64,000 bases of DNA from Nitrospirota bacterium (lineage in GTDB: Bacteria > Nitrospirota > UBA9217): the NCBI GenBank assembly GCA_029858565.1, contig JAOUEV010000005.1:47739-111738 (forward strand). The letters run 5' to 3'. The translations under genes and the position numbers were made by a program. Each line of letters starts with the position of its first letter. The first letter of the stretch is position 1. Shown here one piece after another: positions 1 through 64,000 of this stretch. Below the pieces are notes generated by a model that worked only from the letters and a program-made list of their open reading frames with translations, was not told where the DNA came from and did no database searches.

Positions 1-893
1 CGGATCAGGTCTTCGTGCTCCTCTTCATGGGGATTAATATGGATCATGATGTCACCCACGTTGTTGAACCTCTCAAAGATAAGCTTCTTCACCTCTGTGG
101 CGATGGCATGGGACCGCCGCACGGTCATTTGCGGGTCCATGTCGAGTTTCAGGTCCACGATCAGATACTGACCGGACCGCCTGCAGCGGAGTTCGTGGAC
201 CTGCTCGACGCCCTCCACGCCTTCGGCCAGCTTGATCATATCGTCAACACAGATATCCTGAGGCCGTCCGTCCATCAGTTCATGGGCCGCGGTCATAAAG
301 GTCTCATAGCCGATGTGGAAGATAAAGAACGAGGTGAGTCCCGCGGCGATCGGGTCCAGGATGACGAGACCGAAGAATGCGCCGGTCACGCCCACAAGCG
401 TACTGACCGACGTGATTGCATCCTTGCGATGGTCCTTGGCCGCCGCGAGGATGGCGGGGCTGCCGAGATGCTTTCCGACACCGATGGAATACCGGTAGAG
501 GGCTTCCTTGATGATGATAGTGAGGAATGCGGCCGCGACCGCGACCGCTCCCGGCACCTCGTAGGTCCGGTCGATGATCGTGTGCGCCGAGCGGTACAGT
601 ATCCAGCCGCCGGTGGAGAAAATGACCAGCGATACGATGATGGCCGCGATACTCTCGGCCCTGCCGTGGCCGTAAGGGTGCTGATCGTCGTAAGGCTGCC
701 TGCCGATATGCAGGGCGACCATGCTGGAAAAGATGGCGATGAAATCCGCCGCACTCTCCATGCCGTCGGCAAATACGGCCTCGGACCTGCCGAAATGGCC
801 TGCAAGCAGCTTCATGGTCATGAGCGCCCCGTTCGCCCAGAACCCCGTCTGGATAACGCGGTTTGCGCTCCCGAACCGTTCGTGTCGTTCCAC
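1..893 (-). CDS. Cation diffusion facilitator (CDF) family transporter; 3' end runs off the window
   Basis: Not in the ORF track. Manual translation from GTG at 893 gives MERHERF...KLLAGHFGRSEAVFADGMESAAD...HPYGHGRAE...AKDHRKDA...GDIMIHINPHEE, which has the CDF hallmarks (SxAxxAD, HPYGHGRxE, C-terminal IHxxP). Confidence 0.9.
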   Translation of the reverse strand, partial: MERHERFGSANRVIQTGFWANGALMTMKLLAGHFGRSEAVFADGMESAADFIAIFSSMVALHIGRQPYDDQHPYGHGRAESIAAIIVSLVIFSTGGWILYRSAHTIIDRTYEVPGAVAVAAAFLTIIIKEALYRYSIGVGKHLGSPAILAAAKDHRKDAITSVSTLVGVTGAFFGLVILDPIAAGLTSFFIFHIGYETFMTAAHELMDGRPQDICVDDMIKLAEGVEGVEQVHELRCRRSGQYLIVDLKLDMDPQMTVRRSHAIATEVKKLIFERFNNVGDIMIHINPHEEEHEDLI

Positions 894-902
894 AGGCCCT
901 CC

Positions 903-1316
903 CTACTCCTCGATTCCCTTCGCGCGCAGGCGCTTTTTCGACGCCGTCTTTTTCTTGCTCTCCAGGATCCGTTCCTTGAGCGCGGCAGGCCGGGGCCGTT
1001 TTCTGCGCCGTTCCTTTTCCGCAGCCTGGACCGCTTCCTTCCGCGTCCGCTCCAGAACCGCCTCGATCTTTTCCGCAAGCTGGCGGTAGGCGATTTGGCG
1101 ATTCCGGGCCTGCGAACGTTCAGTACTGCACTTCACCTCGATGCCTGTGGGAAGGTGCTTGAGGTACACGCAGGTCGAGGTCTTGTTCACATTCTGTCCG
1201 CCTTTTCCCCCGGAGCGGACGAACTTTTCCACAACATCCCCCGGCTGAAAGCGCGCTTTGCCCGAAAGCGCTGGCCGTCGCGTGGTTTGCCCTTTTACCT
1301 GCCCGGTAACTGCCAT
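903..1316 (-). CDS. Peptide chain release factor-like protein (RF-1 domain, ArfB-like ribosome rescue factor)
   Basis: RSGGKGGQNVNKTST (GGQ motif), HLPTGIEVKC, ERSQARNR and a very basic C-terminal tail. Confidence 0.85.
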   Translation of the reverse strand: MAVTGQVKGQTTRRPALSGKARFQPGDVVEKFVRSGGKGGQNVNKTSTCVYLKHLPTGIEVKCSTERSQARNRQIAYRQLAEKIEAVLERTRKEAVQAAEKERRRKRPRPAALKERILESKKKTASKKRLRAKGIEE

Positions 1317-1322
1317 GACCTG

Positions 1323-1351
1323 ATTCTACTCGATGAAGAATGTCTTTACAA
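1323..1351 (-). promoter_or_regulatory. Sigma70-type promoter of the release-factor-like/CDF unit
   Basis: Minus strand TTGTAA-17 nt-TAGAAT, ending 6 nt before the ATG at 1316. Confidence 0.55.
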
Positions 1352-1485
1352 GGTGCTAGTATGTGGCGTTACAGATTGATGTAAAATTACATATTTACAT
1401 TGCGGAAAGACTATAATTTATGTTATATGTGAAATTAACAAAATATATTGTCAGTTGTACCGTCATTTTTCGGGAGGGCGTATTC

Positions 1486-2106
1486 ATGAGTACCGGACCG
1501 GATATTGCAATGGACCAAAAACTGCAGGCCTATATCAACCAGCAGGTCGACCGGAGGGTCATCAGCGCATCCAAGCAAATCTTCGACGCCTTGACCAAAA
1601 AGATCAATGCCGTCGAGAGCAAAGTGCAGCAGGTTGAGGCAAAGGCGGTCAAAAACCGCGTTGCCGTCGTCGCCTCCAAGGGAACCCTGGACATGGCCTA
1701 CCCGCCCCTCCTGCTCGCGACCACTGCGCGCAGCATGGGAATCGAAGCATCGATCTTCTTCACGCTCTACGGAATGAGTATCCTGAAAAAAAACGCCCGG
1801 CTCAAGGTCGCGCCCCTGGCCAACCCGGCCATGCCCATGCCGGTGCCGAACATCATCGGCGCGCTCCCCGGGATGACCGCCGTGGCATCGATGATGATGA
1901 GCGGGATGTTCAAGAAACAGCAGGTCCCGCCCATCAAGGAGCTCCTGACCATGGCACGGGAAACGGGCGTCAAGCTCGTAGCATGCCAGATGACAATGGA
2001 CGTCCTGGGCATCAAACAGGAGGACCTCGTCGAAGGCATCGAATTCGGCGGCCTCGCGACGTTCATCGAGTACGGCATGGAATCGACCATCACCCTTTTT
2101 GTGTGA
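1486..2106 (+). CDS. DsrE2/YrkE-like (DsrE/DsrF/DrsH family) putative sulfurtransferase
   Basis: SKGTLDMAYPPLLLATTA, IFFTLYG and ACQMTMD (conserved Cys). ATG at 1486 follows GGGAGGG. Confidence 0.85.
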   Translation: MSTGPDIAMDQKLQAYINQQVDRRVISASKQIFDALTKKINAVESKVQQVEAKAVKNRVAVVASKGTLDMAYPPLLLATTARSMGIEASIFFTLYGMSILKKNARLKVAPLANPAMPMPVPNIIGALPGMTAVASMMMSGMFKKQQVPPIKELLTMARETGVKLVACQMTMDVLGIKQEDLVEGIEFGGLATFIEYGMESTITLFV

Positions 2107-2154
2107 GCAGAGAACTGCTCGCAGAATCTTTGAACAGAAAGGCGGGACCACACC

Positions 2155-2583
2155 ATGTCATCAGGCATCCCGGTTTTGACGCAAAAAGGCAAAGAGGCAG
2201 TCAAAAACCTCCAGATCAATCTCACCGCGCGCTGCAGAAACATTCTGGTCCAGGTGGACGGCAAACGTTCGCTTGACGACATCCGCGTTCTCTTCCGGGG
2301 GCTCGACGGCCTGGAGGACGGGATCCAGCGGCTCGTGAGCGAAGGATTCATCGACATCGGCAAGGCATGCACCGATATCGTGAAGGAACTGGTGAACAAT
2401 CAGCTCGGAACGAAAAGCGCAACGCTCCTTCGCAAGATCGACGAAATGCATGGAAAATACGGAGATACCTGCTGGGAACATCTGGACGAACTGAACAAGG
2501 CCGCGCGCCTGTTCTACGGTGAAATCGTCGCGCAGAACCTTACTTCCGAAATCACGAAAATCCTGAAGGACGCGAAGCGATAG
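2155..2583 (+). CDS. Hypothetical protein with a winged-helix-like N-terminal half
   Basis: Clean ORF with host-like codon bias; LTQKG...LVQVDGKRSL...LVSEGFI pattern. Confidence 0.7.
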   Translation: MSSGIPVLTQKGKEAVKNLQINLTARCRNILVQVDGKRSLDDIRVLFRGLDGLEDGIQRLVSEGFIDIGKACTDIVKELVNNQLGTKSATLLRKIDEMHGKYGDTCWEHLDELNKAARLFYGEIVAQNLTSEITKILKDAKR

Positions 2584-2695
2584 CGTTGTTGCCGGGCCCC
2601 TCCCTCCCTCTTCCCGCTGGAAAAAGCCTTTCAACTGTGCTAGAGTAATAGCCATTGGTTCCCCATTTTTCGCGTCTCTTTTTAGGAAAGGTGCC

Positions 2696-4183
2696 ATGGC
2701 CCAACTCGACAAGCTCATCGACAAACTCCAAGACGATCAGGAGATCATCATGGAATCGGGCAAGACGCCGATGCTCAAATCCGACGCCGGCATGAAACCG
2801 ATGATCAACCAGCAGCTTTCAGCGCAGCAGCTCATCGCGCTGCTCCAGGAGATCGCGCCGCTCTCGAACCGGGCGACGCTCGCCCAGCGGAAGCCGGCGA
2901 AATTCGATTACACCGTTGGCAGCAAGACCGTCACCGTGAATTACGCGCCCCAGGGCGACCGGATCACGGCGACCATCGCGGTTCCGGGCGATGAGGTGCT
3001 CGAGGATGTGGCGGCCAAAGCGGCAGCAGCAGCGCCCGCCGCCGCCACTGCCATGGATGCGCTCATCAAGGCAAAGCAAGCAGGCGGGGAACCGGAGATC
3101 AACCTGCTGCTCCGCCGCATGTTCAAGATGAACTGTTCGGACCTCCATCTTACGTCGAATCACAAGCCCATGGTCCGGCTGCACGGTGAAATGCAGGAGT
3201 TCGAGGACCTCCCCCCCACGACCCCGGAGCGGATGAACAGCATGCTTCGGGAGATCATGCCGCCGCACAATGTGGTCCAGTACGATGAGGTGCACGACGC
3301 GGACTTTGCCCATGAGATCCAGGGACTGGCACGCTTCCGGGTGAACGTGTTCATGGACCGTTTCGGCATGGGCGCCGTCTTCCGCCAGATCCCCATGGAG
3401 ATCGTGACCGCGGAAAAGCTCGGGCTCTCCAAGGAGGTCCTGGACCTGTGCTACCTGTCCAAGGGGCTCGTTCTCGTGACCGGGCCGACGGGGTCGGGCA
3501 AATCGACCACCCTGTGCGCGCTGGTAGACTTCATCAATCGCAACAGAAAGGACCATATCATCACGATCGAAGACCCGATCGAGTTCGTACATCCCAAGAA
3601 GAACTGCCTGATCAACCAGCGCGAGGTGCATGTCCACACCAAGTCGTTCTCCAACGCCCTGCGCGCCGCCCTGCGCGAAGACCCGGACATCGTGCTCGTC
3701 GGCGAAATGCGTGACCTCGAGACCATCGCCATCGCGATCGAGACCGCGGAGACGGGCCACCTCGTCTTCGGCACGCTGCACACGACAACGGCGGCGTCCA
3801 CTGTCGACCGCATCATCGACCAGTTCCCCGCCGACCGGCAGGCACAGATCCGGGCCATGCTCGCCAATTCCCTCAAGGGCGTGATTTCCCAGACCCTGTG
3901 CAAAAAGCTCCAGGGAGGACGGACCGCCGCGCTTGAGATCCTGTTCATCAACAGCGCGGTCTCGAACCTCATCCGGGAAGGCAAGATCTACCAGATCCCA
4001 TCGATCATGCAGACCGCCAAGAGCCAGGGCATGGTCCTTCTGAACGAGGCGCTCTTCAAGCTGGTTGTCGACAAGACCGTAGCGCCCGAAGAGGCATACA
4101 TCAAGGCCATTGACAAGCAGGGGTTCGTCACCATGCTCAAATCAAAAGGCATCACCGTGAACATGCAGGGATTGGGCGAGTAA
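2696..4183 (+). CDS. pilT: Type IV pilus retraction ATPase PilT with an N-terminal extension
   Basis: SDLHL, Walker A GPTGSGKSTT, TIEDPIE, LREDPDIVLVGEMRD, TGHLVFGTLHT and AVSNLIRE (AIRNLIRE-like). Confidence 0.92.
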   Translation: MAQLDKLIDKLQDDQEIIMESGKTPMLKSDAGMKPMINQQLSAQQLIALLQEIAPLSNRATLAQRKPAKFDYTVGSKTVTVNYAPQGDRITATIAVPGDEVLEDVAAKAAAAAPAAATAMDALIKAKQAGGEPEINLLLRRMFKMNCSDLHLTSNHKPMVRLHGEMQEFEDLPPTTPERMNSMLREIMPPHNVVQYDEVHDADFAHEIQGLARFRVNVFMDRFGMGAVFRQIPMEIVTAEKLGLSKEVLDLCYLSKGLVLVTGPTGSGKSTTLCALVDFINRNRKDHIITIEDPIEFVHPKKNCLINQREVHVHTKSFSNALRAALREDPDIVLVGEMRDLETIAIAIETAETGHLVFGTLHTTTAASTVDRIIDQFPADRQAQIRAMLANSLKGVISQTLCKKLQGGRTAALEILFINSAVSNLIREGKIYQIPSIMQTAKSQGMVLLNEALFKLVVDKTVAPEEAYIKAIDKQGFVTMLKSKGITVNMQGLGE

Positions 4184-4198
4184 GAGGAGGCGCATGTC

Positions 4199-4663
4199 AT
4201 GAACGGTCATCGAGAATTTGCGGTTCCCAAGGAAAAACAGCTTGTCACGGTCCACCTCCTCGGCGGGGAAATCGGAGAAGGCAACATCTTCCTGGAGTTT
4301 TACCCCGATGCCAGAACGCTCCATCAGAAGATCGTCGCTTTTCTCGAGGACAAGAACGAGTTTTTCCCCCTCTCCAGCGGAGGTGCGCCGGAGTTCGTAA
4401 GGAAAAGGTCCATCCGCATGGTCGAGGTCCACTATCCCGAGGACGAAGACCAGTTCAACATCATGCACGTCGAGCTTGTCACGGTCGTGTTCCGCGACGG
4501 TTCGCAGGTGAGCGGTGACCTGCTGGCCGATGTTCCCGAGGAGAAGAAACGTCTCTCCGACTGCCTCAATCTCCCCTTGAACTTCCTCTGCACGCGCACC
4601 TACGGGAAGGTGAGCTACATCAACAAGGATTCCATCCTGAAGGTCACGACCGCGGGGAAGTAG
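4199..4663 (+). CDS. Hypothetical protein with two repeated small beta domains (DUF6812-like)
   Basis: RBS GAGGAGG, 15 nt after pilT. Two similar halves (VTVHL..GE..G..F / VTVVF..GS..G..L; RLSDCLN...INK..I). Confidence 0.7.
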   Translation: MNGHREFAVPKEKQLVTVHLLGGEIGEGNIFLEFYPDARTLHQKIVAFLEDKNEFFPLSSGGAPEFVRKRSIRMVEVHYPEDEDQFNIMHVELVTVVFRDGSQVSGDLLADVPEEKKRLSDCLNLPLNFLCTRTYGKVSYINKDSILKVTTAGK

Positions 4664-4791
4664 CAGGACCAGGTTCAAGGTATTACCTCATCGCAGCACC
4701 CGGGAGCCGGGCAGAATCCTGCCTGATTCAGAATCGGATATTCGTCCGCCCGCGGGCACAGGCGAGCGCTGACAACAAGAACGTTACCGTC

Positions 4792-5880
4792 ATGACCGCT
4801 CTGCGCGACTACAAACCTCTCTTCTACAGCAAGCTCACGGAAACCCATCTGTTCAGCGAGGTTGGCCGGATCATCGCGTCCGAGCTGGAATCCCGGGACC
4901 TGATCCGCAAGATCATCGCCGCTATCGGGAAGTCCATCCAGTTCGAGGAGGCATCGGTCTACGTGGTCAAGAAGGACCTTACGGGCCTCATCCCGATGTT
5001 CTTGAGCAATCCCGCGCCCGGCCGTGAACCATTCCAGACCATCTACTTCGACAATGGCGCTCCAGGCGAGATCGCGGCGAGCGGCGAACCTCTCATTCTT
5101 ACCGACTGTTCCGCGTGGGAAACCTTTCTCCATTTCCCCGGCGAACAGCGCAGGTCCGGCAGTTATGTGGGCATTCCCCTCAAGAACGATATCCGCATTG
5201 TTGGCGTAATGGGGTTCAGCCACAGCAGACCGTCAGCATTCACCGTCGACGACTTCGACCTTTTACGCACACTGTCCCATACGATCTCGGCAGGCATTGA
5301 GAAGGCTGACCTCTTCATGAAGGCAATGGAGATCGCGAGGTCCGACGAGCTGACCGGCCTGTTCAATTACCGGGTGCTCCTGGAGAAGCTCGCTGAGGAG
5401 ATCGGCAGGCAGGCGAGAACCGGCAGGGACCTTTCCTTTATCATGATCGACATCGACAACTTCAAACGCGTCAATGACCGCTATGGCCACCTCGAAGGGA
5501 GCCGGGTCCTGGCGCAGCTGGGCGCGCTTCTGCGGGATACATTCCGGACGGGAAGCACGGACAGCTGCTACCGCTACGGCGGAGAGGAATTCTCGATCCT
5601 CCTGGCCGAAACGGATATCGGCAAGGCTTTGGAGGTTGCCGAGCGGTTGAGAAGTGCGATCGAGCAATACCCCTTCACGCTGAAATCGGCTCATTCCGAC
5701 GAGGTCCTGACGGTGAGCCTCGGCGTTTCCTCCCGCCGGAAAGGCGACAGCAAGGGGGCCATGGAGCTGATCCGGGAGGCCGATGTAGCTCTCTATCGGT
5801 CCAAATCCCTGGGTAAGAACAGGGTCACCGGCTACAGCGCTGACCTGACCATGCCGGACCGGACCCAGAATATCCCGTGA
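4792..5880 (+). CDS. GAF-GGDEF diguanylate cyclase
   Basis: N-terminal GAF-like region, DELTGLFN, IDIDNFKRVNDRYGHLEG, RYGGEEF, ADVALYRSKSLGKN. Confidence 0.93.
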   Translation: MTALRDYKPLFYSKLTETHLFSEVGRIIASELESRDLIRKIIAAIGKSIQFEEASVYVVKKDLTGLIPMFLSNPAPGREPFQTIYFDNGAPGEIAASGEPLILTDCSAWETFLHFPGEQRRSGSYVGIPLKNDIRIVGVMGFSHSRPSAFTVDDFDLLRTLSHTISAGIEKADLFMKAMEIARSDELTGLFNYRVLLEKLAEEIGRQARTGRDLSFIMIDIDNFKRVNDRYGHLEGSRVLAQLGALLRDTFRTGSTDSCYRYGGEEFSILLAETDIGKALEVAERLRSAIEQYPFTLKSAHSDEVLTVSLGVSSRRKGDSKGAMELIREADVALYRSKSLGKNRVTGYSADLTMPDRTQNIP

Positions 5881-5970
5881 TGCCTGCCCGAGCTGCAATA
5901 CATTCCGGTAGTCTGTCGCCACAGGGAATTGACGTCGGCCAACAGGTAATGGCCGTGCCGGGCGCACAAC

Positions 5971-6000
5971 AAAAAACGGCCTGTCTTCGAAGACAGGCCG
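5971..6000 (-). terminator. Intrinsic terminator of ychF
   Basis: Perfect 24-nt palindrome CGGCCTGTCTTCGAAGACAGGCCG (5977-6000) followed by T6 on the minus strand. Confidence 0.85.
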
Positions 6001-6031
6001 CTCGTTATTACTTGCTCCACTTTTCTCCCGG

Positions 6032-7126
6032 CTACACATTGAACCGGAAGTTCATGATATCCCCGTCTTTGACCACGTACTCCTTGCCTTCGGAGCGGAG
6101 CATTCCCGCAGCCTTGACCGCCTGCTCGTTCTTATACTTCATCAGGTCGTCAAAGTGGAAGACCTCCGCGCGGATGAATCCCTTTTCAAAATCCGAATGG
6201 ATCTTTCCCGCTGCCTGCGGCGCCTTGGTGCCCTTGACAATGGTCCAGGCCCGCACTTCCTTCTCGCCCGCGGTCAGATAGGTGATAAGCCCTAAAAGTT
6301 CGTAGCCTGCGCGGATCATCCGGTCGAGGCCTGATTCCTTGAGCCCCATGCCGGCGAGGTACTCTTTCCGCTCGTCGGGCGGCAGCTGGGCGATCTCGCC
6401 CTCCACCTGGCCGGAGATCACAACAACCCGGGCGCCCTCCGCTTCAGCGATCTTCTTCACGGCATCCACATGGGGATTCGGCTTGTCCACCATGTCCTCG
6501 GCGACATTCGCCACGTACAGGACAGGCTTCGCCGATAACAAGGCATAGCTCTTGAGCCACAGGAACTCTTCATCGGAATGGCTGGCTCTGCGGATGGGTT
6601 CGCCCTTTGCGAGCATATCCTTGAGCCGCCGCATGAACTCCACTTCCTCCAGGGCCTTTTTATCGCCGGTCTTGGTCATCTTCTCCGCCTTGTACAACCG
6701 CTTCTCGACGGCATCCAGATCGGCAAGCATAAGCTCCGCTTCGATCACTTCGATGTCCTCTTTGGGATCCACCTTGTTCGCGACATGAATGACGTTGGGG
6801 TCCTCGAAGCAACGGACCACATGCGCGATCGCATCCACCTCGCGGATATTGGCCAGGAACTTGTTGCCCAGCCCCTCTCCCTTGGAAGCGCCCTTCACCA
6901 GTCCGGCGATATCCACGAACTCCATGGTCGTGGGTACGATCTTTTGCGAATGGTAGATCTCGGCGAGTTTCCCCAGCCGCTCATCAGGCATGTCCACCAC
7001 GCCTACGTTCGGATCAATGGTGGTAAAAGGATAATTCGATGCCTGTGCTCCGGCCGATGTGAGCGCGTTGAATATAGTGGACTTGCCCACGTTGGGAAGC
7101 CCTACGATGCCGCAATTGAAACCCAT
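6032..7126 (-). CDS. ychF: Redox-regulated ATPase YchF
   Basis: [41 protein letters not shown]-terminal TGS domain ([11 protein letters not shown]). Confidence 0.98.
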
Positions 7127-7146
7127 GCTGAACTCCTTTGTAATGA

Positions 7147-7710
7147 TTACTTCTGATTGACCGCATTCATCGCCTTGGTCAGGCCGTCGGCAATGATCAT
7201 CCTGACGGCTTCCGCGGCCCGGTCGATTGCTTCGGCTGCTGCTGCACGTTCCTCTGCGCCAAAGGGGCTCAGAACATAATCAGCAGACTCCATTCCTGTG
7301 GGCGGCCGACCGATCCCCACCCGGACCCGGATGAAATCAGCGGAGCCGAGGCTGTCGATCAGGGAGCGCAGTCCATTATGACCGCCATGGCCGCCTCCGG
7401 TCTTGATGCGGACCGTCCCCAGCGGAAGGTCCAGCTCGTCATGGACAACGATAATGTCCCCCACCGCGGCATAGGCATCGCGCATGACAGCAGCGACAGA
7501 CCTGCCGCTGTCGTTCATAAATGTCTGTGGTTTGGCTACGAGAACGTTCTCGGCACCCAGACGAAGCTTTCCCATGAGCGCGTGATGCTTTTCCTGCGCA
7601 AGCGGGGCGGCCGCCTGCCGCGCTAGCTCGTCGGCTGCCATGAACCCCGCGTTATGGCGGGTACGTTCGTACTTCCTGCCCGGATTGCCGAGCCCGATAA
7701 CGATCCTCAT
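7147..7710 (-). CDS. pth: Peptidyl-tRNA hydrolase
   Basis: GLGNPG..Y..TRHNAGF, KPQTFMNDSG, HDELDL, GGHNGLRS. Confidence 0.98.
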   Translation of the reverse strand: MRIVIGLGNPGRKYERTRHNAGFMAADELARQAAAPLAQEKHHALMGKLRLGAENVLVAKPQTFMNDSGRSVAAVMRDAYAAVGDIIVVHDELDLPLGTVRIKTGGGHGGHNGLRSLIDSLGSADFIRVRVGIGRPPTGMESADYVLSPFGAEERAAAAEAIDRAAEAVRMIIADGLTKAMNAVNQK

Positions 7711-7835
7711 CGTTCTTGACCGGTCCGTCCCCCGCGGGGAGGAAATAGGCTGGGGTGCGTATTGTCAGCATTCAAGGGAAAACCCATCTTCACGCGACCG
7801 CTCTTCAGGGGAGAAGAGAGCGTTCTGAACAGCCC

Positions 7836-7878
7836 CCAAAATATCGGAACCCGAAACAGACTCCTGTTTCGGGTTCCG
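7836..7878 (-). terminator. Hairpin/terminator downstream of rplY
   Basis: 15-bp perfect stem CGGAACCCGAAACAG / CTGTTTCGGGTTCCG (7845-7878), then ATATTTT on the minus strand. Confidence 0.75.
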
Positions 7879-7905
7879 GAGCGTACATGACAGTTGCAGC
7901 TAAGG

Positions 7906-8646
7906 CTACTTCTTGGGAGCGGCTTCCTTGCCCTTGGCGCCGGCCGCGGGAGCAGCTTCCTTGCCCTTGGCGCCGGCCGGTGCAGCAGCCGCTTCGCCTT
8001 CTTCCTTCTTCTTGCCCACAACCTCGGGCTCGCCGGTTTCAGCGGTAGGCGCGGCCGACAGCATGGCCTCAAGCTTCTCTGCCGAGATCGGCGGCTGAAT
8101 GGTCGCGACCGTGGCGTCTCCGTCGGTCAGGATGCGGACGCCCTCAGGGGCCTTGATGTCCCGCACGTGCAGCGACTCGTTCACCTTGAGGTTGGTGATA
8201 TCAACATTGATGGAGTCCGGGATATTGGTCGGAAGGCACTCCACCTCGAGCTGGCGCTGACCGTACTGGAAGATGCCGCCTTCCTTCACGCCGATGGAAT
8301 TGCCCGTGATATGCACAGCCACCTGGATCTTCACCTTTTCGTTCATGGCGACTTCCATGAGGTCAAGATGCATCAGCGCTCCGGAGAGCGGATCGAGCTG
8401 GTAGTCCTTGATCAGCGCCAGGCGCTCGCCTGCGCCGGCACCGCCCTCCAGTTTCAGGTTGATCAGCGCATGTTCGCCGCCCTCCCTGTTCAACACCTTC
8501 GTCACGTCCTTGTTGACCATCGAGATGGGCAGGGACTTGCCGTGGCTGTAGAGGACCGCCGGGATCATCTTGTTCCTGCGCAAACCCCGGGCAACCCCTT
8601 TGCCCGCATTCTCTCTCACTTGTGCCGTCATAGCTACGCGTTCCAT
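7906..8646 (-). CDS. rplY: 50S ribosomal protein L25 (Ctc-type)
   Basis: GKGVARGLRR..MIPAVLYS, HLDL, GVKEGG, VECLPTNIP, LHVRDI. RBS GGAGGA before the ATG at 8646; lies between prs and pth. Confidence 0.96.
   Translation of the reverse strand: MERVAMTAQVRENAGKGVARGLRRNKMIPAVLYSHGKSLPISMVNKDVTKVLNREGGEHALINLKLEGGAGAGERLALIKDYQLDPLSGALMHLDLMEVAMNEKVKIQVAVHITGNSIGVKEGGIFQYGQRQLEVECLPTNIPDSINVDITNLKVNESLHVRDIKAPEGVRILTDGDATVATIQPPISAEKLEAMLSAAPTAETGEPEVVGKKKEEGEAAAAPAGAKGKEAAPAAGAKGKEAAPKK
7915..7980. repeat. 33-nt tandem duplication in the rplY tail (AGAKGKEAAP x2)
   Basis: 7915-7947 and 7948-7980 differ at 2 of 33 positions. Confidence 0.9.
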
Positions 8647-8682
8647 TGCTTCCTCCATATACCGTGGTAATTACCCTAAAAT

Positions 8683-8750
8683 GACCACTGATCAAGACAA
8701 ATGAACACAGTTAAGATCAAACTGCCTTTATCTCTTCTTATCCGTGGTTG
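8683..8750. repeat. Degenerate inverted mini-repeat (CACGGAT/CACAGAT family)
   Basis: ACCACTGAT...GAACACAG arm and TTATCTC...ATCCGTGGT complementary arm in the prs-rplY spacer. Confidence 0.5.
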
Positions 8751-8771
8751 ATGCTCTGTTTTATATCATCT

Positions 8772-9722
8772 TCATACGAACAGCGAACTGAGCGACGATT
8801 CGTCATGAATGCGGTTCATCGCTTCGGCAAGAAGCGGCGCCACGGACAGGACCGTGAGCTTTTTGCATTCCTTCTGTTTGCTGTCGAGGGAGATCGTGTT
8901 CGTCACGATCAGCTCGTCGAGCGCGGAATCGTTGATCCGCTGGATCGCCGGTCCGGAAAGCACCGCATGGGTACAAGCCGCCATGATCGCTCCGGCGCCC
9001 GCCTTCTTCAGAGCGCCCACGCCCTCGGTCATGGTACCCGCGGTATCCACCATGTCGTCAAGCAGCAGACAGTCGCGCCCATTCACGTCCCCGATGATAT
9101 GCATGACCTGGGCCACATTGGCCTTTTCCCGGCGCTTGTCGATGATCGCCAGGGAAGCGTCCAGCCGTTTGGCAAAGGCCCGTGTGCGTTCCACGCCGCC
9201 CGCATCGGGTGATACCAGCGTAAGGTTCTTCAGGTTCTTCGACCGGATGTAGTCCAGCAGCACCGGAGCGGCGAACAGGTTGTCCACCGGGATATTGAAG
9301 AATCCCTGGATCTGCCCTGCGTGCAGGTCGATGGTCAGCACCCGGTTCGCGCCGGCGGAGGTGATCAAATCGGCAACGAGTTTGGCCGTGATCGGCACGC
9401 GGGGCTGCGCTTTCCGGTCCTGCCTGCTGTACCCGTAATAGGGAAGCACCGCGGTGATGCGGGCTGCCGAAGCGCGCTTGAGCGCGTCGATCATGATCAG
9501 CAGTTCCATGAGATGCCGGTTCACCGGATTCGAGGTCGGCTGCACCACGAAGACCTCGGAACCCCGGACATTATCAACGATCTGGACATTGATCTCCCCG
9601 TCGCTGAAACGGGTGACAACGGCGTTCCCCAGCGGAAGGTTCATCCGCTCACAGATCTCTTTCGCTAGAGCGGGATTGGCGTTCCCGGAAAAAACCTTGA
9701 TGCCGTGCTTGGCTCTGACCAT
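8772..9722 (-). CDS. prs: Ribose-phosphate pyrophosphokinase
   Basis: FSDGEI, PYYGYSRQDRK, DLHAGQIQGFF, VSPDAGG, DDMVDTAGT. ATG at 9722 follows GAGGG. Confidence 0.98.
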   Translation of the reverse strand: MVRAKHGIKVFSGNANPALAKEICERMNLPLGNAVVTRFSDGEINVQIVDNVRGSEVFVVQPTSNPVNRHLMELLIMIDALKRASAARITAVLPYYGYSRQDRKAQPRVPITAKLVADLITSAGANRVLTIDLHAGQIQGFFNIPVDNLFAAPVLLDYIRSKNLKNLTLVSPDAGGVERTRAFAKRLDASLAIIDKRREKANVAQVMHIIGDVNGRDCLLLDDMVDTAGTMTEGVGALKKAGAGAIMAACTHAVLSGPAIQRINDSALDELIVTNTISLDSKQKECKKLTVLSVAPLLAEAMNRIHDESSLSSLFV

Positions 9723-9759
9723 CGTTCCCTCTTGGCGCTGCCGCGTCATGCCGGTTCTG

Positions 9760-9833
9760 TGGTTCGGGGACAGGGAGTCGAACCCCGATTCAAGGCTTCA
9801 AAGGCCTCTGTCCTACCATTAGACGATCCCCGA
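9760..9833 (-). tRNA. tRNA-Gln(UUG)
   Basis: Reverse complement TCGGGGATCGTCTAATGGTAGGACAGAGGCCTTTGAAGCCTTGAATCGGGGTTCGACTCCCTGTCCCCGAACCA forms a cloverleaf with TTG anticodon, TTCGA T-loop, U1-A72 pair and encoded CCA. Usual position between ispE and prs. Confidence 0.97.
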
Positions 9834-9909
9834 GCATGGGGTGAAACAGGAAAAGGATAGGCGCTGCGCCTATCCTCTCTGGATTGATACCGAATCGGCT
9901 GCGTACTGC

Positions 9910-10215
9910 TTATGGTGCGTCCGGAGGGATTTCCGTCTTCTCCGGCCGCTTGGTGGGATTGGCAAGCTCCCGCTCATATTCCGCCAGCACCCTGGTCTCG
10001 ATCATCTGGCGGGTTTCGCTATTCAGCGGATGGGCAATGTCCTTGAAGGTCCCATCCTTCATTTTTCTGCTGGGCATTGCCACGAACAGGCCCGTGTTCC
10101 CATGGATGACCCGGAGGTCCCTGATAAGAAAAACAGTATCCAGGGTGATGGTGGCATAGGCCTTTAATCGCTCTTCGTTGACGACAGGAAACACCCGGAC
10201 TTCCGTGATCTCCAT
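9910..10215 (-). CDS. spoVG: SpoVG family nucleic-acid-binding regulator
   Basis: MEITEVRV...LKAYATITLD..F.I.DLRVI.G..GLFVAMPSRK..DG.FKDIAHPLN. Confidence 0.96.
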   Translation of the reverse strand: MEITEVRVFPVVNEERLKAYATITLDTVFLIRDLRVIHGNTGLFVAMPSRKMKDGTFKDIAHPLNSETRQMIETRVLAEYERELANPTKRPEKTEIPPDAP

Positions 10216-10275
10216 ACGCGCCCCCCTACCGTATGAACACCCAGTTCCTGTTGCTGGACAACGCTGCGTTCCCCG

Positions 10276-11151
10276 TTACGGCGTGGACCGGAGATATTCC
10301 CCATACAGAGGCTCGGTCACGACCGGCGCCGGGAAGACCTTCCATCCCCGGGACCCGATCCGTTCCGCGGCCGTTCTGCATGCTGCCTCAGTTTCAAAGA
10401 TCCCGAATACCGTCGGTCCGCTGCCGCTCATCCGCGCTCCAAGCGCTCCGGCATCCCGGAGTGCCTGTTCCATCTCTCCGATGACCGGATGGGCCGGCGC
10501 CGTGACCGTTTCCAGGTCATTGTGAAGCGACTGGGCCAGCTGACCGACTTTGAGCCTTGCAATTTTATTACAGTCGACCTTCTTTGTCAACCGTAAATTT
10601 AGGTTCTTATAGACCCAGGCGGTCGAGGTCTCGAACCCCGGGTTCACCAGAAGTACCCAGAACAGGGGAGGCGGCGGCAGGGTTTCCAGCACCTCTCCCC
10701 GTCCCCGGGCAATCGCCGTCGGGCCATGGAGAAAGAAGGGCACGTCCATGCCCAGGCCTGTGCCGATCTCCGCCAGCTGCGCCCGGGACAGGAGCCCTCC
10801 TGTCAAGACATTGCATGCCACGAGCACAGCTGCGGCATCACTGCTGCCGCCCCCCAGTCCCGCGGCAACGGGAATATTCTTGTTGATCGTGATGGAGAGC
10901 CCCATCCCGGGACGGGACCGGTCCAGCACTGCCCGGGCCGCGCGGTACGCGATGTTCCCCTCGCCGACCGGAACACCTGCGGCATCGCAGGTAACACTGA
11001 TGCCGCCCTGTGCTTCCCGGACCGAAACACGGTCGTACAGGCCCACGGCCTGCATCAGCATTTCCACATCATGATAGCCGTCAGACCGCTTACCAAGGAC
11101 AGAGAGGCAGAGATTGACCTTCGCCGGAGCGAACAACACCAGTTCCTTCAC
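10276..11151 (-). CDS. ispE: 4-diphosphocytidyl-2-C-methyl-D-erythritol kinase
   Basis: APAKVNL.L.VLGKR.DGYH, KNIPVAAGLGGGSSDAA, DVPFF, NDLE, MSGSGPTVF. Confidence 0.97.
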   Translation of the reverse strand: MKELVLFAPAKVNLCLSVLGKRSDGYHDVEMLMQAVGLYDRVSVREAQGGISVTCDAAGVPVGEGNIAYRAARAVLDRSRPGMGLSITINKNIPVAAGLGGGSSDAAAVLVACNVLTGGLLSRAQLAEIGTGLGMDVPFFLHGPTAIARGRGEVLETLPPPPLFWVLLVNPGFETSTAWVYKNLNLRLTKKVDCNKIARLKVGQLAQSLHNDLETVTAPAHPVIGEMEQALRDAGALGARMSGSGPTVFGIFETEAACRTAAERIGSRGWKVFPAPVVTEPLYGEYLRSTP

Positions 11152-11906
11152 TGCATATCCCCCTGAAAGATCGTCTCCTCCACCGGGCCATTGATCTCTA
11201 CTTCCTCGTAAAGGACCGTAAGCCGCAGCGCCCGGTCGGGATTCTCGAGCACCACTGTCATCGGAAAGGAGTATCCCGAAATGGAGCGTCGCCCCTCGAA
11301 CCGCCCCCGATAGACCAGCCTGTCCCCGTCGTACCGTTCCTCGCTGTCGGCAAGGCCCCTGTCCGCCGGTTCTCCGGACGGCCGGAACACATGAACCCTC
11401 CGAACGGCCCCGCCTTCGGAGAACTGGACCATGCAGCGGCCTGCTGTTTCACAGGCTGCCCTGACCGGGACCTCGGTCTGCGGAGCGATCACGTTCCCGC
11501 CAAGAGCGGCGCAGAGCTCTCCGGGAGACAGCGACACTCCCAGCGCGCGCTCCAGCCCGGCCTGACCCACGGAAATGAACTCCTCTTCGCCCGGCGGCCG
11601 GAGCAGTACCGTTCTCCCGTCCGAGAGCAGCGCGAACAGGGATTCTCCAAGAGGGCCGAACCCGTCGACCCGGAGCTTTCCGCTGCTGTTCATCACGATG
11701 GCAACGCTCTCATAGGACCGGCGCCTGCCCTTGCGTTCGGTCTCGACCCGCGCGACCGCTTTCACGGTCACGAGCTTATGCCGCTGCGCGTCCAGCGCCT
11801 GCACCAGCGGGCCGGGAGACACCTCCTGCCCGGGAAGGTCCGGCAATCGGTGGTGGCATGCGGCAGGCAGGGTAAGGAGCAGGAGGGCGAGAAAGCGGAT
11901 CTTCAC
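11148..11906 (-). CDS. LolB-like / DUF4292-like lipoprotein
   Basis: Lipobox LPAAC and LRVDGFGPLG motif. It occupies the lolB position (TPR-lolB-ispE). Confidence 0.65.
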   Translation of the reverse strand: MKIRFLALLLLTLPAACHHRLPDLPGQEVSPGPLVQALDAQRHKLVTVKAVARVETERKGRRRSYESVAIVMNSSGKLRVDGFGPLGESLFALLSDGRTVLLRPPGEEEFISVGQAGLERALGVSLSPGELCAALGGNVIAPQTEVPVRAACETAGRCMVQFSEGGAVRRVHVFRPSGEPADRGLADSEERYDGDRLVYRGRFEGRRSISGYSFPMTVVLENPDRALRLTVLYEEVEINGPVEETIFQGDMQ

Positions 11907-13675
11907 GGTTTGGCTTTCTGAGGGTTCTTTTTTGGCTTCTTCGCCGGCTGGTCAGGGCTGACGATCTTATCGGGATCGCCGAAGCCCGCTGCGCGGAACT
12001 TGTCGCGGAGCTTGGGATTCCTGGGCTCGGTCTCGAGCGACCGGATCCATTGCTTCTGCGCCTGGGTCTTTTTTCCGCGCTTCAGCAGTATATCGCCGTA
12101 ATGCTCCAGCATCACCGGGTCTTCAGCCTTGGACTTTTCCATTGCCCTGGTCATGACCTCAAGGGCCTCGGCATACATGCCCTTCTGGTAATAGACCCAG
12201 GCGAGACTGTCCAGTATATAGCCGCTATCCTGCTTGATCAGCAGCGCACGCTTGATCAGCGACAAGGCCTCATCAAGGTTCTCGCCAGCCTCTGCGTAGG
12301 TATACCCCAGATAGTTCAGAGCGTCGGCATGGTCCGGCTTTATCTCCAGTGTCTTGCGGAGCGCGGCCCGCATATCGTCTTTCTTTCCCTGCTTTTCATA
12401 GGTGATGGCCAGGGAGAAGTACAGGTCATCGCGGTCCGGGGCCATGGTGATCCCCCTGAGCAGGACCGCGGACGCTTCGGCGTATTGTTCAAGGTCCATA
12501 TAGGCATCGGCAAGGTAAAGATAGAGCTCCGGCTTGCCGGGCTGTTCCTTCACCGCTTTGTCGAGGAGCGGAATAGCGTCCTGGACACGGTTCTGGCGGG
12601 CCAGGATGTATGCCGTCTGCAGGATCGCATCGGTGTCTCCTGCGTCAAGTTTGAGGATGTCGCTGTAAACGGCCCGCGCTTCGTCATAGCGGTCCTGGGC
12701 AATGAGGACCGACCCCAGATAGTGGCGGACCTTGATGTTGTCCGGGAGAGCATCGACCGCAACCTGGAAGGCGGCCGCGGCCTCGGCATAGCGTTTTTTC
12801 TCGACGTAGATGAGACCCATCTTCACATAGGCGTCATAGTTCTTGTCGTCATCCGTCACGATCCGCCGGAACTGGTCAAGCGCCTGGTCAAGCTCGTTCT
12901 CCTGGATCAGAAGCTGCGCCATGCGCTGCCGCAGTTCGGTATTGTGCGGATTCAGGGTCAACGCTTTCCGGTAGGACGCAATGGCATCGGCGGTACGGCC
13001 GGTCATTTCATAGACAATGCCCATGCCCGTGTGCGCCGGTTCGAACTCATCACGTATGGATATGGCGCGCTTGAACTCGGCAAGCGCCTCGGGAAACATC
13101 TTCCGCTCGGTGTAGATCCTGCCGATGTAGTACGGGGACATCAAAGAGGCCGGGGTCTTCTTTTCCAGGGACCGGAACGTCTCGATAGCGTCATCATATC
13201 GTTTCAGGCTCGCCAAAAGGGACCCCAGGTACAGAGCTCCCTCCTCATTGCCCGGATCGATGGCCAGGACGCGGCGATAGAGCTCCACCGCTTCGTCATA
13301 CTGCCGTTTCCCCGAGCTGATGCCGGCGAGCATCAGCAGCGTCTCGGTCCGGTCCGGCGACAGTTCGATCGCCTTGCGCGCGTACCGGGCCGCGTCGTCC
13401 GTCCTTCCCCTGCGAAGCGACAGCGCGGCGAGCGAATGGGCGATATCAGCGGACCGGGGATCGAGCTGCGACGCCTTTGCATATTCGGCCATGGCATCGT
13501 CGAGCTCGCCCTGCTCCTCGAGCAAGGTTCCGTTCATGAAGTGCAGATAAGCGTCGGACTGGCGTGTTTCGGACTCATCCAGGCGGCCCTGCAGCACCTC
13601 GGGAACACGGGGAGCGGTCGCGCCGCAGGACGCAGCAAGTAGCGCGACCAGGCATATGATAGGAAATGCTTTCAT
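11903..13675 (-). CDS. Tetratricopeptide-repeat lipoprotein
   Basis: Lipobox LAASC, many TPR units, ALNYLGYTYA...GYILDSLAWVYY...EHYGD C-terminus. Confidence 0.92.
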   Translation of the reverse strand: MKAFPIICLVALLAASCGATAPRVPEVLQGRLDESETRQSDAYLHFMNGTLLEEQGELDDAMAEYAKASQLDPRSADIAHSLAALSLRRGRTDDAARYARKAIELSPDRTETLLMLAGISSGKRQYDEAVELYRRVLAIDPGNEEGALYLGSLLASLKRYDDAIETFRSLEKKTPASLMSPYYIGRIYTERKMFPEALAEFKRAISIRDEFEPAHTGMGIVYEMTGRTADAIASYRKALTLNPHNTELRQRMAQLLIQENELDQALDQFRRIVTDDDKNYDAYVKMGLIYVEKKRYAEAAAAFQVAVDALPDNIKVRHYLGSVLIAQDRYDEARAVYSDILKLDAGDTDAILQTAYILARQNRVQDAIPLLDKAVKEQPGKPELYLYLADAYMDLEQYAEASAVLLRGITMAPDRDDLYFSLAITYEKQGKKDDMRAALRKTLEIKPDHADALNYLGYTYAEAGENLDEALSLIKRALLIKQDSGYILDSLAWVYYQKGMYAEALEVMTRAMEKSKAEDPVMLEHYGDILLKRGKKTQAQKQWIRSLETEPRNPKLRDKFRAAGFGDPDKIVSPDQPAKKPKKNPQKAKP

Positions 13676-13681
13676 GGTATC

Positions 13682-13710
13682 AGTCTAAGTGACGGTATGT
13701 CCCCTGTCAA
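13682..13710 (-). promoter_or_regulatory. Sigma70 promoter of the TPR-lolB-like-ispE operon
   Basis: TTGACA-17 nt-TAGACT on the minus strand, 6 nt before the ATG at 13675. Confidence 0.7.
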
Positions 13711-13762
13711 GACAAAGAGATGATGATCTTGCGGCGGCCTGGCAGTTCGGGCGTGAAGCGGA

Positions 13763-14533
13763 TCACCGGGACCGCAGGAGTTCCCGCAGCCGTCCGAGAC
13801 CCGGCTCGATATCCTCGGCATCGTGGGCTTCCAGCGTGTACACCGGACGCAGGGCATGCTCCCGCAGCAGCCCGAAGAACTTGGCGAAATCCACCGTGCC
13901 GGTCCCCGGGACCAGGTGGGAGTCGGCTGACCCGGCATTGTCGTGCAGGTGGGTCTCGATGATATGTTTTCCCAGGCGCTGGAACCACTGCTCCATGGGT
14001 ACGGATGAGAAAATGTTGAAATGGCCGGTGTCAAAACAGAACCCGAAATCGCGGTGCCCGATCTTCTCGATCAGGAGCGCCAGCGCCTCGGGGTCCTCGT
14101 CGAACACGTTCTCCACGGCCAGACGCGTCCCGGCCTTCACCGCCGCTTCGACCACCCGCGGCCAGACCTCCATGCTGTTCTCGAGCCAGATGTCTGTCCG
14201 GCCCGCATAGCGCCACCGGTCATAGGCCGCGTGAAATACGATAACGCGCGGCCGCAGGACCGACGCCACGCCCAGGACCTGCTTGAACCGCATCTGGGTC
14301 GCCGAGCGCACCATGCGGTCCACGGCCCCGGGATTCAGGTCCATGAAGGGAGCATGGATCGTGATCGACGGTCCCCAATCCAGGGCGTCGGCGATCAAGG
14401 CCAGGTCCCCGTGCTCCAGCTGGTCGAGCACCGACGAGGGAAAGTAGATCTCAAGATCGTACTTCCGCTTCCGGAGCAGTTCCCGGTAGTCCTTCAGCTT
14501 GGGAAAAGGGATATGGACGTGGATGGGGTCCAT
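13763..14533 (-). CDS. Sugar phosphate isomerase/epimerase (AP endonuclease 2 / xylose isomerase-like TIM barrel)
   Basis: HAPFMDLNPG, LAVENV, CFDTGH, HLHDN.G..DSHL.PG.G. Confidence 0.9.
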   Translation of the reverse strand: MDPIHVHIPFPKLKDYRELLRKRKYDLEIYFPSSVLDQLEHGDLALIADALDWGPSITIHAPFMDLNPGAVDRMVRSATQMRFKQVLGVASVLRPRVIVFHAAYDRWRYAGRTDIWLENSMEVWPRVVEAAVKAGTRLAVENVFDEDPEALALLIEKIGHRDFGFCFDTGHFNIFSSVPMEQWFQRLGKHIIETHLHDNAGSADSHLVPGTGTVDFAKFFGLLREHALRPVYTLEAHDAEDIEPGLGRLRELLRSR

Positions 14534-14539
14534 GAGACC

Positions 14540-14824
14540 TCAGCTCTTGGATGGACAGGACCCGCCTGCGCAGCCCCCGCATGCCGCGGGTTTTGCCTCC
14601 GCTGCCGGCGCGGGAGCGGTCTCGGAGGACTTTTTCTTGTCCGCAGAAGCGTAGTCAGTTGCATACCATCCGCTTCCCTTCAGAACAAAGGACGTGGGAG
14701 AAAGCACCTTGCGGACCGCTGAAGCATGACAGATCTGGCAGACAGTCGCCAGAGGATCGCTGAACTTCTGCATGACCTCGAACCTGCCTTTACAGGAGTC
14801 GCATTCGTATTCGTAAACCGGCAT
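14540..14824 (-). CDS. FmdB family zinc-ribbon protein
   Basis: MPVYEYECDSC...CQIC...FVLKGSGWYATDY, with a C-terminal CGGC...C tail. Confidence 0.9.
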   Translation of the reverse strand: MPVYEYECDSCKGRFEVMQKFSDPLATVCQICHASAVRKVLSPTSFVLKGSGWYATDYASADKKKSSETAPAPAAEAKPAACGGCAGGSCPSKS

Positions 14825-15063
14825 ACCATTCACCTTCCTTCAAAACGATTGTTGCAGGGAAGGTTAATTATAAACAATGCATTGGTTAAAGACAACATTT
14901 TTTCAGTCGCTTTTATTGATGAACAGGGCTCTTCCTAGCGATGAACCCAGGCTTGGCCGCTCTTTGTCCCAACATATTAACGCATAATTTGTGTTTACCA
15001 AGACTAATTTGCTGTTTTCTCAGGGTATTTTTCGGGTATTTTTAAAAAAAGGGGAATAGTCAC

Positions 15064-15091
15064 TTGACAACCTGGGATTTATTGCTACAAT
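15064..15091 (+). promoter_or_regulatory. Strong sigma70 promoter of the surface lipoprotein gene
   Basis: TTGACA-16 nt-TACAAT with extended -10 TG and an A/T-rich upstream tract; implies a ~210-nt 5' UTR. Confidence 0.7.
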
Positions 15092-15309
15092 TGACGCTGT
15101 CACGGGAAAAACCGCTGATTTGCTGCGTTCGATCGAGCTCTTTCAGTGGACGTTGATGATTTCCCTTCGCTCTTACTGTTACCTGAAAATTCACTCTATT
15201 GCAAGGAAAGGAGGGGCAGCTTCATTTCTGATTCTTTAGTTGTATCGGCATAAACAGGTTACTATCGCATCAATTCATGGCGTTACTATTTCAACAAGGA
15301 GGAAAGACG

Positions 15310-16944
15310 ATGAAAAAGTTTTTGTATGTTACACTGGTTTTGTCTTTGATGACGTTCGGGCTCTTCGGCTGTTCTAATATGCCGACCAATTTTGCGGTAA
15401 TTGAAGGAAAAGCAGCCAACCCGGGCGTGCTCTACGGCAAGGTGGTCGACTACTCGACCCGCGCCGGAGTTGCGAATGCCACGGTGTACCTGAAAGTTTC
15501 CGGCGAGTGGCGCCAGGTGAACACCAAGACGGCCACGACAACGGGCGCTGAAAATGTCGCCGGCGATTTCACCATCAACAATCTTCCGCTTGCGTCCTGC
15601 ATGCAGATGGTCATCAAGACCCCCCAGGGCGCTTCCTATGTGACGTACAAGGACGACTGCGTCTGGATCGACCAGCAGGGCAACTACGAAAACCAGTCGA
15701 ACTGGGAAGTGGCCTATGATTACGGCAATGTCGAAATGGTGACCGGCGTGAACTTCAGCGTTTATGTCGTCAACACTGACACGGGCAACTACGTGACCAA
15801 GTCCGACGGCAGCGCGCTCGCGATCTACAACGGCTGGTGGACCGATACCCTGGCCGACGAAATGGCAACCCGGGACACCACTGACACGAACAAGTACACG
15901 ATAATCGTTCCTCAGACGTTTGCCAACTTCCAACTTTGCACACCCGCGGTTGACACTACCGGTGATGGGATATTTGATGTGACCAGCGGCTGCGCTTTGG
16001 TTGCGAATTATAACTCATCAATGCTCACCAATGAAGGAACGCTGAACACGAACATCCTCGTATCGAACATCAACACGTACACAGCGGTTGCCAAGGTTGC
16101 CGACAACATGGCGCCGAAGGGCGCAAATGCCGGCGGAACCACTCTTGATGTGCTCGCCAAGACCGACAACATGAAGATCTTCTTCAACCAGCCTGTTGAG
16201 ATCGCCTCGGGCGGCAACAGCCTGCGGCTGAACTACACAGACAACCTGAAGACCCTGACCGCCAATGCAGTGGTGACCGAGCTCACTGCCACGATCGCGC
16301 TCAGCTCGAGCAACACCCTGATGACCATCACGCCCTCGGCGGCGTTCATCGAGAACGAAACGTACACCTATGATGCGGACAGCGTCTCACTCCGCGCCCA
16401 ATCGGCGACAAACGGCAACCAGGACACGGTGTACTCGCTTGCCAACCTTATGGGCACCAACGGTTCGTTCTACATTTATGCAACCGGCAACGGCACGATG
16501 GGCTCCACGCCTGCCCTCTCGGTTGACAATGCCAACTTCTGCAACAATAATACGGCGATCACCACTGGCGACCCCGTAGTCTGCGCTGCCGCAGCCCCGA
16601 TGCTGGTCTTCCCGGAGAACGTCTGGGGTACGGTCAGCCTGATCAGCAGGCAGTCCGGCACGACCACGGTCACCTACGTGAACAACGCACCGGCGGCCAT
16701 CACCGGCCAGGGCGCTATTTCCTACCTCGTAACACAGGCATCTACGTCCACGGCCTTCACCGGCAACACCTACGGTTACAAAGCAACCGGATCCGCGTTC
16801 CTGTTCAACCTGAACACCGCTCTCGGCACCGGAGCCATTGCTGACAACACGACCGCGGCTCCCCAGACACTGAATCTCGAAATCAATGCCTATGACGCGG
16901 AAGGCAATGTTTACCACCAGGTAGGCAGTTTCGCAGTTCAGTAA
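15310..16944 (+). CDS. Large Thr/Asn-rich beta-sandwich surface lipoprotein (Ig-like domains; S-layer/adhesin candidate)
   Basis: RBS AAGGAGG; MKK signal peptide with lipobox LFGC; G.VVD..T...VANATV (carboxypeptidase-regulatory-like) and IFFNQPV...TLMTITP (Big_5-like) segments. Confidence 0.8.
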   Translation: MKKFLYVTLVLSLMTFGLFGCSNMPTNFAVIEGKAANPGVLYGKVVDYSTRAGVANATVYLKVSGEWRQVNTKTATTTGAENVAGDFTINNLPLASCMQMVIKTPQGASYVTYKDDCVWIDQQGNYENQSNWEVAYDYGNVEMVTGVNFSVYVVNTDTGNYVTKSDGSALAIYNGWWTDTLADEMATRDTTDTNKYTIIVPQTFANFQLCTPAVDTTGDGIFDVTSGCALVANYNSSMLTNEGTLNTNILVSNINTYTAVAKVADNMAPKGANAGGTTLDVLAKTDNMKIFFNQPVEIASGGNSLRLNYTDNLKTLTANAVVTELTATIALSSSNTLMTITPSAAFIENETYTYDADSVSLRAQSATNGNQDTVYSLANLMGTNGSFYIYATGNGTMGSTPALSVDNANFCNNNTAITTGDPVVCAAAAPMLVFPENVWGTVSLISRQSGTTTVTYVNNAPAAITGQGAISYLVTQASTSTAFTGNTYGYKATGSAFLFNLNTALGTGAIADNTTAAPQTLNLEINAYDAEGNVYHQVGSFAVQ

Positions 16945-16975
16945 AATCGCATAGTGATGCGCAGGATCGCACCTC

Positions 16976-17006
16976 AGCCCCGTGGGTTTCCCACGGGGCT
17001 TTTTTT
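16976..17006 (+). terminator. Intrinsic terminator
   Basis: AGCCCCGTGGG-TTT-CCCACGGGGCT followed by T6. Confidence 0.9.
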
Positions 17007-17039
17007 GACAACAAACTCTTGCGGCCGCTTTCGGGCGGT

Positions 17040-17068
17040 TTGCCTTTTATCGAAAAAAACCGTATAGT
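17040..17068 (+). promoter_or_regulatory. Sigma70 promoter of the propeller/barrel pair
   Basis: TTGCCT-17 nt-TATAGT. Confidence 0.5.
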
Positions 17069-17149
17069 TACCATGCGCAATTTCCCGGATCATCAACCAT
17101 TCCGCGGCTGCTGTATATACTCACTTTTGTCCGGAGGCCAGAACTGATC

Positions 17150-18340
17150 ATGAATCGCACACTCCTTTCCCTGCTGACACCTCTGCTTCTGTTTTTTGCG
17201 CTGATCCTTTTCGCCCTGCAAGTCCTGTTGCCGCAGGCATCGGCCGAAAACACCGCCCCTGAACTGACCTGGGCATGGCGGAAGAACTTCAAGAATGCGG
17301 AGCTTCATAATCTCGCCGCCGCCTGGAACGGCTCCCTCTTCGCAGTTGCGGTCACCGACAGATCGCCGGCCAAGAATAAAGGCGAGGTGATCATCGGCGT
17401 TGACGCCGACTCCAAGGTGATCAAGGACTGGAAGATCGGAAAAAAGGTCCGGAACCTCGCTCTGGACGGCGGCGGCACCCTGCTGTTCGCGGAACTGGAG
17501 GACGGAACCTTTCACATCTACGACCATTGGAAAACGAAAACCCAGCCCATGACGCTCCCCGTCAAGGTCCGGGAAGCGATCGTCTCTCCGAAGTCCGGCC
17601 TGATCGTCGCATCAGTGGTGAATAACGACGGGACCTCTTCCCTCCGGGCTTTTTCAGGAAAAGCAAAGCAGCTCTGGAAGTATGAGAGCGTTCCGGCTGA
17701 CGGATGGATGGGAATGTTCCCCTTCGCGGAAAAGGACAAGACCGTCCTCCTTGCCTCGAAAACCGGCAAGATAACGCTTTTCGAAGATGCGAAACCGCTC
17801 TGGAGCATCGACACCGGCGGCGGGCTCAGTTCCCTTTCGTCGTCTTTTCTTCAGGGCTCGCTCATCGCCGCGGCCTCGGCAGGCGACAAGGGGTCAGTGC
17901 GGTTCTTTGACGACAAGGGAACGCAAACGGCGATGTCCGGCCTGCCGTCGGAACGCATCTCGCTCTCCTGTGCCGACGCGGGTGAAGCCTGCGCCGCCCT
18001 GACGATCAACAAGACGGACCGGGAACTGCGTTTTCTTTCCCCCCAGGGCAAGGAGCTTTGGAAGGCCCGCTTTCCAGCGGCGACCCTCGCGACCAGCGCT
18101 GTCGTGGCCGCTGACCACGCCAGAATCGTCATCACGGCAGTCGAACAGCAGGGCAAGGAATCACTGCGCGCATGGGACGCAAAGGGGAAGGTGCTCTGGA
18201 ATGCTCCCATCGAAGGCGGCATAAAGGAATGGAAGACCTCCTGGAACGGCAAAAAGATCATCGTCGTGACAAAGGACTCGCGCCTGGTCTTTTTCAACCT
18301 CGAACCGCGCAAAACCTCCGCACCGGGAGCCGGTAAATGA
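17150..18340 (+). CDS. Secreted PQQ/WD40-like beta-propeller protein
   Basis: Signal peptide ending ASA; repeated D/S..GK.LW blade motifs (KAKQLWK, QGKELWK, KGKVLWN). Confidence 0.75.
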   Translation: MNRTLLSLLTPLLLFFALILFALQVLLPQASAENTAPELTWAWRKNFKNAELHNLAAAWNGSLFAVAVTDRSPAKNKGEVIIGVDADSKVIKDWKIGKKVRNLALDGGGTLLFAELEDGTFHIYDHWKTKTQPMTLPVKVREAIVSPKSGLIVASVVNNDGTSSLRAFSGKAKQLWKYESVPADGWMGMFPFAEKDKTVLLASKTGKITLFEDAKPLWSIDTGGGLSSLSSSFLQGSLIAAASAGDKGSVRFFDDKGTQTAMSGLPSERISLSCADAGEACAALTINKTDRELRFLSPQGKELWKARFPAATLATSAVVAADHARIVITAVEQQGKESLRAWDAKGKVLWNAPIEGGIKEWKTSWNGKKIIVVTKDSRLVFFNLEPRKTSAPGAGK

Positions 18341-19112
18341 GCGGAAGAATGCTGTTCTCCGTCGCCGGCGCCGTCTTTCTTTTCACGTTCCTTTGCTGTC
18401 CGGTCACAGGCGCTTATGCCTCGGAAAACGGCCTCCTCTGTCCGTCCTGCTCACTGGAACCGACGCTCCATGCCGGCGTTGTGTTCGAATTTGCCGGCCA
18501 TGATCGGCAGTACCGGGGATTCGAGCTTGTTGGCCGCTATGCTCCCGCGCCCTGGATGCTGTCCGCCCGGTACCGGATCGACTCCTACCGGTTTGACTAC
18601 TTCGGCATGACCTGGGACACCTTTCAACAGGTCATACACAATCAGACGCTGACCGGGACCGCTCTGACGGCGTATGACGCAAAGGAGCGGAGAACGGAAT
18701 CCGATGTTGCCGCGGGATACAGCCTTGCCTCGGGCAGGATCACGCTCTCCGGGGGGGGGCGCTTGCTTGATCTGGACAATGATTTCTCAAGCATGACAGC
18801 GGTCGGCCCTTGTTCAGGTTCGAAGGCAATCAGCAGACCGCGATCGGGAAATTCGAATTGGGTGCGAATATCGCCTGGTTCACGCACACCTCCGTCAGGA
18901 ATATGCGCGGGTATTACGAATTTGTTCGTCCCGAGGGAGAACGCACCATTTCCTATCTCGGCGAACCCCGTTACGAGATCGGCTGGACGCTTCTTGCCAG
19001 CCCGTTCAGCGGATCCCTGAAACGGCTTTCCTTCGGCTACGACGGGTCCACGCTCGGCCTGAAGTACAATAACCGCTATTATCATGGCCTTGCCATCCGG
19101 GCGGTTTTCTAG
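18337..19112 (+). pseudogene. Putative outer-membrane beta-barrel protein split by a frameshift near 18783-18810
   Basis: Signal peptide and amphipathic strands up to ...DNDFSSMTAVGP in the frame starting at 18337. The sequence continues in the 18810-19112 frame as LFRFEG...YHGLAIRAVF with a terminal Phe (BAM signature). It could also be an assembly error. Confidence 0.6.
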
Positions 19113-19205
19113 ACCCTCCTCCGGGAGATCGCCTCCTCTCTCAGTTCCAACTTATATGATTCCCTTCCTTGCATTCTCCTCTTTCCCATGGTACCCTGCC
19201 TTCCC

Positions 19206-21137
19206 ATGACCATCAGCAAGATCCTCGGCACCAGCGGCGCTGTTGCCCGGGCAATGGGCCCGGACTTCGAGGAGCGGCCGCAGCAGCTCCAGATGGCCGA
19301 AGCCGTGCTCCGGTCCCTCCAGGCGAAGAACCATCTGATCGTCGAGGCGGGCACGGGCGTGGGCAAAAGCCTCGCCTACCTCGTGCCGCTCGTGCTCTGG
19401 GCCCGCGAGGAAAACTGCCGCGTTGTGGTGGCGACGTACACCAAGGCGCTCCAGCAGCAGATCATCCAGAAGGACATCCCCTTTCTCAAGAAAGTGCTCG
19501 GCGACTTTCGCGCGGCCCTGTGCGTGGGCGGGGAGAACTATCTCTGCCTCCGCAGGTTCGACCAGCTCCGGATGCACGATCTCTACGAGCAGTCCGATGT
19601 GGAGCCGCTGAACCGGCTTTTCGAATGGTCCACCGGCACCAGGACCGGCCTCAGGAGCGAACTGAACTTCGAGCCGCCTGCCGGGCTGTGGGCAAAAGCC
19701 TCGCGCGAAGCGGACCTCTGCTTTAACCGGGACTGTTCCTATTACAAGGAATGCTTTTACCAGCGGGGGAAACTGCTGGAGCAGCAGGCCCAGGTGCTTG
19801 TGGCGAACCACCATCTCTTCTTCGCGGACCTGGCGACCGGCGGCAATGTCCTGCCCCAGCACCGCGCCGTGGTGTTCGACGAGGCACATCAGATCGAGGA
19901 TGTTGCCACGGACTACCTGGGCATCGAGATCTCCAATTATTCCGTGCGCCATCTTCTCGATAACCTGTTGAGCCAGCGGACCAGGAAAGGCCTGCTCACC
20001 CGGCTGAAGGCCCCGGGGCCGGAGGTCCAGGCCGCCCGGGAGATCGTGGACGGGCTGCGCCAGAGCGCGGAGAACTTCTTCCTGAACCTGCATGAAGTGC
20101 TTCGTCATGACCCGGTGCAGCGCGTACGGAAGCCGGACATCGTGCCGGACATCCTGAGCGACCACCTGGCGCTGCTCAAGGACGCCCTGCTCAGCCTCAC
20201 GGTGGAAACCCATGAAGAGGAACAGGAAATAAAGGCCTTTGCCGGACGCGCCGCAGGCCTCGCCGCCGCCATCCGGCACAACCTCGCCCAGAACCAGGAG
20301 GGTTTTGTGTACTGGGCCGAGCGCGAGAGCAAGCGGTACCGCCTGGTCGCTTCGCCCATCGACATCGCGGACACGCTTCGCGAGCACCTTTTCGGCAAGC
20401 TGGACTCGGCCATCCTGACCTCGGCCACGCTTTCGTCCGCCGGTTCCTTCACCTACATCAAGGGACGGATCGGCCTGGACGAGCCGACCGAGCTTTTGCT
20501 TGATTCTCCTTTTGACTTCGAGAAGCAGGCGTTGCTCTATGTATCCCCGGGCCTCGACGACCAGCAGGCGGAAGGCTACCAGCAGCGGTTCGACCGGGAA
20601 CTCCTGGCTGTTCTCGGCACCACGCGGGGACGGACCCTGGCGCTGTTCACGAGCTATGGCCAGATGAGAAAATCCGCGGAGACCGTCAGGCGGGAGTTGC
20701 CGGACATCACGATCCTGTGCCAGGGGGAAATGCCCGCCTACCGGCTGATCGAGCAGTTCAAGGAACGATCAGCAACCGTGCTCTTCGGCACTGCATCGTT
20801 CTGGCAGGGCATCGATATCCCCGGAGACGCGCTCCAATGCGTCGTGATCGCCAAGCTCCCCTTTGCCGTGCCTGACGAACCCCTGATCGAGGCGCGCATG
20901 GAGCGGCTCAAGAACCCTTTTTTCGAGTACCAGGTGCCCCAGGCCACGCTGCTCTTCCGCCAGGGATTCGGCAGGCTGATCCGGACCAAGACCGACCGGG
21001 GCGTAGTCGCGGTGCTTGATTCGCGTATTATGACCAAGAACTACGGCAAGTGGTTCCTCCGGTCCCTGCCCAAATGCAGGATCACCGACGACCGGGAGGA
21101 GTTCGCCGCTTTTTTCAGAAGCCTGCAAAAGGATTAG
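19206..21137 (+). CDS. DinG/YoaA family ATP-dependent Fe-S DNA helicase
   Basis: Q motif ERPQQ, EAGTGVGKS, Fe-S cysteines NYLC...C....C.....C, VFDEAH, TSATL, SFWQGID.PG, QGFGRLIR. Confidence 0.95.
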   Translation: MTISKILGTSGAVARAMGPDFEERPQQLQMAEAVLRSLQAKNHLIVEAGTGVGKSLAYLVPLVLWAREENCRVVVATYTKALQQQIIQKDIPFLKKVLGDFRAALCVGGENYLCLRRFDQLRMHDLYEQSDVEPLNRLFEWSTGTRTGLRSELNFEPPAGLWAKASREADLCFNRDCSYYKECFYQRGKLLEQQAQVLVANHHLFFADLATGGNVLPQHRAVVFDEAHQIEDVATDYLGIEISNYSVRHLLDNLLSQRTRKGLLTRLKAPGPEVQAAREIVDGLRQSAENFFLNLHEVLRHDPVQRVRKPDIVPDILSDHLALLKDALLSLTVETHEEEQEIKAFAGRAAGLAAAIRHNLAQNQEGFVYWAERESKRYRLVASPIDIADTLREHLFGKLDSAILTSATLSSAGSFTYIKGRIGLDEPTELLLDSPFDFEKQALLYVSPGLDDQQAEGYQQRFDRELLAVLGTTRGRTLALFTSYGQMRKSAETVRRELPDITILCQGEMPAYRLIEQFKERSATVLFGTASFWQGIDIPGDALQCVVIAKLPFAVPDEPLIEARMERLKNPFFEYQVPQATLLFRQGFGRLIRTKTDRGVVAVLDSRIMTKNYGKWFLRSLPKCRITDDREEFAAFFRSLQKD

Positions 21138-21164
21138 ACGGCAAAAAACACAGCAGATCCTTTT

Positions 21165-21315
21165 TTTCGCGCAAAGCCGCAAAGGCGCAAAGAAATTCTC
21201 CTATGAGGCGCCTAGGATACTTTTCTTCATTTGAATTGCCGGGACATTGGATGTTTTTTATCGTTTTGAACTTCGCTCGCGCCATTCTTTGCGGGCTTTG
21301 CGGCTTTGCGCGAGA
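21165..21315. repeat. Inverted mini-repeat element (CGCAAAG-array arms)
   Basis: TCGCGCAAAGCCGCAAAGGCGCAAAGAA ... TTCTTTGCGGGCTTTGCGGCTTTGCGCGAGA around an AT-rich spacer. Confidence 0.85.
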
Positions 21316-21390
21316 TAAAAGGTTTCGACTCTCATGTATTGAATAGTATTGCGGCAAGCAGGACAACCCGCAGATCACGAGGAGCTTCAC

Positions 21391-22422
21391 ATGCAACTGC
21401 ACTTCACCCGAACCAACGGCCTTGTTGACGAGGCCATCGACCGGCTCATCAGCCAGGCCGAGGGCGTGCGCAGGCCGGAGTATGTGCGCGAAATGATCCT
21501 GTCAGCGCTCAAGGCCGGGCAGGAGGACGATGAGCGCGCTGACATCAAGCTCATGAACTCCACGCTCAAGGAGATGCGGTTCACGGCCAAGGTGTTCGGC
21601 CCCTACCGCCAGGTGCGCAAGGTGACGGTCTTCGGTTCCGCGCGCACTTCGCCCGATGAACCTGTTTACCAGATGGCACAGGATTTCGGGCGGGCGCTTG
21701 CCGCAGCCGGGTTCATGGCCATAACCGGAGGAGGAGGCGGGATCATGCGCGCTGTGAACGAGGGAGCGGGTCCCGAGCACTCCTTTGGCGTGAACATCAG
21801 GCTCCCTTTTGAACAGAACCCGAATCCCGTGCTGGCCGGAAATCCACGGCTGATCACTTATAAGTATTTTTTCAACCGCAAGGTCGCTTTCCTGAAAGAG
21901 GCTCACGCAATAGCCCTGTTCCCCGGCGGATTCGGCACACTTGATGAGGCAATGGAAACCCTCACCCTGGTCCAGACAGGCAAACGTGATCCCCTGCCGC
22001 TCATTCTGATCGACGAGCCCGGAGGCTCGTACTGGAAAGCCTGGATACGGTTCTTTGAAGAGGAAATGCTGACACGGGGATATGTGACTGGGTCGGATTT
22101 CGATCTCTTTGAGCGGGTCGATTCGATCGAGGCCGCTGTGGAAAAGATCAAGCACTTCTACAAACGGTACCACAGCCTGCGGTACGTGGAAGACCGGCTG
22201 GTTGTACGGCTCCTGGCTCCGCTTGAGCCGGACCAGGTCCGGGACCTGCAGGAGAGATTCCGGGATATGCTTGCACCGGGCGGCAGGATGGAGCTGTCAA
22301 GCGCAGACGAGGCCGAGGCCGGCGAAGAGGAGATCATCAGGCTGCCGCGGCTGGTCGTGGACTTCAACCGCAGGGATTTCGGCAGGCTCAGGAATTTGAT
22401 CAACGCGATCAACGAGTACTGA
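21391..22422 (+). CDS. LOG family nucleotide phosphoribohydrolase (long form)
   Basis: VTVFGSART, ITGGGGGIM, KYFFNRK, PGGFGTLDE. RBS GAGGAG. Confidence 0.92.
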   Translation: MQLHFTRTNGLVDEAIDRLISQAEGVRRPEYVREMILSALKAGQEDDERADIKLMNSTLKEMRFTAKVFGPYRQVRKVTVFGSARTSPDEPVYQMAQDFGRALAAAGFMAITGGGGGIMRAVNEGAGPEHSFGVNIRLPFEQNPNPVLAGNPRLITYKYFFNRKVAFLKEAHAIALFPGGFGTLDEAMETLTLVQTGKRDPLPLILIDEPGGSYWKAWIRFFEEEMLTRGYVTGSDFDLFERVDSIEAAVEKIKHFYKRYHSLRYVEDRLVVRLLAPLEPDQVRDLQERFRDMLAPGGRMELSSADEAEAGEEEIIRLPRLVVDFNRRDFGRLRNLINAINEY

Positions 22423-22431
22423 GGCGGCCTG

Positions 22432-22860
22432 CTACCGCACGTACTCGGTCAGAAAATGCACCTGCGCCTGGAGCTTCTTCACGTGCGCCCTCACCACGTC
22501 GCGGATCGAGATGAGCCCCACGATCTCTCCTTCGTCCACGATCGGCATGTGCCGGAAGTTCTTCTGAACCATCACCGCCATGACGTAGTCGTTCTGATCG
22601 TCCGCCTCGGCCACGAGCAGGTTCTCGCTCTTGACCATGATGTCCGCGACGCGCACGCCGTCCAGGTCGCAGCCGGTCCTTCCCAGGATGCGCACCACAT
22701 CCCGTTCCGTCACGATGCCGCAGAGCTTGCCGTCATCCTCCACGAGCAGGGCGCCGATGTTCTTGTCCATCATGATCCGCGCCACCTCGGGAATGCCCGT
22801 GTCCACGTCCACGGTCAGCACTTCGCTGCCTTTTTCCTTCAGAATATCCCGCATGGTCAT
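22432..22860 (-). CDS. CBS-pair domain protein
   Basis: IGALLV...GIVTERD and FRHMPIV...GLISIRDVV. Confidence 0.92.
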   Translation of the reverse strand: MTMRDILKEKGSEVLTVDVDTGIPEVARIMMDKNIGALLVEDDGKLCGIVTERDVVRILGRTGCDLDGVRVADIMVKSENLLVAEADDQNDYVMAVMVQKNFRHMPIVDEGEIVGLISIRDVVRAHVKKLQAQVHFLTEYVR

Positions 22861-22913
22861 AGAAATGACCTCCTAACCCGGACAAACCGGAACCAATACA
22901 GAGTCAAGATCGA

Positions 22914-23001
22914 TCTCGCGCAAAGCCGCAAAGGCCGCAAAGGAATTCACCGGTTATGAATTACTTCGCCTTTCTTTGCGACTTCGCGTCTTTGCGAGAG
23001 A
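22914..23001. repeat. Inverted mini-repeat element (CGCAAAG-array arms), second copy
   Basis: TCTCGCGCAAAGCCGCAAAGGCCGCAAAGG ... CTTTGCGACTTCGCGTCTTTGCGAGAGA; the left arm is nearly identical to the 21165 copy. Confidence 0.85.
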
Positions 23002-23050
23002 ACAGCCTTTGTCTTTCGATTCTTGCTCTTTCATATATCTTTTTCAGCTG

Positions 23051-24562
23051 CTAATTCAGAAAATTCATCGTCAGCTTGCTCAGACTGTCCAACGGCGTCC
23101 AGTAGAGGCCGAAGAGCAGCGTCAGGAACGTCAGGACCCCGAGCACGGCATAGGAAACGTAGCGCTCCGTCGTCATGGCCGAGAGCGGCGCTCCCTTCAC
23201 CCGCTTGGACAGGAACATCATTTTTACAACCCGGGCATAGTAGAAGAGCGAAATGACGGTGTTCAACACCGCCACGACTGCGAGCCAGTATAAGCCGGGC
23301 CCCTTCTTGATCACCGCCATCAGCAGGTAAACCTTGCCGATGAACCCGGCAAAGGGCGGGATGCCTGCCAGGGAAAAGAGCGCTATGGCCATGGCGGACG
23401 CCAGAAAAGCCCCCTGGGGGCCCTTCCATCCCAGCCCTTCGTACCCGTCGAGACGTTCGGTGTAGTATTCGTTCGCTATCACGATGGCCACCAGGAACGC
23501 CGCCAGGTTCATGAGCAGGTACACGGCGAAATAGAAGAACACGGCGCTGATCCCGAAGGCGCTCCGGCTCGCAACGGCCATGAGGGCATAGCCCGCGTGG
23601 GCGATGCTGGAGTAGGCCAGCAGCCGCTTGATGTTCCGCTGCGGCAGCGCCGCGAGGTTCCCCACGGTCATGGTGAGCGCGGAAAGGACCGCGATGGTGA
23701 AGGTCCAGTCGAACTGCGCCGCCGGCGGCGCCTCGGCCTGGGCTCCCACACCGAAGACCTGGTAGAGCACCCGCATCAGGATCGCGAAGCCTGCCGCCTT
23801 GGGCCCCACGGACAAAAAAGCGCTGAACGCGGTCGGCGCGCCTTCGTACACGTCGGGGCTCCAGAGATGGAACGGGAACGCCGCGATCTTGAAGCCCAGG
23901 CCGGTGAGGATGAAGGCGATGGAGATGAACAGCATGGACCCGGACACCTGGTTTGCAACAAGGTACGCTCTGATCGCGCTGAAATCCAGGGAACCGGTCA
24001 GGCCGTAGAGCAGTGAAAAGCCGTAGATCATCACCCCGGATGCGACCGCGCCGTAGAGCAGGTACTTCACCGCGGCCTCGGTGGTGCGCTCGTCGCGGTC
24101 CACGAAACCGGTCAAGAGGTAGGACGTGAAACTCAGGAGTTCCATGCCGAGATAGAGCATCAAAATGTTGTTCGAAGCAATGAACAGCATCATGCCGAGG
24201 CAGAGAGAAAGCGCGAGCACCGTGTACTCCATCGAGTCACGGAACCGCTTCGACGTTTCGCGCGCCAGCAGGGAAAAGAGGAGAAACAGAATACCCGAGA
24301 CCAGGCAGAGGATCTTGAACAGACGGCCCAGGCTGTCGCTCCGGAGAAGACCATGGAATATCTCCGTTGAGCCGGGGCGGGTCGCGCAGGCGACAATTTC
24401 GAGCGCGAGCGTCACCGCAAGCCCGAATATTCCCAGCGAGTAATAGAGACCGGGCGTTCCCTGCTCCTTCCTGATCAAGAGGCTTGCAGCAAGCAGCAGG
24501 ATGATGTAGACCGACAGGAACCCTTCGGATGCGAAGTATGTGAGACTTTCGAGGTTATTCAT
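23051..24562 (-). CDS. nuoN: NADH-quinone oxidoreductase-like subunit N
   Basis: EAAVKY, GFKIAAFPFHLWSPDVYEGAPT, KRLLAYSSIAHAGY, SLAGIPPFAGFIGK. Confidence 0.96.
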   Translation of the reverse strand: MNNLESLTYFASEGFLSVYIILLLAASLLIRKEQGTPGLYYSLGIFGLAVTLALEIVACATRPGSTEIFHGLLRSDSLGRLFKILCLVSGILFLLFSLLARETSKRFRDSMEYTVLALSLCLGMMLFIASNNILMLYLGMELLSFTSYLLTGFVDRDERTTEAAVKYLLYGAVASGVMIYGFSLLYGLTGSLDFSAIRAYLVANQVSGSMLFISIAFILTGLGFKIAAFPFHLWSPDVYEGAPTAFSAFLSVGPKAAGFAILMRVLYQVFGVGAQAEAPPAAQFDWTFTIAVLSALTMTVGNLAALPQRNIKRLLAYSSIAHAGYALMAVASRSAFGISAVFFYFAVYLLMNLAAFLVAIVIANEYYTERLDGYEGLGWKGPQGAFLASAMAIALFSLAGIPPFAGFIGKVYLLMAVIKKGPGLYWLAVVAVLNTVISLFYYARVVKMMFLSKRVKGAPLSAMTTERYVSYAVLGVLTFLTLLFGLYWTPLDSLSKLTMNFLN

Positions 24563-24571
24563 GATTGATAC

Positions 24572-26071
24572 CTACAATGCCGCCACCACCAGCGCATTCA
24601 GCGATCCCAGCGTGGACTTCATCAGGTTCAGCACCGGATGAGGGAATACGCCCAGGACCACGACCAGGACCGCGAGCGGAGCAAGGCTTGCTATTTCCCG
24701 GCCGGTCAGGTCCGGCAATAAAGCATACTTCTGGTTTACCGCGCCGAGGAAGACCCGCTGCAGGGTCCAGAGGCAATAGGCGGCCGTAATGATCACGCCG
24801 GTCGCCGCGATGACCGCAAGCACGGTGTGCGTCTTGAAAGCGCCCAGGAGCACGAGCGCCTCGCTGATGAAGCTGTTCAGACCGGGCAGGCCCAGGGCCG
24901 CGAAGAAGGCCAGGAAAGTCACGAAAGCATAATTCGGCGTCACCGACGCAAGCCCGCCGAAGCCTTCGATCTCGCGGTGGTGCGCCCGGTCGTAGACCAC
25001 GCCCACAAGCAGGAACAGCATCGCGGTCACCACCCCGTGATTGAACATCTGGAGCACCGCGCCGTTCAGACCTTCGTCGGTGAAGCTCGCCATGCCGAGC
25101 ATCACGTAGCCCATGTGGCTGATGCTGGAGTAGGCCACGAGCTTCTTCAGGTCCTTTTGCGCCATGGCGCAGAGCGCGCCGTAGATGATGTTGATCGTGC
25201 CGATCACCGCCATGACCGTTGCCATGGAGCGGGTGACGTCGGGCAGCAGGCTGAAGTTGATCCGAAGGATGCCGTAGGTGCCCATCTTGAGCAGGATGCC
25301 CGCCAGCACCACGCTGATAGCGGTCGGCGCCTCCACGTGCGCATCGGGCAGCCAGGTGTGGAAGGGGAACAGCGGAACCTTGATCGCGAAGCCGATGAAG
25401 AGCCCCCACCAGAGGATCGCCCGGTAGCCCAGGACGCTGCTGTTCCTTGCCAGCTCCGTGAGATCAAAGGTGTGCGGAGTCGAGACCAGGTAGGCATAGA
25501 TGATCACCAGCAGCATCAGCACCGAGCCGACCAGGGTATAGATGAAGAACTTGATCGCCGCATACTCCTTTCGAGGCCCCCCCCAGATGCCGATCAGAAA
25601 GTACATGGGCAGCAGCATCACTTCCCAGAATATGAAGAACAGGAAGAAATCGAGGGCAACGAAGACCCCCATCATCCCGGTCTCGAGCAGCAGGAACAGG
25701 AAGTGGTATCCCTTGACGCCCTTTTCGATGTTCCAGGAAGCCAGGATGCAGAGCGGGCAGATCAGCGCGCACAGCAGGATCATGGGAATGCTCAGGCCGT
25801 CAACGCCCACGAAATAGTTGATATTGAAGTCCCGGATCCAGGCGTGCTTCTCCACGAACTGAATGCCCGCTTCCGTGGTGAATCCCGACGAAGATGTGTT
25901 GAATCCGGCGAACAGCATGCCGGCCAACAGCAGCGGGATCAGGGTGAAAACGAGGGCGGTCCGGCGGATCGCGTCTTTCCGGTCACGGGGGATCAGCAGC
26001 ACGACCGCGCCGCCAAGAAGCGGGAGAAAGGTGATGAGCGTCAGAATATGATTATGAATGAACTCCGTCAT
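24572..26071 (-). CDS. nuoM: NADH-quinone oxidoreductase-like subunit M
   Basis: GVDGLS, FWEVMLLPMY, FAIKVPLFPFHTWLPDAHVEAPT, LLKMGTYG. ATG at 26071 follows AGGAG. Confidence 0.96.
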   Translation of the reverse strand: MTEFIHNHILTLITFLPLLGGAVVLLIPRDRKDAIRRTALVFTLIPLLLAGMLFAGFNTSSSGFTTEAGIQFVEKHAWIRDFNINYFVGVDGLSIPMILLCALICPLCILASWNIEKGVKGYHFLFLLLETGMMGVFVALDFFLFFIFWEVMLLPMYFLIGIWGGPRKEYAAIKFFIYTLVGSVLMLLVIIYAYLVSTPHTFDLTELARNSSVLGYRAILWWGLFIGFAIKVPLFPFHTWLPDAHVEAPTAISVVLAGILLKMGTYGILRINFSLLPDVTRSMATVMAVIGTINIIYGALCAMAQKDLKKLVAYSSISHMGYVMLGMASFTDEGLNGAVLQMFNHGVVTAMLFLLVGVVYDRAHHREIEGFGGLASVTPNYAFVTFLAFFAALGLPGLNSFISEALVLLGAFKTHTVLAVIAATGVIITAAYCLWTLQRVFLGAVNQKYALLPDLTGREIASLAPLAVLVVVLGVFPHPVLNLMKSTLGSLNALVVAAL

Positions 26072-26088
26072 GTACGATCTCCTTTGCC

Positions 26089-28167
26089 TTAAACCGTCAT
26101 CAGCCGGATCACAATCCCCAGCGCCACCATGCAGACCAGCACCAGCACGTACACCTGCACCCTGCCAGTCTGCAGCTTGCGCACCTGTTCGCCGAAAGAG
26201 AGCGTCGAGTCGGCAACAAGGTTCACGGCGCCGTCCACGTAGGCCTGATCGAACCAACCGGCGATCCGCGCTTGCGTCCTGAGCGCGAGCCCGCTCACAT
26301 TCACCAGCAGGTCGATGACGTGCCGGTCGAACAGGGCAAGGACGCGGCTCAGGATCTTCGTGCCGGTCACGAACAGGGCGCCGTAGATCTCATCGATATA
26401 ATATTTGTTGTACACCAGCCGGTGAACGGGGCCGAGCCGTTCGGCCAGCATCACCGGGATGTCCGGCCTGGCCAGGTAGAAGAGATAAGCCAGTCCTCCC
26501 CCTGCCAGGGCAGCGCAAACCGACGCAGCCATGAGTACATACTCAATGGGATCGTGCGTCCCTGCGGTCCCGTGATGACCAAGAACCGGGGCCAGGAATT
26601 CGGCGATCCGGTTCGACCCTCCCAAGGCCGCTGGCACGCCGACTAGACCGGCTGCTGCCGAGAAACCTGCAAGGATGATAAGAGGAACCGTGATCGCGGC
26701 CGGCGATTCAGATATCACGCGATCATGAGCATGCTCACCGTGGTCGTCATGATGGTTATGATGTGCATCCCGCCTCGTCTCACCGAAGAATGTCAGAAAG
26801 AGCAGCCGCGCCATATAGAATGCCGTGATGCCCGCTGTCAGGAACCCGGCGAACCAGAGGCCGGGATGGCCGTGTTCGCCGCTCCAGGCCTGCCACAGGA
26901 TCTCGTCCTTGCTGAAGAAGCCGGAGAGCGGAGGCATGCCCATGATGGCAGCAGTGGCGAGAGCAAAGGTTGCGAAGGTCCTGGGCATGTGCTTCCGGAG
27001 ACCGCCCATCTTCCTGATGTCCTGCTCATGGTGCATGCCCAGGATCACGCTGCCCGCGCCCAGGAACAAACAGGCCTTGAAAAACGCGTGAGTCATGACG
27101 TGGAACAGACCGGCTGACCAGGCCCCGACGCCCATGGCGAGAAACATATAGCCGAGCTGGCTCACCGTGGAATAAGCAAGCACCTTCTTAATGTCGTTCT
27201 GGAGGCATCCCATGGTCGCGGCAAGCAAGGCGGTTCCCGCGCCCGTAACCGCGATCACCGCCATTGCCGTGTGGCTCATGGAGAACAGGAAGTTCAGCCT
27301 GCCGACCATATACACGCCCGCGGTCACCATGGTCGCGGCGTGGATCAGCGCGCTGACCGGTGTGGGGCCGGCCATGGCGTCAGGCAGCCAGACGTAGAGC
27401 GGGATCTGGGCAGATTTGCCGGTCGCGCCGAGGAAAAGCGCCAGGCAGATCACGGTCGCGAGGCTTGCGCCGAAGATCGTGGCGTCCTTCAAAAGGTGGG
27501 CATGTTCGGCAAGATACGAAAAACTCAGGATCGACGTCCCGGCGGACGGTCCTGCTGCCTTCGCAAGAAACCAGTAGAGCAGGAATAGACCTGCAATGAA
27601 CCCGAAATCACCCACCCGGTTCACGATAAATGCTTTGTTCGCTGCCGTGGTATTTTGTTTCTCCTGAAACCAGAACCCGATCAGGAGGTACGAGCAGAGC
27701 CCCACCCCTTCCCATCCCACGAACATGAGCAGCGCATTCTCAGCCAGCACCAGAATGAGCATGGAAAAGACGAACAGGTTCAAATAGGCGAAATACCGCG
27801 AGATCCCCTGGTCGCCGTGCATGTACGCGGTTGAGTACACATGGATCAGGAACCCGATCCCCGTGATGATCAGCAGCATCATTGCGCTCAAGGGGTCGAA
27901 GAGGAACGCTATCTCGACCTGCAGCGTTCCCAGGCTCATCCAGGTGTAGGCATGATTGACGATCGCAGCGCCGTGGCTGCCGGCAACGACGATGAATGCA
28001 GCCGTGGACAGCAGAAAGGACAGGAAGACCATCGCGGAGGCGATATATCCCGATGCCGTCCCGCCGAACCGCTCCCGGAGCCGCTTTCCGAAGAAACCGT
28101 TCACCACCGCACCCAGCAGGGGGAGCAGAACGATGATAAAACCATATGATTTAATAAAATAGGTCAT
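26089..28167 (-). CDS. nuoL: NADH-quinone oxidoreductase-like subunit L
   Basis: GWEGVGLCSYLLIGFW, GKSAQIPLYVWLPDAMAGPTPVSALIHAATMVTAG, HAFFKA. Confidence 0.97.
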   Translation of the reverse strand: MTYFIKSYGFIIVLLPLLGAVVNGFFGKRLRERFGGTASGYIASAMVFLSFLLSTAAFIVVAGSHGAAIVNHAYTWMSLGTLQVEIAFLFDPLSAMMLLIITGIGFLIHVYSTAYMHGDQGISRYFAYLNLFVFSMLILVLAENALLMFVGWEGVGLCSYLLIGFWFQEKQNTTAANKAFIVNRVGDFGFIAGLFLLYWFLAKAAGPSAGTSILSFSYLAEHAHLLKDATIFGASLATVICLALFLGATGKSAQIPLYVWLPDAMAGPTPVSALIHAATMVTAGVYMVGRLNFLFSMSHTAMAVIAVTGAGTALLAATMGCLQNDIKKVLAYSTVSQLGYMFLAMGVGAWSAGLFHVMTHAFFKACLFLGAGSVILGMHHEQDIRKMGGLRKHMPRTFATFALATAAIMGMPPLSGFFSKDEILWQAWSGEHGHPGLWFAGFLTAGITAFYMARLLFLTFFGETRRDAHHNHHDDHGEHAHDRVISESPAAITVPLIILAGFSAAAGLVGVPAALGGSNRIAEFLAPVLGHHGTAGTHDPIEYVLMAASVCAALAGGGLAYLFYLARPDIPVMLAERLGPVHRLVYNKYYIDEIYGALFVTGTKILSRVLALFDRHVIDLLVNVSGLALRTQARIAGWFDQAYVDGAVNLVADSTLSFGEQVRKLQTGRVQVYVLVLVCMVALGIVIRLMTV

Positions 28168-28200
28168 CTTAGTTATCGTCGATCTGTTCTAAAGGTTTTT

Positions 28201-28221
28201 AATCCGCATTCCGCAATCGGA
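28201..28221. repeat. Heptamer repeat remnant (TCCGCAH)
   Basis: AATCCGCATTCCGCAATCGGA directly after the nuoK stop. Confidence 0.6.
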
Positions 28222-28533
28222 TCACCATTTCAGCGTCGTAAGATTATCCGCATTGATGTCGCGGTACCGCTTGTAGATCGCCAGCAGCAGCGCCAGGGCT
28301 ATCGCCGCCTCGGCAGCCGCCAGCACGATCACGAACATCGAGACCATCTGTCCTTCCAGGTTGCGCGCGGTCAGCCTGCTGAAGGCCGCGAAGTTCAGGG
28401 CAGCGGAGTTCAGGATCAGCTCGATGCCCAGGAAGATGCCGATGATGCTCTTCTTCGAGACCACGGTCAGGAGACCGGCAAGGAACAGGATCAGGCTGAT
28501 GATGATATAGCTTGTAATGCCGGTCAGTTCCAT
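28222..28533 (-). CDS. nuoK: NADH-quinone oxidoreductase-like subunit K
   Basis: MELTG...IELILNSAALNF...GQ...LAAAEAAIALA...LKW. True start 28533; the ORF track over-extends it. Confidence 0.95.
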   Translation of the reverse strand: MELTGITSYIIISLILFLAGLLTVVSKKSIIGIFLGIELILNSAALNFAAFSRLTARNLEGQMVSMFVIVLAAAEAAIALALLLAIYKRYRDINADNLTTLKW

Positions 28534-28544
28534 AGCGGTTCTCC

Positions 28545-29057
28545 CTATTGCACCGACCGCCGCGAGATCACGAGGCTGCCCACCAGGACCGCGAGCAGCA
28601 GGATCGAGACGATCTCGAAGGGCAGCAGATACTTGCTCAGGAGCAGGTCGCCCAGCCCCTTGATCGTGGTCGCGGGATAGGCCGCATTCCCGTTCATTGC
28701 CCAGCGGGCGCCCTTGAGCGCGTAGAGGAAGGAACCCAGGAGCGCCAGGGCCGCCGCGCCCGCAAGCGCCATGCGCGGGCCGGAGATCATGTTCGTCTTC
28801 CGGATCTCGTCCACGTTCTTCGTCAGCAGGATCGCGAAGAGCAGCAGCACCGACACCCCGCCGATGTACACCACCACCTGGGTGATCGCCAGGAACTCCG
28901 CATCCAGGAAGAAATAGAGCCCCGACGTTCCGAGGAAGGTGAAAAAGAGCGCGAACGCGGAGTAGAGCACGTTCCGCGAAAAAACCACGATCAGACACGG
29001 AATCGTCGTCAAAAGCGCCACGCAGAGAAATACGATGTCTCTCATTCCGATTTCCAT
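28545..29057 (-). CDS. nuoJ: NADH-quinone oxidoreductase-like subunit J
   Basis: AEFLAITQVVVYIGGVSVLLLFAILL, YLLPFEIVSILLL. Confidence 0.95.
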   Translation of the reverse strand: MEIGMRDIVFLCVALLTTIPCLIVVFSRNVLYSAFALFFTFLGTSGLYFFLDAEFLAITQVVVYIGGVSVLLLFAILLTKNVDEIRKTNMISGPRMALAGAAALALLGSFLYALKGARWAMNGNAAYPATTIKGLGDLLLSKYLLPFEIVSILLLAVLVGSLVISRRSVQ

Positions 29058-29077
29058 CAACTCTTCCTTCTTAATTC

Positions 29078-29551
29078 TTACTTCGTACTTACAGCTGCCA
29101 GCTTCGCCACCGGAACCGGACCGGTCACGTGCCGCACGCACAGCTCCTGCATGTTGAAACAGGCGCCCTCGAACCGCTTCGAGAACACCAGGGCGTTCGA
29201 CGGACACTCCTCCACGCAGAGCCCGCAGTACATGCACTTGGCCTGGTTCACGTCAAAGCGGGTGAGCATGCGGATCTCCGCGGTCTTTTCAACAGTGATC
29301 CTGATGCAGTTGATGGGACAGGCGCGCATGCACTGCATGCAGCCGATGCACTTGTCCAGGTCCAGCCGCAGGAAGCCGCGAAACCGGTCCGCCACGACGT
29401 CGGCAGCGGTCTTGCCCGGCCCCAGCCGGTCGGGATACTCCACGGTGATCGAGGGCTCCTTCACCCAGTAGCGGAGCGTGATCTTCATCCCGGCGATGGT
29501 GGTCGTGACCGCGTCGGCGATATTCCGGAAATATTCGGCAACCGCGTTCAT
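29078..29551 (-). CDS. nuoI: NADH-quinone oxidoreductase-like subunit I (2x[4Fe-4S])
   Basis: ITVEYP, RFRG, CIGCMQCMRACP, CMYCGLCVEECP. Confidence 0.95.
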   Translation of the reverse strand: MNAVAEYFRNIADAVTTTIAGMKITLRYWVKEPSITVEYPDRLGPGKTAADVVADRFRGFLRLDLDKCIGCMQCMRACPINCIRITVEKTAEIRMLTRFDVNQAKCMYCGLCVEECPSNALVFSKRFEGACFNMQELCVRHVTGPVPVAKLAAVSTK

Positions 29552-30654
29552 AGCTTCGCCATCCTCCAGAATATCCCGTTCCCGTCAAAGAGGAGCATCC
29601 AGGCCGCGGTCAGCACCAGGCAGGCGAAGGAGATCGGGACGAAGTATTTCCAGCACATGGCCATCATCTGATCGATCCGGAGACGCGGCAGGGTCCAGCG
29701 CACCCAGATCGTCAGGAGGCAGAGCGGCGCGGCCTTGGCAAAAAAGACCGCCACCATCACGAGCTGCCAGCCCAGGCCGCTTGCGTAGGGGTCCCTGCCG
29801 ATGTTCCCGCCGCCCAGGAATACGGCGGCCGCGAGCGCCGCGGTGATGAAGATGCTCGAAAACTCCGCTGCAAAGAACAGGGCGAAGCGCATGCCCGAAT
29901 ACTCCACGTTGTACCCCGACACCAGCTCCGATTCAGCCTCGGGAAAATCGAAGGGCGTGCGGTTCATCTCCGCCAGACCGGAGATGAAAAAGATGATGAA
30001 TGCAACAACAGTAAAGGGATTGTGGAACAGGAACCATTGCCACGGCCAGGGTCCCTGGGCCATGACGATCTCCTGGAGCGAGAACGTGCCCGCGATCAGC
30101 ACCACGGTCAAGAGCGAAAGCGCCGTGGGGATCTCGTAGCTGATGATCTGGGCAGCAGAGCGGATGCCGCCCAGCAGCGCCCATTTGTTGTTCGACGCCC
30201 AGCCGGACATGAGGAATCCGACCACCAGAAGGGAACTCACGACGATGATGAATATCAGCCCGATGTTCAGGTCCGCGACCACGAAGGAGCCGCCGAAAGG
30301 GATCACGAGCGACGCCAGGACCGTTGAGGAGTAGACCAGATAGGGCGCGAGCTTGAAAAGTTTCTTGTCCGCCGCATCGGGGATGATGTCCTCCTTGAGC
30401 AGCAGTTTGACGCCGTCCACCGGGAACTGGAGCAGGCCCCAGGGTCCCACGCGGTTCGGCCCGACGCGGTTCTGGATATCCGCCGAGATCTTGCGCTCCA
30501 GGTAGGTGAGCATGCCCGCGATCATGCTCACGATCCCGATCACAGCCCCGCAGGGGACGGCGTAGGCCAGCAGCGTGATGACCATATCCGGCACGCCGTA
30601 GCCGCTGAGTGCAGGCTCAATGTTTTTATATATTTGATCTGCCGCGCTGTACAC
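29548..30654 (-). CDS. nuoH: NADH-quinone oxidoreductase-like subunit H
   Basis: ERKISADIQNRVGPNRVGP.G, DGVKLLLKE, SYEIP, NRTPFDFPEAESELVSG, PRLRIDQ. Confidence 0.97.
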   Translation of the reverse strand: MYSAADQIYKNIEPALSGYGVPDMVITLLAYAVPCGAVIGIVSMIAGMLTYLERKISADIQNRVGPNRVGPWGLLQFPVDGVKLLLKEDIIPDAADKKLFKLAPYLVYSSTVLASLVIPFGGSFVVADLNIGLIFIIVVSSLLVVGFLMSGWASNNKWALLGGIRSAAQIISYEIPTALSLLTVVLIAGTFSLQEIVMAQGPWPWQWFLFHNPFTVVAFIIFFISGLAEMNRTPFDFPEAESELVSGYNVEYSGMRFALFFAAEFSSIFITAALAAAVFLGGGNIGRDPYASGLGWQLVMVAVFFAKAAPLCLLTIWVRWTLPRLRIDQMMAMCWKYFVPISFACLVLTAAWMLLFDGNGIFWRMAKL

Positions 30655-30661
30655 AGGTGCT

Positions 30662-30689
30662 CCTTACCCCTTACGTCTTACGTTTCACG
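30662..30689. repeat. Heptamer array (YYTYACG family)
   Basis: CCTTACC CCTTACG TCTTACG TTTCACG between nuoD and nuoH. Confidence 0.7.
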
Positions 30690-30691
30690 AT

Positions 30692-31816
30692 TTATCTATC
30701 TATTTCCGGAGCCACCACGTCCAGGCTGCCGATGATCGCCACCAGGTCCGCCACCATGACACCCTGGCTGATATGCTCGATGATTGTCATGGACGAGAAC
30801 GAGCCGGTCCTGATCTTGATCCGGAAGGGATTCTTCTTTCCGTCGCTGATGACGTAGAACCCCAGTTCGCCCCGGGGACACTCGGTCCGGACGTAGATCT
30901 CGCCCGCCGGCACCGTGAAAAGCTTCGGCAGTTTTGTCCTGATCTCGCCGTCCTGAGGCAGCCGGTCCAGGGCCTGGCGGATGATCCTGCAGGACTGGAC
31001 AACCTCCTCGATCCGGATGAAGTACCGGTCGTAACTGTCCCCGAGCGTCCCGTATTTCCCTCTGCCGACCGGGATGTCGAAATCAAAGCGGTCGTAGATC
31101 GAATAGGATTCGTCCTTCCGGAGGTCGAAGGCGACGCCGGAAGCGCGCAGGTTCGGTCCGGTCAGGGTGTAGTCGTTCGCTGTTTCCGCGGAAATGACGC
31201 CGACATTCGCCAGCCGGTTGATCAGGATGGTGTTGAAGGAGATCAGCTCATTGAACTCCTCCACGAACTCGTATTCAAGATGATCGACAAAGGCCCGGCA
31301 CTTTTCCGCGAATCCCGGCGGCAGGTCCTGGGCCACGCCGCCGATGCGCACGTAGTTGTGCGTCAGCCGCGCTCCGCAGAGCATTTCGATCAAATCGTTG
31401 AAGGTCTCCCGTTCCCGCAGCGCGTGCACAAAGGGCGTGACCGCGCCCAGGTCCAACAGCAGCGCGCCGAAGCCGATGAAATGGCTCGCGATGCGCGAAA
31501 GCTCCGCCGCGATCACGCGCAGATACTCTGCCTTTTCCGGGACCGCGACCCCTGCCAGCCGCTCCACCGCCACGGCATACCCCAGGTTGCAGTTGACCGA
31601 CGCCACGTAATCGATGCGGTCCGTGTAGGGCATGAACCCCTGCCAGGTGACCCGCTCGGCGATCTTCTCGATGCCCCGGTGCAGGAACCCGATATCCGGG
31701 GTTGCCTTCACCATCATTTCGCCGTCGGTCTGGAGGATGAAGCGCAGCACGCCGTGCGTGCTCGGATGGTGGGGCCCCATGTTCAGGACCATTTCCTGGG
31801 TAGAGTATTTGGACAT
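30692..31816 (-). CDS. nuoD: NADH-quinone oxidoreductase-like subunit D
   Basis: NMGPHHPSTHGVLR, GFLHRGIEK, DRIDY, C-terminal EIDR. No NiFe-binding CxxC motifs. Confidence 0.96.
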   Translation of the reverse strand: MSKYSTQEMVLNMGPHHPSTHGVLRFILQTDGEMMVKATPDIGFLHRGIEKIAERVTWQGFMPYTDRIDYVASVNCNLGYAVAVERLAGVAVPEKAEYLRVIAAELSRIASHFIGFGALLLDLGAVTPFVHALRERETFNDLIEMLCGARLTHNYVRIGGVAQDLPPGFAEKCRAFVDHLEYEFVEEFNELISFNTILINRLANVGVISAETANDYTLTGPNLRASGVAFDLRKDESYSIYDRFDFDIPVGRGKYGTLGDSYDRYFIRIEEVVQSCRIIRQALDRLPQDGEIRTKLPKLFTVPAGEIYVRTECPRGELGFYVISDGKKNPFRIKIRTGSFSSMTIIEHISQGVMVADLVAIIGSLDVVAPEIDR

Positions 31817-31817
31817 A

Positions 31818-32399
31818 TTATTTCGGATTTCGGATTGCGGATTTCGGATTTAAAGTCGTTATATGTTCGATTGTTTCACTCACGCCGCATTCCGCATTCG
31901 ACAACCCGCAATCGAGAAGGTCTTCACGGGCAGTTTCAATACCGTTGTAGCTCGTCGGATACACGTAATCCTTCCGGAGCGGATAGCCCTCCCAATCCTC
32001 CGGCAGCAGCAGCCGCTTCATATTGGAATGGCCGGTAAACCGGATGCCGAGCAGGTCAAAGGTCTCGCGCTCGTACCAGCCGATGCCGGGGAACGCCCGC
32101 TCCAGGCTCGGAATTTCCGGCTGCTTCCGGTCGAGAAAAACCCTGACCGTGATCTTCGCCCTATGGACCTGCGAGTAAAGATTGTAGATCACCGCCATCC
32201 GGTCGCCGTAATCCACGCCAAGATGGTTCATGAGCGTCGAGAAACCGAGCGCCGGGTCGTTCTTGAGCGTTCCGAGGGACGCAATGAAATCCTTCAGGTC
32301 CAGAACAACCATCAGGTCGTTGTTCTTCATGGCCTCCATCGACCGGACGGACGCGCCAAGCTTCGCTGAGATCAGGTTTTGCAGCTTCTCCTGCGCCAT
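31818..32399 (-). CDS. nuoC: NADH-quinone oxidoreductase-like subunit C with a repeat-derived C-terminal tail
   Basis: WYERETFDLLGI.F.GH....RLLLPEDW.GYPLRKDY. The tail CGLSNAECGV...NPKSAIRNPK is encoded by the repeat element. Confidence 0.95.
   Translation of the reverse strand: MAQEKLQNLISAKLGASVRSMEAMKNNDLMVVLDLKDFIASLGTLKNDPALGFSTLMNHLGVDYGDRMAVIYNLYSQVHRAKITVRVFLDRKQPEIPSLERAFPGIGWYERETFDLLGIRFTGHSNMKRLLLPEDWEGYPLRKDYVYPTSYNGIETAREDLLDCGLSNAECGVSETIEHITTLNPKSAIRNPK
31821..31913. repeat. Inverted heptamer element (TKCGGAT arm and CCGCAWT arm) inside nuoC
   Basis: TTTCGGA TTTCGGA TTGCGGA TTTCGGA ... CCGCATT CCGCATT CGACAAC CCGCAAT. Confidence 0.85.
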
Positions 32400-32401
32400 G
32401 T

Positions 32402-32905
32402 TCAAGCTTCCTTTTTGAGGAAGTACCTCTCCTTCTTGATCTTTTCCTGCACTTTCATCAGCGCCTCGGTCAACGCCTCGGGCCTCGGCGGGCACCCGGG
32501 CAAATACACGTCCACGGGCAGGATCTTGTCCACGCCGCGCACCACCGAATAACTCAGGTCAAAGGGGCCGCCGCAGTTCGCGCAGCTGCCCATGGCGATC
32601 ACGTACTTGGGCTCGGCCATCTGCTCGTACAGACGGCGGAGCCGCGGGGCCATCTTGAGCGTCACCGTGCCCGCCACGATCATGAGATCCGACTGACGCG
32701 GCGTTGCCCGGAACAGGGACCCGAAACGGTCGATGTCCGCCCGGGGACCGCCGGTCTGCATCAGCTCGATGGAGCAGCAGGCAAGGCCCATGAGGAGATA
32801 CCAGAGCGAGTTCGCCCGGGCAAGGTTCACGGCCTGGTCGATCGTGGTCAGGACCGGCTCGGAATCGCCGGGCAGCCGGTTCACGATGTTGAAACGCTCA
32901 AGCAT
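32402..32905 (-). CDS. nuoB: NADH-quinone oxidoreductase-like subunit B
   Basis: [33 protein letters not shown]. Confidence 0.97.
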
Positions 32906-33434
32906 CGTCCTTCTCCTCCTCCCGGGGCAGTGACGCCAGCCGGGCGTTGATGCGCGCCTGGACCTCCGCGAGCCGCGCCTTGCCCCGCTCGCGCGCCTGC
33001 CCGGCCATCCAGTCCTTCAGGGTCGTTATGTTCCCCTCCACGCGAAGCTGTTTTCGCACGCCCCGGAGCCATTCGAGGTATCCGTTCTTCCAGGCATACA
33101 CCAAACCGAGGAACAGCACCGCGGCGAACACGAAGATCTCCAGGAACACCGTCGCCCCGTTCCCCGCCAGGAGAGCGTCCCGGAACCGCGCGATCACCGG
33201 AAAGATCAGGATGATTTCCACGTCGAAGATGATGAAAAGGATTGCGATCAGGTAAAACCGGGCGTTGAAGTTGAGCCATCCCGAACCCACCGGCTCCTCG
33301 CCGCACTCGTAGGTCGCGTTCTTTTCGGCATTGGGCCTGCGCGGCGCAAGTATCTTCACGAGCGACATGGTCAGAAATACAAACAAAAGCCCGGCGCAGA
33401 AAAAAACAAAGATATTTCCGTAAACATTCAGCAT
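32898..33434 (-). CDS. nuoA: NADH-quinone oxidoreductase-like subunit A with a C-terminal extension
   Basis: [31 protein letters not shown], followed by ~55 extra charged residues. Confidence 0.95.
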
Positions 33435-33641
33435 GGGATTGATCCCCTGAGAGCACAGGCAAATCAGGATTTTCCAGACCCCTTTTCTGCAACGTTACCA
33501 TAGAACGGCGTTCCGGAGAAATTTATTATTTTAATGTGAAAATTAGATTGTCCTCAGGAAAAAGAGGCGTGTGAAAAAAAGTAACGCGACAGCGGGACAG
33601 TGGCGAGCTCTCTTACCCATGGCGGGGCAAAGCGAGTTCGC

Positions 33642-33860
33642 TCATTTGCAGCCCGCGCAGGACGATGATGAGCATCCGCTGCATCCCGAGGAACTTCCTG
33701 AGGAAGGGTCTCCCGAACCCTTCCCCAGACCGAACTTCGAGAGCCGCTTCTGTGTTTCTTTTGAACCGCAGAAAGGACACTCGACCACGGGATTCGAGCC
33801 GAAGACCAGTTTCTCGAAGCATTTGCCGCAGGCAGCGCATTGATATTCGTAGATAGGCAT
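33642..33860 (-). CDS. FmdB family zinc-ribbon protein
   Basis: MPIYEYQCAACG.CFE...CPFCGS, with a CSGC....CAGC tail. Confidence 0.9.
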   Translation of the reverse strand: MPIYEYQCAACGKCFEKLVFGSNPVVECPFCGSKETQKRLSKFGLGKGSGDPSSGSSSGCSGCSSSSCAGCK

Positions 33861-33872
33861 GACACCAAGAGC

Positions 33873-33982
33873 AGGATTAATGAACACAGAGAAGGATCAC
33901 AGGGTTAAGGATTAAACAGGGCCCAATCTCTACGCCCCCTCATCTCCGACCTTTAATCCTCTAATCCTTGTTCACTTAATCC
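33873..33982. repeat. Inverted mini-repeat (AGGATT/AATCCT arms)
   Basis: GGATTAATGAACA...AAGGATTAAA versus TTTAATCCTCTAATCCTTGTTCACTTAATCC. Confidence 0.6.
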
Positions 33983-33992
33983 ACCTACTCCT

Positions 33993-34637
33993 TTACTTAC
34001 CCAGCTTCTTCCAGTCCGCCAGGAATTTCTCGATCCCGATGTCCGTCAGGGGATGCTTCACCAGCTGATCGATCACGCTGAAGGGGATCGTGGCGATGTG
34101 CGCGCCGGCCATGGCAGCGTCGACCACGTGCAGCGGATTCCGGACGCTCGCGACGATGATCTCGGTCCCATATCCGTAATTATTGTAGATGGCGACAATC
34201 TGGCGCACCAGGTCCATGCCGTAGTGGCTGATATCATCAAGTCTGCCCACGAAAGGGCTGACGTATGCCGCGCCTACCTTTGCCGCGAGCAGGGCCTGCA
34301 TGGGCGAGAACACCAGCGTCATGTTCACCCTGATGTTCTTTTCCGCGAGCACCTTCGTGGCCTTCAGGCCGTCCCTGGTCATGGGCAGTTTCACCACGAT
34401 GTTCTTGTGGATCTTCGCCAGGTCCTCGCCTTCGGCGATCATGTCGTCGGCTTTCAGGCTCACGGCCTCGGCGCTGATCGGGCCGTCGACGATCGTACAG
34501 ATCTCATTGATGACCTGCTTGAAATCCCGGCCTTCCTTCGCGATGAGCGAAGGATTCGTGGTCACCCCGTCCACCACGCCCAGGCTCGCTGCTTCCTTGA
34601 TCTCTTTGACATTGGCGGTATCGATGAAGAATTTCAT
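33993..34637 (-). CDS. tal: Transaldolase (short TalC/FSA family)
   Basis: [20 protein letters not shown] (Schiff-base Lys). Glu in ISAEAV and Phe in SPFVGRLDD favour transaldolase over fructose-6-phosphate aldolase. Confidence 0.92.
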
Positions 34638-34700
34638 GGTTTATTCGTTCTCCTCTAATATAGTTCTTGGCCTTACACCTCTTGTATCACGATTACTTTC

Positions 34701-35996
34701 TTAATTTCTCACCTTCTCAATTTCTCGGTCTTCCGCACTTTGCACTCCGCACTCCGCACTTCGAAGCGCAGCTTCGATGACCTGCACCGTATGCATGACC
34801 GCAACTTCCGCTCCTTCCAGCCTCAGACTGTCGGCGATCTGCATCCTGCAGCCGGGACAGCCGGTAAGCACGGTCGCGGCGCCCGTGGCGATGATGTCGC
34901 GGGCCTTTGATCTTCCTATGCCGCGGGACAGGGCCGGATGAACCGCTCGCATCAGGCCGCCGAACCCGCAGCACTGATCAGGACGATCCATTTCCACCAG
35001 CATCACGCCGGGGATGCGCCGAACGACGCTCCGCGCCGTCTTTGCCAGACCCTGTCCCCGCCCCAGATGGCAGGGGTCATGCCAGGTAATGCGGCCGTGC
35101 AGAGGGGTGCTCAGGTCGCTGGCTGCTAGCTTGTCCGCAAGGAACTCGTGGATGTCCATCACCGCAGCCGGCCTGATCCCCGACCGCGAGAGCAGTTCGG
35201 GATAGTCACGCTTGAACGTCATACCGCAGGACGCGCAGGCCGTGACAACAGCTTCGGCATCGAGCGCAGCCAGCACGCGGGTATTCTGTTCCGCCAGATT
35301 CCTGGCACCATCCCGATCGCCCAGGGACAGGAACGGTCTTCCGCAGCATTTCAGATCGTCAGGGATGACAACATGGTAACCGAGGTGTTCAAGCACAGCC
35401 GCCGTGGACTGTTGAATATCCTGTTGAAAGTGTCTGATCGCGCACCCGGGATAAAAAATGACTTTTTTCCTCGCGGCAACCTGTTGACCGCTTCCATTCC
35501 GCATTCCGTAGTCCGCATTCCGAATCTTCCTGCTACCCTGCCCCGCGCCGCCACCTGCCACGGATCCCTTGCTGAAATGGAGCGCCACCGGCGCAAGCCA
35601 CGAAAGGGAGCGCATTACCGCCTCATGCCGGAGCGCGCCAGCCAGCACCGACTGAACAATTCCGGCGCCGGACTCCTGGACAGCCTGTTCTTTGGCCGCC
35701 AGAATGATGCTCGTCACCGGCACCCCGCTCGCGCACTGTCCTTCGCATGCCATGCACCCGGCGCACGTGGCAAGACGGTCCTGGTACAGGTCCGACACCG
35801 CCAGTCGCCCGTCCAGGACTGCCTCGATCAAGGCGATGCGGCCGCGCGGCGACTGAGACTCCCGCCGGTCCTGCCGGAAGCTTGGGCAAACCGCGCTGCA
35901 GGCCCCGCATTTCACGCACCGGGAAATATCCTTCCGATAATTTTCTAAGGGATTTTGATGAGTTCTCTTCCGCACTTCGCACTCCGCACTTCGCAC
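34701..35996 (-). CDS. (Fe-S)-binding oxidoreductase, GlcF/HdrD-like (2x[4Fe-4S] plus two CCG domains)
   Basis: CVKCGACSAVCP, CAGCMACEGQC, YPGC...CCG...CASC, HDPCHL...CCGFGG...CPGC. The start (GTG at 35996 or 35975) is uncertain. Confidence 0.9.
   Translation of the reverse strand: MRSAECEVRKRTHQNPLENYRKDISRCVKCGACSAVCPSFRQDRRESQSPRGRIALIEAVLDGRLAVSDLYQDRLATCAGCMACEGQCASGVPVTSIILAAKEQAVQESGAGIVQSVLAGALRHEAVMRSLSWLAPVALHFSKGSVAGGGAGQGSRKIRNADYGMRNGSGQQVAARKKVIFYPGCAIRHFQQDIQQSTAAVLEHLGYHVVIPDDLKCCGRPFLSLGDRDGARNLAEQNTRVLAALDAEAVVTACASCGMTFKRDYPELLSRSGIRPAAVMDIHEFLADKLAASDLSTPLHGRITWHDPCHLGRGQGLAKTARSVVRRIPGVMLVEMDRPDQCCGFGGLMRAVHPALSRGIGRSKARDIIATGAATVLTGCPGCRMQIADSLRLEGAEVAVMHTVQVIEAALRSAECGVQSAEDREIEKVRN
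34731..34763. repeat. Heptamer array inside the 3' end of the glcF-like gene
   Basis: TTCCGCAC TTTGCAC TCCGCAC TCCGCAC TTCG, encoding RSAECGVQSAE. Confidence 0.85.
35497..35526. repeat. Heptamer array inside the interdomain linker of the glcF-like gene
   Basis: TTCCGCA TTCCGTA GTCCGCA TTCCGAA, encoding IRNADYGMRN. Confidence 0.8.
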
Positions 35997-35997
35997 T
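35968..35997. repeat. Heptamer array at the start of the glcF-like gene
   Basis: TTCCGCAC TTCGCAC TCCGCAC TTCGCAC, encoding [10 protein letters not shown]. Confidence 0.85.
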
Positions 35998-36001
35998 GGT
36001 T

Positions 36002-36628
36002 TTACGGCAGTATCGTCACCGGCGTGCCGAGCGACACGATGCTGAACAGTTCATCCACATCGGTGTTGGCCAGGGCGATGCATCCGTCGGTCCAGTTGTC
36101 CTTGGCGGCCAGTGCGGCCCGGTCCCCCTGGAGCCTGCCATGGATCCCGACCGCGCCGCCAAGCCTTGTTTCCCAGGGCGGCTGCTTCCCTTCCGCAGCG
36201 GACCGCTGAATCTCGCTGTATTCCCGCACGGAGATCATGCCTTTCCGCAATCCCCGCTCAGCGTGCTTCAGGCTGGGATAGCTCAAGCCCATGAACTTGT
36301 AGAACCGTTTGCTGTGGTTCATGGTGCAAATATAGAAATCGCCTTCAGGCGTTCTGCGGTCGCCGATGCGCTCCTTGTCGCCTTCGGCAAATCCCTTTCC
36401 GAACACCGCGGGATAGGTCTTGATGGGGATGTCGCCCTTGTACAGGGTGAGGGAGTAATGGGATTTCCAGATAACGATAGCCGGATCGCCGGGCAGCGAG
36501 GAGAAGAGGGAAATAAAGGCCGCTGTGTTGGTACCTGGATCATCGGGGACCGGCGCGAGGACCGCAACCGCCGCCAGTGCCACGATGAACCGGACGAAGA
36601 ACGAGAGATATTTCCAGAACACCGCCAT
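36002..36628 (-). CDS. L,D-transpeptidase (YkuD family)
   Basis: N-terminal membrane anchor, GDRRTPEG, LSYP, VGIHG and WTDGCIAL catalytic motif. Confidence 0.93.
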   Translation of the reverse strand: MAVFWKYLSFFVRFIVALAAVAVLAPVPDDPGTNTAAFISLFSSLPGDPAIVIWKSHYSLTLYKGDIPIKTYPAVFGKGFAEGDKERIGDRRTPEGDFYICTMNHSKRFYKFMGLSYPSLKHAERGLRKGMISVREYSEIQRSAAEGKQPPWETRLGGAVGIHGRLQGDRAALAAKDNWTDGCIALANTDVDELFSIVSLGTPVTILP

Positions 36629-36639
36629 GGTCCGCTCCG

Positions 36640-36897
36640 TCAGCGCCGCCGCAGCCGCTCGTACTCGTCGGCGCAGTGCGTACTGCAAAAATGCGTCGGC
36701 GCGCCGCTGATCCGGCGAATAACAGCCCGTCCCTTGACCACATAGGTCCGGCACTGCGGATCAAGCACCATCTCTTCGCCAGGCAGACGACCGGTATCCG
36801 AGGGATCCTGCGCCGCCCGTACAGCGGCCCGGAACACCGTTTTGACCGCCTGGTACAGGACCGCGAAGAGAATGAACAGGAGGATCGCTCGGATCAT
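36640..36897 (-). CDS. Small membrane-anchored TRASH/YHS-type metal-binding protein
   Basis: TM helix, then MVLDPQC.TYV...HFCSTHC. Start ATG 36897 overlaps the upstream stop. Confidence 0.8.
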   Translation of the reverse strand: MIRAILLFILFAVLYQAVKTVFRAAVRAAQDPSDTGRLPGEEMVLDPQCRTYVVKGRAVIRRISGAPTHFCSTHCADEYERLRRR

Positions 36898-37475
36898 GGT
36901 GACTGCTTCCGCAGCGCCTGCCGGTAGGCGTGCAGGGAACTCTTGATCGTGTCCGCCTGAGGATGTTTTGGCGCGATATGGAGGAGCTGGTCCCACGCCG
37001 CTATGGCCTTACGGTAATCCTTCTTGTCCTGACCGTACACAACACCCAGGTTGAACAGCGCGTTCTGATGTCCCGGCTCTATGGAAACGGCCCGTTCATA
37101 GGTCTCGATCGCTTTGTCGATCATTCCCAGGCTCCGGTAGCTTGTCCCCATATCGGTCATCACATCAGCGCTGTGAGGATCGATCGTGAGCGCCTGTTCA
37201 TAATAATGGATCGCGCCCTTCCATTGGTGCGCGTCGTAGTAGGCGTTCCCCAGTGCGATCACCGCGGCGAGATTGTGCGGGTCCTCGGCCAGGATCGAAC
37301 GATACTCATCGATCAGCCCCTGGTAATACGGCGTAGTGGCTTCCGGGGCAGCGGACCTTTCCTGCCTGCTGTCGTCGCCCGCGGCCGTCCGGTCCTGACG
37401 CTTGCACGATGCGCCAGCAGCCAGGGCGAACACGAGGACAACCGCGACGCCTTGTTGTAGATTAGGAATGTTCAT
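36894..37475 (-). CDS. TPR lipoprotein
   Basis: Lipobox-like GASC; TPR units LGNAYYD, DMGTSY, NLGVVY. Confidence 0.88.
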   Translation of the reverse strand: MNIPNLQQGVAVVLVFALAAGASCKRQDRTAAGDDSRQERSAAPEATTPYYQGLIDEYRSILAEDPHNLAAVIALGNAYYDAHQWKGAIHYYEQALTIDPHSADVMTDMGTSYRSLGMIDKAIETYERAVSIEPGHQNALFNLGVVYGQDKKDYRKAIAAWDQLLHIAPKHPQADTIKSSLHAYRQALRKQSP

Positions 37476-37518
37476 CCCCTGTGAGATACCTTTTCTCCGG
37501 ACGCCCTGCCGGTTCGGA

Positions 37519-39078
37519 TCAATGGCGGAAATGACGCATCTTGGTGAAGATCATGGCGATACCGTGCTCGTCCGCCGCCTTGATCACTTCCTCGTCCTTG
37601 AGCGATCCACCCGGCTGGATCACCGCGGTGATCCCCGCTTTTGCCGCTTCGTCGAGCCCGTCGCGGAAGGGGAAGAATGCGTCCGATGCCAGGACCGTGC
37701 CCTTGAGCGGCGACTGCGCCTTCAGGACAGCGATCCTGACCGAGTCGAGCCTGCTCATCTGGCCCGCGCCGATCCCCACGGTCCGGTCCTTGGTCGTGAA
37801 CACGATGGCGTTGGACTTTACGTGCTTGCACACCTTCCAGGCAAAAGCGAGCCCCGCGTACTCATCCTCGGTGGGCTTGCGCTTCGTAGCGACCAGGAGC
37901 GCCTTCACATCGCTGATCGTGCCAAGGTCCCGGTCCTGGTAGATCAGGCCGCCGACGACCTTTTTCAGGTCCATACCCTCGGGCGTCCCGGAGATCTTCG
38001 GACCGATGTCCAGAACCCGGACGTCCTTCTTTTTCTTCAACTCCTCAAGCGCGTCAGGCGCGAACTCGGGAGCCACGACCACTTCCACGAATGTGGCCGT
38101 CAGCTCCCTGGCGGTCTCCGCGTCCACCAGTCGGTTGAAGGCGATCACGCCGCCGAACGCGGACACGGGATCGCAGTCACGGGCCTTGCGGTAAGCCTCG
38201 ACAAGCGTATTTCCCGTGGCCACGCCGCAGGGATTGTTATGCTTCACGATCACCGCCGCGGTCCCGCCGTACTCCTTGGCAAGTTCCAGCGCGCTGTTCG
38301 CGTCAAGATAGTTATTGAAGGACATTTCCTTGCCCTGGAGCTGCCGGGCATGGGCCACGCAGGGTTCCTTCACGCCGAATTCCCGGTAGAACGCTCCCTG
38401 CTGATGCGGATTCTCGCCGTAGCGCAGGTTCTGGACCTTCTCGAGCTGAAGCGTCAGGATGTTGGGAAAACGCGTCTTCTCGTCGTCGGGAACCTGCTTC
38501 TCCATCCATGCCGAGATTGCGCTGTCGTAGCGTGCAGTGTGCAGGAACACGGTCCGGCAAAGCTCGAACTTGGTCTTGGCGGACACCTCGCCGGACGTTT
38601 TGATCTCTTCGAGCACCCGGCCGTAATCCCGGGGCGAGACCACCACAGCGACGTCACGATGGTTCTTGGCAGCCGACCGGAGCATGGTCGGCCCGCCGAT
38701 GTCGATATTCTCGATGGCGTCCTCAAAGGTCACGCCCGGCTTGGCAACGGTCTGTTCAAAGGGGTAGAGGTTCACGACCACCAGGTCGATGGGCTGGATG
38801 CCGTGCTGGTTCATCTGCTTCACATGCTCGGGATTGCTCCGGATGCCCAGGAGGCCTCCATGCACCTTCGGATGCAGGGTCTTGACGCGGCCATCGAGCA
38901 TCTCGGGGAATCCGGTGAACTCCGATACATCCTTGACCGGAACGCCTCCGTCGCGCAGCATCTTCGCGGTGCCGCCGGTGGACAGGATCTCGATCCCGAG
39001 CTTCGCCAGTTCCTTTGCAAAGTCCAGGACGCCTTCTTTGTGAGAGACACTGATAAGCGCGCGCGTTACTTTACCCAC
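37519..39078 (-). CDS. purH: Bifunctional AICAR transformylase / IMP cyclohydrolase
   Basis: RALISVS, STGGTA, GRVKTLHP, IDIGGP, LRYGENPHQ, KHNNPCG, SDAFFPF, RHFRH. Confidence 0.99.
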   Translation of the reverse strand: MGKVTRALISVSHKEGVLDFAKELAKLGIEILSTGGTAKMLRDGGVPVKDVSEFTGFPEMLDGRVKTLHPKVHGGLLGIRSNPEHVKQMNQHGIQPIDLVVVNLYPFEQTVAKPGVTFEDAIENIDIGGPTMLRSAAKNHRDVAVVVSPRDYGRVLEEIKTSGEVSAKTKFELCRTVFLHTARYDSAISAWMEKQVPDDEKTRFPNILTLQLEKVQNLRYGENPHQQGAFYREFGVKEPCVAHARQLQGKEMSFNNYLDANSALELAKEYGGTAAVIVKHNNPCGVATGNTLVEAYRKARDCDPVSAFGGVIAFNRLVDAETARELTATFVEVVVAPEFAPDALEELKKKKDVRVLDIGPKISGTPEGMDLKKVVGGLIYQDRDLGTISDVKALLVATKRKPTEDEYAGLAFAWKVCKHVKSNAIVFTTKDRTVGIGAGQMSRLDSVRIAVLKAQSPLKGTVLASDAFFPFRDGLDEAAKAGITAVIQPGGSLKDEEVIKAADEHGIAMIFTKMRHFRH

Positions 39079-39251
39079 GATGAGGTACCTCCGGAGGGGC
39101 TTGATGCACTGCAGAATGTGTAAAATTGTAACCGGAAAACAAGGGTAAAGTCAATTTATATAAAGCAGACAGCGGGCGCAGAAGCCTGATCTTCGCGGTG
39201 TTCTGGCATGAACTTTCTCGTCCATGTGATCGTCCCTGCTCCTGCGGTTCG

Positions 39252-40139
39252 TTACTTCGGTCCCCGGATGACCACAAGCGCGGCGGGAACGACCTCGATC
39301 TCGTACACATGGTCCACAGCCTCGAAGATCTCGCCGTCAACATGTACCGGGATCGGACCGCGGCCGATGATCTTCAGCTTCCGCGTCCGGGTGAGCCGCG
39401 CATGATGCGCTGCCCGTTCGATGGTGCCGAGAAATACCTTCGGCAGGTGCCAGAGCAGCGTCGGTATGCTTAGAGGCCGCACGATGGTCATGTCAAGCAG
39501 GCCGTCATTCAGCTTCGCATGCGGGGTGAGCTTGAATCCCCCGCCCACGGTGGTCCCGTTCCCGATGGTCAGAAGATAGAGCTCCCCGTCCAGCTCTTCG
39601 TTGCCGAACGAAACGATGACCCGGACCGGATCGTATCTGCCGAGGGTCCTGACCAGGGCGCAGAGGTAAAGCCACAGGCCCCGCTTTCCGTGGTTGATGC
39701 CGTAGCTCGCCCGGTTCACCGCAGCATCGAAGCCGATCCCCACAGCGTTGGCGAAGCAGGTCCCGTTGATACGGCCCGCATCGATCAATGACAGGTTCCC
39801 GGCAAGCACGATGTCCACGGCCTGTCCGATATCATTGGGAATACCCAGCGCCTTGATGAAGTCGTTGCCCGAGCCCGAGGGGATGATGCCCAGCGGTTTC
39901 CCGGAGTGGAGCATCGCCGGCACGATCTCGTTCACCGTGCCGTCCCCTCCCACGGCAACGATCACATCGAACTCCTTGCACGCGGCGCGGGCGATCTCCG
40001 CTGCCTGCTTCGGGCCGGTGGTAAGTTCCAGGTCAAAGGCCGCGCCCCGCTCCCGAAAAAGCTCCTCTACCTGCAGGACCGCGGCACGGGCCTTGCCCCT
40101 GCCCGCGGCGGGATTCGCAATAAGCTTGTATTTCTTCAT
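39252..40139 (-). CDS. Diacylglycerol kinase family lipid kinase (YegS/BmrU)
   Basis: NPAAG, GGDGTVNE, PSGSGNDF, GIGFDA, VDGE. Confidence 0.93.
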   Translation of the reverse strand: MKKYKLIANPAAGRGKARAAVLQVEELFRERGAAFDLELTTGPKQAAEIARAACKEFDVIVAVGGDGTVNEIVPAMLHSGKPLGIIPSGSGNDFIKALGIPNDIGQAVDIVLAGNLSLIDAGRINGTCFANAVGIGFDAAVNRASYGINHGKRGLWLYLCALVRTLGRYDPVRVIVSFGNEELDGELYLLTIGNGTTVGGGFKLTPHAKLNDGLLDMTIVRPLSIPTLLWHLPKVFLGTIERAAHHARLTRTRKLKIIGRGPIPVHVDGEIFEAVDHVYEIEVVPAALVVIRGPK

Positions 40140-40148
40140 GGAAAGGAC

Positions 40149-40177
40149 ATTATAGGACGTGTATCAGGGCAAGTCAA
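40149..40177 (-). promoter_or_regulatory. Near-consensus sigma70 promoter of the lipid kinase
   Basis: TTGACT-17 nt-TATAAT, 9 nt before the ATG. Confidence 0.75.
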
Positions 40178-40201
40178 ACAGGAGAGCGATGGAGCGGAGG
40201 T

Positions 40202-41338
40202 TCACTGTTTCAGCTTCAAGGCGGTCTTGACCAGGATCTTCCACTGCTCTGCCGCGCCGGGACGATTCGCCTTGATCTCGTCGCACAGGGCCTCCTCGTT
40301 CCTTGGAGGCACCGTTGCCGACGGATTCTGCAGAAGCTTGATCGACTGGGACGGGCAGGTCGGCACGCAGAGGCCGCAGCCAATGCACCTGCTCCTGTTG
40401 ACCATGGCCTCGCCTCCCGGACCGGACAGGCTGATCGCTCCTACCTGGCACCGCTCCGCGCAGGTTCCGCAATGCACGCAGGTAGCTGCGGTCACTTCCG
40501 CGGAGTAGGTGCTCGCCCAGAAATCCACGGGACGGCGAAGGAACTTCTGGTACGCCAGCATGCCGCAGCAGCATCCGCAGCAGGAGCAGACGAACTCGGG
40601 CTGCTGCGCGTTCGCCGGCTGCAGCACCAGGCCGTCCTCCTCGTTCTTTTCCAGGATGGCCATGACCACCTCCCGGTCGAGTTCCCTTCCATGACCGCGG
40701 CGCAGGACCATGGCTGCCATGTCGCCGAAGGCAAGACAGGTCTCATCGCGTGATGTCTTGGCGCAGGGCCTGTTCCGCATGGCGCTGCTCTTCCGGCAGA
40801 TGCAGGGAAGCACCGCATAGGGGCCGGAAGACTCTTTCACCAGCGCCCGGATGCTATCGTACGTGGCAACATGATGCTCAACAGAAATGCTCTTGTTGAT
40901 GGGAATGGTCCGCATCTGGGAAGGTTTGACCGAGAGGAATGACTTCCCAAAGCTCAGGGTCTTCATGTAGGCGTCCGCGTCATAGAGGAACTCCAGCGAC
41001 GGATTGCCGTCCTGGGCCTCGTACATGCCGATGAGCAGCGGCAACAGGTACCAATAGGAGGCGCCGGCTCGTTCCTTCCACCCCAGGGCGCCCCTCTGGA
41101 ACATGCTTTCCAGCAGGCTGTCCGTCTGTGCTGCGGAGAATCCAGCGGCAGCGCGATCGATGATCAGGTCCCGGTGAGCCGGCTGGTAGGTGAGGTGCAG
41201 GGCGAGCTTTGCTTCATCAGGCGTGAACAGCCGTTTGAGCAGCCGGATGTCGGCCCCGGTCTTTATTGACGGGAACCCGACGGCCTGATCATCAAGGTGC
41301 TGCTGGAGGATGCGGTAGATAGTGTCGCTGTCGGTCAT
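40202..41338 (-). CDS. Iron-sulfur cluster-binding protein (C-terminal 2x[4Fe-4S] plus Cys-rich core)
   Basis: PCICR...C...TCL, CSCCGCCCG, CVHCGTCAERCQ, CIGCGLCVPTCP. Confidence 0.9.
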   Translation of the reverse strand: MTDSDTIYRILQQHLDDQAVGFPSIKTGADIRLLKRLFTPDEAKLALHLTYQPAHRDLIIDRAAAGFSAAQTDSLLESMFQRGALGWKERAGASYWYLLPLLIGMYEAQDGNPSLEFLYDADAYMKTLSFGKSFLSVKPSQMRTIPINKSISVEHHVATYDSIRALVKESSGPYAVLPCICRKSSAMRNRPCAKTSRDETCLAFGDMAAMVLRRGHGRELDREVVMAILEKNEEDGLVLQPANAQQPEFVCSCCGCCCGMLAYQKFLRRPVDFWASTYSAEVTAATCVHCGTCAERCQVGAISLSGPGGEAMVNRSRCIGCGLCVPTCPSQSIKLLQNPSATVPPRNEEALCDEIKANRPGAAEQWKILVKTALKLKQ

Positions 41339-41386
41339 GGGATCGCTCCGGAGTGATCCGCTGAATGAAAAGGATCTGGGTGGACC

Positions 41387-42757
41387 TCACCCAACCACAT
41401 TATACTCCCGCACGCGATACTTGGCGCCGAGCTCTTCCGCGATCCTGCGGCAGGCTTCGATGTCCACTTCCGGCGCTGAAACGACCGTGGCGGTGACATC
41501 GGGAATATACTTGGTCGCTTCCTTGATGAATTCCTTCACCGCGTCATAGGTCTGCGGTCCGAACTTGGGCTGGGAGAGCCTTGCGTAGACCTCGGCATTC
41601 TGGCCGTTCAGGCTGACGCTCACCGCGTCCACAAGGCCCTGAAGCTCCGGCAGGATATTCCGTTTGTGGATCAGGTTGCCATGGCCGTTCGTGTCGATCC
41701 GGACCTTGCCGCCCTTCTTCTTCACTTCCGCGGCAACCGCCTTGATCACCTCGATCCGCAGGGTCGGCTCCCCGTACCCGCAGAACACGATCTCGTCATA
41801 CCTCTTCGGATCGCCGATCTCCTTGATGAGATCATCTGCGGTCGGCTCCTCGGCAAGCCGGAGATTGTGACCTTTCACATAATCGGTGAAGTAGCGCACG
41901 CAGAACGTGCATGCCGAAGTGCAGCGGTTCGTGACATTGAGGTACAGCGAGTTCCTGATGGGATAGGTGATCTTGCCTTTTTTCGGGACATCTCCGATGC
42001 CGAAAAGCTGCATGGCATTGAAGCTCGTGATCCGCGCCACGTCATCGAAGGATAATCCCTTTGCCTTCGCGATCTCTTCGGCCGTGAACCGGACATAGGC
42101 GGGCTCGTTCCGTTTTCCGCGGTATGCCTGGGGAGCGAGATAGGGAGCATCGGTCTCGATCAGCATCTGCTCGATCGGCACCTGCTTCACCACGTCCCGC
42201 AAAACCTGGGCCTTGGGAAAGGTGACCGGCCCGGCAATGGAAATGTAAAATCCCAGGTCCATGAGCTGCCGGGCATACTCGATGTCCCCGGAAAAACAGT
42301 GCATGATCCCGCCGAGCACCGGGTCCCAGGCCTCTTTCAGGATCCTGAGCGTATCCTCGTGAGCATCCCGGTCGTGGACAATTATCGGCAGCTGCAGTTC
42401 TCGGGCCTCGTGCAGCATGTCCCGGAACTTGCGCTGCTGCACCGACCGCTGGGTGTGTTCGTAGTAGTAATCCAGGCCGATCTCGCCGTAGGCGACCACC
42501 TTCTTGTGCTTCGCGAAATGGCGGATGACCTCATAGGCGGGATGGAGGATGTCCTTGGCCTCGTGGGGATGGATGCCCACGGCCGCGTACACGCAGTCGT
42601 GTTTCTCAGCAAGCAGCACCGCGTCGCGGCTTGATTCGACCGTAGTGCCGATGGTGATGATATAGTCAACGCCCGCTTCTTTTGCGCGCTTGATCACCTC
42701 GTCGCGGTCTTCGTTGAACTCGCGCATTTCGAGATGCGCGTGGGTGTCGATGAGCAC
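41387..42757 (-). CDS. TatD nuclease fused to a TatD-associated radical SAM domain
   Basis: IDTHAHL, GIHPH, GEIGLDY, HCFSG, ETDAPYLAP, then LYLNVTNRCTSACTFC (CxxxCxxC), FCGYGEP and TNG. Confidence 0.95.
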   Translation of the reverse strand: MLIDTHAHLEMREFNEDRDEVIKRAKEAGVDYIITIGTTVESSRDAVLLAEKHDCVYAAVGIHPHEAKDILHPAYEVIRHFAKHKKVVAYGEIGLDYYYEHTQRSVQQRKFRDMLHEARELQLPIIVHDRDAHEDTLRILKEAWDPVLGGIMHCFSGDIEYARQLMDLGFYISIAGPVTFPKAQVLRDVVKQVPIEQMLIETDAPYLAPQAYRGKRNEPAYVRFTAEEIAKAKGLSFDDVARITSFNAMQLFGIGDVPKKGKITYPIRNSLYLNVTNRCTSACTFCVRYFTDYVKGHNLRLAEEPTADDLIKEIGDPKRYDEIVFCGYGEPTLRIEVIKAVAAEVKKKGGKVRIDTNGHGNLIHKRNILPELQGLVDAVSVSLNGQNAEVYARLSQPKFGPQTYDAVKEFIKEATKYIPDVTATVVSAPEVDIEACRRIAEELGAKYRVREYNVVG

Positions 42758-42768
42758 TTTTCAAACCT

Positions 42769-42848
42769 CGTGGAACGTGATAGGTGAGACGTGAAACGGA
42801 AAACGTGAAGGATATCCATCCCTCACGTCTCACGTCTTACGTCTCACG
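42769..42848. repeat. Inverted heptamer element (CGTGARA / TCTCACG arms)
   Basis: CGTGGAA CGTGATA GGTGAGA CGTGAAA ... CCTCACG TCTCACG TCTTACG TCTCACG fills the metG-tatD spacer. Confidence 0.88.
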
Positions 42849-42859
42849 GGGAGCTATGT

Positions 42860-44866
42860 TTATTTCACTTTCGCGCCCGGCGCGATCTCCTTGTCCGGCG
42901 TCACCACGGAAAGGATCTCACCGCTGCTCGCGGCCAGAAGCATGCCCTGGGACTCGACGCCCATGAGCTTGGCGGGCTTCAGGTTCGCAACGATCACGAT
43001 CTGCTTGTCCAGGAGTTGCTCGGGCGCGTAGTGTTTGCCGATGCCGGCCACGACCTGCCGCACCTCGGTGCCGATGTCCACCTTGAGCTTCACAAGCTTG
43101 TCCGATTTTTCCACCCGCTCTGCCTGCACGATCTTCCCGACCCGGAGCTGGACCTTGGCGAAGTCCTCGATGCCGATAAGGTCTGTTCCCGCTGCAGCGG
43201 GTTTATCCGCTGGTTTCTGTTCTTCCGGCTTTGTTTCCATTTTCTTTCCTTCTTTTTTCGTTTTATCAGCGTTGATCATGGTCGATCCGCGTCCTGTGTC
43301 CTTTTTTGTATCGATCCTCGGGAAGAGCTGGCCCCCGGGACAGATCGCCGTCCCTGCCTGGATCAATCCCCAGGACAGCTCATCTTCGAGCAGGGATGCG
43401 GAGATCTGCTTATCCATGCCGATACAATTCCAAATGCTCTGGCTCGTTCCCGGCATGACCGGATAGAGATGGAGTGCGACCAAACGGAGCGCTTCGGCAA
43501 GATTGTACATCACCGTTGCAAGGCGGCCCATATCATTCTTTTTTGCCAGGGTCCAGGGTGCGTTCTCCTCCACGTACCGGTTCGCCCGGGTCACAAGCTG
43601 CCAGACGCTATGGAGATATTTGTTGAACGCAAGCTGGTTAAGATCGGCTTCCACCGCTGCAGGAATGGCGCAAGCCGTCTCCCGCAGTTCGCGGTCCGTC
43701 TGATGTTCATCCCGCGCGGCCGGCACCTTGCCGTCGAAATATTTGCTCACCATGGTCAGGACGCGCGACAAGAGGTTCCCGAGATCGTTCGCCAATTCGG
43801 TGTTGAACCGAGTAACAAAGGTCTCGGTCGAATAATCGCCGTCCAGGCCAAAGGGCACTTCACGCAGTACGAAAAATCGGAACGCATCCGGACCGTAGGT
43901 ATCCACCACCTCGTTCGGATCGATCACGTTGCCGATGGACTTGGACATCTTTTTTCCGTCGCGTGTCCACCAGCCGTGGGCAAAGATGTTCCTCGGCAGC
44001 GGCAGCTCCAGCGCCATGAGCATGGTGGACCAGTACACGCTGTGGGTGGTCAGGATGTCCTTGCCCACGAGGTGATGGTCGGCCGGCCACCAGAAGGATT
44101 CCCGCGTCTTCGGGTCCGTGGAGCCCTTTGCCGCGGGGCTCAGATACCGCGTTGCCGAATAATAATTCGTCAGCGCATCGAACCAGACGTAGGTCACAAA
44201 GTCCCGGTCAAAGGGGAGCTCAATGCCCCAGGCAAGCCGCGCTTTCGGCCGCGAGATGCAAAGGTCGCCGAGCTTGTGGGTCGTAAGGAATCCCAGCACC
44301 TCGTTCCGGCGCGATTCCGGCCTGATGAACGTCGGATCATCGGTGATGTGCCTGATCAGCCGGTCCTGGTATTTGCTCATCAGGAAGAAGTAGTTATCCT
44401 CCTGGATCTGCTCCACCTGCCTGCCGCAATCCGGGCACTTGCCGTCGACAATATCCTTCTCGGTCCAGAACCGCTCGTCGGGCGTGCAGTACCACCCCTC
44501 GTAGGTGCGGCGCTCGATCTCGCCCTTGTCAAAGAGCTTCTGCAGGAACTCCTGCACGACCGCGATATGCTCCTTGTCCGTAGTGCGGATAAAAGCGTCG
44601 TTCGTGATCTCGAGCTTTTCCCAGAGCTTCCGGAAATTGACCGAGAGCAGGTCCGCGTGCTCCTTCGGCGTCCGTCCGCGCTCGTGGGCCGCTTTTTCCA
44701 CCTTCTGCCCGTGCTCGTCAGTGCCGGTCAGGAAAAAGACCGGATCGCCCTTGAGGCGGTGGTAGCGGGCCAGGACATCGGCCGCGATCGTGGTATACGC
44801 ATGGCCGATGTGCGGCACATCGTTCACGTAGTAGATCGGTGTGGTTATGTAGAATTTCTTCTGCAT
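42860..44866 (-). CDS. metG: Methionine--tRNA ligase with a C-terminal tRNA-binding (Trbp111-like) domain
   Basis: TTPIYYVN..PHIGHAY, GTDEHGQK, YVWFDAL, KMSKS, C-terminal ANLKPAKLMGVESQGM. Start chosen at MQKKFY. Confidence 0.98.
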   Translation of the reverse strand: MQKKFYITTPIYYVNDVPHIGHAYTTIAADVLARYHRLKGDPVFFLTGTDEHGQKVEKAAHERGRTPKEHADLLSVNFRKLWEKLEITNDAFIRTTDKEHIAVVQEFLQKLFDKGEIERRTYEGWYCTPDERFWTEKDIVDGKCPDCGRQVEQIQEDNYFFLMSKYQDRLIRHITDDPTFIRPESRRNEVLGFLTTHKLGDLCISRPKARLAWGIELPFDRDFVTYVWFDALTNYYSATRYLSPAAKGSTDPKTRESFWWPADHHLVGKDILTTHSVYWSTMLMALELPLPRNIFAHGWWTRDGKKMSKSIGNVIDPNEVVDTYGPDAFRFFVLREVPFGLDGDYSTETFVTRFNTELANDLGNLLSRVLTMVSKYFDGKVPAARDEHQTDRELRETACAIPAAVEADLNQLAFNKYLHSVWQLVTRANRYVEENAPWTLAKKNDMGRLATVMYNLAEALRLVALHLYPVMPGTSQSIWNCIGMDKQISASLLEDELSWGLIQAGTAICPGGQLFPRIDTKKDTGRGSTMINADKTKKEGKKMETKPEEQKPADKPAAAGTDLIGIEDFAKVQLRVGKIVQAERVEKSDKLVKLKVDIGTEVRQVVAGIGKHYAPEQLLDKQIVIVANLKPAKLMGVESQGMLLAASSGEILSVVTPDKEIAPGAKVK

Positions 44867-44911
44867 CTGGTCGTTAAAATCTGCTTCAAGTTTCCCCGTA
44901 AAAAAAATCAT

Positions 44912-44986
44912 TCCCACACAACGCCGCGAAGATCACAGAGAAATCCCCAAATTTTGTTCTTCGTGACTTCGTGTCTTCGTGTGAGA
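44912..44986. repeat. Inverted mini-repeat (CACGAAG-type arms)
   Basis: TCCCACACAACGCCGCGAAGATCACAGAGAA ... TTCTTCGTGACTTCGTGTCTTCGTGTGAGA. Confidence 0.7.
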
Positions 44987-45034
44987 TCGCCCTGCTTGTT
45001 GACCTGAGATTTACCTCATTATGATTCAGCTATC

Positions 45035-46411
45035 TTACTGTCCGCTCGGCGGCTGAGGAGCTCCTCCGCCCGGTTGCCCGCCGCCTTGTTGACCACCGCC
45101 GCCCTTCTTTTTCTTCTTCCAGAAACGACGCCGTCTCCGGCCGCCTCCGGTCTTTTCACCCGCCTGCTGCCCTTCCTGCGGTTCCTGTCCCGGTTCGATC
45201 GGCGTCTGTTCGGATCCGGGCTGCTTATCAGGACGGAGCTGCTGCTCCGGTCGCGGTTGTTGTTTCTGCGGCTGCCGCTGCTGCTGTTGTTTCTGCTGCT
45301 GTTTTTGCGGCGGTTTCCCCTGCTGCTTGTCCCGCTGTTTCTGCTCCTGCGGCTGCCGCTGTTTCTGCTCTTTCTGGTCCTGCTGGCCTTCCCTGCGCTT
45401 CTCGGGCTTGCGGCCCTCGCGCTGCTGGTCCCCGGTTTTCTGTTTTTCCCGCTTCTGCTCCTGACGTCTGCGGTCGTCTTCCTTGCGCTGCTGGTCCTCG
45501 GCAAGCTTGCGTTCCTCGGCCTCGCGCCGTTCCTCCGCGACCTTGCGTTCTTTCTCTTCGAACTTCTCGCGGGCCGCGGCCTCTTTCATTCCCGCGATGT
45601 CCTTCTTGATCTCATCGTACATGGTGAATTCATAGGAGAGACAGCACAGGAGCCTGCCGCAGATCCCTGAGATCTTCGCGGGATTCAGCACCATTTCCTG
45701 CTTCTTTGCCATGCGGATCGATACCGGTTCAAAACCCCGGAGATAGGAGGTGCAGCACAGTTCTCTGCCGCAGGGGCCGAAGCCGCCGATCATACGGGCG
45801 ACATCGCGGACGCCCACCTGCCGCATCTCGATCCGGCTCCGGAGCTTGTGCGCAAGGTCCTTCACCAGGTCCCGGAAGTCGATCCGGTTCTCGGAAAAGA
45901 AGTAGAAGGTGACGCGGGTCGCGTCGAATGAATACTCGGCGCGGATCAGTTTCATGGCCAGCTCGCGCTCAGAGACCAGCTCCTGGCAGATCTTGTAAGC
46001 TTCGGCCTCGCGTTCGCGGTTCTTCGCAGCGCGCTGCAGATCGTCGTCCGTGGCCTTGCGAATTATTTTACGCTGCCCTTTGGACTGCGGTTGCGGCTGG
46101 GATGGGGGTTGGGACTGGGCTTTTGCCGCCGAGCCGGGTGTCTCCACCTCGATCTCGATCTCCTCTTCCTGTTCCTTGCCGTTCTCCTTCCGTCCGGACT
46201 GAACGGACTGGCCGTTCTGACCCTTCTGGTCTGCAGCGGGCTTCGGCGGAAGCGGCATGGCTTCGGCCTCGCGAACGCGCACCACGCGGGCAAAACCCTG
46301 CCCGCGGTCGGACTCGACGATCACGCTGTCCCCCACGGAGACGGGGACCTCGGTCGTGTCAAAATCGTAGATTCTCCAGTTTTCAGGGAATCGAACACCT
46401 GCTATTTTCAT
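45035..46411 (-). CDS. ricT: PSP1-domain protein RicT/YaaT with a long Q/K/R-rich disordered tail
   Basis: RIDFRDLVKDLA, RIEMRQVGVRD, GPCGRELCC, KISGICGRLLCCLSYE; located between holB and metG. Confidence 0.92.
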   Translation of the reverse strand: MKIAGVRFPENWRIYDFDTTEVPVSVGDSVIVESDRGQGFARVVRVREAEAMPLPPKPAADQKGQNGQSVQSGRKENGKEQEEEIEIEVETPGSAAKAQSQPPSQPQPQSKGQRKIIRKATDDDLQRAAKNREREAEAYKICQELVSERELAMKLIRAEYSFDATRVTFYFFSENRIDFRDLVKDLAHKLRSRIEMRQVGVRDVARMIGGFGPCGRELCCTSYLRGFEPVSIRMAKKQEMVLNPAKISGICGRLLCCLSYEFTMYDEIKKDIAGMKEAAAREKFEEKERKVAEERREAEERKLAEDQQRKEDDRRRQEQKREKQKTGDQQREGRKPEKRREGQQDQKEQKQRQPQEQKQRDKQQGKPPQKQQQKQQQQRQPQKQQPRPEQQLRPDKQPGSEQTPIEPGQEPQEGQQAGEKTGGGRRRRRFWKKKKKGGGGQQGGGQPGGGAPQPPSGQ

Positions 46412-46596
46412 GATGGTTTCTGGCTTCCTTCACCCGGGATCGCGCGGCGCGCCCCCTGCTGCGGCCCTGTTCCCGGGCCGACGGTGAACACAATAATACC
46501 CTTTTCCCGGGGGATGCACAATCGTTTTTCAGCAGGGACCGGTGGTTGATTAAGGAGCAGGGCAAGTTACGCACGGAGCATCGGACCGGGCAGGGA

Positions 46597-47562
46597 TCAG
46601 GTCCCCCGGAGCTTGAGAAAAAGGTTTTCCGCCACCAGCTGGGCGCTCACCCGCCGCTCCAGGAGCGACCGGCTCGCGGTAAAAAGGTCAAAGTCCGCAA
46701 GCAGCCGGGGACGGGACAACAGCTCCGCAGCGATGCTCCCGGGAAAGGTCAGGAGTCGTTCGTCGCCGGTCTCCAGATAGACGAGCCGGTCGCGCAGCAG
46801 CTCCACCCCCATATCGATCAGCCGCTCGAACCCATCCCGGTCCTTGGCCACTCCGTCCGCCAGGCCGAGGACCTCATCATTGCGCATGCTTCCCAGTGAT
46901 GCAAGCAGGACCGCGACGTTCTCGCGCGCCGTTCGTTCCTCAGCTGCGTCCATGGCCAGCGCCCTGCCGAGACTCCCCCTGCTGAGCCCCGCAAGGAACC
47001 ATGCGTCCGCCTCGTCAAGCGAGCGTCTCTCCCGCAGGACCTCCGCGATAGTGGTGCGCGGAAGAGGCTGAAACTGCAGTTCCTGGCAGCGCGACCGGAT
47101 GGTGATCAAAAGGCTCCGGGGCATGGAGGTGACCAGGATGATGAGGGATTCACCGGGCGGCTCCTCCAGCGTCTTGAGGAAAGCGTTCGACGAAGCATCG
47201 TTCAGCGCATCTGCGCCGTCAACGATCAGCACCTTTCGCTGCCCCTCGAAGGGCCGGAGCGACATATCCGCCTGCGCTTCCCGGACCTGATCGATCTTGA
47301 TCTCCGTGCCGTCGGGCACGAGCAGATGCACGTCCGGGTGGCTCCTTGCAGCGATCTTCCGACACGAGGGGCAGACTCCGCATCCGCCGTCAGAACCGGC
47401 TGAGGGGCAGTTCAATGCCGCGGCCAGCGCGTACGCCGCCATGACCTTGCCGATCCCCGCTTCACCCGAGAACAGGTAGGCGTGGGCAAGAGCGTTGTTG
47501 GCAATGGCCCGTTTCAGGATGGAAAGGGGCCGTTCATGGCCGATGATGGAGGAGAAGGACAT
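46597..47562 (-). CDS. holB: DNA polymerase III subunit delta'
   Basis: HAYLFSG..GIGK, CGVCPSC, HPD, NAFLKTLEEPP, TIRSRCQ. Confidence 0.97.
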   Translation of the reverse strand: MSFSSIIGHERPLSILKRAIANNALAHAYLFSGEAGIGKVMAAYALAAALNCPSAGSDGGCGVCPSCRKIAARSHPDVHLLVPDGTEIKIDQVREAQADMSLRPFEGQRKVLIVDGADALNDASSNAFLKTLEEPPGESLIILVTSMPRSLLITIRSRCQELQFQPLPRTTIAEVLRERRSLDEADAWFLAGLSRGSLGRALAMDAAEERTARENVAVLLASLGSMRNDEVLGLADGVAKDRDGFERLIDMGVELLRDRLVYLETGDERLLTFPGSIAAELLSRPRLLADFDLFTASRSLLERRVSAQLVAENLFLKLRGT

Positions 47563-47587
47563 GGTCAGATGGTTCTCTTAATGAACT

Positions 47588-48235
47588 TCACCGGTCTTTC
47601 GCGAGCAGTTCATCCACGACCTTTTTCAGTTCACCATGGATCGCTTCGGGTGTCCCGCCTGCGGCCACCAGCCGGAAGCGTGCAGGCTCCGCCCTGGCAA
47701 GAGCGAGGTAGCCGTCCCGCACCCGGGAATGGAACTCGATAGCCTCGTTCTCGAACCGCGCCTCGGCGTGGAGGTTCTGCGAAGAGTTCCTGCCGCGTGC
47801 TCGTCCGACGCCGGTCTTCGCATCAATGTCCAGAAGGACCGTGAGACGCGGCCGGAGCCCGGCGGTCACGATCCGGTCCAGGTCCCGGATCATGGCGATC
47901 GAGAGCCCCCTGCCGTAACCCTGGTAGGCCAGCGTGGCATCGGAGAACCGGTCGCACAGCACCATGGCGCCCTTCTTGAGCGCCGGGATGATGACCTCAT
48001 GGAGATGCTGTGAACGGCTGGCGGCGTAGAGGAGCAGTTCTGCGGATGGGTCCATTGCCTTGTTCGCGGGGTCGAGCAGGACCTTGCGGATCTGGTCGCC
48101 GATAGGGGTCCCGCCGGGCTCGCGGGTCAGGACAACGGTCCGTCCTAGGCGCACAAGGTGGTCGCGCAGGAGCGCGATCTGGGTCGACTTGCCTGAACCT
48201 TCGATGCCCTCGAAGGTGATAAAAACACCAGCCAT
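47588..48235 (-). CDS. tmk: Thymidylate kinase
   Basis: FITFEGIEGSGKSTQ, TREPGGT, CDRFSDATLAYQG. Confidence 0.98.
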   Translation of the reverse strand: MAGVFITFEGIEGSGKSTQIALLRDHLVRLGRTVVLTREPGGTPIGDQIRKVLLDPANKAMDPSAELLLYAASRSQHLHEVIIPALKKGAMVLCDRFSDATLAYQGYGRGLSIAMIRDLDRIVTAGLRPRLTVLLDIDAKTGVGRARGRNSSQNLHAEARFENEAIEFHSRVRDGYLALARAEPARFRLVAAGGTPEAIHGELKKVVDELLAKDR

Positions 48236-50146
48236 CTACTTGAGCTCCGACGCGGGGTCGTTCGGCGCCCTGAGCGCGGCATTGGAGGTGAACAGGAGCA
48301 CCTGGGTCTTTGTACCGAGTACGCGAAGCAGCTGGCATGCCTGCTGCTGGCGCGGAGGGTCCATGCCCGCGAAAGGATCGTCAAGCAGGAACGGCAGCCT
48401 TCGCTTCCCCACGATCGCCTCGACAATGGCCGCGCGCAAGCAGAAGCAGGCCATGAGCCGGGTCCCGTCGCTCAGGGTATCAAAGGACAGCCGGTTCCCC
48501 GCCGCGTCCTGAACAACCGGATGCCCTTCCTGGCCGGTCTCGATCTTGACGTACCGTCCGCCGCTCACCGCGGTGATATTCCGCTGCGCCGCGCTCTCGA
48601 CGGCAGGCACCAGTATCTCCATCTCGATCCCGCTGATCCGGCTCGCGAGAGCGACCAGATCGTGCAGGTCCGAACCGCCGGCCCCCCCGGGTGCCGCGGA
48701 GGGCGCGCTGAAATCGGTCATTGCGCCGAAATCGGCGAAACCAGGGTCCTGCTGCACAGCCGGCGCGACAGCTCCCTCGATCCGTTCGATCTCCTGCCGG
48801 AGGCTGTAAGTGTCCACTGCGTACTTTGCCACGGCCCTGGACGCCTGTTCGAGGGTCGCGACCTCGGCCTGCTGGGCCGCGTATTCCGCCCGGACATCTT
48901 CCTCTGCCTGGCCGCCGAGGGCCATCCGCTGCTGTTCCGCGGCCTCCTCGCGCATTTCCCGGAAATACCGGTAATTGTCCGCCTTTTCCCTGAGCTCAGC
49001 CGCGCTCTTCGACTCCGTGGCCTTCATGTGCTTCAGGATGACTGCCCCGGCGTCCTGGAATTTCTTCTCAATTGCCGCCCGTTCCTTTACCAGCCCGTCG
49101 ATCTCCTTCTGCACTGCCGTATGCTGCGCATTCTTCCGGGAACTGTTGTACCAGCCCGCGACGATCAGGAGCAGCGACGCCAGGATCAGGATGGGGAAAT
49201 AGATCGCCTGCTCGTCCAACAGGATGAACAGGCCCAGGATCAGCGCGATGCCGCCCATGGCGGCGCCGGCAATGAAAAGTTTCTCGGTCACCATGTTCGC
49301 CACGGGAAGGGTGTCGCGCTGCATTGTCAGCGCTTCGATGTCCTTCTCCACGTCGTTCGTCTTGGCGGCCCGCTCGTTCTCTTCCTGTTCGTGGGTGCTG
49401 ATCAGCTCGGCAAGATTTTCGGGAAGCCCTTTGCACGCGGAAAGCTCTGCGAGCTGCGTCTCGACCTCTTCGAGCCGTCCCCTGCTCTCTTCCAGCCGCT
49501 CCAGCTTCTTGGCGATCTCGGTCAACCTTACACGGGCGGCCTCGGCCTTGTACTCGGCATCAGCAGCATCTTCGGCCTTCTGCAGCGTCTCCTTGAGCTC
49601 GGCAAGCTTCCTCTCCTGGGCAGCGTTCCTCCCCGCCGGAGCGGGGGCGGGAGTCGGCGCTGCGGCGCGCCGCGGCGTGTCCGTCGAGGGAACCGCTGCC
49701 GCTGTCGACGGGGCGGTACAGGCATCGCGCCGGAACACCAGCAGGCGGCCGTAATCGTCTGCAGTGATCCCGGGCAGCAGACCGTCCATGAACTGCGCAG
49801 TGCTGTCCCAGTCCTTGTGAAGAAGGGAGAATTCCTTGGTGGAAGCGTTGTACTTGGAGAGGTTGACGGCGCGCCTGGTGAGGTCCTGGATCACCCGGTA
49901 GTACGACCCGTCGTCGGAGTAGACGACAAGCGCGCCCCGCGATCCCTCGGGAGCTGCCCGCGACACCAGGATATCCATCTTCGACGGATCGTTCACCGGG
50001 AACAGAAGGAGGACAATGCTGTCCACCGACGTCGTTTTGCCCGACTCGTTCCCGGCGCTGATAATATTGAACCCACCTTGAAACCTGAGGCGTGCCAACT
50101 GCTGAAAACCGCGAATGCCCTGCATCACCAGTTCCACCAGGAACAT
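48236..50146 (-). CDS. SMC/Rad50-like coiled-coil ATPase with a central transmembrane hairpin (YhaN-like)
   Basis: Walker A GNESGKTT, long coiled coils, two hydrophobic helices, signature LSDGT, Walker B LLDDPF, QVLLFT. ATG at 50146 follows AGGAG. Confidence 0.85.
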   Translation of the reverse strand: MFLVELVMQGIRGFQQLARLRFQGGFNIISAGNESGKTTSVDSIVLLLFPVNDPSKMDILVSRAAPEGSRGALVVYSDDGSYYRVIQDLTRRAVNLSKYNASTKEFSLLHKDWDSTAQFMDGLLPGITADDYGRLLVFRRDACTAPSTAAAVPSTDTPRRAAAPTPAPAPAGRNAAQERKLAELKETLQKAEDAADAEYKAEAARVRLTEIAKKLERLEESRGRLEEVETQLAELSACKGLPENLAELISTHEQEENERAAKTNDVEKDIEALTMQRDTLPVANMVTEKLFIAGAAMGGIALILGLFILLDEQAIYFPILILASLLLIVAGWYNSSRKNAQHTAVQKEIDGLVKERAAIEKKFQDAGAVILKHMKATESKSAAELREKADNYRYFREMREEAAEQQRMALGGQAEEDVRAEYAAQQAEVATLEQASRAVAKYAVDTYSLRQEIERIEGAVAPAVQQDPGFADFGAMTDFSAPSAAPGGAGGSDLHDLVALASRISGIEMEILVPAVESAAQRNITAVSGGRYVKIETGQEGHPVVQDAAGNRLSFDTLSDGTRLMACFCLRAAIVEAIVGKRRLPFLLDDPFAGMDPPRQQQACQLLRVLGTKTQVLLFTSNAALRAPNDPASELK

Positions 50147-50230
50147 AGAGCGCACTCCTTTCGCCACGGAGACTTGAGTGATAACTATAGCGCAAGTGCG
50201 CTCAAAGCGCAACAAGGAAAAATGGGATAA

Positions 50231-51748
50231 TCACAGTTTTTCAAGCGCTTTGAAGAGCGCTTCCGCTTTCTGGAGGGTCTCCTGGTATTCACGCTCCGGA
50301 TCCGAATCCGCGACAATGCCGGCTCCGACCTGCACGTACGCCGCATCGTCCTTCACCACAAAGGTCCGGATGATGATGTTCAGATCCAGGTCGCCGGTGT
50401 TCGCAATATAGCCGAGCGAGCCCGTATAAAGACCGCGGCTGACCGGCTCCAGTTCGTCGATGATCTCCATGCAGCGGACCTTGGGCACGCCGGTGATCGT
50501 CCCGCCGGGAAAGACCGCGCGGACCAGGTCGAACCCGTCCCTGCCCGCGGCGAGTTCTCCGCGAACATTCGAAACAATGTGGATCACGTGGGAGTAATCT
50601 TCCACGACCATCATTTCATCGACCGACACGGTCCCGTAATCGCAGACCTTTCCCAGATCGTTCCGCTCCAGGTCGAGCAGCATGATGTGCTCGGCCCGTT
50701 CCTTCTCATTTGTCAGGAGTTCGGCGGTAAGCTCTCTCGTCTCGTCGAAATCACGGCCCCGTTTCCGGGTCCCGGCGATCGGCCGCGTGTCCGCCGCCCT
50801 GCCGGACAAACGCACGAGCCGCTCCGGCGAGGAGCTTACGACCGTCAGGTCACCGAACTCGACATAGGCCGCGAAGGGGGAAGGATTGATCTCCCGCAGC
50901 ACGTTGTACAAGTGGAGCGGATCACGCCCATGGAGGTTCGCCGAGAACCGCTGGGACAGGTTCGCCTGATAGATGTCACCTGCGGAAATATACTCCTTGG
51001 CGCGGCGCACCATGGATTCGAAACGTTCCTTGGTCATCTGCGGCGTGATCGCAATAGCTCCGCCTGGCCCCGCGGACCGCTCTTTTTTGGAAGGCGCTCC
51101 CGATCCCAGCAGTTCCCGGATACGGATAAGTCTTGCCGCAGCTGCGTCATACAACCGTCCCCACTCGTCAGCCGCCGGTCTGCGATATCCCATTTCCTGC
51201 TCCCGCGCCCCGGGATTCACCAGAAGCCAGGCCTTGTTCTGAACGTGGTCATAAGCTGCGACAAGGTCCACGAAGAGGAAGCAGGACTCGGGAACAGCAA
51301 GATCGTCAGCGGCCTGATGCGGCACCTTCTCGAACTGCCGCACGAAATCATAGGAAAAGAACCCCACCGCGCCGCCGGTAAAAGGAGGGAGCCCCGGAAG
51401 CGGCTCGGTGCGGTAGTTCGCCATCAGGTCCCTGAGCTTGGCAAGCGGTTTTCGCGTGACCGCTGCCCGTTTTCCGTACTTCCCCTCGGGCGCGACGGTC
51501 CAGTGGAGATCGATGGATTCGCCGCGGGAGCGGAAGATGAGGTAGGGATCAGCGGAGACAAAGGAATACCGTCCGATCTTGCCATGAACACGGACGCTTT
51601 CGAGCAGTGCGGCATGACCGAGAGGCCGCAGTGCCTCAAGCACAGCAAGGGGAGGGAACTGCGCGGGATCGAACTCCAGCGCGATCGGCGTGATCATGCC
51701 TTTTCCTGCCGCGGACAGGAACTCTTCTCGGGAAGGATGCTGTGCCAT
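50231..51748 (-). CDS. pabB: Chorismate-binding component I, most like aminodeoxychorismate synthase PabB
   Basis: LLES, YQANLSQR, NPSPFAAY, SSPERL, RPIAGTR, EHIMLLDLERNDLG, FPGGTITGVPKVRCMEII. A TrpE function is not excluded. Confidence 0.7.
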   Translation of the reverse strand: MAQHPSREEFLSAAGKGMITPIALEFDPAQFPPLAVLEALRPLGHAALLESVRVHGKIGRYSFVSADPYLIFRSRGESIDLHWTVAPEGKYGKRAAVTRKPLAKLRDLMANYRTEPLPGLPPFTGGAVGFFSYDFVRQFEKVPHQAADDLAVPESCFLFVDLVAAYDHVQNKAWLLVNPGAREQEMGYRRPAADEWGRLYDAAAARLIRIRELLGSGAPSKKERSAGPGGAIAITPQMTKERFESMVRRAKEYISAGDIYQANLSQRFSANLHGRDPLHLYNVLREINPSPFAAYVEFGDLTVVSSSPERLVRLSGRAADTRPIAGTRKRGRDFDETRELTAELLTNEKERAEHIMLLDLERNDLGKVCDYGTVSVDEMMVVEDYSHVIHIVSNVRGELAAGRDGFDLVRAVFPGGTITGVPKVRCMEIIDELEPVSRGLYTGSLGYIANTGDLDLNIIIRTFVVKDDAAYVQVGAGIVADSDPEREYQETLQKAEALFKALEKL

Positions 51749-51757
51749 GGAAAGAAA

Positions 51758-51786
51758 ACTCTAAACGCTTCTTCCGGCAGGGTCAA
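51758..51786 (-). promoter_or_regulatory. Sigma70 promoter of the pabB-like gene
   Basis: TTGACC-17 nt-TAGAGT, 9 nt before the ATG at 51748. Confidence 0.65.
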
Positions 51787-51832
51787 GGGGTTTTTTTATT
51801 ATTGCGGTGCTTCTTCCGGCCTTGACAATCTA

Positions 51833-51880
51833 TGCTATACTATGGATAGAGATCAGGTCAGGATGGGGTCTTTGAAAACT
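51833..51880 (+). promoter_or_regulatory. Extended -10 promoter and boxA-like antitermination motif
   Basis: TGCTATACT (51833-51841) and GTCTTTGAAAACT (51868-51880). Confidence 0.55.
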
Positions 51881-51890
51881 TGCATGCAGA

Positions 51891-52202
51891 AGAGGCGTTG
51901 CCGAACCCACACCAGAAGGTGTACACATGTTGACCCGTTACGAGGGGAATAAGGCAGCGGTTGCACGGGCGCCGGGATCGGAGCAGAAGCCACAAGTTGA
52001 GCGGCCAGCTCTCCGGTTCGCTGTACAAGGACCCGGCCAGCCGTAAGAGCCGAAAGCCCCGAAGTTCCGGTCGACGCGGGATTTAGCAGTATGCTTCATC
52101 GGTTTTGCTGGTCAGAACCAAAGAAGTGGAGGTTGTATCACCCGCGGTCACCGGAACTCGACGGAACGTTAACCAATCGGTTCGGTGGCAACGCCTTTTT
52201 TT
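51891..52202 (+). ncRNA. Candidate ~310-nt structured RNA of unknown family
   Basis: 5'/3' closing helix AGGCGTTGCC/GGCAACGCCT plus GAACC/GGTTC, several internal helices with G-U pairs on the + strand, a terminal T7, and no long credible ORF. Confidence 0.6.
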
Positions 52203-52370
52203 ATCACTCTCCGCAGAACGGTACTCCCATCCACCCCATTCCCGCATGTACGGCATCGCTCAAGAGAGACCTGCATCGCACGACAGCGAATACATCTTGT
52301 TGATCGCACAGGTCCGGATTCGATCCTCCGGGAACTTGCCCTAACTCCACGACCATCTGGCGGAACAACC

Positions 52371-53621
52371 ATGGGAATACTCGCGATGATCCTCGCGGGC
52401 GGCAAAGGCGAACGGCTGCACCCGCTCACCCTGCACCGCGCGAAACCGGCCGTCCCTTTTGGCGGCCTGTACCGCATTGTCGATTTCACTCTTTCCAACT
52501 GCATCAATTCGCATATCCGCAAGATCGTGGTCCTGACCCAGTACAAGTCGCTCTCCCTGGACAAGCATTTGCGGCTCGGATGGAATGTCTTTTCCGGAGA
52601 ACTGGACGAATACGTCATCTCCGTGCCGCCCCAGCAGCGCGTCGGGGACAAATGGTATCAGGGCACTGCCGATGCCATCTACCAGAACATCTACATGATC
52701 GAGAAGGACGCGCCGGAATATCTGCTCATCCTTGCCGGCGACCACATCTACAAGATGGACTACGCAGAAATGCTCCGGTTCCATCAGGAACAGGGAGCCG
52801 ACGCTACGGTGGCGGCGATCGAGGTCCCGATCAACCAGGCCACGTCCTTCGGCGTGATCGAAGTGGACGAAAAAAGCCGCATCGTGGGCTTTGAGGAGAA
52901 ACCCAAAAATCCGAAACCGATCCCCGGGAAACCGGACCTCGCCTTTGCCTCCATGGGGATCTATTTGTTCAACACGCGGACCATCCTCGAACACCTGCGG
53001 TTCGACGCGCTCCAGGACACGGCGCACGACTTCGGCAGGAACATCATCCCCACCATGATGCGCTCGGCGCGCGTCTGCACCTACAACTTCATCGATAAGA
53101 ACCGGAAAGCGGCGAAATACTGGCGGGACGTGGGGACCGTCGATGCTTACTGGGAGGCGAACATGGACCTGGTGAGCGTCGATCCCCTGCTGAACCTCTA
53201 TGACCGGTCATGGCCCATCCGGACCCATCAGGCGCAGAATCCTCCGGTCAAGTTCGTCTTTGCCCAGGAGAAGAAGGGGGGGAGACTCGGAACCGCGCTG
53301 GATTCGATCGTGGCCAATGGCTGCATCGTGAGCGGCGGCCGGGTGCAGAACTCGGTCCTGTCGCCGAACGTCCGGGTGAACAGCTTCAGCGAAGTGCACG
53401 AATCGATCCTCATGGAGAATGTGGACATCGGAAGGCACTGCAGGATCCGGAAGGCGATCATTGACAAGGATGTGAAGGTCCCTCCCGGGACTGTTATCGG
53501 ATATGACCCGGAACAGGACCGGCAGCGGTTCTATATCAGCCCCGGCGGCATCGTGGTCATTGCCAAAGGCACGGAGATGGACGGCACCTCGCTTTCCGTG
53601 ACCGAGGACGAACTCCCCTGA
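52371..53621 (+). CDS. glgC: Glucose-1-phosphate adenylyltransferase
   Basis: ILAGGKGERLHPLT..RAKPAVPFGG.YRI, WYQGTADA, GDHIYKMDY, FEEKP, YWRDVGT. The true start is ATG 52371, not 52185. Confidence 0.98.
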   Translation: MGILAMILAGGKGERLHPLTLHRAKPAVPFGGLYRIVDFTLSNCINSHIRKIVVLTQYKSLSLDKHLRLGWNVFSGELDEYVISVPPQQRVGDKWYQGTADAIYQNIYMIEKDAPEYLLILAGDHIYKMDYAEMLRFHQEQGADATVAAIEVPINQATSFGVIEVDEKSRIVGFEEKPKNPKPIPGKPDLAFASMGIYLFNTRTILEHLRFDALQDTAHDFGRNIIPTMMRSARVCTYNFIDKNRKAAKYWRDVGTVDAYWEANMDLVSVDPLLNLYDRSWPIRTHQAQNPPVKFVFAQEKKGGRLGTALDSIVANGCIVSGGRVQNSVLSPNVRVNSFSEVHESILMENVDIGRHCRIRKAIIDKDVKVPPGTVIGYDPEQDRQRFYISPGGIVVIAKGTEMDGTSLSVTEDELP

Positions 53622-53868
53622 GTTCCGCGCCTTATCTGTCGCGCTCCTTTTTCTCGCTATTCGCCCTTCTTCCCCCTGCCGTGCATCCGCGTTTACACAG
53701 CCATCAGAACGCCGTTCGGCATCATATCATCCGGCGGCGGGGCGCCGAAGACAGACCGGGTTGCCGTATCAACCGGCCAACCCAAAAGTGCAAATATCCC
53801 TATAACAGAGATTGTGTAAAAGAGATTGATGATTCTAAGGAGCGGTCCTGCTATAATGCCAATCAGCT

Positions 53869-54801
53869 ATGACCCGGAAACTCCCGCCTGACGGTCTTGA
53901 TCGGACCGCTGACTCCTGCCTGGACCTGATAGGAGCCACCCCGCTTGTCAGGATCAGCAGGATCGCGCGCGGCCTGAACCCGGAGGTCCGCATCCTTGCC
54001 AAGCTCGAACGGGTCAATCCCGGCGGGTCCGTGAAGGACCGCGCGGCCCTGCGCATGATCATTGACGCGGAACAGGCCGGCGACCTGCGCAAGGGAAGAA
54101 CGATCCTCGATTCGTCGTCAGGGAATACCGGCATTGCCTATGCCATGATCGGAGCGGTACGGGGATATGCCGTCACGATAGTCATCCCCGAGAACGCGAG
54201 CTCCGAACGCAAAAAGATCATCGCGGGATTCGGCGCAGAGCTTGTCCTCTCCAGCCCCTATGAGGGCGCCGATGGGGCCATTGGGAAGGCAAAAGAGCTC
54301 AGGGACGGGGATCCGGGACGATACTTCCAGCCTGATCAGTACAACAATCCTTCCAATGCAAAAGCTCACGAGCTGACCACCGGGCCGGAGATCATCAGCC
54401 AGACACAGGGTTCGGTCACGCACTTTATCGCCTGCGTGGGCACCGGCGGCACCATCATGGGGACCGGCAGGGCGCTGCGCGCCTTCCGCAGGGACATCAA
54501 GGTCCTTTCCGTCCACCCTGACGACGCATTGCACGGAATTGAAGGGACCAAGTTCCTTGAAGACGGAGCCATCGTTCCCGGCATCTTTGACAGGAACTTC
54601 CCTGATGAGCGTCACAGCGTGAGCACCGAGGCCGCCTTTGAAATGACAGCGCGCCTGGCACGGGAGGAAGGCCTGTTCGTGGGAACTTCCTCGGGCGCGG
54701 CGCTGTCCGCGGCACTGACATTGGCGGACAAGCTGGACCGGGGAACGATCGTGGTGATGTTCCCCGACGGAGGGGACAGATATCTGAGCAGACAACTGTA
54801 G
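53869..54801 (+). CDS. PLP-dependent cysteine synthase family protein (CysK/CysM)
   Basis: IGATPLV, KLERVNPGGSVKDR, SSGNTG, GTGGT, EGLFVGTSSG, PDGGDRYLS. Confidence 0.95.
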   Translation: MTRKLPPDGLDRTADSCLDLIGATPLVRISRIARGLNPEVRILAKLERVNPGGSVKDRAALRMIIDAEQAGDLRKGRTILDSSSGNTGIAYAMIGAVRGYAVTIVIPENASSERKKIIAGFGAELVLSSPYEGADGAIGKAKELRDGDPGRYFQPDQYNNPSNAKAHELTTGPEIISQTQGSVTHFIACVGTGGTIMGTGRALRAFRRDIKVLSVHPDDALHGIEGTKFLEDGAIVPGIFDRNFPDERHSVSTEAAFEMTARLAREEGLFVGTSSGAALSAALTLADKLDRGTIVVMFPDGGDRYLSRQL

Positions 54802-54964
54802 CACTATTTATCCGGGCATCGTCAGGAGCATTTTTCCAAGAACGCTGTAAAGGCCGCGAGAACGTCAGAGACTGGAACGTGAATGTCTTGATCAGCATTC
54901 CTTCGCGTCCCTTGCACACTCGCGGTTCCAGAATTATATATCTGCCGTTGTGCTGGGAGGGATC

Positions 54965-55411
54965 ATGTTAACCGCTCATACGATAGAAGCAATCTCAAAG
55001 CAGGCCGTTGCCGAGTATCCGGCTGAATGCTGCGGCATCGTGACCGGCAACGCCTCGTCCCAGACAGTCCATCCCTGCAGGAACCGGCAGGATGAGCTCC
55101 ATGCCAGCGATCCGGAACAGCATCCAAGGACGAGCCGCGAAGCCTATGATATCGACCGGAACGAGATGGAGAGCATCTTCCGCGATGCCGCGGCGCATGG
55201 CGAGCAGGTCATCTGCTTCTATCACTCCCACATCGACTGCGGCGCCTATTTTTCCCAGATGGACAGGGAGGTCCAGACGGTTTTTGGCGAGCCCGAATTC
55301 CCTGAGGCGGTCCATGTGGTCCTATCGGTCCAGAACAGGCAGGTGGCGGAGATCAGGGGATTTTGCTGGGACAAATCAGCGGAGGATTTCACTGTGATCC
55401 CTATCCCCTAG
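54965..55411 (+). CDS. JAB/MPN+ (M67) metalloprotease, Mec-like
   Basis: YPAECCG and YHSH......FSQMD (JAMM motif). RBS GGAGGG. Confidence 0.92.
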   Translation: MLTAHTIEAISKQAVAEYPAECCGIVTGNASSQTVHPCRNRQDELHASDPEQHPRTSREAYDIDRNEMESIFRDAAAHGEQVICFYHSHIDCGAYFSQMDREVQTVFGEPEFPEAVHVVLSVQNRQVAEIRGFCWDKSAEDFTVIPIP

Positions 55412-55538
55412 CCCCCTCCACCTTGCGTTCGAGAGATTCCTTAGATATACTAGTAATTACATCAACCTGGCGCCGGAAAAACGGGGTACCATCGACCTCC
55501 GGCACCCCGTGCATTCCCTGGAAAGCGAGTGAAACACC

Positions 55539-55910
55539 ATGATCTGGACTCCCCTTCGGAGCAACGGGCTCCGGTGCCGTGCATTGATCCTTGCGAGTAT
55601 CGTCATGCTCCTGCTGCTATCCGGATGTGCGTCCCTGTTCCCTGAACAGCACAGGTCCGGCCGCGGAAGCGGCGACTCCCGGTCCCCGCAGCGCCAGTCG
55701 GTGCGGACGGGCGCAGATGCCAGGGACCAGCAGCATTATTACGATATCGGGCTGCAGCATTATTCCAAGGAAAACTACGATAGGGCGAAACGTGCGTTCC
55801 AGCATGTGGTTGACATGGGTCCTTCCACGCCCCTGGGGCTGAAAGCGCAGGAGAACCTGAAGAAGATCCAGCAGATCGAGAAAACCCTCCAGGAGATCGA
55901 ATCAAAATGA
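55539..55910 (+). CDS. Small lipoprotein with a single TPR-like unit
   Basis: Lipobox LSGC; YYDIGLQHY...YDRAKRAFQHVV...P. Its stop overlaps the cyclase start (ATGA). Confidence 0.75.
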   Translation: MIWTPLRSNGLRCRALILASIVMLLLLSGCASLFPEQHRSGRGSGDSRSPQRQSVRTGADARDQQHYYDIGLQHYSKENYDRAKRAFQHVVDMGPSTPLGLKAQENLKKIQQIEKTLQEIESK

Positions 55911-57754
55911 CCGACCACTCGGGAAATGGAAAAGACGGGACCCTGGTCGCCGCACCGCCTTCCGCCAATGAGATGCAGGGGCCGCCGGAACAACCGAGCG
56001 AAGCGAAACCGGTCAGACACCGCCGTCCTTTTTTCATGCGCTTGTCACGATTTCTGTCATCGCTCAGCGTCCGGTCCAAGATCGCGGGCATGCTGCTGCT
56101 GGTGCTCTGCACGGCCGTGCTCTCCCTGGGCCTTTACACCTTTACCCGCCAGAATTCGCTTCTCCGGAGCGAGATGAGGAGCCGCGCAGAGACCCTGGTC
56201 CAGCAGCTGGCCTCGGCGGGCAAGGAAGGGCTGCTGACCAAACAGGAGCTTCCGGTCGTTTCCACGATCTCGGACATCCAGAACCGCGTCGACGTTGTCT
56301 ATGCCCTGGTCCTGGATGATGAAGGAAGGGTCTTTGCGCACAGCGATTTTTCGAAAAAGAACGCGGTGCTCACCGGCCCGGTGGACCGGGCGGCCATGAA
56401 AGCCGACGGCCTGCTGTTCCAGGAGGTCGACCTGATCGGGGATCCCGTGCTCGACGCGGCAGTTCCCGTGCTGCTCAAGTCCAAGAACCTCCGGATCGGC
56501 GTCGCCCGGATCGGGCTGTCGCAGAAAGCGCTGAATGAACAGATCAGCGCACAGCTGCGGACCTATCTCTGGATCGCGCTCGGTTTCATCTGCGGAGGCC
56601 TGGTGATCTCGTTCCTCGTAGCACGCATGCTCACCAAACCGCTGGACTCCCTGGAGGAAGGCATCCAGATCGTTGCCAAGGGAGACCTGCGCAAGCTCGT
56701 GCAGGTCCGATCGAATGATGAGATCGGCAGACTGACGAACGCCTTCAACCAGATGATCCTGAGCCTCCGGGAAAAGCTCCTGATGGAAAAATACCTTTCC
56801 CAGACAACGGTCCTGAGCATCAAGGAGCACCGCGATGTCTCCCAGCTGAAGCTGGGCGGCGAGCGGAAATACGTAACCGCACTGTTCTCCGACGCCCGGG
56901 GGTTCACGTCCCTTTCCGAAAAAATGACGCCCGAGGAAGTGGTCAGCCTGATGAACGTCTATCTGAACCTGCAAACCACGGTAATCCATCAGTTCGGCGG
57001 CATCGTCGACAAGTTCGTGGGCGATGAGGTCATGGCGATCTTCGAGGGCAAGGGTATGGAGGTCAATGCGGTCCGGGCCGCCGTGGAGATCCAGCATTAC
57101 TGCGAGGCATTGAACGCTGCGCGTGCCGCTGCAGGCGAGCAGACCGTCAGCGTCGGCATCGGTCTGAACAGCGGCGACGTGGTCATGGGCAACATGGGCT
57201 CCGAGGACCATATGGATTACACGGTGATCGGCGACAGCATCAATGTGGCTGCCCGGCTTTGCGGCGTAGCCCAGCCCGGACAGGTCCTGATCAGCAAGTC
57301 CACGGCCGATGAAACCGGCGACGAGACGACCCGGAACGAGCTGCCTGCGGTCCGGCTCAAGGGCAAGGACCAGCCGATCAGCATTGCAGAGATCGTTTCC
57401 GTAAAGGGCGGTTCCCGCCGCTATATGCGGAAAGAAACGGACATCCCGGTCTCCTACAGTCTGGAGGGTTTCTCCGATGAGCTGAACTCGGCCATGGTCA
57501 AGAACATCGGCCCCGCCGGCTGCCTGCTCCAGACTGAAGTTCCCATTGCCATCGGTTCGAAGCTGAACATCACTTTCAACATTTACGCGCTCGGGACGGT
57601 CACGGTCCACGCGGCGGTCTATCATGCCAGGAAGATCGAACGGCAATATTATATCGGCCTCTGCTTCGAGAACCTGCAGCAGGAGATCCGGCACAAGATC
57701 GTTCAGTGGATCCATCAGGTGAACTCGGGCATCGGCGAGGGGCTCTTTCTTTAG
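55907..57754 (+). CDS. Membrane class III adenylate cyclase (TM-sensor-TM-HAMP-cyclase-PilZ)
   Basis: Two TM helices, HAMP (TKPL...DEIGRL..AFNQM), FSDARGFT, DKFVGDEVMA, DYTVIGDSINVAARL, C-terminal RRYMR...NIGPAG PilZ-like domain. Confidence 0.9.
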   Translation: MTDHSGNGKDGTLVAAPPSANEMQGPPEQPSEAKPVRHRRPFFMRLSRFLSSLSVRSKIAGMLLLVLCTAVLSLGLYTFTRQNSLLRSEMRSRAETLVQQLASAGKEGLLTKQELPVVSTISDIQNRVDVVYALVLDDEGRVFAHSDFSKKNAVLTGPVDRAAMKADGLLFQEVDLIGDPVLDAAVPVLLKSKNLRIGVARIGLSQKALNEQISAQLRTYLWIALGFICGGLVISFLVARMLTKPLDSLEEGIQIVAKGDLRKLVQVRSNDEIGRLTNAFNQMILSLREKLLMEKYLSQTTVLSIKEHRDVSQLKLGGERKYVTALFSDARGFTSLSEKMTPEEVVSLMNVYLNLQTTVIHQFGGIVDKFVGDEVMAIFEGKGMEVNAVRAAVEIQHYCEALNAARAAAGEQTVSVGIGLNSGDVVMGNMGSEDHMDYTVIGDSINVAARLCGVAQPGQVLISKSTADETGDETTRNELPAVRLKGKDQPISIAEIVSVKGGSRRYMRKETDIPVSYSLEGFSDELNSAMVKNIGPAGCLLQTEVPIAIGSKLNITFNIYALGTVTVHAAVYHARKIERQYYIGLCFENLQQEIRHKIVQWIHQVNSGIGEGLFL

Positions 57755-57798
57755 CCCGGAGCCTGAATTGCGGAAAACCTTAACCCAGAGAAAGGCGA

Positions 57799-57827
57799 TT
57801 GACATTTAGCGGGATTACAGCTAAGCT
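57799..57827 (+). promoter_or_regulatory. Sigma70 promoter of the RRM gene
   Basis: TTGACA-17 nt-TAAGCT. Confidence 0.7.
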
Positions 57828-57870
57828 AATATTTATCGAGGGGATTTTGGCACGTTCCTGCTGAACACCG

Positions 57871-57906
57871 ACCGCAGAAACTGCATGGTTTTTGCGGTTT
57901 TTTTTT
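57871..57906 (+). terminator. Terminator-like hairpin in the RRM leader
   Basis: ACCGCAGAAAC-TGCATG-GTTTTTGCGGT followed by T8. Confidence 0.7.
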
Positions 57907-57928
57907 CAATCCACCGGATGGAGGGACC

Positions 57929-58288
57929 ATGGGAAAGAAGTTGTATGTAGGAAACCTGGCGTACAGCACCACAGAGGACGATCTGCGCGATACCTTCGCG
58001 AAGATCGGCGAGGTCGCGTCGGCAAAGCTGATCATTGATCCGACGAACGGCCGGTCCAAGGGATTCGGGTTCGTGGAAATGGGATCGGACGACGATGCAC
58101 AGAAGGCGATCTCGCAGTTGAATGGGACCGACCTGCACGGCAGGACCATCACGGTCAACGAGGCCCGGCCTCCGAAGGAACGCGGCGGCGGTGGCTATGG
58201 CGGCGGTGGTTACGGCGGTGGCGGCAGAGGCGGTGAACGTCGCGGCGGTGGCGGCGGCAGAGGCGGCGATCGGGGCGGTTGGCGTTAA
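57929..58288 (+). CDS. RRM RNA-binding protein with a glycine-rich tail
   Basis: RNP2 LYVGNL, RNP1 KGFGFVEM, GGGGY/RGG tail. Confidence 0.97.
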   Translation: MGKKLYVGNLAYSTTEDDLRDTFAKIGEVASAKLIIDPTNGRSKGFGFVEMGSDDDAQKAISQLNGTDLHGRTITVNEARPPKERGGGGYGGGGYGGGGRGGERRGGGGGRGGDRGGWR

Positions 58289-58307
58289 TATTTACATGAT
58301 TAAAAAT

Positions 58308-58338
58308 GAAAGGGAGACCATGAGGTCTCCCTTTTTTT
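58308..58338 (+). terminator. Intrinsic terminator of the RRM gene
   Basis: AAAGGGAGACC-ATGA-GGTCTCCCTTT followed by TTTT. Confidence 0.88.
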
Positions 58339-58360
58339 GTGTCTATTTGAGGTAGAACGG

Positions 58361-58398
58361 CCCCACGTGGCCGCACGGATCGGGCAACCACGCGGGGT
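58361..58398 (-). terminator. 3' hairpin of rhlE
   Basis: Minus strand CCCCGCGTGGTTGC/GCGGCCACGTGGGG, a 14-bp stem with G-U pairs just after the rhlE stop. Confidence 0.55.
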
Positions 58399-58405
58399 TT
58401 TTTTT

Positions 58406-59746
58406 CTATTCGTAGCCCGTGACCACCGATGTTCTGGGTTTGCTTTTGCCCCACCGTGAATTGGAACCGCCTTCCGAGCGTCGCGATCCGCCGGCAAATC
58501 CCCGTTTTGCGTCGTACCTGTTGCTGCGCGAGGCATCTCCGCTGCCGGACCTGCCCCGGGAGTTCCTCGAAAAGAACTCTCTCGGCAAAGCGAGCGACGG
58601 TCCCGCGGTCGGTTTGAAGCCATCTACCTCGACAACCGGGATGGAGCGCTTCAACAGCCGCTGTATCCCTGTCATGAGTTCCTGTTCTTCCCCGGAGACC
58701 AGGGAGACCGCTTGGCCGCTCAGTCCCGCCCTTCCGGTGCGGCCGATGCGGTGTACATAATCCTCGGCAACATGAGGCAGCTCGAAATTGACCACATGGG
58801 GAAGACTCTCGATATCAATGCCCCGGGCCGCGATGTCCGTGGCCACGAGCACCCGGACCCGTCCCTGCTTGAAATCCGCCAGGGCGCGGGTGCGCGCGGT
58901 CTGGCTCTTGTTCCCGTGGATCGCCGCGGCGGTGATGCCGCCCCGGTCGAGCTGCTCAGAAAGCTTGTTCGCGCCGTGCTTGGTGCGGGTGAAGACCAGG
59001 ACCTGCTTCCAGTCTCCCTGTTTGATCAGATGCGCCAGCAGGTCGCGCTTGCGCTCCCGGTCAACGGGGTGCACGGTCTGGGAAACGCTCTCGGCGTCCA
59101 TGGTGCGCCGCGCAGCCTCGATGCTCACCGGCGCATTCATCATGCGGTCCGCGAGTTCGCGGATCTCATGGGGGAACGTGGCTGAAAAAAGAAGGTTCTG
59201 CCGCTTCGCGGGAAGCAGCTGGATGATGCGCTTGATGTCATGGATAAAACCCATGTCGAGCATGCGGTCCGCCTCGTCGAGCACCAGGATCTCGATGCCG
59301 CCGAGGTCCACATTCCTCTGGCCCGCGTGATCCAGGAGCCGGCCCGGGGTCGCCACGAGGATGTCCAAACCCCTGCGGAATGCCTGGTTCTGGGGTTCAT
59401 ACCCCACGCCGCCGAAGACCACGGTCGAGCGGAAGGACAGATGCCTGCCGAGCGCCACAACGGTCTCGCCGATCTGGGCCGCAAGCTCGCGAGTCGGCGT
59501 CAGCACTAAAACTCGGGGCCTGCGGTCCTGCGGTCCGCGCTGGCGAGGCGACGCGTTCAAAAGCTGGAGAACGGGCAGCACAAATGCCGCTGTCTTGCCT
59601 GTACCGGTCTGCGCGGACGCGACCAGGTCCTTGCCCTCGATCGCCGGCGGGATTGCCTTGAGCTGGATCTCCGTGGGCTTTTCATAGCCGCACGAGGCGA
59701 CCGCGCGCATCAGGGACGGGTGAAGATTCAATTGCTGAAATGACAT
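58406..59746 (-). CDS. rhlE: DEAD-box RNA helicase, RhlE-like
   Basis: [44 protein letters not shown]; [11 protein letters not shown] and QNLLFSATF are RhlE-typical. Start ATG 59746. Confidence 0.9.
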
Positions 59747-59765
59747 AACTACCTTTCGTATCCAA

Positions 59766-59796
59766 GTGCGAAATGCGGAGTGCGGAGTGCGAAGTG
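59766..59796. repeat. Heptamer array (TGCGRAR) in the rhlE leader
   Basis: GTGCGAA ATGCGGA GTGCGGA GTGCGAA GTG. Confidence 0.85.
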
Positions 59797-59854
59797 AACG
59801 GATTCCAGACAGTGCACGCAACATAGCGTGATCATGCCGGGATTGCGCATTCGC

Positions 59855-59910
59855 AAAAAAAGCACCCGAAACGCGATCGGATCTTTTGATCCGCTTGCCA
59901 CAGGCGGATC
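59855..59910 (-). promoter_or_regulatory. Putative transcription attenuator in the rhlE 5' leader
   Basis: Overlapping alternative hairpins 1:2, 2:3 and 3:4, the last followed by GC-U7. Confidence 0.5.
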
Positions 59911-60129
59911 GGTTAATTGTTTTGAACCTTGGTGAGTGAGCGGAATATCGTGTGGCGGGATTGCCGCTGGGTTCCAAATACGTCTCCAACCGGAAACCCT
60001 GCTAGATGAAGCGAGAGGAAAAGGTCAGGACGAGCCTAGTTGTCTGTTACGGGAGATACTATACACTGCAGACCAGGGGAATACCACATATATTTTGAGC
60101 AGTTCGGGAAAACTTCCATCCTCCCGAGG

Positions 60130-60519
60130 TCAATCGGACAGGTCGCGTTTTTCCAGGGTCTTCATCAAGCGGTCGAATTCTATGGGTTTGCTCAGGAAAA
60201 GATCCGTACCCGTACCCGCGAAGTCGGTCCCGTCATGATGGCCGCTCATGGCTATGATGACCGACGCAGGAAAGCGCTCCCGCAGGAACCGAACGAACGA
60301 CGGCGCATACTTGCCGTCCATGCCGTAATCAATGATGAACGCGTCAAAGGGGTGGCGCAGGACATACCGGGATGCTGTAGGACAGTCAACGCTGCAGTGC
60401 ACTTCATACCCGTTCTCGTCCAGGACCATCTGGAGCACCGTCCGGAAGGTCTTGTCGTCCTCCACAACGAGCACCCGCTTCTTGTCTGTCCCGGCTGCCA
60501 TTCCCTCTTCTTCGGCCAT
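60130..60519 (-). CDS. Single-domain response regulator (CheY-like receiver)
   Basis: VLVVEDD, FIIDYGMDG (phospho-Asp), IAMSG, LSKP. Confidence 0.88.
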   Translation of the reverse strand: MAEEEGMAAGTDKKRVLVVEDDKTFRTVLQMVLDENGYEVHCSVDCPTASRYVLRHPFDAFIIDYGMDGKYAPSFVRFLRERFPASVIIAMSGHHDGTDFAGTGTDLFLSKPIEFDRLMKTLEKRDLSD

Positions 60520-60698
60520 GCATCCCTCCGCGGATACGAATCGTGCAGCGTGCTCGTAATGGCATATGAGCGCTCCAAGACTCATTCTAAGTCCGGAAAC
60601 GATGATCCGACATCCCCGGAGTGGGGTATTTTTAGGGTATCGAGTATTTGCGCATTGAAAGAATTTTAATTGGCGGGAACTGATAAAGAAGAGCACCT

Positions 60699-60825
60699 AT
60701 CCACGGATTTCACAGATCAACAGCGCTTTTAATTACCTACCGTCAATTCGAGAATCGTCTTTTGGAGTACATTCCCTTTTTATATTTAGCGGCTGAATTC
60801 GAAGTTACCTGCGCTCATCTGCGGC
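60699..60825. repeat. Degenerate inverted mini-repeat (CACGGAT/CACAGAT family)
   Basis: ATCCACGGATTTCACAGAT ... CCTGCGCTCATCTGCGGC around an AT-rich spacer. Confidence 0.5.
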
Positions 60826-60863
60826 CAGCGCCGTTTCTCCAATGATCAGAGTAAGCAATGGAG

Positions 60864-60897
60864 AAAATGAAAAGGCCGCCCGAAACAGGGCGGCCTT
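60864..60897 (-). terminator. Intrinsic terminator of fba
   Basis: AAGGCCGCCC/GGGCGGCCTT 10-bp stem followed by TTCATTTT on the minus strand. Confidence 0.8.
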
Positions 60898-60921
60898 GTT
60901 CCAGCAATTCCTGAGGAAGTC

Positions 60922-61920
60922 CTATGCCCGTCCCGCCGATCCCAGCACTTCCTTGTTCTTGTGGATGATCATCTTGATCAGTTCGTCCCGCGCCGGGCCG
61001 AGGTACTTCCGGGGATCGAACTCGGCAGGCTTTTCCGCAAGGGTCTTCCGGATCATTGCGGTCATGGCCAGCCTGCCGTCGCTGTCGATGTTCACTTTAC
61101 AGACCGCGCTCGTGGCGGCCCGGCGGAGCTGCTCGGCCGGGATGCCCACGGCGTCCTTGAGCTTGCCGCCGTTGGAGTTGATGATGTTCACGTACTCAGG
61201 CACCACCGACGACGCTCCATGCAGCACGATCGGGAAGCCCGGGATGCGCCGCTCGATCTCCTCGAGAATGTCGAATCGGAGCGGCGGCGGAACGAGCACG
61301 CCGCGCTCGTCACGGGTGCACTGCTCGGGCTTGAACTTCATGGCACCATGGGACGTGCCGATCGAGATCGCCAGGGAATCAACGCCGGTCTTTGCAACGA
61401 AATCCTCGACCTCCTCGGGCTTGGTATAGGTCGATTTCTCCGCAACCACCGCGTCCTCGATGCCGGCCAGAACGCCGAGCTCGCCTTCGACGGTCACGTT
61501 GAACTTGCGGGCGTACTGCACCACCTTCCTGGTGAGCTTCACGTTATCCTCGTAGGAATGGTGGGAACCGTCGATCATGACCGACGAGAATCCGGAATCG
61601 ATGCAGGACTTGCAGAGCTCGAAGGTGTCGCCGTGGTCCAGGTGCAGGGCGAACTTGACCGGAGATTTGGCGTCCTTGATCATGGCGACCGCGCCCATGG
61701 CCAGGAACCGGAGGAGCGTCTGGTTCGCGTACTTCCGCGCCCCGCTCGACACCTGCAGGATGAACGGCGACCTGGACTCCACGCATCCCATAACGATTGC
61801 CTGCAGCTGCTCCATGTTGTTGAAGTTGTATGCCGGGATGGCGTACCTGCCCTCCATGGCCTTCTTGAACATGCTGCGGGTGTTCACCAGACCGATGTCC
61901 TTCCAAGAGACCTTCTTCAT
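60922..61920 (-). CDS. fba: Class II fructose-bisphosphate aldolase
   Basis: AYNFNNME, LHLDHG, SVMIDGS, VEGELG, IGTSHG, VLHGAS, KVNIDSD, FDPRKYL. ATG at 61920 follows GAGGAAGGA. Confidence 0.96.
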   Translation of the reverse strand: MKKVSWKDIGLVNTRSMFKKAMEGRYAIPAYNFNNMEQLQAIVMGCVESRSPFILQVSSGARKYANQTLLRFLAMGAVAMIKDAKSPVKFALHLDHGDTFELCKSCIDSGFSSVMIDGSHHSYEDNVKLTRKVVQYARKFNVTVEGELGVLAGIEDAVVAEKSTYTKPEEVEDFVAKTGVDSLAISIGTSHGAMKFKPEQCTRDERGVLVPPPLRFDILEEIERRIPGFPIVLHGASSVVPEYVNIINSNGGKLKDAVGIPAEQLRRAATSAVCKVNIDSDGRLAMTAMIRKTLAEKPAEFDPRKYLGPARDELIKMIIHKNKEVLGSAGRA

Positions 61921-62075
61921 GTCCTTCCTCCTCGGAAATTGATCATGCGTCGGATTTGTCCGGACCGGGGCGCCCCCGGCGAACGCGCTAAGAATACAAT
62001 ACTGGACCGAAAATGGCAAGGCAAAATCAGGCGTGCGCGGGCCATCGTGCGGACAGACAATGGTTGCGAACTGCC

Positions 62076-62708
62076 TTAACCGACGGTCCTGCTGATCTCC
62101 GTGAGGCTCTTCCGCGGTTTAGAAGATGCCTTTTCATCAGGAACACCGAGAGGCAGAAGCGCTGCAATGAACTTCTCCCTGCCGTAACCAAGTATCTTCT
62201 CGAAAGCCTCCTGGGCGACCAGCGGCCCGGTCATCCAGCAGGAGCCGTAACCCAAAGCATGGGCTGCCAGGAGCATGTGCTCGATTGCTGCGGCAACGCT
62301 CTGGAGACCCGGGTTCGGCCTGAGGCGTGCAATGTCCTCGGCGCTGTAGCCCATGCGTGCCAGAAGTTGGTTCGCTGAAGCGTCATAAGCTTCCATGAAT
62401 GCCGCGATCACAACAGGAGCTTTTTCGAAAAAAGTGTAATAGTTGCTCTTGTACGCTGCAAGCCGCTGAGCCTGCTTCTCATTTTCGGCAAAAGGCAGCA
62501 TCCGGTCCACCTGCTGCCGCACAGCCTCGGCCATGTTCGCGAGCAGCGCCTTGTCCCTGAGGACCAGAAAGCTCCAGGGCTGGGTATTGTTCGCGCTCGG
62601 CGCGAGCCTGCCGGCGTCGAGGATCCGGCGGATGTCCTCTTCAGGCACGGGCTGGTCCTTGAAACGGCGGATACTCGTTCGTTGTGCGATTGCGTCGAAC
62701 AGGTCCAT
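62076..62708 (-). CDS. Nitroreductase family protein
   Basis: RTSIRRF, APSANNTQPW, LAAHALGYGSCW. Confidence 0.93.
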   Translation of the reverse strand: MDLFDAIAQRTSIRRFKDQPVPEEDIRRILDAGRLAPSANNTQPWSFLVLRDKALLANMAEAVRQQVDRMLPFAENEKQAQRLAAYKSNYYTFFEKAPVVIAAFMEAYDASANQLLARMGYSAEDIARLRPNPGLQSVAAAIEHMLLAAHALGYGSCWMTGPLVAQEAFEKILGYGREKFIAALLPLGVPDEKASSKPRKSLTEISRTVG

Positions 62709-62774
62709 GATTGCGGTCACCTCAAAGAGAAGGCCTGGTTGAACACGAGGCTTTAAATGAAACGCATGGTCTCA

Positions 62775-62954
62775 CGTGACCATTGAGTATCAGGCTGGAG
62801 ACAGATCGAACAACGCCTTTCCCGGCGCGAATCTCTCGACAGCAGGAAGTGTATAAAGCAACATTGCCAGATACACCGCCATCGTGGCCATAAAAAGCAC
62901 CAGCACCAGCTTACCCGAAGCCCGCTTCCTAAGAAAAACGGCCATGCTGTCCAT
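62775..62954 (-). pseudogene. Truncated remnant of a membrane protein gene
   Basis: One TM helix, then LFDLSPA-TGA-YS and a second stop 5 codons later. It resembles, from memory, the N-terminus of a longer D.xPxGYS membrane protein family. Confidence 0.5.
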
Positions 62955-63053
62955 GTGCAGTATCCATTTCCCGAGGTTCGGCGTGATCAAATGACCCACA
63001 TGCGGGCACGCGCCGTCTTCTGGCGCGTCACTGCCGAACCGCTCGCGATTCCT

Positions 63054-63416
63054 TCACGATGCGCCCTGCCGGGTGACGATCATATCGAAAAGTTGTTCGA
63101 AAGCGTCAAACCACTTGTGCTGCGAGATCTCGTGGACGGAAGCGCCGGTGATGAAAACACCCTTGTTCTCGTAACAATACATCACCTCGATCCCGAACGT
63201 GATCTCCCGGGAATTGGCCTTATTGAGCCGCAGGCAGCATTCCGTTCGGTCGCCGACGGCAAACTGCCGGCAGCTTTCGAACAGGATGCCGTTCCTGCTG
63301 AAATTTCCTATGACCGCTGCTACCTGTTCCTTATCGTGCCGTACCGTGAAGGTAAGGTACTTCCGGCAGGGGTCGGGAATGTCGTGCCGCGGCTCTTTTC
63401 GATTGTCGATCTTCAT
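63054..63416 (-). CDS. Stand-alone PilZ domain protein
   Basis: RKEPR (RxxxR) and NFSRNG ([DN]xSxxG). Confidence 0.82.
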   Translation of the reverse strand: MKIDNRKEPRHDIPDPCRKYLTFTVRHDKEQVAAVIGNFSRNGILFESCRQFAVGDRTECCLRLNKANSREITFGIEVMYCYENKGVFITGASVHEISQHKWFDAFEQLFDMIVTRQGAS

Positions 63417-63915
63417 GAGGCCGTCGCATCAGGAACGCCATTATGCCTGATGCCTCCCTTTCATTCAATGAACCCGATTGCGTGGCAAGGATCGTGACAG
63501 CACTTCGGGGTTACTGTTTCTACCAGCGCCTTTCATCATCTCCATATATGCTCATCATGATATTTGCATCAAGAACCATGTTCTGTACGGCCGGCCAACC
63601 TGTTTTTCAGGGGATGAAATACGGTAGCATAATTCGGCGACAAGAACAATGAAATTAGGAGGGAACGCAAAGCGCCCCATGGAGTTCCGCAAGAATCGAA
63701 CGGTCGATCAATGTCGCCGACACAATCTGTTCCCATCGTAATCCTAGCGAGCTACCATTCTCTTCATGCAATGTGTCCTGCTCCTTCAGATCACAAGATA
63801 ACGCCGGGTGGAGAAGCGCAGGTTTTCTGCGCCACGATGCACAATTAACCGGAAGTGGTTCCCGCCATCCGACGCTACCCTGCACTGAATACTTTTCGAA
63901 ACGCTCATGCGCCAC

Positions 63916-63943
63916 AAGAAAGGCCTCCCGATTCCAGGAGGCC
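63916..63943 (-). terminator. Intrinsic terminator of a gene that lies mostly beyond the window
   Basis: Minus strand GGCCTCCTG-GAAT-CGGGAGGCC followed by TTTCTT. Confidence 0.6.
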
Positions 63944-64000
63944 CGCGCATCCACAACGGATATGTTCACTCAGCCTTCGTCATGCCATGTGTTTGTACGC

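Follow-up and report, generated by a model that had tools for sequence, protein, structure and literature searches.

The window considered here is the whole stretch of 64,000 nucleotides that was analysed, and all positions refer to it. The original prediction, based on the letters of this DNA, placed a stand-alone, end-paired RNA of about 310 nt between two genes labelled pabB and glgC, with its own promoter, a boxA-like motif and a U-tail. The main features of the locus are the following:

50231-51748, minus strand: gene of the TrpE/PabB family (Pfam Chorismate_bind and Anth_synt_I_N), divergent neighbour, given as context only.
51833-51841, plus strand: extended -10 promoter element TGnTAnnnT, TGCTATACT.
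51867-51880, plus strand: boxA-like leader motif GGTCTTTGAAAACT, a 14-mer.
51892-52203, plus strand: whole conserved structured RNA unit of about 312 nt, delimited by BLAST match limits, alignments A1 and A2 and metatranscriptome contig pieces.
52196-52202, plus strand: U-tract (T7) directly after helix P1, a terminator-like 3' end.
52371-53621, plus strand: glgC, which lies downstream only in this genus group.

The glgC label is borne out by the NCBIfam model (495 bits against a cut-off of 424.9). The other label holds at the level of the TrpE/PabB family but not for pabB itself, as the gene stays below both NCBIfam cut-offs (trpE_most 476.9 against 517.7 bits; PabB-clade2 394.2 against 408.55). 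All sequence elements named in the prediction are present, namely TGCTATACT at 51833-51841, GTCTTTGAAAACT at 51868-51880, the end elements AGGCGTTGCC at 51893-51902 and GGCAACGCCT at 52187-52196, the GAACC/GGTTC pairing, and T7 at 52196-52202.

The predicted end-paired RNA is recovered as a conserved, covarying unit on the plus strand, found in 35 of the 36 genomes sampled from the same family by blastn and model R1 together. BLAST matches among relatives run from 51890-51894 to 52201-52204. With a start at about 51890, the conserved, mature-like unit leaves the promoter and boxA outside it, in a leader of about 44 nt. A protein-coding gene or small ORF is rejected. The reading frame is not conserved, the longest plus-strand ORF varies from 6 to 104 aa across 115 copies, and 1026 of 1293 gap runs in these copies are not multiples of 3.

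The minimum free energy of the unit is -133.3 kcal/mol, with z = -4.2 against dinucleotide shuffles for the plus strand. Because the minus strand also folds well (z = -3.9), folding energy alone does not fix the strand. The evidence for a common fold comes from covariation in relatives, and it is strong. In alignment A2, comprising 55 copies, 89.7% of the cells of 78 consensus pairs are canonical, against 31.6-45.4% with slid partners. Double-sided changes occur in 53 of the 78 pairs, against 28.0 +/- 2.6 in shuffles, and none of 500 shuffles reached any of five covariation measures. When 115 unique copies are considered, the canonical share of pair cells is 90.3%. The helices and conserved elements, all on the plus strand, are the following:

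51892-51902: P1 5' strand, pairing with 52187-52197.
51903-51907: P2 5' strand GAACC, pairing with 52179-52183.
51910-51921: P3 hairpin CACC/GGTG, 96% canonical.
51935-51939: P4 5' strand CCGUU, long-range pairing with GACGG at 52160-52164, 94% canonical, with U-A to U-G variation.
51944-52060: domain closed by P5, GGGG 51944-51947 with CCCC 52057-52060, 86% canonical, with double-sided changes.
51953-51959 with 52042-52051: P6, 90-93% canonical, with double-sided changes.
51977-52017: P7 hairpin, 14 pairs, 11 of them with double-sided changes.
51994-52000: conserved 7-nt loop of P7, AAGUUGA.
Around 52044-52056: conserved junction in the P5 domain.
52063-52158: P8 irregular rod, base 52063-52071 with 52150-52158, conserved apex 52093-52127.
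52179-52197: P2 and P1 3' strands, with a 3-nt bulge between them.

P1, with 97% of its cells canonical, has nine core pairs, seven of which are G-C. Across 55 copies, seven core pairs do not vary at all and another changes only from U-A to U-G; this invariance is partly forced in the pattern-derived sequences and holds too in those found by BLAST or the model. P2 is 99.6% canonical and shows double-sided changes in four of five pairs, e.g., A-U in 42 copies and G-C in 13. In P8, the apex helices are 97% canonical and the base 78%, with double-sided changes in eight of nine base pairs.

The helices that the prediction had drawn by eye were scored on the 54 other copies of A2, for which the slid-control level is 32-45%. 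Many of them are supported, including P1 (98% canonical), GAACC/GGTTC (100%), ACACC/GGTGT (89%), ATCGGAG/CTCCGGT (79%), GTTCCGGT/ACCGGAAC (78%), GCTTC/GAAGT (97%) and GGTTTTG/CAGAACC (86%). CGCGGG/CCCGCG (56%) and AGTTG/CAGCT (61%) are doubtful. CCCGT/ACGGG (41%), GCCGGG/CCCGGC (42%) and the pseudoknot CAGCGG/TCGCTG (43%) lie at or near the control level and are given up; covariation instead pairs CCGUU (51935-51939) with GACGG (52160-52164) and makes AAGUUGA a hairpin loop. A different pseudoknot, between GUUGAG of the P7 loop and CUCAAC before the P4 3' strand, was also dropped. It competes with P4, and the loop changes (C in column 118 in several copies, U in column 116 in two) are, on inspection, unmatched by the partner columns.

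The elements flanking the unit are conserved as well. The claim of an own promoter is supported by the extended -10 element TGnTAnnnT upstream of 54 of 55 unique copies. Its distance to the P1 5' strand (GGCG) is 52-81 nt in 52 of these copies and 31-32 nt in the other two, which are paralogues. From its position, transcription is inferred to start near 51848. The boxA-like 14-mer is the same as the boxA of the genome's own 16S leader (C115:2541, 126 nt before 16S), and among the matches listed the full 14-mer occurs at only these two genome sites; the 16S-23S spacer carries a one-base variant. The own rrn boxA follows a TTGACA-N17-TAATAT promoter. Compared with the gamma-proteobacterial consensus GYTCTTTAANA, as given in the available text of PMC5725501, the window motif matches 9 of 11 positions. 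The pattern G-N-TCTTT-G-A-A-A is kept in 53 of 55 copies, 22-48 nt before P1, and in the 14 copies with a computed distance the motif lies 28-48 nt after the start of the extended -10 element, ahead of P1. In the window, the P1 5' strand begins 12 nt after the end of the 14-mer. The boxA-like motif of the prediction is thus upheld as a predicted boxA, i.e., a Nus-factor loading site, identical to the genome's own rRNA boxA. Two paralogues are devoid of it, so boxA is not indispensable.

At the 3' end, the U-tail is confirmed, P1 being immediately followed by at least five T in 47 of 55 copies, and the tail beginning with TTTTT in 65 of 80 metagenome pattern matches. A G+C-rich helix followed by a U-tract, as in intrinsic terminators, is formed by P1 and T7. 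The compact hairpin with a short loop that such terminators also have is not seen, as P1 encloses about 290 nt, and because of this large "loop" a terminator scan with loops of 3-8 missed the 3' end. An intrinsic terminator of such a shape is therefore putative, and the U-tract could serve another purpose.

The distribution of the RNA is narrow and, within its range, dense. By blastn, 30 of 36 same-family genomes matched and 0 of 24 genomes from other families. Model R1, a covariance model of the 5' 128 positions rather than of the full length, matched 27 of 27 family genomes and also found the RNA in two others (G010 and G024). Three of the four remaining family genomes were positive, the sole miss being a genome that is 71% complete. 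The covariance-model search of 123 genomes from 21 other families of the phylum Nitrospirota gave no convincing homologue, only two weak matches (E ~1e-3, 43-47 nt); as R1 covers the 5' 128 positions only, distant homologues with an altered 5' half could escape it. A pattern scan of the genomes of 185,579 species returned 51 loci, 47 of them under the names Nitrospirota, Nitrospirae, Nitrospiria or Nitrospiraceae. The other four matches (Thermoflexus, Kribbella, a Pseudomonadales MAG and Chloroflexi UBA5189) are without internal motifs or T-tail and are attributed to chance. Viral contigs gave no match, and a phage origin is rejected on this ground. In metagenomes, 96 stretches matched, 80 of these as loci, from which 60 further unique members were obtained. 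All known members come from uncultured organisms, and the family looks universal in one uncultured Nitrospirota family. The host lineage is probably the GTDB class UBA9217, which is reported to be common in aquifers and soils (PMC11033732). Some genomes hold tandem paralogues, each with its own -10 box and none closer than 71 nt to the next, and additional copies are also found away from the first locus. In type-A copies the P7 loop is the nearly invariant AAGUUGA; type-B paralogues have a GNRA-type loop there.

Evidence of expression comes from metatranscriptomes. In four of four runs, from three studies, contigs fall only on bins 51879-52219, and their pieces span 51890-52204. Summed word depths peak at values from about 1,200 (run X9) to about 8,400 (X22), with single-contig depths of 2775.6 (X11), 1135.5 (X9), 768.7 (X22) and 328.2 (X6). 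The bins of glgC have a depth of 2-26. The discrete plus-strand transcript called for by the prediction is supported as to coverage of the unit alone and high depth, while its strand, ends and true level are beyond assembled contigs. The sharp edges at 51890 and 52204 are partly a limit of conservation, since most contigs derive from relatives that are 80-95% alike. For the same reason, the lack of contig cover on the leader, the glgC spacer and the start of the TrpE-like gene, where relatives diverge, is uninformative. With these provisos, the RNA appears to be very abundant in environmental transcriptomes.

Two kinds of joined contigs were also observed. In run X22, head-to-tail joints connect the 3' end (52196, 52197 or 52204) to the 5' end (51890 or 51891); there are three sequence variants, with 1-5 letters between the ends and contig depths of 317.5, 42.5 and 37.7. 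In one X6 contig, the 3' end of a tRNA is joined to position 51890. As aragorn found no tRNA gene in the oriented 1.5-7 kb loci, a linkage to tRNA is rejected, and this contig is probably a library or assembly chimera or stems from an unsampled relative.

The genomic neighbourhood bears on whether the RNA acts locally. To its left lies a conserved block comprising the TrpE/PabB-like gene, an SMC-like ATPase, tmk, holB, PSP1 and metG. The TrpE/PabB-like gene is next to the RNA and divergent from it in 29 of 30 loci, and also in every one of the 21 further loci listed. The RNA might be a trans- or cis-acting regulator tied specifically to this block rather than a general ribonucleoprotein RNA. 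The gene order is kept across the family with the RNA always at the edge of the block, the fixed divergent neighbour could mean a local rather than a general regulatory role, and the shared divergent promoter region of about 145 nt contains inverted and direct repeats. However, conserved order among kin requires no functional link, additional copies sit elsewhere, and the size, multi-junction fold and apparent abundance of the RNA exceed the needs of base-pairing regulators. Such a block-specific role is considered improbable.

Control of the downstream gene is harder to reconcile with the data. A cis-acting leader, i.e., a riboswitch or attenuator, would here govern glgC through P1 and the U-tract as terminator, and the U-tract does lie 168 nt upstream of glgC on the same strand. 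A riboswitch or cis-leader goes with a constant, co-oriented and coherent downstream gene, and none is found: glgC follows in merely 6 of 29 relatives' loci, and elsewhere the gene is a thioesterase, a methyltransferase, an ABC ATPase or an unknown. By a crude ORF call on 43 copies, the downstream neighbour is co-oriented in about 25, as a leader would have it, and convergent in about 18. The downstream genes thus vary and are often convergent, which argues that the RNA is not a leader. Moreover, copies arranged in tandem each have a -10 box of their own, metatranscriptome depth is about 100-fold or more above that of glgC contigs, and boxA is a feature of untranslated RNAs. This reading is regarded as highly improbable.

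The same low standing is given to a 5' leader read from the minus strand, such as a T-box or tryptophan-sensing attenuator of the TrpE/PabB-like gene. The constant adjacency of that gene and the good minus-strand fold would suit it. Against it, G-U cells outnumber A-C cells by 285 to 163 overall and by 204 to 62 in well-aligned helices, so the G-U argument of the prediction holds moderately. The T-run stands at the plus-strand 3' end and the extended -10 and boxA at the plus-strand 5' end (54/55 and 53/55 copies), the gene has a promoter-like site of its own on the minus strand (51786 to 51758) between itself and the RNA, neither T-box nor any other Rfam family matches on either strand, and extra copies lie away from the first locus. 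The G-U excess, strengthened by the positions of promoter, boxA and U-tail, identifies the plus strand as the predicted RNA strand.

It is also very unlikely that the RNA is a strongly divergent member of a known housekeeping or large class (RNase P, tmRNA, 6S or Ms1, SRP, Y RNA, OLE, ROOL, GOLLD or raiA) missed by the Rfam models, although it is like such RNAs in size, paired ends and apparent abundance. Rfam 15, with 4227 covariance models, gave at the gathering score only a tRNA at 9763-9833 in the whole 64-kb window. Between 51700 and 52420, both strands, no match was obtained even at E<=10, nor any LSU or SSU similarity, and the loci of eight relatives, including paralogues, gave none at E<=1. 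The prediction had seen no hallmarks of tmRNA, RNase P, SRP or 6S RNA; all four genes indeed sit on other contigs of the genome, above cut-off (RNase P RNA on C140, 276 bits; tmRNA on C22, 202.5 bits; 6S RNA on C27, 89.3 bits; SRP RNA on C39, 72 bits). A bacterial Y RNA, the partner of Ro/Rsr, whose gene is usually next to it, is rejected, as the PF05731 (TROVE) profile found no Ro gene in the 100%-complete genome. The claim of novelty stands in Rfam, and no description of this RNA was found in the main texts searched on boxA, antitermination, structured ncRNA and Nitrospirae/UBA9217. On the grounds of these negatives, it is a previously undescribed RNA gene.

Taken with the covarying helices, the varied downstream genes and the contigs restricted to the unit, these results agree with the predicted stand-alone ncRNA. 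The locus is best explained as a separate gene whose RNA product, about 315 nt long, is stable, highly expressed and untranslated. With considerable confidence the locus can be assigned to a family of stand-alone, expressed and structured ncRNAs that is new to Rfam and has a boxA leader of the rRNA type.

The closest parallel to this arrangement is the rRNA operon leader, on which the rrnTAC complex (NusB/NusE/NusA/NusG/SuhB) acts. In both cases a boxA, here identical to that of the own 16S, follows shortly after the promoter, and an untranslated structured RNA has its 5' and 3' ends brought together by a long-range helix whose 5' strand lies at a short, fairly constant distance from boxA. For comparison, boxC lies 18-19 nt after boxA in Enterobacteriaceae rRNA, according to the available text of PMC10250234. 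The product here, in contrast, is about 315 nt and not rRNA, a U-tract immediately follows the closing helix, and boxA lies outside the helix, whereas in the own rrn operon the trailer of the 16S pairs with boxA. An rRNA-like pairing of leader and trailer beyond P1 is rejected: duplex energies compared with shuffles in 55 copies gave a median z of -0.02, with 4 of 55 below -2.

Outside rRNA, boxA reportedly occurs before CRISPR arrays, in work by Stringer et al. from 2020. It is also described in the suhB 5' UTR and other mRNAs in the available text of PMC5725501. These cases share the leader position, presumably acting on Rho-dependent termination, but here boxA precedes a discrete structured ncRNA gene. 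Like 6S RNA, RNase P RNA and tmRNA, the RNA has a stand-alone gene and paired ends, is apparently abundant and is near-universal in its clade. Those RNAs, however, are present separately, have another architecture and are universal, whereas this one is confined, in the genomes searched, to one family of one phylum.

Large bacterial RNAs that combine a complex fold with strong covariation are rare, and those studied so far are ribozymes, ribonucleoprotein cores or unusual assemblies. The raiA motif, OLE, ROOL, GOLLD and HEARO are long, multi-junction, covarying, lineage-limited RNAs found by comparative genomics, and the RNA described here resembles them in being long, multi-junction, strongly covarying and lineage-restricted. 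It differs in that no Rfam model of these classes matches, it is not found in viral contigs, and its 1.5-7 kb loci have no tRNA gene. To our knowledge, a boxA leader with a terminator-like closing helix is not a feature of these classes.

A model of synthesis in which folding and termination are tethered to the Nus complex can be put forward tentatively, with doubt slightly outweighing belief. RNA polymerase would initiate about 44 nt upstream of P1, and the nascent boxA would recruit NusB/NusE and other Nus factors, shielding the untranslated transcript from Rho. As the available text of PMC10250234 proposes for 16S rRNA, the Nus complex would hold on to the 5' strand of the long-range helix close to the exit channel for the RNA. 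About 290 nt later the 3' strand would emerge, allowing P2 and P1 to zip up and, with the U-tract, to terminate transcription. The boxA leader would probably be trimmed afterwards. Counting against the termination step, a Nus-modified polymerase may resist intrinsic terminators, according to the introduction of that source (PMC10250234). The mature RNA may work in trans within a ribonucleoprotein, as its scaffold or its active part, with the invariant P1 sequence and the conserved loops as possible protein or processing sites; a ribonucleoprotein function is a guess. The locus would clearly exemplify the use of an rRNA-type boxA by a discrete, small gene for a structured RNA. With boxA, a short spacer, and a long-range closing helix that runs straight into a U-tract, it would be a compact natural system in which to test whether the Nus complex acts as a chaperone of long-range RNA helices.

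A further reading, an unlikely one, is that the RNA becomes a covalently closed circle through a miniature rRNA-like pathway. With the 5' strand held by the boxA/Nus complex, the helix with its loop of about 290 nt would form and halt the polymerase. Removal of the leader and ligation of the ends juxtaposed by P1 would follow; as for ligation, the genome encodes RtcB. The hint comes from the X22 joints, set against the minimum spacing of 71 nt between genomic tandem copies. If true, this would be an abundant, chromosomally encoded circular structured RNA, forming the core of a new ribonucleoprotein or ribozyme.

An independent RNA gene, conserved, structured and untranslated, lies in the 620-nt spacer that separates a TrpE/PabB-family gene from glgC. 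It has a promoter of its own, a leader with an rRNA-type boxA and an end that looks like a terminator, and its RNA is found at high depth in RNA libraries. The stand-alone noncoding RNA of the original prediction is upheld, and all the spacer elements it had named are present in the window sequence at the positions it gave. These elements are listed below with the flanking genes and the consensus helices (P1-P8).

Features of the spacer and of the RNA, in window coordinates
50231-51748, minus strand: TrpE/PabB-family gene, left flank of the spacer
51833, plus strand: extended -10 box, TGCTATACT
51868, plus strand: boxA-like motif, GTCTTTGAAAACT
Plus strand: complementary ends, AGGCGTTGCC and GGCAACGCCT
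Plus strand: GAACC/GGTTC
51892-51902 with 52187-52197, plus strand: P1
51903-07 with 52179-83, plus strand: P2
51910-21, plus strand: P3 hairpin
51935-39 with 52160-64, plus strand: P4
51944-47 with 52057-60, plus strand: P5
51953-59 with 52042-51, plus strand: P6
51977-52017, plus strand: P7 hairpin with the conserved loop AAGUUGA
52063-52158, plus strand: P8 rod with a highly conserved apex
52196-52202, plus strand: run of seven T
52371-53621, plus strand: glgC, right flank of the spacer

The RNA is outside every Rfam family. At gathering thresholds, the sole Rfam 15 match was a tRNA in another part of the window, and neither 51700-52420 on both strands (E<=10) nor the loci of eight relatives (E<=1) gave a match. 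RNase P RNA, tmRNA, 6S RNA and SRP RNA each score above cut-off on other contigs of the same genome, in line with the original reading, in which their hallmark motifs were not seen here. It is not described in any paper found by a literature search, outside of which supplementary files lay. The RNA is rated as a new family of stand-alone structured noncoding RNA. Two of its features are rated as unusual: its small gene has a boxA leader, and a long-range helix would also supply the stem of its terminator.

The structure was assessed on an alignment of 55 unique copies, whose consensus comprises 78 pairs in 16 helices. Canonical pairs fill 89.7% of the pair cells (90.3% with 115 unique copies); sliding the 3' partners along by 1-3 columns lowers the first figure to 31.6-45.4%. 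Both-sided changes occur in 53 pairs against 28.0 +/- 2.6 in shuffles, and on each of five measures the observed value lies beyond all 500 shuffles, although kin sequences may surpass shuffles without structure. The slid control is the stronger test here because relatedness is preserved in it. The helices covary in relatives, and no reading frame is conserved across the RNA copies. Seven of the helices originally drawn by eye are retained at 78-100% canonical pairs; CCCGT/ACGGG (41%) and GCCGGG/CCCGGC (42%) are not, CGCGGG/CCCGCG (56%) and AGTTG/CAGCT (61%) are doubtful, and the proposed pseudoknot (43%) is not supported.

The fold energy of the plus strand is -133.3 kcal/mol (z = -4.2), but this alone decides nothing on strand because the minus strand is almost equal (z = -3.9). 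G-U cells outnumber A-C cells (285 vs 163 overall, 204 vs 62 in well-aligned helices), in the direction on which the predicted orientation was based, a count somewhat biased to the plus strand on which the structure was derived. The flanks provide independent support for this strand: at least five T directly follow P1 in 47 of the 55 copies, an extended -10 box (TGnTAnnnT) lies upstream of 54, and a G-N-TCTTT-G-A-A-A motif is found 22-48 nt 5' of P1 in 53.

Judged by its sequence, this leader motif is the organism's own rRNA boxA. Among the motif matches listed, the 14-mer GGTCTTTGAAAACT occurs at only two places in the genome, namely 5' of the RNA and in the 16S leader, which makes the label "boxA-like" well founded. 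The latter copy lies 126 nt 5' of the 16S gene (contig C115:2667-4227), downstream of a TTGACA-N17-TAATAT promoter, and a one-base variant is present in the 16S-23S spacer. boxA regions often pair with the trailer, and the rrn copy does so with the 16S trailer. In the rRNA operon, the leader side of the 16S leader-trailer helix is the boxA segment itself, which is almost perfectly complementary to the trailer (C115:2505-2662 with 4244-4339). The motif of the RNA also matches 9 of 11 positions of GYTCTTTAANA, given in one source as the gamma-proteobacterial consensus (PMC5725501).

In its mode of action, the RNA most closely resembles a miniature rRNA transcription unit. boxA would load Nus factors and thereby shield the untranslated transcript from Rho. 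In a model for 16S rRNA, NusB-bound boxA is described as holding boxC, which is 18-19 nt further downstream, in place up to the emergence of the trailer (PMC10250234). By analogy, bound boxA would keep the closing helix's 5' strand near the RNA exit channel. As the 3' strand emerges, P2 and P1 would form at once and, with the U-tract, release the transcript, the leader probably being removed afterwards. Size, junctions, invariant P1 and conserved loops suggest that the mature RNA, rather than regulating by base pairing, is catalytic or forms the core of a ribonucleoprotein. In kind, it presumably resembles the large RNAs of unknown function that are confined to particular lineages.

blastn detected the unit in 30 of 36 same-family genomes and in none of 24 genomes belonging to other families of the phylum; the matches in relatives run from 51890-51894 to 52201-52204. 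A covariance model of the 5' 128 positions only gave matches in 27/27 family genomes and picked up the RNA in G010, G024 and three of the four remaining family genomes, the sole one without it being 71% complete. Its only matches in 123 genomes of 21 other families were two weak short ones (E ~1e-3, 43-47 nt), which are taken as noise. No genome labelled "same order" or "same class" was among those searched; within the sample, the family thus appears to be the sole one of its class. UBA9217 is presented in one report as a GTDB class of uncultured Nitrospirota predominant in aquifers (PMC11033732). The present family is probably part of this class. A two-end pattern scan of 185,579 species, one genome each, returned 51 loci, 47 of them labelled Nitrospirota, Nitrospirae, Nitrospiria or Nitrospiraceae (one is isolate UBA9217); because the sequences of P1 and P2 are preset in the pattern, homologues with different ends would be missed. 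The other four loci, without any internal motif or T-tail, were rejected as chance matches. Viral contigs gave no match. In metagenome contigs, 96 stretches match; the 80 returned as loci yielded 64 new unique pattern matches, of which 60 are family members by nhmmer.

The TrpE/PabB-like gene adjoins the RNA divergently in 29 of 30 loci and heads a conserved block with an SMC-like ATPase, tmk, holB, a PSP1 protein and metG. The ATPase (659 aa, SMC/AAA_23-like, 48236-50215, minus strand) directly follows it; the pair is kept across the family at 44-65% identity, an odd partnership for a chorismate-using enzyme. The downstream side varies: of 29 loci in relatives, only 6 have glgC there, others having a thioesterase, a methyltransferase, an ABC ATPase or unknown ORFs, and by a crude ORF call the first downstream ORF is convergent in ~18/43. 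The divergent promoter region (51749-51892) contains an inverted repeat, GTCAAGG (51783-89) / CCTTGAC (51820-26), whose arms include two outward-facing TTGAC -35-like boxes. It also has CTTCTTCCGGC as a direct repeat (51769 and 51810). The region may thus offer a site at which one regulator controls both the RNA and the TrpE-like gene.

The RNA is single-copy in its own genome. Several genomes carry from two to four copies, frequently arranged in tandem and at least 71 nt apart (L028 of G004, 367-1565; L184; L161; L013; G008 contig C12; G027). Divergent paralogues (type B) retain P1, P2, P4 and the overall layout, with a GNRA-type P7 loop instead of AAGUUGA. The exact P1 sequence is kept even in these, which points to recognition of P1 by sequence, beyond pairing alone. 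Their P8 apex also differs, and two paralogues lack the boxA leader.

Small shares of the window were found in nine metatranscriptome runs, four of which (three studies) were compared as assembled contigs at >=80% likeness. In all four, contigs fall on 51890-52204 only, apart from low-depth glgC contigs; these data come mostly from relatives and are without strand, ends or level, so that the sharp contig edges partly mirror the limit of conservation. Summed word depth peaks at ~1,200 (run X9) to ~8,400 (X22), single RNA contigs reach depths of 2775.6, 1135.5, 768.7 and 328.2, and glgC bins have 2-26 (listed contigs 2.4-3). DNA contamination is a poor explanation for this ~100-fold excess over the neighbouring gene. 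Adapter sequence abuts 51896 in one contig of run X11, which hints at a molecule end there.

In three X22 contigs of different variants, the 3' end (52196, 52197 or 52204) runs on into the 5' end (51890 or 51891) after 1-5 intervening letters (depths 317.5, 42.5 and 37.7). A circular RNA, template switching on an abundant RNA and unsampled abutting copies are all possible sources. No tandem genomic copies nearer than 71 nt were found, and no such joints are listed in the other three runs; RtcB in the genome supports a circular form weakly at best. RtcB matches on contig C5 comprise an apparently complete copy (26743-27819) and a second in two parts ~23 kb apart (N-terminal 31270-31737, C-terminal 7329-8159), as if separated by an insertion. 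In a contig of run X6, the 3' part of a tRNA is joined directly to the RNA 5' end (51890); no tRNA gene was found near genomic RNA copies.

Two other genes in the window are of note. A single 456-aa ORF (41387-42757, minus strand) combines a TatD DNase domain with a radical SAM domain, an unusual fusion, and a sensor protein (55907-57754, plus strand) carries sCache, HAMP, adenylate/guanylate cyclase and C-terminal PilZ domains.
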